A stretch of 64,000 nucleotides of DNA from Raillietiella orientalis. Lineage: Eukaryota. Numbering within the stretch: the first letter of the stretch is position 1; every line of letters begins with the position of its first letter. A program made the translations under genes and the position numbers. Below the pieces are notes generated by a model. It had not been told where the DNA came from. It saw nothing but the letters and a program-made list of their open reading frames with translations, and did not search any database. This document shows, in pieces, positions 1-64,000 of this stretch. The stretch is taken from the NCBI GenBank assembly GCA_036172245.1, contig JAYWIR010000002.1, positions 7,068,001 to 7,132,000 of the forward strand, read 5' to 3'.

Positions 1-1192
1 TCGGTTCGAGCGGGAAGCGGCAGCGGCGGCGGCGGCAGGTGCGCGCCGAGTTGCCCCTCTCCTCGAGCAGGCGGGTAGATGCAGGGATGGAAGAATGGGA
101 GGGGGGTACAAGAAAGCATGCGGCGGCTAACTTGCTGCGACGGTTGCGAGACGATCCTCGGGAGACCAACGGACGCGCGCGTTCCGGGGCGCACTTCTTT
201 TTCTCTCCCCCTCCCCTCCCCCCCGTGCTGCTCGTACGCGCGTACGCACATTTCCCTCTCTCCTTTTTTTCCTAGTGCAAACATTGGCTGCCGCCTTCGA
301 GAGTTGAGCAAGACGGAAATGAAAAACGCAATTCGCCGAAGTGCAATTAAGCGATGGCTGGTGAAACGGAACCACCGAGGGTTTCCCAGAAAGGTCAACA
401 CAGAATTCCACAAGTTCCCGACGGACCCCCCCCCCCCCCCCAAAGGAACAGCGGCGAAAAAAGACGGCGACGACGAGGGAGAAGACATCTCCCTCCGATA
501 GACGTGGAAGGTTGTATCGATCGGCATTCCTTCGGTCGGTTCCTGCTCGACCGAGGACGCGGGTACCCCGAGCGACTACTTCCGACATCTCTGAGGAGGA
601 AGACGGCGAGGGAGGAGGAGGAAAATCCCTGCTCGTTTCCTCCTCTAGACGAGGTCCCTCCGAAGAGAAGGGAGGAGGAGCAGGCGGACGGGGTAGCTGA
701 GTGGACGGGAAGCGGCATTCTGGATCAAAATGAGGTCGCGAATAGGAATCCACGCAGCCGGCTGCTGTTTGCGGTCGAGTCGCCTTCTTCGATCTCTTCT
801 CCTAACCGTGAGAGAAACTCCAAGCTGCTGCTGCTGCTGCTGCACCGGAAAAGGACGCAACGGCTTCGTTCACCAGAGCGCCCCCGAACGAACAAACAAA
901 CGAAATACTAAAGACACCGTGCTGGTTGCAGAAGCAGCATCCGCCCATCTTCCCTGCTGCTGCTGCTGCAGCCTTGCGGTAAGAGAAAAAATCGAGAAGG
1001 ATCGCCCACGGGAGAGATGACAGCAGCACCAGAGCAGCGGCCCCCTCCTCCCCCGCCACGTTCCATCTCGGTTCAGATGCAGGGGCCTGGAGAAGGACGG
1101 GGAGGAGGAGAGTGACGCAACGTATGGAGAGATGCAAACGTGCGCCCGACTCCTTCCAGCGGGCGCACATCGACGGACACCGACTGCTCGCA

Positions 1193-1458
1193 TTGTTGCT
1201 GCTGTGCGCCCCTCACTCGCTCTCCCGCCCTCGTTGTTGCTGCTGTGCGCCCCTCACTCGCTCTCCCGCCCTCGTTGTTGCTGCTGTGCGCCCCTCACTC
1301 GCTCTCCCGCCCTCGTTGTTGCTGCTGTGCGCCCCTCACTCGCTCTCCCGCCCTCGTTGTTGCTGCTGTGCGCCCCTCACTCGCTCTCCCGCCCTCGTTG
1401 TTGCTGCTGTGCGCCCCTCACTCGCTCTCCCGCTCTCGTTGTTGCCTGTGCGCCCCTC
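1193..1458. repeat. 41-bp minisatellite, 6 full copies plus a degenerate 7th, inside KLF intron 2
   Basis: Unit TTGTTGCTGCTGTGCGCCCCTCACTCGCTCTCCCGCCCTCG starts at 1193, 1234, 1275, 1316, 1357 and 1398. Copy 6 has one substitution, and a decayed copy starts at 1439. Units are contiguous with no spacers. Confidence 0.97.
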
Positions 1459-4400
1459 CCTTTCTCATTGTTGCCTGTCCTTCTCCCCTTTCTCTCTCAC
1501 TGTGCGTGAGCCTCTCCGCTTCATCATATCATTTGTTTACTGGAAGCACCTGGGGGAATGAAGCCGGGAATACAACGGTGCAAAGTTTTTCCTGAAGGTT
1601 ACACGGGATGCACGCGTTTTCCCCGAAGGTTTCCCTATCCCGTGCTCCATCGGCTTCCATCACCACTGACGGGAAAAGCGGGAGGCGTCATCTTTCCTTC
1701 CGCCCAAACACAGGAGGGAGCCCGGTAGCGGCCAACAAGCGGAAAGGCAGCGCGCGCGCCACAAAGACGACGACGCTTGTTGCACAAGAGAAAGATCCGG
1801 CGCTAGGGATGCAGTTCCCGGAAGCCAAGGGGAGTATCGCTTCTTTCTCTGGATGATCGTGGGCATCAGCGGTCTCTAGAATCAAGAATTTCGTGTGCGT
1901 GCGTGTGTGTTTTTTTTCTTGGAGGGGAACCCCCATACGTCTATGGGGGTTTCCCAAGAAACGACTCCGTCAACAAGAAAAATCCGTTTCTAATGGCTTC
2001 TCTTCTGCCTCTTCTTGTGTCACAAGAGAAGAAGAGGGAGAGAGAGAAGCGGACCCGCGAGAGGGAGAGAGGAATTGATATCAATCAAAATGGTTTCCGG
2101 AGAGATGACCAGAATGAAGGACATAAAAACTAGAAGAAAAAAAAAAAAGAAAGAAAGAGGAGCGGCGAGCAACCAAGCAAATGCTTCCTGCTGGAATGCT
2201 TTATGGACAAGAAAATAGATCTTGAGAGAACGAGGGGAAAAGAAAGGGGAAGGGGGAGGGGGAGAAATCCGGGGGACGATAGCGCGGGTGATTTTTCCAC
2301 CGACAGGGCCGCGGCAGAGAACTCAAAGCTTTCCGTTTACTGCGGTCTACGGAAACGAGGGGTCCGACCGGAGCCGCTGCCGCATTCCTCCGTTCCCAGC
2401 CGCGAGGAAACGAGCGCGGTGCGGAAGCTACGTCTTTCGGAGTCCCGGCTCTCCCGAAGTCGTTCCCAGGCGCAGGTGGGAAAAGAAAAGGCTTCACTAC
2501 GCCTCTCCCACCCCCCCACCCCCCCCACCCATCACCGTCGAGGCAAAGCCCCGCGCGTTCTCCCCCGCTCCTTCTGTAACCGACCCACCCGCCAGCTCGA
2601 GAAAAAGCGGCGGCAGGGATCGAACGCGCGCGCGGAAGGGACGCCGTTCCCGAGATCCCAGCGGGATGCGGCGGCGGCGGCGGCGGCTGCTTCTTGCGAG
2701 TGTCGGCACCGCAGAATGCCGCCGTCAGGCAAAGTCAGCTGCCGTGTCTCTGAGACCCCCCCCCCCCCCTACGCGAAGATGCTTTGCCGAGCGCCAACAG
2801 TGGGCAGTTTTTCTTGGTCTCGGAAACGAGGGGGAGGAGGAGAGAGGTGGCGCCGAGTTCGGCTGGAACGATCAGGTGCGACGCTGAATTTCCACGGGGA
2901 TATCGGTGGGCATCCCTCGAAGAATGCACCACGTGCATCACAAAGGGCAGAGCGGCGGTGGCCGCCGCTGCTCGTGCGGCGCGCGGTTCCACCGCCCTCT
3001 GGGCATTCGCAATCATTTTCCCAAGAAGGTCGCGTGCTGCTGGTTCTTGAGCCCGGTCCCGCAAGATCCGGAAAGCGTCCCTCGCGAGCACCCTCTCTTC
3101 CAGCTCGCCTCTCCCTCCCTTCGTTCTCCCGCTTTTCCCTGTACGGCACCGACTCGCCGCTGCTGCTACGCAGCTCCCTCTCACTCACGCCCGCTCGCAT
3201 CCCGCCGACTCCGGCGGTTCGGGGACAGTGGACGAATGGACGCAGAGGGCTTCCTTCTCTTCCCCGTATTTCGGCTATTGAACGGCGTTGCGCGTGCGCA
3301 CCGTTCAACCTCGCCTGAGCTGTCTCCCATGACGATCCCTCGCAAGTTCCGCGCTTCTTCCCCCGATTCTGATAGTGACGGGTGGGAAGACAGGCTGTGG
3401 AGGAGGAAACGAAAATGGAGCAGGGGGGGAGAGTGGAGGCGAACAGCAACAGCAGGGGAAGGCTCCCGATCGCGCGTGAGGAGGGGCCAACCGAGGGCGA
3501 GTGGCGGCGGCGGCAGCGCTTCCCAAAGAATAGGAAGGTCCGTCCCTTCTCCTTCGTCCGAGCCAATCCGCCGCCACGTGACCAGCGAAATCCGCGCCCA
3601 GAAATTCATCGCCGGCTCCGCATTCCCCGTGCCCTTCCCACTTGTCTCCCGGTAATTGAGGACCCTCCGGTTCCCCCGCCTTACCTCCCTCTTGCGTTCG
3701 TCCCGCGGTCCCTGGACAGCGCAGCAGCTGACCGGATTGCGTGCCCCCCCCCCCCCATCGCCCACCCACTCTTTCCGGAGTTTCCGGCGGCCGCTCCCCC
3801 GCCGGTTTCCTCCTCCCCAACCCGACCTAAACGCGCAGGGGACGACACGGAACCACTCGCGAAGTGGCTGCGCGCAGGCGCTTTGTCTTTCCAGGCTCCC
3901 CCTCCTCGCCGACCCACGCGTCCCTCCGCCGCGAAGAACCGGGAAGAGGACGTTCCCGGGAGATCTCCCCAAGTTCCGAGGAGGTGGCGGAGTCTGGAGG
4001 GAGGAAGCGCCGAGAGCCGCCGTCCACCACCACCGTTTTGTTCTTCGCCCCGGGGCATTCGCCACTCTTTGTGTGCCACGCCGGCGGTGGCCCGGAGTTC
4101 CGGGAGGACCCCGCTCCCCAGGTCGAACAAGGGGGGGGGAGGACGCACGCGAAGCCCTGCGGGAAAAGCAGCAAGAGGGCACCAGGCTCGGTACGGGTGG
4201 TCCCTTCTCCAGGACAAAGCGACCCACCCATTCACTAAAGCGGAGGCGACAGCACGTCGAGCGGCGCCCTCCCCAGTCGCCCCGGCCTTGTCAGGTGATC
4301 TCCCTCGAGGCGCCGATCCTCTGCGAAAGAGCATCGGAGCACACTCCTGCAAGCCTTCACCCCGACTGGTGCCACGGGACCCTCTCCCTCGGGCTGGCTT

Positions 4401-7400
4401 GGACGGGGAACTCCTCTCGGAACGCGCACGTGCGTAAATCACGCGCGGTGAGCGGGCGACACGAGGGCCGGGAGACGCGCGGGAGCGTCACCTGGTCCTC
4501 CTGTCGCTGCGTGGCGCTGGGGTCGCTTCCCTCCTCTTGCGAGCGCGCGACACACCAGCCGAACCACGTGGACGGCTCCCTGCCTTCCCACGGGAAACCG
4601 CGATCCTCTCAGCAGCAGCAGCAGCAGTCACACGCGGGAAGGGGGGGAGCGCTGAAGGAATTCCGAGCACTCGGCGAGAGCCGAAGGTTAACGAAAGCGA
4701 CGGATACACGCACGCGCGCCATCCTGCGCCCTCGCAGAGCGCCGAAAAGAATGGAAACGCCGCCGGGGGAAGGGGAGGAGGTGGGGGGGATGAAACAGCG
4801 ATCCGAAGCGATGGAAACCATAATTGTGAGGAAACCCATCCGTGCAAAGATACAGAGGCAGCGGCGTGATCCAGAGAAAACCCAACTGCCGCTGTCTCCG
4901 CAGCTAGCTCGCGTGCGCGCGCGCGAACTGCTGCCGCCACTGCTGCTGCTGCTGCTGCGGCAGCAGCAGCAGCATTCAAGGTTGCGGAGTGGGAAAGGAG
5001 ACCGGGGTGCAACCAAGGAGACGCACGCACGCGTGCGTTTCGGAGAGGGGCGGAGGGGGGAGAGGGAATTGCGAGCACCCAAATGCGGATAATCAGTTAA
5101 TGGATGCTGCTAATTTCTGCAGTGGTAGCCAATGGGAGGAGGGGAAGCTGCGGGAAAGGCAAGGAGAGAGAGGGAAGAAGTGAGAGGGATCCCCGTCCGC
5201 AAGCAAAGACACCAACTCCACGGAAGATGCCCCTCGACGGGGAAGGACGGACGGACACCCCAGCGGCCAGGGAATGCGGTGAAATGGCAGAAGAAAGCGG
5301 ACGCCTTTCCCCACCCCACCACCCACGAAGTGTTCGAACGACGGGCGACACGGAGGTGGGCCTCTTCCTTGCACCTCTCCCTCTTCCGTCATCATTCGCT
5401 CCCCCCAAAGGCGACTCCAGAAGATGAGCGTGGCCGGTCGGAAGACCGGGAGATCCGCCCCCTTCCCCTGCCTTTCTGCTGCCGCCGCGTTTCCGCAGAA
5501 ACTGGCCTTAAGGCAGGGGAAACGGGAGGGGGGAGAGAAAGTCATCCCCCAGCTGCAGGGCGCCTCCGCATTGCGCGCTTGAGCCTCCCCTCCCCTTCCG
5601 ATCCGAGGGCCCCCAGGGAGCAGCGACCGCCGTCGACGTCACGAGCGAGAGGGAGCCTGGGGGTCGCTCGCACAAGCGAAAGGATCGGACAGGAATAGTG
5701 GCGGAGACGGATAGGAGGAAAAAGCGGGAAAAATCCCCCCTCTTCCCGGCCCGCCCCCCTTATGCGGAAAGCGGGACGTACTGCACTCCCGTCTGCTCGC
5801 TCGAGGGACAAAGGGACGGACGCAGCCCGGGCATCTCTCCAGAGGCGGAGTTCAGGTCGCGAGACCCCCCTCTCCCGACGCGGTGCTGCTGCTGTTGCCC
5901 CGAGGCGCAGCGGACGGATGGGGTTGGCAGGAAGAGAAGGACGGGGTGCTTTCCGACGTGGACTGACCCGACACGGGACGTCAGGGAGAAAGGAGGCGTT
6001 TCCCAAGAAAGGAGGGGAGGGAAGGAATGGAAGGGAGTCCAGAACACACGGAATCCGGGATGGAGATGGGGGAGGATGCAAGCAGGCAGGATGGTCAGCG
6101 AGTAGAGGCTCTCGGCCAGATGCCGGTGATGGGGAGGATGGACAGGGGGGAGGGGAGACGACGGGCAAACCTGAGGGAAGGTGAGGGGCGAAGGGAAGAG
6201 AAAGAGAGAGAGACGGTAGGGGTAGTGGCCCCTCCGTTCAGAGAACTCGGTGGATATCAGCGTGTCACGCGTGGTCGCCTATCTCCGATAGGGGGGGGGA
6301 CACACCAACGGTCCGCGGGAGCGTCAGAATAAAAGCCGCCTCTCTCCCCCTCCCCTCCTCCGGGAGGCCCCTCGAACGCTCCTGCCCTTTGGCGCCCGCC
6401 GCCCTTCCCTCCCTCCCGTTCGGGAAAAAAACGAGCGCGACCGGGAACGGCACCGAGGTGTCAGGATGTTCGTTACCGCGGAAACGGGAGGCGGCGAAGC
6501 AAGTCTCCTCACACGAGCAGAGGAGAGAGAGGGGAGAGACTCGGGGAGGGGGGGAGGGGAAGCGTTCCGTCGATGTCACGCTCCCACGCACATCCTCCCA
6601 CACGCAGCCGCCGCGCGCTTCCTCCTCCTCTTTGGCAGTCGCAGCGAGCAACGCGATCCATGCCCCCCTTCATCTTCCTCCGAAGCAACAATTCCCAAGT
6701 CCGCCCCCCCCCCCCCCACGCAAACAAGGGGACGAAGAGGAGGGTCACGCCCCCTCGCCACGGACTGGTGCCTGCGGCAGCCTTCCTCGGGGCAAGGAGA
6801 AAGAAGCGAGGGTCCACCAAGAAGGCGTGGAGAGGGATAGGGAGGAAAGAGGTCAACAACCCAGGGGCGACTCCACAGCATTCTCCGCCTGCCCCCATCG
6901 AAGGCGCTGCTGATGGCGAGCGAACGCAGAGGTAGTGGCGCCTTCGAAAAGCAGAGGCCGCCGCAGCCCCGAGGACGTCCTCCAGTGGGCACATGGGCGT
7001 GGGATGAGAAGGGGGAGGAGGGGATGTAGGTGCGAGGGAGGGAGCACCCCGCTGCAACGGTTGCTGCTGGGGGGTGGGGGATGTGGGGCAGATGCAACGG
7101 GCTATCCCTGCCGCGATGACACGCAGAGGCACGTGAGCGCATCGCCAGGCGACGGGAGTCTGGAGAAGCCCAACCTCTTTTTCCAGGTCTTTCCTCCCTC
7201 TCCCACACACTGCAAAGTGGAGGACGGGGCGAAGGCTCCGAACGGTGGTGGGCAGGGAACTTCAGGGCGGGGGACGATCCAGGAAAACGCGGCACCTCCT
7301 CCGCCTACCCGTTCCTCCCCCCCCCCCCCCCACTTCACCCCATCCCCTCCGTTTCGCGCAGAGGCGAGGAGAGTGGAGAAGAGCCGACAGGACCTCTTTC

Positions 7401-8903
7401 ACACCCACCGCTCTGCTCGTCCTCCGTGCAGAGACTCGAGTCGGGGATGTTCCGTTTCCATGGAAATTCCCTCCTCCTCCTCTGCAGGAAGCCGACGGGA
7501 GAACTGGACAAGACAACTGGGGTTATCCCACTCCTTCCGCCAGCGTGATATTTCCTCCTTCCTTCTCCCCCCCTCCCTCCATTCCGAATAGGGGCCACAA
7601 CCGCGACAATTGGGCAAAGGAGAAAGAGAGAGAGAGAGAGCGGACGGGGGATGCTCGGATGTGAATGCAGCCCTAGTCGCCGTCCCTCCTCCGTAGGGGG
7701 GAAGGGGGACCGCCCGCCCTGCAGGCGTTTTTTCCGACTACACCCTAGAGGGCCTGAAGACGGTAGGAAACTTGGAAAAAAGAGAGAAAGGGGAGAAGAG
7801 GGAACAGAGGGGGCGGGCAAAAAAAGCTGAGCCGAAAGACGTCGTTTTCCCTCCCCCTTCCCCGAGCGGCGGAGGGGGGAGATCGCCCTTCTCGTCTGGT
7901 CCTCCCTTCCTCTCTCCCCATTTTTCTCCCTCGCGTCCGAGGAGAGGGCGACGGAGAGAGAGAAAGCGAGGAAGAAGGGGGCTCCGAGCGCGCGGGCGGC
8001 GGGGAATTCTTGCCGCCGCCGTGCGGCAGAGGCGGCGGTTGGCAACGAGCCGGCCAACGACGATGACCTTGAAGGAAACTCGCAGGAGCGCTGAGGGGGG
8101 GGGGGAGGGGGAGGAGGAGGAGATGCAGAAGAATGCGAGACGATGTGGGGATGGACGTCATCCTTCCTCCTCCTTTTCCCTCCCGCCGCCACCGCCGGGA
8201 GCGCTCGCTTTCCTCTCTCCTCGCGCGCGCCCGGGGTCCTCCGCCAGTGCTGCTCGAGGGATGGCGGGCGGACGGACGGACAGCGCCCCAGGAGTCGGAT
8301 CTGCAATCGGGTAAAGGAATGGACACGAGAGGAGGGGGGAGAGGGACGATCGCTTCCGTCGCTGCCACCGATCGGCACAGCCGACTGCTGGAGAGCGCCT
8401 TAACAGCAACGGCAGCGGACGCGCGCGGTGACCATGACAACCTATCCCCTCCCCTCGTCCCCTCCTTCGCTTTGCCTAGAGTTCCTCCGGGAGAAAACGG
8501 GGGGGTAGAGGGAGGACAAGACGGAGGAGGGACGCGCGCGCGGGCAGGTGGTGGAGGAACAGGAAGAAAAAGGCCGTCGGTCGAATGCGCGTGCCCCACT
8601 TCCCTTTCCCCTCCTCCTCTTCCGTTTCCCGTCCCGGGGTAGGGGTGGAGGGCGAACGACATAACCCCGCGCCTGCGTCGCCGCTGCCTCCGAGCCGTTC
8701 TCGGCCCCGTGACGAGAGCGGAGGTTTCTCCCTTCGAGAGGAAAAAGAGGGAAGGAAGGGGAGACGGGGACAAGCGAGGTGGAATAGGGAGGGAGGGAGG
8801 AGACGGACGCCTCCTAGGAACCCTCCCTCCCGTGCCCAGCCCCCTCTCCTCTCCCCTCACAGCCGAGCAGGGCGTAGGGGGCGTGGGGGCCGAAAAGACC
8901 TAC

Positions 8904-11900
8904 CTGTGTGGGTCCTCAGGTGCGCCTTCAGGTGGGAGCTCTTGGTGTACACCTTCTTGCAGCCTTGAAACTGGCACCTGTGGATGCGCCTCTTGGCGTC
9001 CGCGGCGGCGGCGAGGTCATGGCCGAACCGCCCCCTGCCGGTGGCGGCGGACAGAGAGAGCAGGCGAGACACCTTCCTGGCCGAGGAGAGTTTCAGGACC
9101 GCCTGCGTCACCATGGAGGTCGTCTTGCTGCGGGGAGGACTAGAGGAGGGGAGGGCGGGCGACAGGGAGTGGCGGCCGCCTCCACGGTGGTGGTGGTGGT
9201 GGTGGTGATGGGGGTGGTGGTGGGAATGGTGGTGGGAGTGGTGGTGGTGGTGGTGATGATGGTGGGGGTGGTGGTGGTGGGAGTGGGGGTGGGGGTGGGG
9301 GTGATAAGCGGGGGGGGATCGCTTGACCTCCGTCTCTGGGTCGCTGTCGCTCTCGGAGAGCTTCAGCTCGCTGCCGCTGGAGGAATCCCCGCTCTTCGTC
9401 AGGGACCCCCAGGACAGCAGCGACAGCCCGGAGGCCGAGGACTTGAGGGACAGCGGACTGCCCTGAGAGGAAATCTCTTTGAAACAGTCCAAGAGGTCGA
9501 GGTCGCCGCCGGAGAGGATGACCTCGCTCGTTATCACAGTCTGAATGGAGTCACTCGGGTCACTCGGACCGATGTCGGATGGGACCGTGAAAGTGTGCCA
9601 CGGGGTATCGAGGTCGTTGGGGAGCTTCTTGTAGGACTGCAGCCGCGGCTCGTCTTTGAGGTACCTGTCCATCTCGTAGCAGGTCTGGAAGACAAACACT
9701 CCCGGGTCACACACGCACGCACGCACTCGCTGGCGGCCCCGCCCTCTTCCCCCTTCCGGCAGAGGCTGAACGCAGGAGGGGCGGGAGGACCACACCTTCC
9801 TTTCGGTCCTTTTGAGATCGTTCCTGCCTGCCAGGCTCGCTTACTCCTTCCGGCACCTGCCCCCCCCCGTTGTGTGAGTGGGAGGAGGAGGAGGAAAAGA
9901 GGCGACCTGCGCCCTCCTCCCGACAGCACACTGTGGTGATTGCGTCTCCCTCCCAGGGAAACGAGAGAAGGCGCATCTTCGGGACTGGGGGGTGGGCAGA
10001 GAGAGAAGGTTCCTCGAGGGGGGAGAGGACACTGCCGGAGGTGGTTCCGCTTCCCCCCTTCCCGCCCTCATCGCGAGCACCGTCGAGGGCGGAGATAGAA
10101 AACAGGGGGGAGCGACAAGAAGGCAGCGCCGAGGAGGGGAACCGGGACTCCCCGAGGGAGAGAGCCGGAACCCGGAAAACGGAACGGAGGAAGCGCGCGA
10201 CCGGGATCGGCGCGGAGCCGGAAGCGAGGTGGAGGCGCTCGCTCGCGGAAGCGCGAGAGCGCTCGGAAAGGAAGCGGAGGAACTGGGCGTGGGAGAAGAG
10301 GCGACGGAATCCCGCCGAGCCTGTTGGGAAGAAAACCTTCCCGTCGGGGGCAGGATGGCAAGCGAGCGCCACGCCAACCTCGCGGGCTTCCGTCGCCATC
10401 CAACCACCTTCCCTAGAAAGTCACCCCGTGGTGATTCCCCCCCCCCTCCCTGCCCCCTAAATCCCGGATCCAGGAGGCACGGAACGCGGGGCAAAGCTCG
10501 CCCGCCCCCCCTGAGGGTGCCAGCCCAGAGGTGTCGGGGGAAGGGGGGGCATGCCCCGGGGAGATCTGTCAGGACGTCCGGCAGCCGGAAGGAGTCTCGC
10601 CGCGTCCGCAGGTTGGCTACGCGCAAGGAAATGTTCCATAGGGCGCCACGCCCTACCCCCTCGCTGCCACTCTTCCCTAGGCTGAAGAGAACAGCTGGAA
10701 ACACCGATCGGAAAAAAAGCAGCCCTCAAGGGCAGAGGCTCGGCATTGGGGCAACCCGTGTCCCTCGGACGTGCATCTTCGATTCCGACGCACAGTGGCC
10801 TCCGCATCCACCGGCCGCGGTCTCACTTCGCGCCCTGCCTCTGTTGCCGGGGTGACCGGCAGGCCAGTCGGTCGGCACTCGCGCGCGAAAGCCGTTGGCG
10901 CCCTGCCGAGACTGCACCCGCAAGCAGGGAACGAGAAGTGGGGGCGGCAGTTCGGGATCTCCCCCTGGGAGCGCCCTAGATTCTTTCTCCGTTACCTCCA
11001 CCAGCAAAACAACAACAGGGGGAAAAAAAAACGTGCAGCAACCCTGGCGCGGCAACACAAGAGGATCCGGGACCCCCGGAACAGCGTTCCTGGCATGCGG
11101 GCTTCCCACTCGTGTGATTCCGAGAAACCCTCGTCCGCCAGGATGACTCACCACCTCTCTCCCTCTCTCTTTCGCCCGCGCGCGCTCCGGGCGCGGTCTC
11201 TCTCCCCCCCCCCCCTCCCTCCGCCGCTGCCGCCGCTTTCTTCTGCCGGGAAAGGGAGCGACGTCACTGCACCCGGAATCGGAAAACGCCGCTCCCTGCA
11301 ACGGAATCTTCCTCGTCGACCACCCTCTTTCCCGCATCCTCCCGAGCTGAGGGACGACGGAAGTCGTCGTCGTTGTCCCCCTTCGCAACACGCGTCGCCA
11401 TTCGCGGAAGGAGAGTGCGCTGCCTCTCCCGGGGGAGGAAGGAAAGTGAAGGAAGGCAGAAAAGAGAACATCCTCGGAGCGGCGATGGGGAGCGGGGAAG
11501 GGAGGAGGAGGACGTTCTGGACGTTTCGTCGTCGTCTGGAGCGGGGACCTCCAGTGGATCCAGCGCGATCCTTGCGCGCGTGCGCGTCGCCGAGACAGAA
11601 AGCGAAGCGGGCAAAAAGAAGAAAGGGGAGGAAAGGGGGAAGGGAGCCTTGGAATGAGGTGTGTGGGAAGAAAGGGCAACGCTTGAAGCAGACAGCCTTA
11701 CTGCACGGAGCGCGCGTGCTCCTCGACGCGAGCGCGCCGTGCGGCAAAGCGCAGAGAGAGAGGGAGAGACCAGATCGGATGAGCCACGCGCAGCACTCCG
11801 ATCGGGAGATCTTCGGCGGGGGAGGAGGAGAGACGCGATCGGAGGGCCACGGAACGGCGCCGAAAGGGTTTCTCTCGCCGTCTCCCCCCTCCCTTCTCCT

Positions 11901-13624
11901 TCGAGAACACGCTGCGCCTCCCCCCTCGCACTGTTCCCGCGAAAAACGGGGAGCGGGAAGGGAGTGGAGCGGTGGAGGGGGGGTAGTTTCATCCCGCAAA
12001 TCCCTGAAGAAGCGACCCGACTTCCAGGAGAAAGCTCGAGGGAACCGTCTGGCTGTCCTTCTGTCCCTACCCCTCCGCTGCGGGACGTGGGAACGCAGGA
12101 TCGAGGAGCGATCAAATCGGAGTAACTCGGAAGCGTTCCCTGGGGCGGTCCGTTTCCGTTCCACCGACGTCCGGAAGTCCGTCCTCCTCACCCCGTCCCT
12201 TCTCGTCACAACACCGACTACAGTAGGAGGGGCCCTCAGGGAAAGCGAAGGGACTTTCGATGCCCCTGGGAGCAAGGACGTGCGCCTGGGACGCCATCCA
12301 CATGGGAGCCCCCCCCCCTTTTTTCGGAGAGAGGGCGAGGGGAGAACTTTCGCCCTTCCAGAAAGCGCCGACCCCACTCGGGATTCTGCGCGGAACCCTT
12401 GCGAGTGTCCGCCCACCCGCTCGCCTCCCTCGCCCGACCGGAATGAGTGAGGGCTAGTGGATCCCCACATACACCTAGAGGCGGGCCGCTAGGGCGCAAG
12501 GGGAGGCGGAAATGCTGACGGTCGCCCGCACGACGGAAAGGCTCTTCCCGAGGGCGGCGCGCGCCGAAGGGACGGGGACGCACACTTCGGCCACTACCCT
12601 TACCCCCCTTCATTTCCGGGAAATACCACCCCTTGGAGGCTCCCCGCGCGGCTACTGCGCTATTTATAGACGGACGCATGAGAGATGCAGCATCCGCACA
12701 GACCGTCGAGTCGGGCGACGCGCCATCTCCCGCCGTTCCCTCCTCTTCCTCCTCGCCCCACGAGACCCCCGCAAACTGTCCGGGAGCAGGGGGAGAGTTC
12801 CCCACTCACCGCCTCCCACCCCCCTTCGCAACGAAAAAAGGGCCGGAGGGGGGGGCTTGGAGGGGCGCTCAGGACGGAGGCATCCTACGACCCCCTTCTT
12901 GGCAGCCTCATGCACTCATCGCCTACTCTCCCCCTCCCGCTCACCCGCGTGGTTCAGGAAGGACGGGACGCCCCGACAGGGCGCGCGGCGAAACGCTCTC
13001 TGGGCCCGTCGCAGGCCGCCGCCGAGCATCCGCGAGAGGAGGCGTACAACCCCCCCCCCCCCCCCCCCAGACGGGGAAGGGAAGGAGGGGGGCGAATACG
13101 CAGGACACGCGCTCGCAACCCCTTCCCGTCCTCAAGTGCGTGCTGCGTTTCCGTAGGGCTGCCAGCTACCTTCCGCCTTCCACGGGTCTACAGGACTCCG
13201 GTGGCATGAGCGCGACGAGCGCGGCTCTGCCCCGAGGGGCCTTTGCTGCGGGCCCCACCACCACAGCGAAGGGGGCTGGCCCGCACTCCTCCCGGCTGGG
13301 GTGGGGGGAAAGGGGCGGAAGAAGGACGGTGGTGACGACCAGATTCCGAACGGGCTGGAGCCGGGCCGGGGAAGGGACGGAAGCGTCTGTCTCCTCCGTT
13401 CGGGTCCAGGCTGGGTCGTGAAGAGGGAAGCGAGGTGAGAGACAAGGAAGGGGGGAGGGGGAAGGGGAGGGAAGCAGCGAGGGCGGAGTCGCGGGAGGGG
13501 GGGAGCAAGGCGTCCGCCCTACCTGGTGCCAGTAATCCTCCAGGGACTGCTGCGCCGAAAAGTAGCCGTAGTCGTGCACCACCTCGAGTTCGTTGAAGAT
13601 GCTGCCGCTGGGGATCACATCCAT
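8904..13624 (-). CDS. luna: Kruppel-like factor 6/7 (luna-type) C2H2 transcription factor; 5' part only, zinc fingers 2-3 lie left of the window
   Basis: Exon 1, 13624-13523 (34 codons), reads [34 protein letters not shown] followed by gtaggg. Exon 2, 9684-8904, starts after ttccag and reads [22 protein letters not shown]...[29 protein letters not shown](G) followed by gtaggt. This matches the KLF6/7 acidic activation domain, the first KLF finger and the known KLF6 intron positions. No EKPY..RFARSDELTRH exon was seen in 1-8903, so intron 2 is longer than 8.9 kb. Confidence 0.93.
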
Positions 13625-13728
13625 GCCGTCGGGTCACTGACGACGGCGTTCGTAGGCGCCACCACCTCCTCCTGACAAGACCACACGTGCGCGTGTGAGT
13701 GTGAGCATGGGAGGAGTGTGTGCGTGGG

Positions 13729-24300: not shown

Positions 24301-27169
24301 TGGAATACATCTCACGCGGACGGCACCGAAGTTTCCCGGAAAGCGGAGCCTCGGGAAACGAACGGGATAGCCTACCCCTTCCTGCCCGATGGACCCGTCG
24401 CCTCTGTCTCTGGGGCGCTCCGCCCAGTGAGACCTCGTTTGCACCCCCACCAGGGTAGACGCCTCTCTCCAGGATGACTGAAGTTTCGCGTCGCATTTCC
24501 CGGGGGTGAGGATGAGGGAAAGAAGGAAGAATAACGTAAGCCCCCCCCCGCCCCCCTCCAATCCTCGCCGTCCCGAACGCGCTGTCCGCAGGGGCTTCGC
24601 GTTCTCCTCCACTCGGGAAATGCGACTCCACTGAGAGCACGGACCCACCGGGACAAAGCCACCTCGCGACGCCCCTCAGTCAGCCGCCCCTTCGAGATGA
24701 ACACGTGTCCCACGCGGGACCGTGCTCACTCGCCAGGAAGTTGGAGGAGTTTGAGTTTGCTTCGAGCGGGGACGGATACGGGACCGAGTCGCTGGGCGAC
24801 TCGGCTCACTGCGCCGCGCGCGCGCAGTAGGATCCACAACCACAGCCTTGTGACCGTGCAGGAGAGATCCCCCCTCCCCTTCCGCGGGCGACCGGAGCGG
24901 CGTGCGGTTCGGGTGAGGAGAGGGAAAGGGCAGGGTAGTCTCGTTCTCCTCAGCTCCCGAGGTATCCTGCCATTCCTTAGCGAGATGAGGAACTCCTGGC
25001 AGCTGACTCAGGGGGACCTTCTAGCGAACGCGCGCCTGCGTTGGCTACCGCGTCACGCGGAGCCTTCGCTCCTGCACGCGGGTAGTCCTCTCCGCCTGAA
25101 GCTTCCCGTGCCGTGCGCTGCGCCAACGGCCGATCCCCGAAGATACTTCGGACGGGCCGGAGACGGTCGCCTGCTCCGGGCGTGAGTCCCAGCACCTCTC
25201 GCGGGATCCTTCGCACGCGCGACAAATAGGGGTGGCGCTCTTCGTCGTCGCTCTCTGTCACGGTCAGGTTGGGAGGGTGGCAGGATGTTTCTTGGAAGAG
25301 TTTCTGGATTGGCTCTCTGGGCTCTGGGGAGTCTCCCTACGGAGGCGCCAGCATTTCATCATGTGTTGCTGTGCGTGGGAGCACTGGGGAGGAAGAGGAG
25401 GAGCGGGAAGGAGAAGCACCGCCAGTTCGCAGAGTTCACGCGGTTCGCGGCGAGGGTTTCGGGGGTCGAGGCGCTGGACACGTCTGGCTGGCGCGGGGTG
25501 GAGCTACGGGCCGAAGCAGCTATTCGGCCTTTCCCGGTGGCACACCCACCCCCGAAACCACCTCGTCACTGTCATCCCTCATCCTGCTTTAGGAAGGTGC
25601 TCTCACCGGAGCTTGCCGACATCGGTCTCCATCGACCCTGAGCCGCTGAGGCACCGTCGATGGACGATGGGCATAGCTTCGTCCTAGTGGCGACGACGAG
25701 AAGTGCTCCCCACTCCGTGCCGGCTTCCGCACCGCCCTGCCATGTCCCTCCCAGACTCGAAGGCATCGCGTTCTGGCTCCACAACGATGCCGTCGCGGCG
25801 TAAGGTGAGGTCCCCGCGCTACGCAGAGATGCAACACTGTGCTTGGACATTCTTCTCCTTTGCCTCCGATCTTCTGCCCTGCTCCGGACACCGATCGCAG
25901 CTGCGGGAGCATTACGCTTCAGAAGAACAGATGGTTGAGGAATCCACCGTCGCTGAAACCACAAGACCGGAAAGGAGAAACCGTTACGCAGAACCAGGAC
26001 TAACCAGCAGAATGTCCCACGATTCCTGACCGCTTCCTCGAGAGCTGCCAACCGCATGCCTGGGGGCATAAGAACGCTCCCGAGAAAGACGCAGATAGGT
26101 GATCGACACCGAAGCAGCCTTCATCCGATTCGGCAAGCGCTCCTACGAAACCAACGCCTTCGTAGATGTGTACTTACTTGGAAACTACAAGCGATTTTCG
26201 GTGCAGACGTTTTGTCATCACTGAAATCATTTCTGGCGCGGTGGCATCGCGAACAGTCCACTCTCTCTTGTGAGCGCTCTATTCTTACGGAGTGGAGGAA
26301 AACGTCACGTAAACTCCCAAAGCATTTATTGATTTTGTGATCACCTTGCGGCACACCACATCCCCTCGCCGCGTCCACCACCTTGGATGGCCCTTTCCTT
26401 GAACTCAAATGTAGCATGGTAATCAGATGCATGAACCCACACAAACGTGCCTGCCTCGTTTCTGGAAAAGCAAAATGTAACGCACGTTGATTCACACTTG
26501 AAAACATACTACATGCTTTTCGATGATATGGCAGTCGATGCCAAGCGCCATGAACCTTATTTTGTTTTCAAGTATGTTAAGAAGAAAAAAAAAAGCATTC
26601 GAAATCAGACTTAAGGAATGCCAGAAATGGTGGAAACGCCAGTATTCCGTTTGAATGGTGTTATATATATTCAAAAAGTAATATGACATCATCATAAAAA
26701 ACTAATTTATAACCATAATTGATGCATCTTTTGACGAAAATACAATTTACAAATCTTACGAATACATATATTAAATGCAAGCTCCGATCAAACAAAACCA
26801 TAGCTTTCTTTCAGTTCTTCTTCAATGGGCTATGATCCATTAAATACTAAAAAATACGGCTTAATCGAGAAAATATAGCTATCTGAATCTGAGAATTCAT
26901 AAGGGAAACTGTTTATAGATTGTTGTATGTACGTGGGGAATGGATATGGATACTTCCATTTTCAAAGTTTGTACTTCAAATGATGGTAATGGCAGCTGTT
27001 TGCATGCAAGAGAACAACCTGGTTTTCCACTTGATGGTAGCACAAGATTCAGAATCTGCATCTTGAACTTAAGTAGAGAACATGAAGCATCCTAAACTGC
27101 TTTCAAGGGCATGCATCAGCCATCAAAACATTACATGCTGCTAATAACGAAATTTCAGAGAGCCTAATG

Positions 27170-29652
27170 TCAGCTAAGCTGCAAGATTCCTTTCACATCA
27201 TCTGGAAGGGCAGCTTGGATACGTTGTAACTGGATTTTGAGCTGTGCAATAAACTGACTACTCAAGGCTGGATCTCCTTCCCCTGCTCTAGCTAAATACC
27301 CTCTTATGCGAAGAGCTAAGTCTATAATCTCGATTTCAGGATGGGCCTGCAGCCATTTGGATATATCCTGAAGAATGATTCAAAAATGTCTTTCTCTGGT
27401 GGTACTCACTGTTGTAGCCAGAAGCTCCAGATATACCTGATGCAATTTACAGGAATTGGCATCATAACGCTGTTGGAACCAGCTGTTAAAATTTGGAGAC
27501 CGGAAAAAGCGACGATACAATCCGGTCCAATCACCTCGTATTGGAGATGTTAAGTTGGGGCCAGATGTGTCCAAGGTGGCCAGAAATTCTTTAGGATCAA
27601 AGGGATGAATCTTTGGGGGAGACTGGAGCAACAGCACAGATATACTGACATGCACACTGAGCTCTACCTTAAAAGGTTCTATATCCCTACGCAAAGGCAA
27701 AAGAGTGGAGAGATAACGTTCCAGAGGAATCATGAAGCTCTGAGTCAGTTCCAGTAAATGGCGACGAAGAAGCACTGATTGGGCTTCTGGAGGTCTCCCT
27801 GAGCATACACCCTGAAGGACTTTTTTTAGGAACACTTTGTCCTTTTGTAGGCAGGGTCTGTAAGTCGTGTGCAGACCGGGTTTATTTTCAGGAACATGGA
27901 AGAGTTCCCTACGAGATATTCTGTACTTGGCTGATGGGATGGTCAATAGTCTTCTATGTGGCCCATCTGACCTGAAGGCTGCCTGGACCGCAACTGAATA
28001 AGAGTAGGCCAACTACCCAGGGACTTTGCAAAATAAGGATTGGTGACTCCAAGGATGATATGTGGAGGCTGAGGAGAGGCTAGCTCCTGGAGATCATTAT
28101 CATGGATTGTGAAGTAAGGTCGGTACTCACAACAATAAGGCAGAGGCCAAATAAGGCTACACACACAAAAATATACATATATATATACATACATTAGTAA
28201 ACTCCTTTAACATATAAAGCTAACCTGGTGAGTGCCTGAACAAAACTAGAACAATCACTAGGTAAAGATCCAACAACCAGCATGGGCTGCCCTGTTAGCA
28301 CGAGTTCCCAGAGAATATGGATGCTTGTTATGGAGCCTTGGAGGGAGGTGAAAAGGTCCTGTTCATGCAAGGAAGGAAGATTGACAGATGATTTCGAGCA
28401 TGGAGAGGAACTCATGGAAAACAAATCAAGTGTGTCTTCTTTATCAGATACATGGGAACAAATGATCTTTCCCAAACACGGTAAATGTAGGGGTTTCCCT
28501 GGCAGAGGAGAAGGCCATCGTTCCATTTCTTGGTAGAAAGCCTCCAAAGATAACAATCCACCTTCAAAATAAGCCAATGCTACAAGGCGCACGATATGTG
28601 TAAACAGGTTGTAAAAGGGATAATGGGTGAGCAGCACTACGGACTGATGAAAAGGATTTCGAGATCCATTTGCTATGGCATGTCAACTAACCTTCTGGAA
28701 GTAGCCTCTTTTATGGAACGAGTCCTTTTTTTGTCGAAAGAAGACAAATCCAACAAGAAAATTCGTGTCTATTTTTAGCCATGGAGAAGCAAGATTATTA
28801 TATGCAGCAATCCCTAAGTGAGTATCTCCACTAATGTGGCGAACACGGAAATGATATTGCATATCCCCAATACATCCTGAGTTGGAATCAGGGAATGCCA
28901 AATAGCAAACATTAGCTTGCTCTTTCTCAGATAACTTCTTTGTCGATGGAACTTGATGCTGCAACACATTATTAGGAAAAACATGTAGTGAAAATAAAAT
29001 CGTACACGATGCTTAAGATAAAATTGCTTAGGGGCACTGGAATGCTAAATACTTTAACTACATTCCTTCAATTCCATCAAAGTCTAACGCATAGGATTTT
29101 GCAATTGGCCATAAAATGTTCAATAGTTTTGATGGTACATTTCAATACTTCATTTTGAATTCACGTCAATGAATGCCTTATTGTAGGCCTTACTCTTTTA
29201 TTTGTACATAACTAGAAACATTTTGACATTAATGGTGCACACAATTAAATGTGACCAATATTCAGCAAAAATCTGACTGATATTTGATCCCTTTTTCAAC
29301 CAAAAAAGTTATAACTCCAGACTACAAACGCATGTTTGCAAATCATGAAACAATGAAAGTCTTTTAATTATTTCACGAAAGGAGCCATTTGCCATTTGTC
29401 GCTATGCTTTTGTCAAAAAAAACTACTACGCAGAATAAATCAAGTTAACATGGCAGAATTAGATCAATTCACGTCCCGCAAAAAATTGGATTTTTTGGAA
29501 AGCAATAGGCATATACTCACTTCCAAAACCTGTCCTATTTCTACGTCAAAACCAACTACACATATACTGTGTATCCATTCACAGGCTGTAACTGGCAACA
29601 AATCGAGGGTATTCGGAACGACTTTTTGCATGTCATCCTCACCTTCGATCAT
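27170..29652 (-). CDS. DENND6: DENN domain-containing protein 6 (FAM116; Rab GEF)
   Basis: Seven phase-consistent GT-AG exons: 29652-29521, 28958-28692, 28643-28225, 28156-27972, 27930-27668, 27622-27410 and 27367-27170. Diagnostic motifs include WIHSICVVGFDVEIGQ, VCYLAFPDSNSG, FFRQKKD...RGYFQKSVV, LWELVLTGQP, YRPYFTIHD, ILGVTNPYF, LRRHLLELTQSFMIPLERY and GDWTGLYRRFFRSPNF. Confidence 0.95.
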
Positions 29653-32600
29653 TGGGATAGAAAAAATCGTCAACAAGAAAGAAAAATGTTCGACTCTGAT
29701 TTTTCAGCGAGGGCCCATCCATAACTTGACTTTCACATTTTCCTCGCTTCCGCTCGGTTGCTCCCTCGCGAGCCACCCACCCACTCAGCTTGCCTCGCTC
29801 GTTTGAAGCAGCAAGATGCCCAGATCACACCTGCGCGCGGCAAAGACCGACCGTCGTTCCCTAATCACCAAAGTGCCTCCAAGTTTCACAAGAGTCGAAA
29901 TGATTCCTTCACACGATCATTCGCATCATGCACAGCTGCACAATTCGTAATAATACATATGTAGTTTTGTCAAAATGACGAACCTGATAGCTAAAAATTT
30001 CAATTCCAGAGTTTAGATGGATTCAAGGAGTCTGACTTCATCGCACACCCTATACAATGCCCTATACAACCCCACATCAGCAAAAGGGACCGAAATTAAC
30101 GTGATATCGGTAAAAACCTGATAACACCCCCGGTTTTGTGATGAGTCCTACTTTTCCATACTGTTGGTTGCCCCTTGAAAATTTTTCCCAGTTTAATCCA
30201 TGTTCTTGGTTTGTTCTGCTTTCTAATTAGTAAGTGGAATCACGTCCCTTAACCCTGGGTGGAAACGATAACCATCCATGTTCACGTGAGGACTCACATA
30301 TATGCAATCTGGGCCCAACTGCTGCTCATTGATGTACGAGTGACGTTCGTTCCAGGGACTTGGGAAAAGGAGTTTGTGGTATAGCAGAGTGATTATGATC
30401 AGATAAGCAAATAAACACTCGGTTATCAGGAATCTGAATCCATAAATGATTACATACTCAATTCTTTGTTAATTTCTCTTTCTAGTCTTACAAGAACAAT
30501 CGCAAATCAGTGTTAAAATTTACATGTATAAGTAAAGAGATTTCATCTCAATTTCTACTTTCATTTCCAAATACTTTTCTTTAGAATTCGAACACATACA
30601 CAATGTCCATACTTTAGATCATGATGAACATAAAAATCACTAAGGTGGTTTTCAAAATGGACATTCAGACATTTTTTTGAACACAATCAAAGTGCTTGAA
30701 AGTCCTAGTAACGATATCGTACTACTAATCCTGTTCCTAAGATTTCACCAGATATATCAGTCATCAATATCACCTTTTTCGCAAACATCGCATTAAAAAA
30801 AAAAGCCAAATCGGTCTGACTTTGGAAACCGAATGAATTTTATATGCAAATATTTATGTCACTTTGGACTGGGAAGCCATGGAGATTTTTCATTAACCCA
30901 AAACTTTTGAATCAGTCTTCTGAAATCTTTGAAACGTTTCCATAATGATATATGACCATGAGGCAAAATCCGTCAGATATCCTTAAAAATCCTTACTTAT
31001 CTATCGTAAGAAAATAAATTTTTTACCCCAAGTAGAACTGCAGATAATAGCACGCATTATATTTAGCAAAACTAAAACAGAAAGGCAAATAAGAAAAAAA
31101 ATATTCCATTTTCAGTTGCAGGAAATGTTGCAAACTGCTCTACACATCTGTAAACATATTCTTGCAAGTCTTCTGTGGGAAGGTGTCAGTTCAGGATGAA
31201 CCTGGTAGGATCTTCCAATAAATCTTTTGCTAAGTTTATTTAGCTCAAGGAAATCTCTATGGCTCTCCGTGTGGAATTTGACACTTACCACGTCTTATGA
31301 ACCATAAAGCAAATCGGTCTCCAGTGAGAAGAGTTAAAGAAGTATGTGATCTAATATAAAAAAAAACATCACACCTAGGAAGCTCTAGCACGATCAGTTA
31401 AGGTCGCCTAGGGAAATCATCACTTTGCTGGAAAAAACAAGGAAGCAAAAAGTAGCACGTTTCAAAATGCGTTCCGAATTTCTGGTATACCCTCAGATGT
31501 TGAGCGCATTACTCAATTTCAGTTAACGTAACAAAGATTTTATGTAGCAGCAACGCTTTTATTTATACATTTTTAGTATCCTGTTTTTATATAATGTGCG
31601 CTTGCAAGCATGATTTTCAATGCAAACATAACTATCTAAATGATCGGGCTACTTTCATTACAAAGAGATTTTTTTAATTCCGGTAATCACCTTAGTACAA
31701 ATGAGGGAAGTGTGAAATAATGAGCTCTTGAAATGATTTATACATTTAATGGCGTATATTCAATTTAGTTCTGCGCAATTTATGTAATTTTCATCTAGAA
31801 ATAAGTTGCCAAGAGAACAGAATGCTGTGGGTTTGGGTTTTGGAGCTTCCAGATTTGGGGGTTTCCTCAACATGCACCCAAAACATAGACTGCATCGAAT
31901 CTTGTTGGTGTGTGAGACATAGCAAGTGTCACGAGTCCACAGATAATCCCAACTCAATCCATCTAATTAGTTCACTATAATGAGATGTCATATATGAGTG
32001 AGGAGGGATTTATTTATAAACTTTCACTTCACTTCATCAGTATAGTCATCCGTGGTGTAAAGCATTCGTTTTACGAAAAAGCCCTCAGTTGCAAACAAGA
32101 AAAAATCATCTCTACCTGTTTGCCTAAGCAAATTTCATTTGTCGCCATTGCTTTTCCATTTCTTGTCGATAACAGACAAATGTAGCATGAAGACTAACAT
32201 ATACTCAGAAAGGACCGATTAAAGGTTCTTTAAACGACCATATTTGGTCAGTGGTGTTGTTGAGAAGAGATTTGGAAATAGTTGTACTTTTCTAGTGTGC
32301 TTGTACCCATTCAATGCAGAATAAACTGACTTCTTTATCCTTTCATGATATGGGTGCGTATCACCTCGTTTGAAAGGTTTCAATACTAGTGGTTTCATTT
32401 TGAACGATTATTTTTCATTGAGGTCCTATTAAGATATGCACATTTTCCAAGGAAAACTTAATTATCTTTATTTTGTTTATTTTAGTATTTTTATTTGTCA
32501 ATTTAAACTTATAATTCATATCCTTGATGCTTTCTGTTCAACTGTGCCTATTTGCATTACATTTACACTTAATTATCTATTATGCTGTCATTTTCGAATC

Positions 32601-33343
32601 AAATCTTTCATCTTATTCATTATCAGGAACAGGAGAAGTTCATGACCTTATTGTGGAAATTTTATTTAATTTGCATGCCTGCCAACTCTCATTTATGGAA
32701 GCTCTTCTTTTTTCGTGTCAAATCTTGTTTCCTTATTTAAAAAAATTGATCTAAATGTGAAACACATACAGTAGTAAGAAATTCAAATTTTAGTGTGAAT
32801 GTGAGAGTTCACTTATCCGAAGAAACAAGCAACCTAATCAAGTTTAGTTTTTGATGTTTTTTGCAAATACGAGTTTTAGACTAGCAATTTGTGCGTTAAC
32901 CCTGCTTTTGAATGCGGAACATGCGACTTCGCCTGTTGATGTAGGGGCCTTGAACGAAATGAGCTTTATGGTAGAAAATTGACGGTTCTCTAGTGTTCAT
33001 AAAAGCGTCTAAAAACTCACGTGTTCACATATTTTAAAATTTAAAGCACTGTTTAAAGTTTTGTTGGCTTGAGGGACGTATTCCTTAGCTATGGTGTCAG
33101 AATACTAAATCCATAAATTAATCAACTGTTCATACGAAAGTTGCGTCAAGTGTGTAATTGAATGCCACTACCCTTCAATGGAACGATAAAGATGCTTGAT
33201 CTCTTTCAATTTTGGTTTCCAGCACATTCTAAAGCTTAACTTGACTGATTCTTTGAAGTGGTTGTACTCGTTGCATATGCATGAATTAATAAAAATAGTT
33301 ATTTCTCAAAGTTTTCTTGTAATTTTCCACTTTTTAGTTGTAT

Positions 33344-34969
33344 ATGATGTTTGAGGAAAAGGATTTCAGCACCGAATATCTATTATGCCATGGTAAATAT
33401 TTAATTAAAGAAATAGAAAAATTGAATTATCCAGGGTCACAGAAATTGTTGAATGCAATTAAATCCGAAGTACAGTTTTTGCATAAGGTATCTTGGTTTC
33501 CACTCAAACTCATTTGATGTCATATTTTTAAAGTATAGGCAAATCAGAGTGATGTTAAAGAGGTGGCATGCTCAAATTTGTATCATCTCTCAACCGTATT
33601 TAATTACTTGAGTGATTTGAAGCACATAACAGAGATATTTGCAGTATTCATAACTCCGAAAGGTCTAAAAATTAAAGTCGATGTTGTTAGTAGTGATGGA
33701 ACAGAATGGAACAAAGTAATATGCCGCAATCCAAGAGCATTACATTTGGAATGCGCAGGTAAACCACAAGAATTATACTTTATCTTTTTATTTCAAACAA
33801 AATGCTTCATCCTGTCAATTTTGGATGTAATTCAACTAAAAGCTAATTAACTATATTTTGCATGGCCTAATTCGCACACTGCAATTGTGGGATTTATATA
33901 TTAAAAAAAAATGCTTTGTATCTAAATTTGTCTTTTATTGCAATAGGAAAGGCAGCATTTGGAAGGCGCACTCTTCTAGATCAGGCTGCCGACTTCCTCG
34001 AATGCAGTAAATCTCATCCTTGCTTATTTGTATTGCCCAGAGTAAGAAAAAAAAGTTTTCATTTGTAAATAATTTTTTTCATGATGCTCATATGACTACA
34101 TCTGGTTGTTTTCAAATTAGGTTGTTTTCCATTTTCCTGTTGGTGTGACAAAAAGTCTGGCAGAGCACCTACAAATGCTTGGAATACACATTATGGGGTG
34201 CCAGCTTGATGAATCCTCTCTCCAGCTTGAGAATCTTGATGAAAATATTGATGACGAAGCTCCTATACTTTATAATCCATGTTCCCCCTTTTCTTCTCGG
34301 GTATTGATTAAAAAGGACTTAAATCTGGATATCTGCTCCATGCTGGCCTATGTCAGTGCTCTGACAAATGGCTATGCCCATCTTACTTACAAGCATGCTG
34401 TTCTTGATCAACAAGCACAGCTGGAAAGGCAAACTCCCCTCAAACCACTGTTGGATGAATTGTTCCAAGGTATTGTTAGCTGAAAGTTAGTGTTCTTAGT
34501 AAAAAGTGTATTTTAGGACGCCAGTTATTTTGTTGCCAGACAGCTTATCAGGATTTCAAGTCAATTGTTTATGTAATTGGTGGAGAACAAGAGAGAAAAC
34601 GAGCAGACGCACTTTTGAAGAATGTCACAGTATTGCCAGATGCATATTCCCCAGCAGTCAGCTCATTAACACTCAAAGGAAATGTTAAAAAGCGTTCTCT
34701 GACTATTTTTGGTACTGGAGATTATTATCATTTAGTAACTGTGAGTGCCAATGGTAGCTTTGTGAGAGCTGCTGCTAGTCAGGTATGTTACTGCTGTTTT
34801 GGTCCTGATAACCATGTTTTAGAGAGTGCATTTTGCTGTTTTTTTGCATCAATCCAGAGCATTGGCTGAAGCAAAGCTGCCACCTGCAGTCCAGATGGAT
34901 TTTAATGAAGCTGGTATTTCTCAAGCACACCATAATTCTTGTAATAGCAATTATGAAGAAGATTTTTAA
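33344..34969 (+). CDS. C7orf25: UPF0415 protein, C7orf25 homolog (DUF1308 family)
   Basis: Six phase-consistent exons: 33344-33487, 33539-33758, 33947-34041, 34121-34469, 34517-34782 and 34823-34969. Motifs include CSNLYHL, VDVVSSDGTEWNKVI.RNPRAL, LNLDICSMLAYVSALTNG, IGGEQERKRA, IFGTGD, TVSANGSFVRAA and FLHQSRALAE. Confidence 0.93.
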
Positions 34970-37900
34970 GAAAAATGGTATTTGGCGTTGTATAGTTGTA
35001 TGCAGTTGCAGAGATATATAGCATTTTCGTTGGCTATTTTAATCAGAAGGTAATGTTAAATGTCTCAAGTTGTGCATTGTGGATAGCATAATGGTCTCTG
35101 TTAGGTTCTTGGAAAGGAATGATTTGGCAGGTTTGCAGTGTTTTTCTCGCACATCTTTTTTATAAAGTACAGTACACTAAACCTGTGCATCCACTATGTG
35201 ATACTGCCATGTGTGTCCTGGACTCTTATATTTGAAAGGATATTGTCAAAACATGATTAAGGGCGTTTATATTTATCAGCATCATGTCTGTCTGTGCTAT
35301 GCACGTATGCATTCTGGTACATAGCATGGTATTCTCATCATTGATGGTTGAATGCACACTTTGACATCATGCAGGTTTTATACTTTGTAGCACCGTCAAA
35401 GACTAGGCTTTAATTTCATACTAGGAGTCAGATTTGCAATTGCCTTCTGTGTGATTTTGGACTGCCAAAAACAGAGAAAACGTAAAAAGGAATTGACATC
35501 ATAGATGACAGTTCAGGTGACCAAATCCAACATTCTCGTAAAATGAATACAGAACTATCGTTGTTACTTGCATGTTCACAATGTAGATGAAGGCTTCTAG
35601 CATGCACAGCATGCATGATGTCTGCAGCAAGTTTATTAAAGCGTCGTTCTGTAAGCTGTTTTTATTAATGCGTCAAATACAAAGATTAGGTTTTCCGACC
35701 TCACCTGCTGGTGCTCGCGCGAAGTTCCCTTCCACCCCTGCATACTTTATTGCTTTGGATTTGTGGATGTTATAAAATGTGTCCTGGAAGCCTAATTTTG
35801 GGGTTGCACGTTTCTTATTGGATCGGTTTCTTTAATCTTGAGGAAACATGAGGAATCTTGGGAACAGTTTCATGAATGATGATAAAAGAACATATCCATT
35901 CCTTTTCTGCCCTCCAACCAGTACGGCTCTTTGTAATTTTCTAACATTCTCATCCTTCACTGGGGTTTAAAAACTACCATTGCGTAATCTTCGCCACGGT
36001 ATTCGCATGCAAAAGACGCCTTAACATTTGTGTGTTTAGATTGCAACATTTTTGTTTGGTTTCGACGAAATAGCTGGAATTTTTTACTGGGAAGCTGCAT
36101 ATTTGGGTTGGTTCGTTTTGACGATGCAAATCGCTGCACATGGGGGACTCGAGCAGCAAAAAAATGTGTGCGATTGAAAAGGAAGCTGTTATTCTGAAGA
36201 GTATTGATCGGGCCCATTTTATCTTGCTTTCTAACTGGACTGTTTTTATAATTTCTTTCACGATATCAGGTATTGGTTTTATTTTGAAGCTACAACATGT
36301 GTGCGGGCCCAGCCCATGCTTCAGGGTTGTTCCATCGATAATCAAAGGCATTTGTTGAATTCCGGGAAAGCACATTTGCACGCAATTAGGGAATGATATC
36401 TACTTGAGGATTTCTGGTTAACTTCAAGGGAAAAAAAAACTCCCGCAGGATTCACGTGAAGATAACCGAAATTCAGAATGTCCAATGCAATCAAAGGGAA
36501 GGAAGTCGAAATTTACCATTCAAAGAAACTGCAAAGTGGTTAACCGTTCTGACTGAAAGATGTATGAACCATCGACCATAGCAAATAAGTAAAAATCGGA
36601 GAGACGAAACGAATGTACTTGTATGTGTAAACGGTGGAATTTCTATAAAAAAAAAAAAAAACTTAGGCATATCAAAAGGCAAATTACCGCCGTAAAAAGG
36701 TGAATCAGTCCTTACAGATTATGTTGCAAAGTGAGAGAGGTGGGAGTCTTGACAAAATTTTCGTTATTCCTTGTCGGTTCTGTTTAGCAAGTGCCTGCAC
36801 ACCCAAATTAATTTGGGTGCCTCATGCCGCAGTCGGTGTCTATCTAGTCAGATAACTGTCAGTGGTCCTTCTAATATGCCCTTTTACAACATAAGTCGTT
36901 TCGAGGAAACCGCGGATTACCGACAGCTCTCGCACTTCTGCCTCACCCAGAGGTTCGATTGCAGTGAGAAGAATTCCACCACATATGGTCGCAACAACAT
37001 TCGTCCCTTTCCCATGTTCTCAAGGTTTTTCCACCACAGCTGCTTTCCACTGCCAAGATTTCCATAAATGTTTTTTTCTTTTCCTCCATTTCTCTCGACA
37101 GTCTTTGAGGATCCCTTTTACGGCACTCTGTGGCTGTTACGGAATTGATGAATAGCAATAGGAAGAGTTGCACAGGAGAGAACTTTCAGGTGCAAAGCAT
37201 GAAAGATGAAAAGTAACGTATTCTGCTCATTCGGGGCAGCATGGAGTAAATTCACAAACATTGTGACATCCCTGCAAAGTTTCTCCATGCTGGCGTGAAC
37301 ACGTGTTCCATGCTGCAAGTATGGACAGGAGAGAGTGGTATGAGAATCACCAGTGTCGAAAGTTTCAACAGTTTTTTTTTTTTTTTAAAAAAAAAAAAAG
37401 CAGCGAATTTTTATGGAAATTTCGTGATTTCACTTCGTTGAAGATTGGCGTGGCAAACATTTTGGAAAGAAAAAAAAGAAAGAAAAACGGTTTCTTAATG
37501 ACAGTGGAAGTCGCAGTTGCAAAAGAAAGAAAGACGGAAATTGGATTGTTTGAACAAAAGCATATTTTCTTGAGGAACTGCCAACTCTGGAAGGTTTTCA
37601 ACTCCATTTGCGTGGCCACTCGCGTCCTGAATCGGAATGTTCCTGTTTTCCATGCTCAGGAAAACAATTCGTGCTTGTGAATACCATCTCCCGAAGGAAA
37701 AGCCTCGACATCTCTATAGAAATATGGAATGGGATTACATTATGTGATTCAACATGTTTGTAAAATGGAGGGAAGCTCGAGATGTCTTTGTAGATAAAAT
37801 GACAGTTTCGAGCAACGTCCACTGCAAAGAAAGACAGAGAAACGTGTTGAACCGCTTTCAGCTCTTTTGCATGGTTGAGTTTGCGTTTGAACTTTTACCG

Positions 37901-40900
37901 TCGCAAATGAACAACCTGGGCATTTTAAGATAAAAGTATTGTGAAGTCTTTTATCAGCAAAAAAATACCATCTGTTCTTCCTGTTTTTGTTCTTTTCCCT
38001 TCAGTACCTTCAGAATTTCAAGTAACGTGCGATCATAATTAGTCTTTTGAAAATCAAGGAATTCACTAATGTGTACATGTACCATGGTTTCGCAAGTGTG
38101 TGAGTGTGTGTGTTTTGCATTTTCTTTGAAGATCGATCAAATCTTCAGAATTTTGCACATTCGTCTTTACCTGCTTGATCTTCAGCTTCTCAGTCCCGAT
38201 ATTCCTGCCGCTTATCGAGTTTTCGAACGGAAGTCTTTCTGACGAATATATGGAATCTGCAGATCCTTCGTGCTACCCGCCTTGCCTCTGTGCTATGCGA
38301 TGGTCATTCATTTCAAAATGTTAATCTTCCGTCAGCATCTGTTGACTTGTTGTATGCAGGCGCTGAACACATTGCACACTGGAAATTCGGCAACTGACTA
38401 TTAGGTTTTTTGTGGGACGAGGAGGTGACGAATTGTCAGTCCCAGTGCAGAACTCCAGTTTCCCCCCTGTCTAGAACTTTTTCACGGCAAGCAAGCTACT
38501 ATTTTGATAGCCAGTGCTAGGGAAAGCTTCGCGGAAATTACGTTCCTTGAAATTGCGCTGATTATACTGCATTTTAGTTGCACTGCTTGAAAATCCACAA
38601 TGCGCACTACACGAGCGAAAATGTACTTATGCTGGATAGCTTTCCTTGACTGCTGAACAGGAAATTCCTCAGCTTCCACAGTTAATGAAAATCACATCTC
38701 AGAGGGAATTGTTTCACGTTTTCTTTTGCTAACATTCTGTGGAGGTAAAATGCGAACATGAATTGGTACCCGACAATGAATGGGTAAGGAAACCTACTAT
38801 CGCATTCCGAACATCGTTTGCACGTTCCGCTACAGGGAAGGAATTTCTTCCGTCTTTCGTTGGCACATTTCCGAACAGAAATGTCAGCAAGTGGCGTGAA
38901 AGATGCTCTTTGTCACTCTGAAAGCTTCATGTGTTAGGACCACAGCAGTTCCTCTCTATGCCTGCTCTCCACTTGGCCCAGTGGCATCTTCATCTAACGG
39001 CAAAATCGTATTCAATCATCTGACCCGGCGTTTTCATTCGTAGGATGTCACCGTCCGCATCCATCAGTCTTGCAGACCGTCATCGCGATCATCTCTACCA
39101 TTATTACTTATCCGATCTTTCTTAAGACGGATCACAGCGAGCTTCAAATTGCTGCTCCTTCCCCCCTCGCTACCGTCGTCCTTGTCTTCTGTGACTCCAA
39201 CGGATGCTGATGAAGCAGCCATCCGACTCTGCTGCTAAGGGAAACAGCAGCATTCTGGAAGCAGTTGGGTGCTGTCTCAGGCTGCCTTGGCTGATCCGCT
39301 TTCGTCGTGTGCTGATCGTCTTCTCTTTGAAACTCTGACGCTGTCGGCGTGTTGGTAGCCCGAGGCCATCGTTTATTCTCAGCTTTGCTTTCTTCCAAGA
39401 CGCTTAGGGCTTCCGATCATCCTCTCGTCTTTCTCACTCACACCCGGTCATGAATACCGGAGCTCGAAGAGACGAGCCTAGCCCGCAGCCGCAGGACGTC
39501 ACACTAGTCGGATACCCTGAGGGAAACCGTACTCGATAGTCTTTTAGAAGCTCGCCCTGTGCGTTGGTGCTCTCAGGCTCACAGCGCTTTCCACCTGCTC
39601 GTCTGCTATGACTCCATCGATTTACAGAAGGGTCCGCCCATAGAGCGATGCTCTGCTGTGCCAGCAGGGCGGTTAAGAGACGCTCAGGTTTGCAGACGAC
39701 GGGGGAGGAAAGGACGAAGAGCATTGGAAGGAGACGGAGGCACCGGAGAAGAAGAGTTTCGTCATTCTTGGGCCACGGTGGTCGTAACTTGTACCACCCA
39801 CCATGGCATGTTCCATGAGGTCCGCGATGACCTCTACAGGTTCGAGGCCATCGCGGACGAGAGAAAGGGGAGCTTGCTCCTCTTGGGAAGGACATTCTTC
39901 CTCATCCACCATCCCGGAGCTTTTCTTCTTCTTCCCCTTCGGGGATGACGTTCGTCGTTCCAGGTTCACTTGGCTGAGAAGGTTTTCTTCATTAGAAGGA
40001 TACCTCCCCCCCACCCCTTTCCGATCCTCCAGTCCTCCCTTGAAGGGAAATGCTTTCCTTTCTGGAAATGAGCTCTTTTTTCCCTGGGAGAAGTCGACAA
40101 ATCCAGTTTGGCGAGCCTATTTGTAGGTTCCGGTGAGGTGAGGAGGGAGCGGCTGTTCTTTGATTGGATGTGAGTTAGCACTACTCGGCCGTCGGATTCA
40201 TCCCCGCTACGTTCGTAGCTTTTCTTTTACTTCCGGTTCCCTAAACCGGACGTCTCGAGGACCAGCCCAAGCTCATCGCTGGGCGGGTCTCCCAGCGCTA
40301 GCAAAGACTTCCGCTTTCCTTCGGCTGGCGCGTGCAGGAGGGGGAATGGCGGGCGAACCTTCAAGCGCAAACCTCTGATGCCCTTGACGCGTCAAGTCCA
40401 CCTTGCAGATTCCGAAGGAGCAGCCCGGCGAAGACCGTTTTCCGCGGGCTCCAGCACGGAGATCTGATCGCAAGAGGCGTGGGTAACGCCGAATGCGCGG
40501 GTCTACCCATTACCTGAGAGGAAGAGTTTTCTCTTCCTTTCACCCTTCTCCTGCAGAGGCTGAGGAAGGCGGCGTGGATTGCAGTGGCAGGGAGGTGAAT
40601 GGGGTAGAGGAGCAAAGATCTTCCGCGGGTGTTCCAGCGGAGCCTTCCTCGAGGCGAGGTCTCAAGCGGTCTTCAGGTGCGCGACGGCAGGACCGGAACA
40701 TTCCAATTTCGAGAGCGAGATCCGCCATACCAGGGCGAGAGGTCCGTGTCAGGACGGCGCCTCGGATGGCGCCTTTGGTTAGCAGCAGTTGAGCATCTCG
40801 TCCGAAAGCGAACCCCTGCAAGAACGGTCAGTTTTCGCGGAAAAGGCAGCGCCGGACCAAAAAGGCGGAAGACGCTTGGAGCCCGGTTGGCGCTCATCTC

Positions 40901-43900
40901 ATTTGCGAAGGCCACACCACGCCGCAGGAAATCTGGGAGCTCTCCGGCGGCTCCAGCGAAGTTCAGTTGACGAACGGCGCCGCCGCGGGCTGGGACTTGT
41001 CGTTCTTCGTGCTGGGACCCCTGCACCAAGAGTTTTCGGATGCTCCGCGGAGGGGTCACCTTGGGAGCGCGCTCAGAAATGGGTGACTCCCCTTGAACCG
41101 CGGCCGAAGTCTCCTCCCAGGCAGGCAGGTGGAAGCAGGCAAGTCGTCCGGCAGCCGCCGCCGCCGCCTGACTGGCTTGTCTCCGCGCCGCCTTTGCGGT
41201 GCGAGAGAGCGAGCGAGCGTGCGCGTCGTCTGCGCGTGGCCTCGCGAACCCCTGCGGCACCGCGGTTTCGCCTCCGCGCGCCTTTCCTTGCCTTCTTGGA
41301 AGGCGCGGCGTCCCCCCCCCCCCCCCTCCCCAGAGTCGCTCACCGTTCGGCCCCACGTTCAGGTGGGAACGTCCTCGGGAGCGGGAGCACCCGGGAGCGG
41401 CGAGAGGAATACGCCTTCCATCCCGCCTTGGCAGCGGTGCCGGCGGCCAGGAAAGCGGGCAGAGCCTCGGGCAAGAGAGCGCTTCATTTTCGTGGCGTCA
41501 TAGGTGCTGCGGCGTTATGACGGAAGGCTCACCGTTGACCTGACGGACTCCCGGCGACGGGGTAAGCGCGGAGAGGAAGGCCCCTGTGGCCTGTGTGGCG
41601 AAGATGGAGGGAGTTTCCCTGCGATCCGTGGTTCTCCTCAAGAGGCGGCGCTGCCCGGGAATAGGGAGAGCTCCCTCGGAGGGAGTCGGGCGGAGCAGCT
41701 TCAATAGAAGGAAGGAGGGCCGCTGAGTCGCCTGCGCGAGCGGCGGTCCCTGCTACCCGAGGAAACCTCTAGGCGGGAGCACCGTATTGCCTCCCATTTT
41801 TACTCAGACAGGTTGATGGGGGACGGGCAGCCTCTGCTGAGGTCGTTGCTGTCCCCCTCCATCCCCTTCCAAAGTAGAAAAAAAAAAAAAAATACTTGGA
41901 AGACGACCTCTGAAAGCGGTCCTTCGCTTGGGGGTGCGAGGACGGCGGTCCGGGACTGTGCGCGGGCAGCCGCGCCCCCAGGTGAGAGGACAGGATCCTG
42001 CTCCTCCTTCGCCGACAGGAAAGGAGCGACCCTCTCCCCTCCCCCCCTTCCTTGGCGAAAGGGGTGGGAGGAAGAACAGGCGGGGACGGAGCGGAGAGTT
42101 GGTGAGGGCCTCCGGAAGCACCTGCCCCTGTGCTGGAGAGCCGGGAAGGACCCTTCTCGGTTGAATAGCCTCCGGTGGTGACACAAGAGGTGGCTGCGGC
42201 CCCGATTGGCGGTAGCGTCTCCCTCCATCTACCCCAGTGCCCGCACTCCCGCGCGGCCCCCTCTGGAGAGGAAAAGCCAGGTGGGAAGAGGGCAATATCG
42301 AGGTGCATTCGCTCGGTCCAGGATGGAGTAGGGTGGGGTGGGGGAAGACGGTCCCAGAAGAGTTGCCAGCCGGCTCTACCGAGAGGGGGTTTCCTCCTTG
42401 CCCTCCTTCCCGGCGGTTGGGTTTTCCCGAAGGACGTCTCTCCCTCGCTCCCCTCTCCCTGCGACCCGTGGTCTCCCGGGCGACGGGCGGCTACTCTCCC
42501 AGGTTGCCCCCTTCCCTCCCTTGGTACCTGGCGGCCGGGATCCTTGCTCGGGGCGAGGGAAGGGGGGCGCTTCCTCCCGGAAGGGCGTGTTCTCGGGAGC
42601 GGCGACGCGTTCCCCAGTTTCGCCTCCCCATTCCTATCCGTCTCAATCATGGATTCAAAGCGTTACGAGATACTTGAAGGGCGCCGCTACAGCGCCACTG
42701 GGACCGCGAGCGTTGCTGGCGCGTCCTGGAGATCCTGCCGTTAAGAGTCTCTCTCCCTCCGGGAGGGAGGGGGCGTTACCCCTCTCGAGAGCCCCGGTCC
42801 TCTTCCCGGAGGCTGACGATCCTCCGCGTGACGAGGGGGAATCCTCTCCGACACGTCGGGGGACGAGCGAGAGGTCCTGGGACTGCTGCGCGCTTCCTGG
42901 CGGCGGCCGCTTCCCGTTCGACCGCCCTCCTTCCGCGCGCGCGCCTGTGTGGAGGCCGCCCTGGCCGGCGCCGGCGCCACCGCGGACTGCGACTGAGGCG
43001 GCTCCTTGGGGAGGCGCACAGCGGAGGGGGAGACTGCGGGGACGAAGAGGGGGAAACGAGGGGGGGGGGAGGAAGGGGAGGAGGGAGAGTGGAAGCTGCC
43101 GCTGCGAAGTCGGGAAGTCGGGAGCAGACGCGTGGCTCCCCTGGCACTGGGCCGCCGTTCTTCGGCCGGCGGAACGCTGTTGGGCGGGCTCTCCCGACAG
43201 GGCGCCCGCCTGAGGACCCGCCCGAAGCGCAGCTTCCCCTTCCCATTTGGGGAGCCCCACGCTGGTACTGCGCCAGCGCGGTCGGTCGGGGAAAGGTCAA
43301 CCGCCCGCGCACCTTCGTCTCCTTGAGGACACAGCCTGCGTCGCCACGGAGTTGGAACCGAACCCTCCTCGCGGGGCGACTGCGGGGCTCCTTTCGCATC
43401 CCAAGGGCATCTCGGGCCTACCCGACCGGGTGGCAGAGAGCCCCTCGTTTCCACGGGGCATCCCCCGTGGAAACCACTGCCGGCCGGAAGCGAATGTCAC
43501 GAAGGATGCCTGAGGCGACCTTGGGATAACGAGAGGTGAGGGAAGGAGATGCCACGAAAAAGGGTGGTGCCACCCCAACGTCGAGGAGGCTGGAAAATTC
43601 TCCTGCAGCTTGGACCACACTGCCGCCGCTACGTAAATCCGTGCCATCCCCAAAAGAGTGGATTTCGTGCACAGAACACGTAGGCACACACAAAAGACTA
43701 CGTAAAACGTAACCATGCTTTGCCCCCCAGCGAAATGCCCTTCTGGTAACGGCGCGCCGCTCGTGGATTCACGGGTATTACTATTTACGAATTTATTTAT
43801 TATTTACAGAATCTATTTATTTACGACAAATGCTTTAAAGTAAACGCAGACGGGGAGGCGGAATTGTCTTCCGGCCTGCCGAAGTGCTGCTGGTCGGCAC

Positions 43901-44508
43901 GGTGGTCGTTCATTCCTTGGACCTTTTTTTTTTTTTTTTTTTTTTTTTGGCTTTTTGTCTGCACAGCACGAGACGGCAGGCATCCGAGAGCCTGAAATTT
44001 TTGTTGTGTCCACCATCGTCCATACGGGCAGTTCGAGCACAACGCAGAAAAAAACAACAGAAAAAAAGAAAAAAGAGAAACAAAAAATAAAAATTGTTTT
44101 TTTTCCCCTCTCTCCTCCAGCTCGCGCACCTCTTGCTCCTCAAGATACGCAGCGTCCCCCGTGGCTGCGAATTCCGTCTTTGTTCCACCTCCTGACCCCA
44201 TCCTTCCCCACCAACCCAGCTTCCCTTTACAATGTACGCGGCTACCAGATGCTGGAAACCGAATTCACTTTCGGAGACTTTTGTCTTCCGAGAAAATCAA
44301 TGTGTATCACGCATGAGACATGTGATCGCTGGCTATTTCCGACGGGTTCTGGTGTGATCGTATCGATTCGCTCCCTCTGGCTAAACGGCTAACGAAAAAT
44401 TGCGTAGTATCACAGTACCACACCACTAGACGAGGCTCGCGTTGCGCGAAGATTTCGTTCGTTGCTGTGATACGGGAGTCGCGCGATTCGTCCCCACACA
44501 CGGGCAAC

Positions 44509-47500
44509 ATGACTGAGGCGGTGATCACGTCGAGCAGGTAGGTGGAATTTGCACTTTGGTGGGAACCGCGTCTGGTTTTGCGGGTGAGCGAAGGGTGGAC
44601 GCCGTTTCTTTCTTTCTTTTTTTTTTTTTTTTTTTTTCTCTCTCTCTTCTTCCTTTGCGCGTTTTTTCGCGAGCTGGACCCTCGGGCTGGACACGACGTG
44701 TGTGCGGGTTTGTGTGTTTACGTGTTGGGTGCACCGTGGATGGATGGATCGAGGATCCCGTCGCGGGCACCTCCCGTGTGCGTGCACACGCGCGTGCTTT
44801 GGCCGTGGCCAAGCTGCGGTGGAGCACTCGTTCTCCTCCCGATTGGTGTGTTTCTTCCGGTGAGCAGCTACCGGATGTGCCACACGCAGCTCGTGCCATC
44901 CACTCTTGTGGATCCGAATCGCCCGCTTCCTCGTCATTTTTTTTTTTTTTTTTTTTTTGCTTTTATGTTTTGGGGAGGAGCCGCGCTTCCTAACGGCTTC
45001 CCGTTTTCGAGGGATCCCGTGAAACGGTGGCGAGCGCGTGGCTCATTTGCAGCCGTGCCTCCTCGACTTATCTGAGAGTCATCGTGGTGCATTTATAAAT
45101 ACACGAAGAAGAAGTAGGTTCCCCCGCGAGGTTGGAACCCTGCGAACCGCTGTCTTTGTTCGAAGGGAAATTTCGACTTTTGCCGCGGTTCAGAAGCGGG
45201 GACAGAGAGCACGGGGAGGGGGAGGCGAAGTGAAAGTTCCTGAGCGGGCGGCGTGCGTGTCTTCCGAGGAGGAGCGTCAACACACGGTGCTCCCGCCCAG
45301 CCTGTCGCCCTTCTGGTAGCGCGGGTCCGCCGTCGCCCGGCCGAGGACCCGGTCCACTAATGGTAGTCCACTTACTCGTTCGTCGGCAGCACCGCTGCCC
45401 TCCGTGGCACTCTGCAAAGCCAGCTTGGTTTCGTTGTTGTTGGCGTCCATTTCCCACGGATGTGTGCAGCCTTTCACGAGCAGGCATGCAGTCGTGTTTT
45501 GTGTGCGTGCGCGCGTGCTGCTGTAACCTCGGTTAAGTGTGCACTTCGGAGTAAAGTGGAACCGAGGATGAGTTCGTCATAGCAACGAATGCTCTCGGTC
45601 TTCCGTACTTGCCAATCAGCTCAGCGCAGCACGGCGTTGCAGCGTGTTTGCATCGATCGCCAACCGTGTCACTAGTGGCGGCTGGTTTTGCTACTCATCC
45701 GATTTCTCTCAGGCCAAGGACACACCTCTCCCATATTGTGGTTTCGATGCCTCCTTGCATTCAGATCGTGTTCGTCTTTCTTCCTTCTTCGTCCCTCCCT
45801 TCTTTGTTTTTTTTTTTTTTCCGGATTTTTTCCCCTCCCCAAATTCATGTCCCTTCAGCGTGTGTGGGACTGGAGGAGGGGATGCGGAAATCTTGTCGAT
45901 GCGTGTGTTTCATTTGTTTGCCGATGGTAAGGTTGCTGTTGTCTGTTTCGTACATACGAAACAACCATCACGTCCGTCATTTCAGTCTGAAAGCAAGCCT
46001 TAAAACAAGGACAGCCGTGGGTGACCAAGCTTTAGTCGAAACTGCTGCCATGCGAAAGGAAACACGAAAGTGTCACTGCCTTCCCGGAAGCGTTCTGGAA
46101 ATGTAACGTATAGCAAGGAAGGGTATTACGGTAAACATGCGTTGAAGACAACGTATACGCGAAAAACCGTAAGCTGTGCGTGGAAGGCCTCCCGTTTCCA
46201 GTTGGGAAAATTTCAGTCTTCAGTGTTGGCACCGTGATACATGTGAGTTTGGGTGGCAGTGTTCGTGTCCCAGTGTTCCTTTGCATTCGAGCATTCATTC
46301 TTTAAGCGGTCGCGTTGGCTTTGGTAGATGCTTTTGCGTTCGTTCCGGTGTAAGAGGCATATTTGCCCATCAGTTCTTGCAAAGGCCATCGGAAAGCACT
46401 GGCGGGATGATCCGAAAGCATCGGCTCGAAAGTTTTGCGGAAGAAGCTGGAGAAAAATGTTTCCCCTTTGCCCAGCGTGCAGTTATAAGGGAAATGCAAA
46501 ATAAGCTGGTTTAGAGGCCCTCACGTTGTGGAGGGGCCGAGTGCATTTGGGTCATGAACTGAAAATAGCATGCGCGCTTCTTGCGTTCGAGAATACTCGA
46601 AAATGGCCATCAGATTTCGCCCACAGCCGGGTGTCTCCCGAGTCTCAAACACCGTTTTTGCTCTTATTTCAGCTCGTCAACCAGTTTGCAGCGCAATGTT
46701 AGCTTTGGAGAGGATGTCGTAGCAAAAGATAGACACATGATATGCAAGCAGATCAGTATAGAAAGCCCTGTATCCAAGGGTGATAGTGTGTTCACTGCTG
46801 ATGTTCCGATTCCTGATGTCCCATCGGAGGGAGCAAGAATAAAAGTATGGCATTTTCAGTTGGCTTCAAATATTTATGCACGTGCGTGTGTGTGCGTACG
46901 CGGATACATATGGCTGGGTGTTCTCTCGTGTTGTCGCGCTTCTTGCTTGCTTATTTGTGTCCTAAGAAGGAAGCGTGCGGCAAGCTGATTTCCTTCATCG
47001 TCGGCGAACATGTTGCGAGCCCGCGCCTTGTATGAAAGTCTTTTTTCCTTTCAAGGAATAGAAGAGCATTCAGCATCACTTTCTGGATTTCTGTATTCGT
47101 CAGTGTTTGTATTCAGGAGTAACTTCAACCGAGGTTACAGTGGTTGCAGAAGACTTAGCTGGCAGGGAAGGCCGGGTAATTGTGGTGCTGATAGAGCAGT
47201 CAAAAAAGGGGTGACTCGAAATCTTTCATCCGTTTTCGTGCATGCATGAAATGGCGTTCCTTAGGCTGGCCCCCCCCTCCCGACACCCCTTTTCGTGTTA
47301 AGGAAAAATTCCTTCTGAGGCTGCTCTGCACGTAAGCTTCGTGTTGGGGGAGCCCCTTCAGTCTCTGAAAGAAACGAAATGGATGTGTTGTGTTGGCAAA
47401 GCATGTGTCGTCCCATCGACACCTACACGATACAGCAGTGTTGGTGTGTACGTGTGCTTGCTTTCAGGTAGTGTGTGCCGGCGTCTGCTATCGGAGAAGA

Positions 47501-48778
47501 GATTCTACGATCGGGAACGACAGCAGCTCCAGGCATGTTTCTGCAAGCAGCTTCAGAGGATTTCGAGATGCAGCACTGTACCCGGGCTACGAAGTTGCCG
47601 GCGTGATCGATGAGTTCGGTGCAGACGTGCGGCCCGATGTCCAGTTCGTGATCGGAGACCGCGTCGTGGTGTATCCCGATGAACTGATTCCTCACGGGTA
47701 AAAAAAAAAAAGAAAAAAAGTCCCCTCCCCCTGGCGGAAAGTTCAACGATCGAGGGGGTCGACTTTTTTCTGTGTGTGTGTGTGTTTTTTTTTGGTCTTT
47801 CAGGTATGCTGATTTCATCGTGGTGCCGGACATTGCCGATCTGGTCAAGGTGCCGGACAGCGTGCCCCTTCCTGTGGCTGCTATGCTTCCGACCACCGCC
47901 TTATGGGCAATGAACGCAGTGTTGAACGCCAAAACTTACGTAGACGAATTTCGGAAACGCGACGAGACCAGTAAAAAAGAAAAAAGGCATGCCCTGAACC
48001 CTGGATCTCATTTTGTCGATCAGAGAGAGTGAAGATTCTCATCGTTGGAACGGGCGGATTGGCCCTGTGGGCCATTCGATTCGCCAAGTACAACTTCTTA
48101 GATCATTCCAACGTGGAGATCACCGTCGCCACCCTGAAAGACGAAGGGCTGAGCCAGAGCGACGAGGGGGAAAAGTGAGCGTCCGCGACGGCACCCTTCA
48201 GGCGACTGCGCCGCTTCCCGTTCCAGGATCAACGTGGTCCACTGGTGCGAAGGCTTGTACGAAAAGCAGCTGATCGAGCGCACGCTTCTGGCTTGCCACG
48301 GCGAGGTCGACATAGTCATCGACTTCGGAACCACGGCTCGCACCCTGCTGCGCTCCCTGCAGTGTCTGGCAAAGGTGGTTTAGGGGAGGGGGCGCAAAGG
48401 GGGTTCCCGGTGGCAGGGAAGCACCGCGCGCTCTTCCCCGTTTCAGGATGGCGGCGTGGCGCTGATCGGCTCCGAAGTCAGCGGCTACCTCATCCAAAAG
48501 TTCACGAACGAGTGCCAGCAGAACAAGCAGACAATCCGCGCGATCGATATAGGCAGCCGTGAGCAGTTGCAGCAGCTGATGGATCTGGTGGCTGAAGGAA
48601 AGGTCAGTGGCTGAAGCGAGGGCGCTCACGAACTCAAGGGAGCGTCGTCTTCCACCCTCAGATCAAGCCGCCACACTACGAGATATTTCCGGCTGACCAG
48701 GCTGCTGAGGTCATGAAGAAGGTGCTGCGTTCAGAGATCCACGGTCGTGCCCTTCTGCAGTTCAGCGATCTAGTGTGA
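44509..48778 (+). CDS. Drat: Drat-like (CG1600-type) zinc-ADH/MDR-fold protein, probably lacking canonical Zn catalysis
   Basis: Exons: 44509-44537 (MTEAVITSS, inferred from start context and a phase-2 match), 46673-46844, 47468-47697, 47804-47970, 48024-48174, 48227-48374, 48447-48602 and 48662-48778. Motifs include VVCAGVCY, DAALYPGYEVAGVI, GDRVVVYP, VAAMLPT, KILIVGTGGLALWA, LYEKQLIERT, VDIVIDFGTT and IHGRALL. AATAAA lies at 49016. Confidence 0.85.
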
Positions 48779-51700
48779 CCAACCCTATTGCCATTCGTGG
48801 AGCCAAAGCAGCTACCTGTTTGATCAGTTTTGTGATGAGATTGCAGGCGTTGTCTACTGACGTTTATTCCTCACGTTGTTCGCCATGTTAGCCTTGCGAA
48901 GCGGAAGTGAAAGATGAATGTGATGAATGCGTGTGAAGTGATATAAAGAGAAAATCCGAAAGCGCGTGCTTGTTGGCCTTGCCTCTGGGTGCAGGATGGC
49001 GGCAGGGAGTAGCTCAATAAAGTTCATTCTTGGAGCCTCTTTCGTTGCTGCTTGGACAGTTGGCCGTTTTGCTGTTCGCGTGGGGAGTTGTCGGGCCCGA
49101 CGCGGTACACTGCTGGTTGATGCGGCAAACCCGATCTCGTGTACCGCAGTTCCCAGCGTTTATCGCGCGGTCTTTGGGAGGAGCCAGCGACGCCCATTCC
49201 AGCGCAGTGCCTGCATTTTGTACGTTCTTAAATGAAAGGCCTGAAGACCTTGCAGACTTAAGTGGATCGATTGCATACGAAGTAGTCCTGTGCCCTAGGC
49301 GTGCGCAAAAAATCTCTTCCCGTTGAAGGTCTCCAAGGCCAAGTATGCGCAAATTAAAGTACTCTCGGCTACCGCGGCGACGACACAACTACGCTTCGGC
49401 GCATCTATTTGTGTAAGAAGGCATTATCCGAGAAACTGAAGAGCAATATTCCTCGTTCTGGAACTTGAGATTGTTAAACTGTCGAAAACGTTCCAAGGCT
49501 GGGAACTATTTCAGGAAGTTCTCCATGGACCCGAAACTGCAGTTGTTTTCCTTCCTTCTACAAGTTAAGCACGCTTCGGCAGAGGAAAGCCAATACCGTT
49601 TTCAGGTGCCCGCGCTCCCAAGCAGGGAGTTGGTTTGTTTTGCCTCTACTGGATGTAGTAATTGGGTTCACGTTTTGGGGCCCCTTTTGTGTTTACTCAT
49701 TTTTTCCGACTCCACGGAGATGCTGCTGCCTCGCTGTAATGCCATAGGAAGATTTCGATTCCCAATTTTATTCCGCAGGGGATAGAGGGTGATGGATCAT
49801 CAGAGCCTCAGCATTCAGTACCTTGCAGTTCATGATACGAGGCTTTTTGCCTCGTATCACTTGCATTCTGTGAAGACTCCAGCAGCCATCTTTTGGCGTG
49901 GAGACTCTCCGCGCGTGAAGGGTGTCCAGAGAAGCATTGCATATTCTGGTTCCGGGCTTGCTTACAGGTCCTTCCCTCCCCCCCCCCTCCTTTCTCTTCT
50001 TCACATGTTTAATCATTCCATCGATCACTGCATCGTTTGCCTGAGGTGTGCTTCACTTCTTAAGGTCCGGATAGATTGTCGCTTGACCTTTGGTTCTGAA
50101 TGTTAACAGAAGATCCTGCACGATTTTTTTCTTGCAAGTTGGGAACAACTTTTTGTGCATGGTAAAGGGCTTAAAAATTAGAAAATTCAAAGAATTGAAG
50201 AGGAGCTCGGCTTGCCTTGGCTTAACGGTGCTGACTCTGTTCCAGCTTGGAAATGAAAAAAGTGATGAGAATTGAGCGATCCGTGTGTGCGTACCTGTGT
50301 TGTTCCACAATCCTGCAACTGCTTTGACCTTTGTTCCATTGGCCGTATCGCAGCGGAAGTTGTAAGCACTGCATCGCTTCACACTTCATTTTTTGGTTAT
50401 TTTCTTGAATTTCGAGTTCTTAACCATTTCAGGAAATCCAGTGTCAAGTCAGTTGATTTCCTGCAAGCAAGCGATTTCCTTTTTGCAATTCTTCGTGCCA
50501 CCTTTGCAAAGTTACCCCAAGGAATCTCCTTGGTATGACTGGATAGAACGAGCGCGGATAGAGCAGTTTGCAAGTAGCGTGACACTGCTCCAGGCGCATT
50601 TTCGAGTCCTGTGAATACATTGCGTGGTAACCTTCGATTCATGTTTTTTTTCGGAAAACGATTTTCTTTGTGTATGTGCCCGGGCGTGCTCAGAAGAACA
50701 GCTCCCAAATGTTGGACCACTGAACTTGCAGCATACGCCGCGAAGGAAGACAAAGTTAATCATCTTCAAAATGTTCAGAATTTCCTCGAGTTGTCTTCAG
50801 GCTGCTCGAAAGCCACATGCAACGCACGAGCATCGTATGCAAAGCTGCCAACTTGTTTTCATGCGTTTTTTTCCTCCCTCTGGCTGGGAAAGTGTCACCG
50901 GCCATTCGTTGAACCAGTCGGTAGGGTGCCATTGCTTACATGCTTCTTGCAATGCCGATGCAGAACTTGGTGACAGACCCTTAGGTCCATTGAAATTCGT
51001 CGAAAGGATGCTGCAGCGCATCCAAGTTTACTTTGTCATGTTTGTCCTTGAACCTGTTTCGAAGAAGGACTGATGTTTGGGATTCAGTAATTTGCGGAGC
51101 TACGCGCGCTCGTGCCGAAAGACTTATGGTTTTGACAAGCGAACAATCGAAGCGCTCGTATGGAGGCGGCAGCATGAATTGCCATCAACAAGCCTTTCCT
51201 GACCATGGGATGGTGATGCACGTGTTTTGATCCGATTTCTGTGCATTAGTGCATACTTATGATTCGGTCGAACCGAACGGCATCAGAGTGTCGAACACTT
51301 TATGCAAAAATGCATAACCTGGCTCGACGTAACCAGAGGCACCTCTTGGACGAATGCGTTTGGGGGCGTCGAAAATCCTTTCGTCACACATCCCTGTGCA
51401 TCACCTCTCCGTTTGGAAAGGAGTATTTGGAAGATCAGAAGCTTCAGAGAGGTCTCAGGATGTCCTCGTTTCTCGTTCAAAACTCAACTTCCTGCGGCGC
51501 CCAGATGGGATCCAGGTGAAGTTCCATCGTTAAAGTACTCTCAGGACCAATCAATCAGATCAGGGAAGCATGCATTCGACATGAAAGCGAGTTCTTGTTT
51601 TTTTTTTTTGCATCCCTGGAAGGAAACCTACCGAGACACCATATTCAATATTCGTAATTTCCCAAGTGATCCATAACTTCAATTCACACATTCCCAAGAT

Positions 51701-52514
51701 TCATGGCCATCCTTCCCTCTGATGTGCTTGCACACAAAAACCATCGGTACAGCGAGATTCCATGTACATGCATGTATGCATGCCATCGATTTCTACACGC
51801 CGGCTGTTTTATCGATTGCGAGGGCAAAAAAGGAAAAGAAAGAAGGAAAAAGAAAAAAAGAAGAGGAGGGGGGGGGGGAGAGAGGAGGAACAAAGAAACC
51901 TTCGCGGAAGGCTCGGTGTCGAGGTCTGAGCTATGCGGAAACGCAGTGGTGTTGCTCCAATTCGCGTGACAGCGGCAGTCCAAAGTTAAACGGTCATGCC
52001 CAGCAGACTCACAGCGCATGATTGAAATTCGTCCAGACTGTACTGAGGCTCGAATCCGGTAGTTTGCAGGGCACGAGAGACCAAAACCACGGTTTCTACG
52101 CCGTACATGTACGCAGACACTGACTGACTGAGAGCTGGTTAATCGGCCGTTGAACATTACGGAGACGACTGGGCACACTTTGCATGCAACTTGGAATGCA
52201 TTTAGTCCTTACATTCCCAACAGATCAATTCATGATTCATTAGAAATTGGCGTTTCAAACACATATGCATCATGTCATTTGTTAGGAAGCAGCCGTCTTT
52301 CTCATAGGAGACACAATTAGTGCATCAGCAAACTTATGTTTCCTATAATATGCCAGGACGTGCAAGTGGCTGGCCCTGCACACTTAACTTTCAGGATTAA
52401 TGGAAAACATGTCGTCACCGGCACCGAGTAATTTGTCCTTCCAACGTGATCAATCCATTTCACAATTTATTTCTCGGAAACTCAAGGTCTGGATGTGCGT
52501 ACGTAAATTGATTT

Positions 52515-55500
52515 CTAATGATATTTATCAATCTTAGAGGACACTGTTTGGGCATCTGGTCTGATTAAATAAACTGCCAGTCTTTGTAATACAGTTAGGA
52601 AAAAGGCTGTTGACATCACTATAACGTAATGGCTTACGGTGAGACCAATCTCCAACCAACTTCCTTCCGTACGGATCAAGAAAAAAAACTCCAATGCCAT
52701 AATGTCTGAGAAGAACAAGATTATCATGAAAATACCACTCAGGTTGAGAGAGATTCTTTGTGCCAGCACTTCACAAGCAGATGCTACCACAATAAATGGG
52801 ATAAAAATTTTAATGAGGAGGAGAATCGCCATTGTGAATGGAGAAAAAACTGTAACAAAATGCAGAACTGTAACAGGATCAAAACTGTTGATGCTGGGAA
52901 TATTTCCTGTTGCAAAAAAACTGAAAAAAATTACGAACATCTTACAAGCATTAAGAAATTTACGTCAGGCAAGAGATACACGAAAAAGGATACGTAATTA
53001 AATCCCTGAAAAACAAGTTTGCTATTTCCTTCCTTCTTTCTTTTTGTTGTGAACATATTACTGAACATCATGTGGTATAAATCGGATTCTGAACCCAGCC
53101 AATCAGATTTCCTTGATGCACATTCCATTTTAATCCAAAGTGAGAGATGCAATGACAGTAAAAGTAAAAAAATTGGTTCATAACTCAGACTTAATAACAA
53201 ATAAGGAGGGAAGAAACATGCAACGCAGAAATAAAATTTTTCTGTGCATTCACAAGACACAATCCAGGGAACAATGACAGATGTCACTAACAAAATAGTT
53301 AGCACACGAAAATTACAATCTCAGCACACTTACATAGAAGCATCCACGAAAAGAAGTGTTCCATTTGTACTGGTATCCAGCCTTGTATTATGAGAAAGGC
53401 AAGCATATTAGCTGCTGCTGCCCATGCCCACATCCAACTCCATTTAGCATTTAACATTAAATCTCTAGAAAATTGCATATGCTAAATGTGAGCTTTCCTT
53501 ATACCCACCTTGCTAGTTTGCAGATAAGACCACTTATAACAAAAAAAGCAGCACCAAATCTACTCTCCTTCATTAAAATACATACAATAGCTCATCAACT
53601 CACACCAAGGATGGATAAATCCAAGTGCCAATAACCGGGAGTAAAGGGAAAATGCTTAGAATAAGACAAGATGCTATCCAAATCGGGTCAGTGGCATAGT
53701 TCTGGAAACTTGGATAAAAAACCAAGAAACTCATAAGTAAGGATAGCGTCCATCGGTAAGAAAATGCTAAGACCTAAAGCACTGTCCTGAAAACTTGCAA
53801 CAGTACAGCTTACTTACCAAAATCTGCACCCCAGATAAGCAAATTGCCAAGGCTATTAGTGACTGCTTCACTGTAGGCCAACACCTGGTCCAGTTGTTAT
53901 GCAAAATGGTTTGCTTCCAGAAGCAGACAGTTATAACCCAAAGTAACACTGGAAGCAAGTAACAAACGTAACTCCACATTTTTGCATGCTGGACTGAGAA
54001 GAAAATTAGTGGAACTGATGGCTGAGGTACTTACAATACAATAGCCCCCAAATGAGAATAACAATAAAGGTGATTAACACTGAACTGGCTACTGAGATAC
54101 GTTTGTTGTCCTTTTTATGAACGTGAATGTGGCTAAGACTTGCATCAAGAATGTTCAAACCCAGATAGCCAATCCATGCTAAGAAAGCCAATGAAGTGGA
54201 AACCAGCTGGAAAGGATGCTGGTAGTTCAGATAATATAGGCGTCCTTGTTTAGCTAAATCACATAATAATTGGCTTTGCTGCATCTATTCACTGCCAAAG
54301 TCATCAACTGAAACCTTCTGATTCACTCACAGCTTTCCTGTATTGTTTCTCGGCTATGAGCTGTTGTATCTGCTCAATTTCATGCTTCAGTTGTTCAGAT
54401 GTTGGAACATGCGCAAAAAAGAATGCATTAAACAAATGCTGCTTCCAATCCATCTCCAGTTGCTCATACTGTTTCAACAACTGCATTGCATTGCTTAGCA
54501 TAGCTGTGGCTTTATGTAGTTCAGAGCTAGACAGGAGAGACAAGGGAAGTATACCCTAAAAACAAATGAAAAGATGTCTTTATGGAAGCAGCCTACATAC
54601 TAGAGAATTTGTAGGAATGGGAACACCCAACAAAGATGAGAAGAAAGGAGCAACATCTACTTGATTAATATGCAACATGTCTGCCACAGTTGAGGTAGGC
54701 TGGCTTTCAGGAAACTGAGAAATCTGAATACCAGCACCCCATGCAATAAATGGGTTATCGGTTTCATCTGGGCTTCCAGCCCCATGTGACCCTAATTTTC
54801 ATTTTGAGTTGTCCATATACATGGATTCCCACTTACCCCAATTTGTCATTCCGTGATCAGCAGTAAGAATATATGATGTCTTTTTGTCATATCGGTAAAA
54901 TTCTTCGATAATTTCATAAACAGATTGAACTCCTTTATCAACTGCTTTGATGCCATTCCAATATTCTCTAAATAATTCTTACTACACTTTGATTTCCAGC
55001 TCCCTTTAATTCATACATAGAAAATGGTTTCTTTATGTGTCCCAGAGTGTCCATAGATAACAAGTGAAGGAAGAATGCTATGCCATTCTGATGCAGCTTC
55101 TGAAAAAGCTCGTCATCTTGATGTGCTGACTTGAAAAAGTGAAGGACTTTATCAAAAACCCAAGTATCCAATTGTGTGGGGTTTGGATCAGCAAAATCAA
55201 TGAATTTCTGATCATAGAAGTCCATAAAAATATGAGAGTTCAAAACCCCTAAAACCATTTGATTAAACAAACTTTGAACTTAAAACATTTTGTACCCAAA
55301 CTCAGAAATTTATAAAAATAAGGCACACAAGATTGCACAGATGTATAACTACAATGAAACATTTTTGCTACTTGCATTAATCATTACAACATAAAATGGG
55401 TGTAGATGTAACTCTATGATTGAATCATTGTGTGCTAAAATGCCTTTCTTTTTCCTAAAAGAAAATGACAATAATGCAAATATGTTTGTGACATGGTCAT

Positions 55501-56140
55501 AAAATATTATAGCAGTTTTAACATATATGATAGGTTTTGCTATCTTTAAGCTGTTGTCACTACTGTGAAAATCAAATATATAGACGCAAAGAACATAAAA
55601 ACAGAAAACTCAAGAGTCCAAATCAAAGAAATATATACTAATATGACACCTGGAGAAAATATCTGCAGTATCTCTGGACTGCCCCAGGCCCATGTAAATT
55701 TACTCTGATTAAAAACGGAGTCGAATTCTATTGGATTGTGCTTCCATCCCCTAGCTATAGCAGCAGGATCTTCTGGCACTCCAGCTAATAAGGCTACATG
55801 ACCTGGTCGAGATTCCGTGGGTACACTACTGTGGCAAACACGGTGGGCCCCGAGGTGACTTATGTTCCTGAAATTCCGGATCGAATGAATATATGGAAAA
55901 AAATGAACGCCTCAACTTTAGGAATGATGCATGATTGGATTCATTTCCAATATAATTATAGAAATGATCCATCCGCAATCCATCTGCCACCATGAACACA
56001 ACTCTTGATGAAGGTGCATCTTGTATCATGTCGTTTGCTGGTAACCCTGGGATGATGGGTGACTTAAAGTAAATTTCGAAGGTAATGAGAAAAAACAGGA
56101 TGTGCAAGGTCAAGGTCCACAGTTCCACGGAAACTCTCAT
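52515..56140 (-). CDS. PIGN: GPI ethanolamine phosphate transferase 1
   Basis: Thirteen phase-consistent exons: 56140-55917, 55867-55650, 55248-55017, 54967-54837, 54791-54601, 54555-54331, 54284-54035, 53993-53818, 53773-53604, 53559-53509, 53464-53334, 53286-52994 and 52940-52515. Motifs include [77 protein letters not shown] and EGSWLEIG. Minus-strand AATAAA lies at 52471-52466. Confidence 0.96.
52941..52993 (-). other. U12-type (minor spliceosome) GT-AG intron, 53 nt, last intron of PIGN
   Basis: The intron reads GTATCCTTTttcgtgtatctcttgcctgacgtaaaTTTCTTAATgcttgtaAG. It has a full U12 5' consensus and a U12-like branch site with As at -12/-11. Its removal is needed to join FQGFNY to MFVIFF in frame. 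Confidence 0.85.
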
Positions 56141-59100
56141 ATTTTTCCAAAGAGCAATCTGCTTTCTAGTTCACATACTGATACAGGATCCACGTACGTT
56201 GCGCAGGCCCATCACATGGAACGAGCTAATCCTGAAATGATAAATCGGCATTTCTGAAGGAAGAGAACTCTCCGCTCATCCGAAGGCACACGCAGTACCA
56301 CATCACAAGAAAGGCAGGTTTACAAATCACTCCTTTGCGATCCGTTTCAACGTTCTCATAGCAATTTTTATTTGTAACTCACAGTTATCATCCACACTTG
56401 TATATTCTACAATACCCATCCACTTTACACGAACTTTCATCTAGGATAGCCAGCTGTTATTTCTCCAAAAAACGAATAAAACTGCAGAAAGTGATCTAAC
56501 AACTAAAATTAAAAAGATGGAAACAACCACACCCTTTAGTATGAGCTTCGTTATATCAGGCTAGTTATATTTATTTCCTCCTGGAATTAGTAGCAGTCAT
56601 TCTGATTACTAAGAGCTACTGATATAAATTTTCCATAGCTGCTTTCTAAATTAATTTCTTTGCTGGTTCCACGTACAACATTGATATTTTCTTTTTCGTT
56701 GATTTGCACATGGTCACGTAGCAAAATACAATTCCAGTTCTTCAGTCTTTTCTAGACAATTAAAGACTTAATTTCAACTAGAGAGTCATATTTTCAAAAT
56801 GGATCAGATGACTCTTAGAAGACATTTCTGCCATCGCTTCTTTATGAAAAAACGTAATTCTAACGCAGCCATTTTTCCTTTGCAAAATACATTTCGTTCT
56901 AACATTCTGATCACATGAACTATGATGAAGCATTGTATACAGTGTTCACAGAAGTGTTTACAGAAGTTTCACCTAAAAAATTAAGGCTAATTTTACTACA
57001 TTTACTTCAAATGTCTAACTGAAACTTTGGTAAATAGGAATATTATTTTGTTTTCTATTTTTTAACAAATCTATCAGATTGTTGGAATTATTCTCTGAGG
57101 TATTACCAAACTCATATTATGGAATATCTTTGTGTGCTCTTTAAAATACTTCCCTATTAATTGCTTTGTTTAACAGATTTAGGAGAGTTTTCAAAGTATT
57201 TTTGGAAAAATTCGGGACCAAACTAGATCTCGTTGTGTTTCATATTAGTTATAATTACTACAGTCTCTGAAATCTTTTTATGCTGAAAGCACGAAGCAAT
57301 TCAGTTGTGAAATGTGAGAAATTCAGTGTGAAATTCAGGATGAAAGAGAAACGAAACCCTCTAAAAGGCGATCGAAAGTTTTTCTTTCATGAAGATCGAA
57401 AACTGATTCCATCTTTTTCAATGTATCTTTTGCTTCAGTCATCTTCGGATCGTTTGAAAAAGGCCGTGCTTCCGCTAGCACTCAGGAGATAACAGTCAGA
57501 CGGATCTTTGCGATGATCTTATGTTATGGAATGCTCTGCAGATCAAGAAACTGTTTGGCATCATTTTTCCCTACAGGCGATCATTTTTCTAGGAGGGGTC
57601 TCCACCAGATCGGCCAAAACACTTTATTCTTCAGGTTTCCTTTTGTACCTCAGTCGGAAGATGCTCGTTCAAACACCTGGGACGTGAAGCGATGCTTTTT
57701 TTTTTATTTTCTTTTTTCAAAGAAAAATTTCTGCATTTCTTCCTTGTGCATTTCATGAACATGTACGACACTTGGTACAAACCGTACTTCCCTTTTAATT
57801 TATTCGGAACTTGTTCCTTGTCACGCAAAGCCGCTAACTCCTTCCGGTCATACTAACGTGGGGTTTTTCGACTTCGGCGTCGCACTCCCGATGCATGCAA
57901 GGAGTGCATCTCATTGGCGGAGACTTCATTTGAGACTTCAGGAGTTTTCACCATTTGCAGTGAAGTTTTCACGGCTTTCATCCCACCTCTCCCATATGAC
58001 CGAGGAGCATCGCCTTCTTCTGCAACGGTCAGCCGATTAAGCACCTTAAAATTTAAGCTCTGTTTAGGGTGCTTCCGACGACAAGGCTCCGGCAACAAAA
58101 CGATGCACCTGACTTGTGCCCGAGAAGAACCCCCTCCGGGAGCGCGGGCAAAGAGAGCTTCCTTGAATTCTTCCTGGGAATCCGGAATTGAGCGCGGAAG
58201 AGGGAGATGAGCTTCCGGTTCTCGGCTGCGAGGTCTGCTCGGCTCGTCGTCAGGGAAACGATCGGCATTCGTGTCCCTCAAAGTCGAGTGAGCATGCTAC
58301 TGGGAACCCTGTGGGGGACGAAGAGAAGATTCTCTCCCTTCCGGGGAAACGCTCGGGCAAAGGGGGAAGAGCATCCCGCAGCTTCACGGTCGTTGCGTCG
58401 CCGCAGCAACTGTTTTCAGGAAGCAGGAGTGACCGGGATGGATCCCCCCCTTTCCCCCCAGTCAACGGATGGCACCGCTGACGTTTCTTCTTGCGCTTCC
58501 GGAAATTTGCATCGGCCGCCTTCCGCAGTCGGTAGATCCTCCTGTTCTCATCCCTTTGCGACCGTTGGCAAGGTAGGCGACACGCGAAGCATCCAAACCA
58601 GTACCGCGCGGTCTTCTTCCTCAGGAACTCACGTGGTCGGCCCATCTGCCTCAATGCTGAGCCCGGGGTGGGAGGCTCCTGCTCCCCTCTCCCTGGGGTG
58701 CTTGCTGGCCTTCAAGCCCACCCCAGGGTGCGGTGGCCTTCCGCTGCCCATGGGAACCACCCGAACTCCCGCGCGCGCCGTGGCCTTGGCAACGGGATGC
58801 AAAGACGAAGCGATGCGTTTCCTCCTGCCGTCTTCGCTCTTCGTTTTTTCCACTGATCTTCCAGAGTTCCTCGGTAGAGGGCGGTGGCCCAACTGGTGTT
58901 CCCAGAAACATCACATCCTCGAGCGCACCACCTCTTTCCCACCGCTCTTCCGGTGCCGCCGCTGCCGCCTGTCGAGGTCGCACGGGCGAATCCGACCAGC
59001 GATGCGCGCGAATCGAGAGGATCGCGTCCGTCGTCGCGTCAGAGATGCACGGTGGGTGGCAAGGCACGACCTGGTCTTCCGCCGATGTGGATGTTCCTTC

Positions 59101-59550
59101 CACGAGGGATGGGAGCGCGCCGCCTTGAGCTGTGTTGCGATTGAGCTAACCTGGAGGTTCGTCGGGCGCGTTTCGGCTGTTGATCGCCCCAACGTCGCCG
59201 CCTGGGGTCCCTTATCTTCCCGACGTTCCTCTTCACTTGGATTCGCCTAGAATGGTGGCCCCTGCACCGTCCACATGCTTTCGGCGGCGCTGCTGGTTGT
59301 CATGCGCGTCTCGCCAATGGCCTCCGGGGAGTGAAGTTCCCGATATCCGAATGCGCCCGCGACTCCTTCAGCGGCTTTCTCAACACCCACGTAACGTCCT
59401 GTGGGATTAAAGGTCTTGTAGTGAAGGATGCAGAGAGGTTATCAATTAGAATAGCTGTCAGCACGAAGTCATCAGGCTAGATAGACTCGGTAAGCCTGAT
59501 TTATCACCATAATTATTAGTTTGCCTGCCTTCATGATGCATTACATAATA

Positions 59551-59864
59551 CAGTGGCACTCGTCGGCAATTCGTTCCGTAACTCGTGACGAGTGCCGAAA
59601 CCGACGAGTACCCAACGAGTTCCTTTCTAGGCTCGGTGGTATCATTTTTAACCAGTGTAGGACCCATGATCAACGCACAGAAATGCTCAGAGAGCACGAA
59701 AAAGGGAAACGATTCGGGAGGCACTCTATGGAAGTATTCGCTGGCACTGTTCGCGTGAGACGAAAGCGTTCGCTTGTTCCGTCGCGGTGTCGAGTTCCGA
59801 GCATGCGCCGAGTGTCGAAGCATTTTTGACGAGTTCCGACACCGCGAGTAACGAGGTACCACTG
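59551..59864. mobile_element. Non-autonomous pogo/Tigger-like (Tc1/mariner superfamily) MITE, 314 bp
   Basis: The element reads TA|CAGTGGCACTCGT...ACGAGGTACCACTG|TA, with imperfect terminal inverted repeats and a TA target-site duplication at 59549-50 and 59865-66. Both ends carry subterminal palindromes, and there is no transposase ORF. Confidence 0.75.
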
Positions 59865-62800
59865 TATGTCTTTTACTGGTCGTGCGGCGCTACTTGTTAA
59901 TGGATGTCGGTCCCGCCTTCTCGAAAGTTCTTAGCCGTTGGTCGGGCACTGTGGAAAAAAAAGGTTTTTTATGCACCCACGAGTTGATCAGGGAGCAACC
60001 GTGATTCATTATGGAGATCTCTTTTGCAATGTTTTATGGATGGGTGCACTTTGGAAAAGAATCTTTTTTCGTTTTTCTTCACCTGTTCACATGAGTTGTT
60101 TATTGTCAATGAAACAGTCGTAGGAGCTTTTCCTCCGTCGCGGGAGTTCAATCCCGCTAATCGGGGAAATCTCGGAAGATGCCGCTGCTCGGTGTAGTCG
60201 CCGGAAGAGGTCCGCGCAGGGAAATTAGGGGAAGGGGGAGAAAAAAATAAACTAATATTAAACAGAAAAAGTACTAAGATGTTGGGGGATGGGTGAGGGA
60301 AAGGTTCACAGGCTGTTCCCTGATGGCCTCTGTATCCTCTCAAGGATTCCGGCGAGTTCCTCCTGGTTGTGCGCCCGCCTCAGGTGCGGCCATCTCTCCG
60401 CGATCCTTGGGAATGGGAAGACAAAGAAGATGGCTTCCTGGTTGTTCTGGCTTCTGTGGTCAGGACTTTCAGCAGCCAAGATGCAGCACAGAGCTGCAAT
60501 CGCCGCGGCAGGCGACATCCCGCCGCGCGTGAAGAGACGTCTGAATGAGGCCTTCGGGCGGTCTTCTGGGAAGTTCAGGAACGTGGTTAGACGTGCTCCA
60601 CACAACCAGAGGGCAGTGCACTCCGCCGACAAGTCCTGCCACTTCAGAAGAAGCTCAGAGATGGGAAAGATCTTTGGACGAACCGATTGTTCCTTTAAGT
60701 GTTGGTATGCTCCGCTGATATTCAATACCGGAACGTCTTCTTCTCCTACGATGTGGATGCTTTTGCTCACGTCTCTTGGTCTGAAGTGCAAGGGCAACGT
60801 CATTTTCTGGAATTGGCTTACTGACTGTTTCGAGTCATGAAGCTCAGGAACGAGCTTGCGGCGATGGCGGTGCAAGACATCTGCCGACCCTGCTTCCTGA
60901 ACACCAGGTCACTTGCCTATGCTGGAATCTTTTCTTTGGGCTCCTGTCGTTCGTCGAATTGATCCGGTTGCCATCTTGAATAGCAGGGACCTAGGGGGGC
61001 ATCTGTTTTGCCCTTTGAATCATATGCATCTTTCCGATGATTGGCACAAATGCGTATGCATTTGCATGCAAGTTTTTGACCATGTTTTCGAACTCGTTGA
61101 CTCCGATTCATCTCAGGGCCCTGAGGGAACGTTCCAAATGTGTCCTCTAGATCGAAGAATGCAGCACCATAGGTCCCATGAGAATGTGTCAGCGCCGTCG
61201 CTCCTTATTTGTCTAAACGAATCCTGTTCCAGGGATCCATCATGTGGGATAAATCCCTTCTGCTGAGGGCACATGACCTCATCGTCCGGAAGCCATTCCT
61301 CGAAGTTTTCTAGAGGCATCTTGCACAGAGATGGTTGCAACTGCCAGCTGACACGGGGATCGACAATCCTTTCCAACGCTGAGGTCGACTTCGAGGATAG
61401 GGCTGTCCTTGGATGCTTCTGGTGCGCTTTCGCTCTCCTGAACCTGAAGCACGTTTTAAAGATGTCTGCCAGAATTGCTGCCTTTGGATCCACCCAGTTT
61501 CAGCCGTTATAGAGAATCTCATCGGATTCTGACTTGATGTGGCGTAGACGAAAATTCTTTTCTTCCTGAAGTATGCGGATGCAAACTGAGAAGACGGATA
61601 CGCTCCTTCCACTCTTGATGTTTTCCGGCATCGATTTTTTTCGAAGGTGTGGGCACTCTCGCAGTTCTGAGGAAGTGTAGTGCTCTCCCTCTTGCGCGCT
61701 ACCCTGCAGTTCGCGCCCGTTGACCCCAGGATCGCTCTTCTGTGATTGATTCTGCACAACCTTAGCGTTTCGCAGAGGTTCTTTCGACCCAGATGACCCC
61801 CTCTTGGCACGGTTCTGGCAGACTTCGTTTTAGGGACACCGCAAACATTAGCATTCATGGAGGCGGCCCGTTTTCCAAGCTGTCCCAACCTTCGTCCCCC
61901 GAAATTTAATTTCATTCTTCCATTTAAAGAATTATCCTTTTGGTTCCCGCTTTGAAGTCTTGAACTTTCGTCCCATCCGTTTTGCTGTGGGTCGCAATTT
62001 TGGGCTGGTCTTTTCGCTTCCTGTTTCCGGATGCACCTCATCTGTCGGTTCCATTTTCCGCCCACCCTAACCAGCCTCCCTCATTTCTTTCCTGTCGAAC
62101 GCCTCGATCCAAGTCATCCAGATGAACGATTGGCGTCTCTTGACTCTGCTCCATACTCTTGCCATAGTCCATCTTGCCCCTTGGAGTCGATGTCTTGTAG
62201 GACATGCGCAGTAGACAGATTTTATGAGCCCGGGATCAGGAGAAAAACACCGGATTTTCTCACACGGCATCTCCCTCCGTTCCCGATTCCCTCTTCCTCA
62301 TTCAAGGCCTTTTTTCCCCTGCACCCGTAACGATCGAGAAGCTCTTTCGACTCCTTCCAAACATGCACCCACTGATTCTTGCGAGGTATTCGAACCTCTT
62401 CCCTCTGAGACTCCGGATCGTATCGTGTTCCTTCTAGTTCTTCTTTCACGTGGCCGGCATGCATGCTTTTCCCCAATGCCCTCCTGTTGGCAAATCACAT
62501 TTCGCATTCCCGACCCGCTGTATCCCTATTCCCATGTGCACGGGGTGCATGCTAGCTCTGCTAGGGCTACTCCGTTGGGCTCGTACCCATCATACCCAGT
62601 GTTTTCTTCCTGTGGCGCATGCTACGCATACCGTGCACGCGTGTTTCGATCTTGACTTCGTTTCGCGTGCTCATTTGCGGAAATGTGTCCCTTCGGTGCC
62701 TTGCTCCTATCCTCTTACCTAGTTGTTGAATGCAAGCAGAAGACCTCGAACGAGCAGGCTTGAGGCGACGCTGGCGTAGAAATGTGGAGCCGTTTCCATG

Positions 62801-64000
62801 TTTTTAATCGGTCCATCTTTGCTCACGTATTTTCTTCCTGTTCTGTCTGCAGTGCTGGCACTCTGTACGCGTTCCCGGTCTTCCGTTCTCCCGAAAAAAC
62901 TTGCGAAGCGTTCCGGAACGCCTTAGCGCGCCTCTGTTCTTCTGTCCGTTGGATGCTCCGTCGAGAAACCTCGGTTTGGGCCTTCGTCACGGGAAGAGAA
63001 ATGTATGGCTCCCCCCAGTCGTCAAGTCCAGGAGCTTCTCGTGAACCTGCGCAAGCGGCGTTTCTGCAGATGGTGGCACTCCGGCGACTTTTAGAGTTTC
63101 CGCCCTTGTTCGGGGAGCGCAGGAGTCCTCCCCAAGTCGCTTCCGGGGGAACCTTCCTCAGGCGTCCCGATATCGAAGCGAGGCTCGGTGAGTAGGAGTG
63201 ACCGCTCCTGGCTGGCTGGATGACCATCCGGAGACACATGCTTTTGGATTGGGCAGTAGGGCTAGGCTGGGTTCCGGGAATCCGCCTCCTTCCGCCTACG
63301 CAAGTTGGACCAGCGGCTGCGCTAAAGAGCAGACTGCTCCCTGCTTGATTGTTCCTCGCAACATTTGGATTTTTGTTCTCTTTCTTTCTGCAGAACGGGG
63401 ACGGGGCTCTACTGAGATGGAGGCATTCGCGCGGAGGTGCCGGTTTATCGATCCAGGCCGTTCTTCTCTTCCCCCTCTCCCCTTTCTTTCTCTTGCAGGG
63501 TTTCGCTAGAAACACTCTTGAAGCTTTGCGCCGGAGGAGTTTGCGAGGTCCCTGAGGGTCAGGTAGCGAGCCTACGCGGCCCATCAGTGGTCCTGGGATG
63601 AATGCCATCCTCGCGTTGCTCCGTCTGGACAGCGAAACGAGGTTTTCCCTACAGCGAGCACCCAATGAGGGGGAGGAACCCCTTCTTCCGGGTAAAGGAT
63701 AACTTTTTTACCAAGCAACCGTTCCCAGAGCCTCCGGAAGAGGCGTTTTGCGTGAATTCCGCGGGGAGGGTGATCCCGCCCGTAGGTGTCCATCCAGGAA
63801 CGTCAGCGGTGGATGAGAGATGACTCGGGAAGAGGATGCAGTCCCGGAGTGCTCCAGGGAATTCATCCTCCCACTCCGGGACGCGAATGCAAGATGTGCG
63901 AGGAAGAGCTGGGTCAACCGGGGGTGGAGTCTTCGGGATGGAAGGGGGAGGGGGCGTCTTCGGTTTCGGGGAGGAAGAGGTGGGGACAGAGGTTTGAGGG

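Follow-up and report, generated by a model that had tools for sequence, protein, structure and literature searches.

The last intron of the PIGN gene, on the minus strand of the 64,000-nucleotide stretch of DNA analysed here (the window), spans positions 52993–52941 and is probably a U12-type GT-AG intron, orthologous to the minor intron catalogued in vertebrate PIGN. The U12-type reading draws on the sequence signals and on three further observations: the reading frame stays open, the position of the intron is conserved, and the spliced product agrees with homologous proteins. The intron is probably a retained ortholog that represents, in compact form, an intron type already known, and not a novelty.

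The PIGN gene, which encodes GPI ethanolamine phosphate transferase 1, was delineated by tblastn and protein-to-genome alignment and occupies positions 56140–52515 of the minus strand, from the ATG at 56140 to the stop codon TAG at 52517–52515. The model contains 12 introns and encodes 905 amino acids in an open spliced frame with one terminal stop. It was built with our own protein-to-genome dynamic programme, using the proteins of Tubulanus (P0002), Pongo (P0083), and Xenopus (P0061) as guides, and the junction 53508–53465 was set by eye after the guide alignment. Ten of the 11 introns other than the last are 41–49 nt long and one is 401 nt; nine have G at position +5, and all 11 have a YAG 3′ end. 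The human gene has 27 coding introns (28 coding exons). At least two of the other introns in the window match human exon boundaries exactly (341/342 and 417/418; here and below, a slash marks a junction), and a third is located at codon 148. The gene is unplaced in a 24-row PIGN tree calculated with a quick method, in which it has the longest branch; the lineage is probably an animal one.

The penultimate coding exon (53286–52994) terminates with the residues KLVFQGFNY at 52994 in phase 0. The last exon (52940–52515) is composed of coding positions 52940–52518 and the stop codon, and carries the motif FFATGN at 52919–52902. It matches PIGN proteins (PF04987) with an E-value of about 3e-30 and an identity of at most 54–56%, which is the best protein identity anywhere. 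A metagenome scan with the last exon as a query returned 269 pattern matches, none of which was confirmed, and a protein search with the read-through open reading frame 53320–52934 gave 381 candidates, none of which scored. A DUF1308 exon used as a query gave a single match, to a plant, at 38%.

The sequence of the last intron, read on the minus strand from 52993 to 52941, is GTATCCTTTTTCGTGTATCTCTTGCCTGACGTAAATTTCTTAATGCTTGTAAG. It is 53 nt long, interrupts the frame in phase 0, and was delimited by the Xenopus-guided alignment (model A). Introns of the U12 type have the 5′ splice site consensus RTATCCTTT at positions +1 to +9 and a TCCTTRAY-like branch site, with the branch adenosine roughly 10–15 nt from the 3′ junction. 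The 5′ splice site of the last intron, GTATCCTTT at 52993–52985, agrees with the U12-type consensus in nine of nine positions, whereas the other 11 PIGN introns match it in two to six. Given the base composition of the gene, this 9-mer would be encountered with a probability of about 9e-6 per position. Near the 3′ end of the intron, the branch-site-like sequence TTCTTAAT (52957–52950) agrees with TCCTTAAC in six of eight positions, with both mismatches being C to T. The two adenosines of the sequence TTTCTTAAT, 52952 and 52951, are at distances of 11 and 10 nt from the 3′ junction, and either of them is a candidate for the branch point, which gives a distance of about 42 nt from the 5′ splice site. 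None of the other 11 PIGN introns contains a TCCTTAAC-like motif with at least six of eight matches located 8–15 nt from its 3′ end. The 10 nt that separate the adenosines from the junction, TGCTTGTAAG, do not form a pyrimidine tract, and the termini of the intron are GT-AG. The initial annotation had called the intron minor because of its 5′ splice site, the branch motif close to the 3′ end, and the missing polypyrimidine tract, and all of these features are borne out by the present analysis. It also described the intron as the only one with this signature among about 30, which holds for the 12 PIGN introns that were checked individually.

The 3′ splice site AAG (52943–52941) contains the first AG after the branch motif and the only AG in the intron, and was selected by all three guide alignments. 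Position −3 of the intron is A, while it is C or T in all of the other 11 PIGN introns. This AAG end and the match of the branch motif in six of eight positions only count against the U12-type reading. The composite pattern GTATCCTT-N20-50-TYCTTRAY-N6-13-AG occurs once in the window, at the last PIGN intron, and in none of 100 shuffled sequences. The shorter motif RTATCCTT is found five times on the two strands of the window, compared with 2.1 expected occurrences, and at least five times in 6 of 100 shuffles. The other four occurrences were rejected as introns, since they are not located at recognisable exon ends, as judged from the translation of 45 nt upstream only. U12-type signals were scored as counts of matches to the consensus, and U2-type signals with a small position weight matrix (PWM) derived from the 11 other PIGN introns. 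As a U2-type site, the donor at 52993 has C at +5 and a score of −0.9. By contrast, when each real PIGN donor is left out of the matrix in turn, nine of the 11 score 3.8 to 7.7, and the remaining two 0.6 and −6.2.

In the proposed mechanism, U11 would pair with GTATCCTTT at the 5′ end of the intron, and U12 with TTCTTAAT, in which both deviations from TCCTTAAC are C-to-T changes that would leave G-U pairing possible if U12 is conserved. Splicing would then use the first AG, which follows the bulged adenosine at a distance of 10 nt, as the 3′ splice site and join the residues GFNY to the last exon. From these signals we infer that the sites are used in RNA, that removal of the intron depends on the minor spliceosome, and that the organism possesses the corresponding machinery (U11, U12, U4atac, and U6atac). 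A search of the 64-kb window with Rfam models detected no minor snRNA at the gathering score or with an E-value up to 1, which says nothing about the genome; the gathering score was reached by one tRNA only.

The position of the intron can be compared with that in PIGN genes from metagenomes. A metagenome scan combined with an alignment of C-terminal PIGN fragments provided 80 PIGN loci. In 74 of them the reading frame continues uninterrupted across the site, mostly with the fungal-type sequence LLQSAFFSTGN, and two were left unclassified. The remaining four loci (L002, L020, L036, and L040), which represent three eukaryotes, have an intron at exactly the same place, in phase 0 and seven codons before FFGTGN; L036 and L040 are identical in the displayed context. 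The exon ends of the four loci, FRRAWFH/ (L002), FFRAWLY/ (L020), and VRSALFF/, align without gaps to FQGFNY/, with which the penultimate exon of the window gene terminates in model A. The introns of these loci all begin with GTAAGT, a U2-type 5′ splice site, which counts against the U12-type reading. They are about 100 nt (L002 and L036) and about 390 nt (L020) long, whereas the intron in the window has U12-type signals and 53 nt. The presence of an intron at the same site in four metagenome loci marks this position as ancient, with an intron class that differs between lineages. If the ancestral intron was of the U12 type, the GTAAGT introns would be class-converted versions of it.

The survey of Olthof 2019 (PMC6717393, supplementary files 1 and 8; Minor Intron Database, MIDB) includes PIGN among the genes with minor introns, with one such intron each in mouse and human. 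The 5′ splice sites are CTA/GTATCCTTT in mouse and CTT/GTATCCTTT in human, in agreement with the U12-type consensus used here, and they are accompanied by the branch motifs ATTTCCTTAACT and ATTTCCTTGACT, respectively. The intron is located at chr18:62085265-62088755 of hg38 (3491 nt) and chr1:105554500-105557462 of mm10 (2963 nt). According to the available part of the report on the mouse mutant gonzo (PMC3507239), exons 23 and 24 of PIGN are skipped, which shifts the frame and removes the last 170 of 931 residues. It follows that exon 23 of mouse PIGN begins at codon 762. The intron affected in gonzo would be the PIGN minor intron, since the description of the mutation, as far as the available part of the report gives it, is compatible with a T-to-A substitution at position +4 of GTATCC; the term U12 does not occur in that text. 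In human PIGN, an exon starts at c.2427 (PMC7652820, available part), exon 12 corresponds to c.964-1023, and exon 29 ends at c.2619 (PMC11122441, available part). The two-exon offset of the mouse numbering relative to NM_176787.5, together with the exon start at c.2427, identifies the two skipped exons as c.2284-2426, as far as these partial sources go. This segment is 143 nt long and its loss therefore causes a frameshift.

Taken together, the four papers, three of them available in part, would confine the PIGN minor intron of mouse and human to codons 762–809, after a leucine codon. Within this interval, a phase-0 CTT or CTA codon leaves only L779, L781, L790, or L794 before the junction. 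One of these four candidate junctions, L790/V791 (FFL/VFFLVTAFFGTGN, FFL/VFF), is the same site as that of the intron in the window and in the four metagenome loci. Positional orthology with the vertebrate PIGN minor intron is likely, for a junction that is deduced rather than read from an annotation. With the offset between hg19 and hg38 that we take to apply, the minor intron listed in MIDB is located 3′ of human exon 23, which is consistent with the deduced interval. The hg19 position of this exon was taken from PMC13628969. A comparison of 18 primate and other PIGN isoforms yielded nine exon boundaries, none of which is near codon 790; PIGN is not included in the supplements of the intronIC papers PMC7367187 and PMC10639083; and a literature search found no direct statement of the vertebrate junction. 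The initial annotation had placed the vertebrate PIGN minor intron directly upstream of the FF.TGN motif, which fits both the listing of Olthof 2019 and the interval of codons 762–809, the latter within the limits of its partly available sources.

Three in-frame splice choices exist within 73 nt at the end of the gene: 52993–52941 (model A), 52981–52941 (model C), and 52979–52921 (model B). The initial annotation was silent on the latter two, which are both of the U2 type. The guide alignments have the acceptor at 52941 in common, and differ in the donor, which is 52993 with Xenopus, 52981 with Tubulanus, and 53014 with Pongo. The donor at 53014, which would create a 74-nt intron, was rejected because it removes residues that align with the exon ends of other species, and because GTTTTT is implausible as a donor. 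A profile HMM built from 112 homolog segments gives the spliced products 77.5 bits for model C, 72.5 for A, and 61.4 for B. The U2-type PWM scores of the donor and acceptor are 4.6 and 4.3 for model B, 0.7 and 2.3 for C, and −0.9 and 2.3 for A. That three guides produce three donors, that the HMM favours model C over A, and that model B is best on U2-type signals alone all count against the U12-type reading. However, model A is the worst U2-type substrate of the three, as is expected of a U12-type site. At the level of the predicted products, protein homology favours the AAG acceptor, disfavours model B, and cannot separate model A from C.

In model C, the major spliceosome would remove a 41-nt phase-0 intron 52981–52941 (GTGTAT...AAG, with the donor at 52981–52976), and GTATCCTTTTTC would be coding sequence for Val-Ser-Phe-Phe. 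The resemblance of this segment to a U12-type site would then be a chance match, or an exonised relic of a U12-type 5′ splice site left after a switch to a cryptic donor 12 nt downstream. The choice of the Tubulanus-guided alignment, the length of 41 nt, which is within the range of 41–49 nt of ten of the other 11 PIGN introns, and an acceptor at the same conserved position as in model A are in its favour, and its lead of 5 bits over model A in the HMM comparison is explained by the placement of VSFF on the conserved “a-l-f-f” columns. However, this gain brings an extra insertion in a loop of variable length, and the exon ends of L002 and L020 (AWFH/ and AWLY/) are better matched by GFNY/ than by VSFF/. 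The donor is weak for a U2-type site, with A at +5 and a score below those of nine of the 11 real donors. Model C also requires that a perfect, phase-0 U12-type 5′ splice site is present 12 nt upstream of the donor by coincidence, at the low per-position probability given above, or that it is a very recent relic. It is therefore considered unlikely.

Model B consists of a U2-type intron 52979–52921 of 59 nt in phase 2 (GTATCT...TTTTTTTCAG), removed by the major spliceosome. Its spliced product is in frame and open, its U2-type signals are the strongest of the three models, and its acceptor has the longest run of T of any 3′ splice site in PIGN. Codons for Ile-Phe-Phe-Ser account for this T run. 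The 20 nt that would be skipped encode MFVIFFS, which matches LFFVFVS and LFFIFMS of other species. The HMM score of model B is 11 bits lower than that of A and 16 lower than that of C, and the model requires a two-residue deletion in the conserved stretch before FFGTGN. None of the three guide alignments selected its acceptor, and the intron is shifted off the position shared by L002, L020, and L036/L040. Model B is thus very unlikely.

It is highly improbable that the junctions are those of model A with the intron being removed by the major spliceosome, in an organism which has lost the minor one and in which the U12-like signals are an undecayed remnant: the long branch of this PIGN and its loss of many introns (12 compared with 27 in human) are the profile that the available part of Larue & Roy 2023 (PMC10639083) describes for animal lineages without minor splicing, which counts against the U12-type reading, and TTAAT is suited to a generic U2-type branch site, with branch-to-3′ distances of about 12 nt in other introns of the gene (for example, CTAAC in 53333–53287); however, an unselected nine-of-nine 5′ splice site, accompanied by a branch motif with wobble-preserving changes only, is not expected to persist, and the donor at 52993 has a negative score as a U2-type site.

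The alternatives are kept at low probability because a perfect 9-mer at the orthologous junction can hardly be accounted for unless selection has continued to act on it, and the U12-type intron 52993–52941 is the preferred reading. The animal lineages without minor splicing are nematodes, myxozoans, oikopleurids, and tardigrades, which are fast-evolving and intron-poor, and the loss of minor introns has been extreme but incomplete in bdelloid rotifers, springtails, mites, and flies (Larue & Roy 2023, PMC10639083, available part). It is moderately probable that the window contains a working 53-nt minor-spliceosome intron, with about 42 nt between the 5′ splice site and the branch adenosine, in a fast-evolving and intron-poor animal-like lineage with introns of 41–49 nt, and that it has persisted at the vertebrate PIGN site, whereas it was converted or lost in other lineages. 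In that case, the intron would be among the shortest metazoan U12-type introns, and the lineage would have compacted its introns while retaining minor splicing. If confirmed, the intron would show that the minor spliceosome is still required by an organism in which introns are strongly compacted and many have been lost, and would provide a natural example of recognition by U11/U12 over about 42 nt in an animal-type gene. One ancient position would then be represented in three states: U12-type in vertebrates and in the window, U2-type in three eukaryotes, with no intron in most fungi and several animals. Such a comparison is useful for studying the conversion and loss of minor introns. General knowledge of minor introns is unchanged, as PIGN is already catalogued and Blastocystis provides examples of shorter minor introns.

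The intron had initially been described as unusually short for a minor intron, which is overstated, since the minor introns of Blastocystis are on average just under 42 bp long (PMC10639083, available part). The same part of that study reports that the lengths of minor and major introns scale together across species, with a Spearman coefficient of 0.90 for medians. The literature search found no figure for the shortest minor intron of an animal. The minor introns of Blastocystis resemble the candidate U12-type intron in the window in belonging to a genome in which all introns are very short. However, Blastocystis is a stramenopile, and 77% of its minor introns are AT-AC, according to the same source, whereas the intron described here is GT-AG, 53 nt long, and located in a PIGN gene that appears to be of animal type. 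Another counterpart is the PIGN minor intron of mouse and human: it is located in the same gene, has GT-AG termini and the identical nine 5′ bases GTATCCTTT, and shares its type of branch motif with AATTTCTTAATG of the window. It also apparently occupies the same codon position, in phase 0 and seven codons before FFGTGN. By contrast, the intron in the window is 53 nt long (human, 3491 nt; mouse, 2963 nt), has two C-to-T changes in the branch motif, an AAG 3′ end, and a tyrosine rather than a leucine codon before the intron, and its use by the minor spliceosome is predicted from the signals in its DNA.

The GTATC motif that forms the 5′ site of the last PIGN intron is followed 14 nt downstream by a second one, GTATCTCTT (positions 52971–52979, minus strand), which matches the U12 5′ site at seven of nine positions. 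The best U2-like acceptor in PIGN, TTTTTTTCAG (52921–52930, minus strand), is located 20 nt into the last exon, and its use together with the GTATCTCTT donor would result in an alternative intron that is in frame. Intron 2 of PIGN (55249–55649, minus strand) has a GC content of 28% and is an outlier in the gene, with a length of 401 nt compared with 41–53 nt for the other introns considered.

The GC content of the window is strongly mosaic, with the segments 1–27000 and 40000–44000 differing from 28000–36000 and 52000–56000. Blocks with 58–66% GC contain long open reading frames in all six frames, and none of the 33 long open reading frames tested from the two GC-rich blocks had a Pfam match. 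The recognisable genes sit in islands with 36–38% GC. Pfam searches of open reading frames identified a clear DUF1308 gene divided between two adjacent open reading frames (34121–34866, plus strand; E-values 2e-15 and 2e-29), the exon search of which returned a single match, to a distant plant protein, and a weak DENN-domain match below the Pfam cut-off (28197–28682, minus strand; E-value 3e-4). The Rfam gathering score was reached in the whole window only by a tRNA gene (15262–15333, plus strand; 70 bits) within a GC-rich block. Many unrelated miRNA models matched a GA-rich, hairpin-like stretch at about 13850–13960 weakly, below threshold. The repeats include 6.5 tandem copies of a 41-nt unit with 98% identity (1193–1458) and a (GGT)39 run (9186–9303). 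Outside PIGN, the U12-like motif GTATCCTTC (39995–40003, minus strand) lies in GC-rich DNA, preceded by GAG and followed after 30 nt by CTCAG; no recognisable gene was seen around it.

Among 80 metagenome PIGN loci, the position of the last PIGN intron is occupied by a GTAAGT intron in three eukaryotes (L002, L020, and L036/L040, the last two sharing the same displayed context), and 74 loci, largely of fungal type, lack an intron there. Therefore, a single position occurs in three states: candidate U12-type, U2-type, and intron-less.
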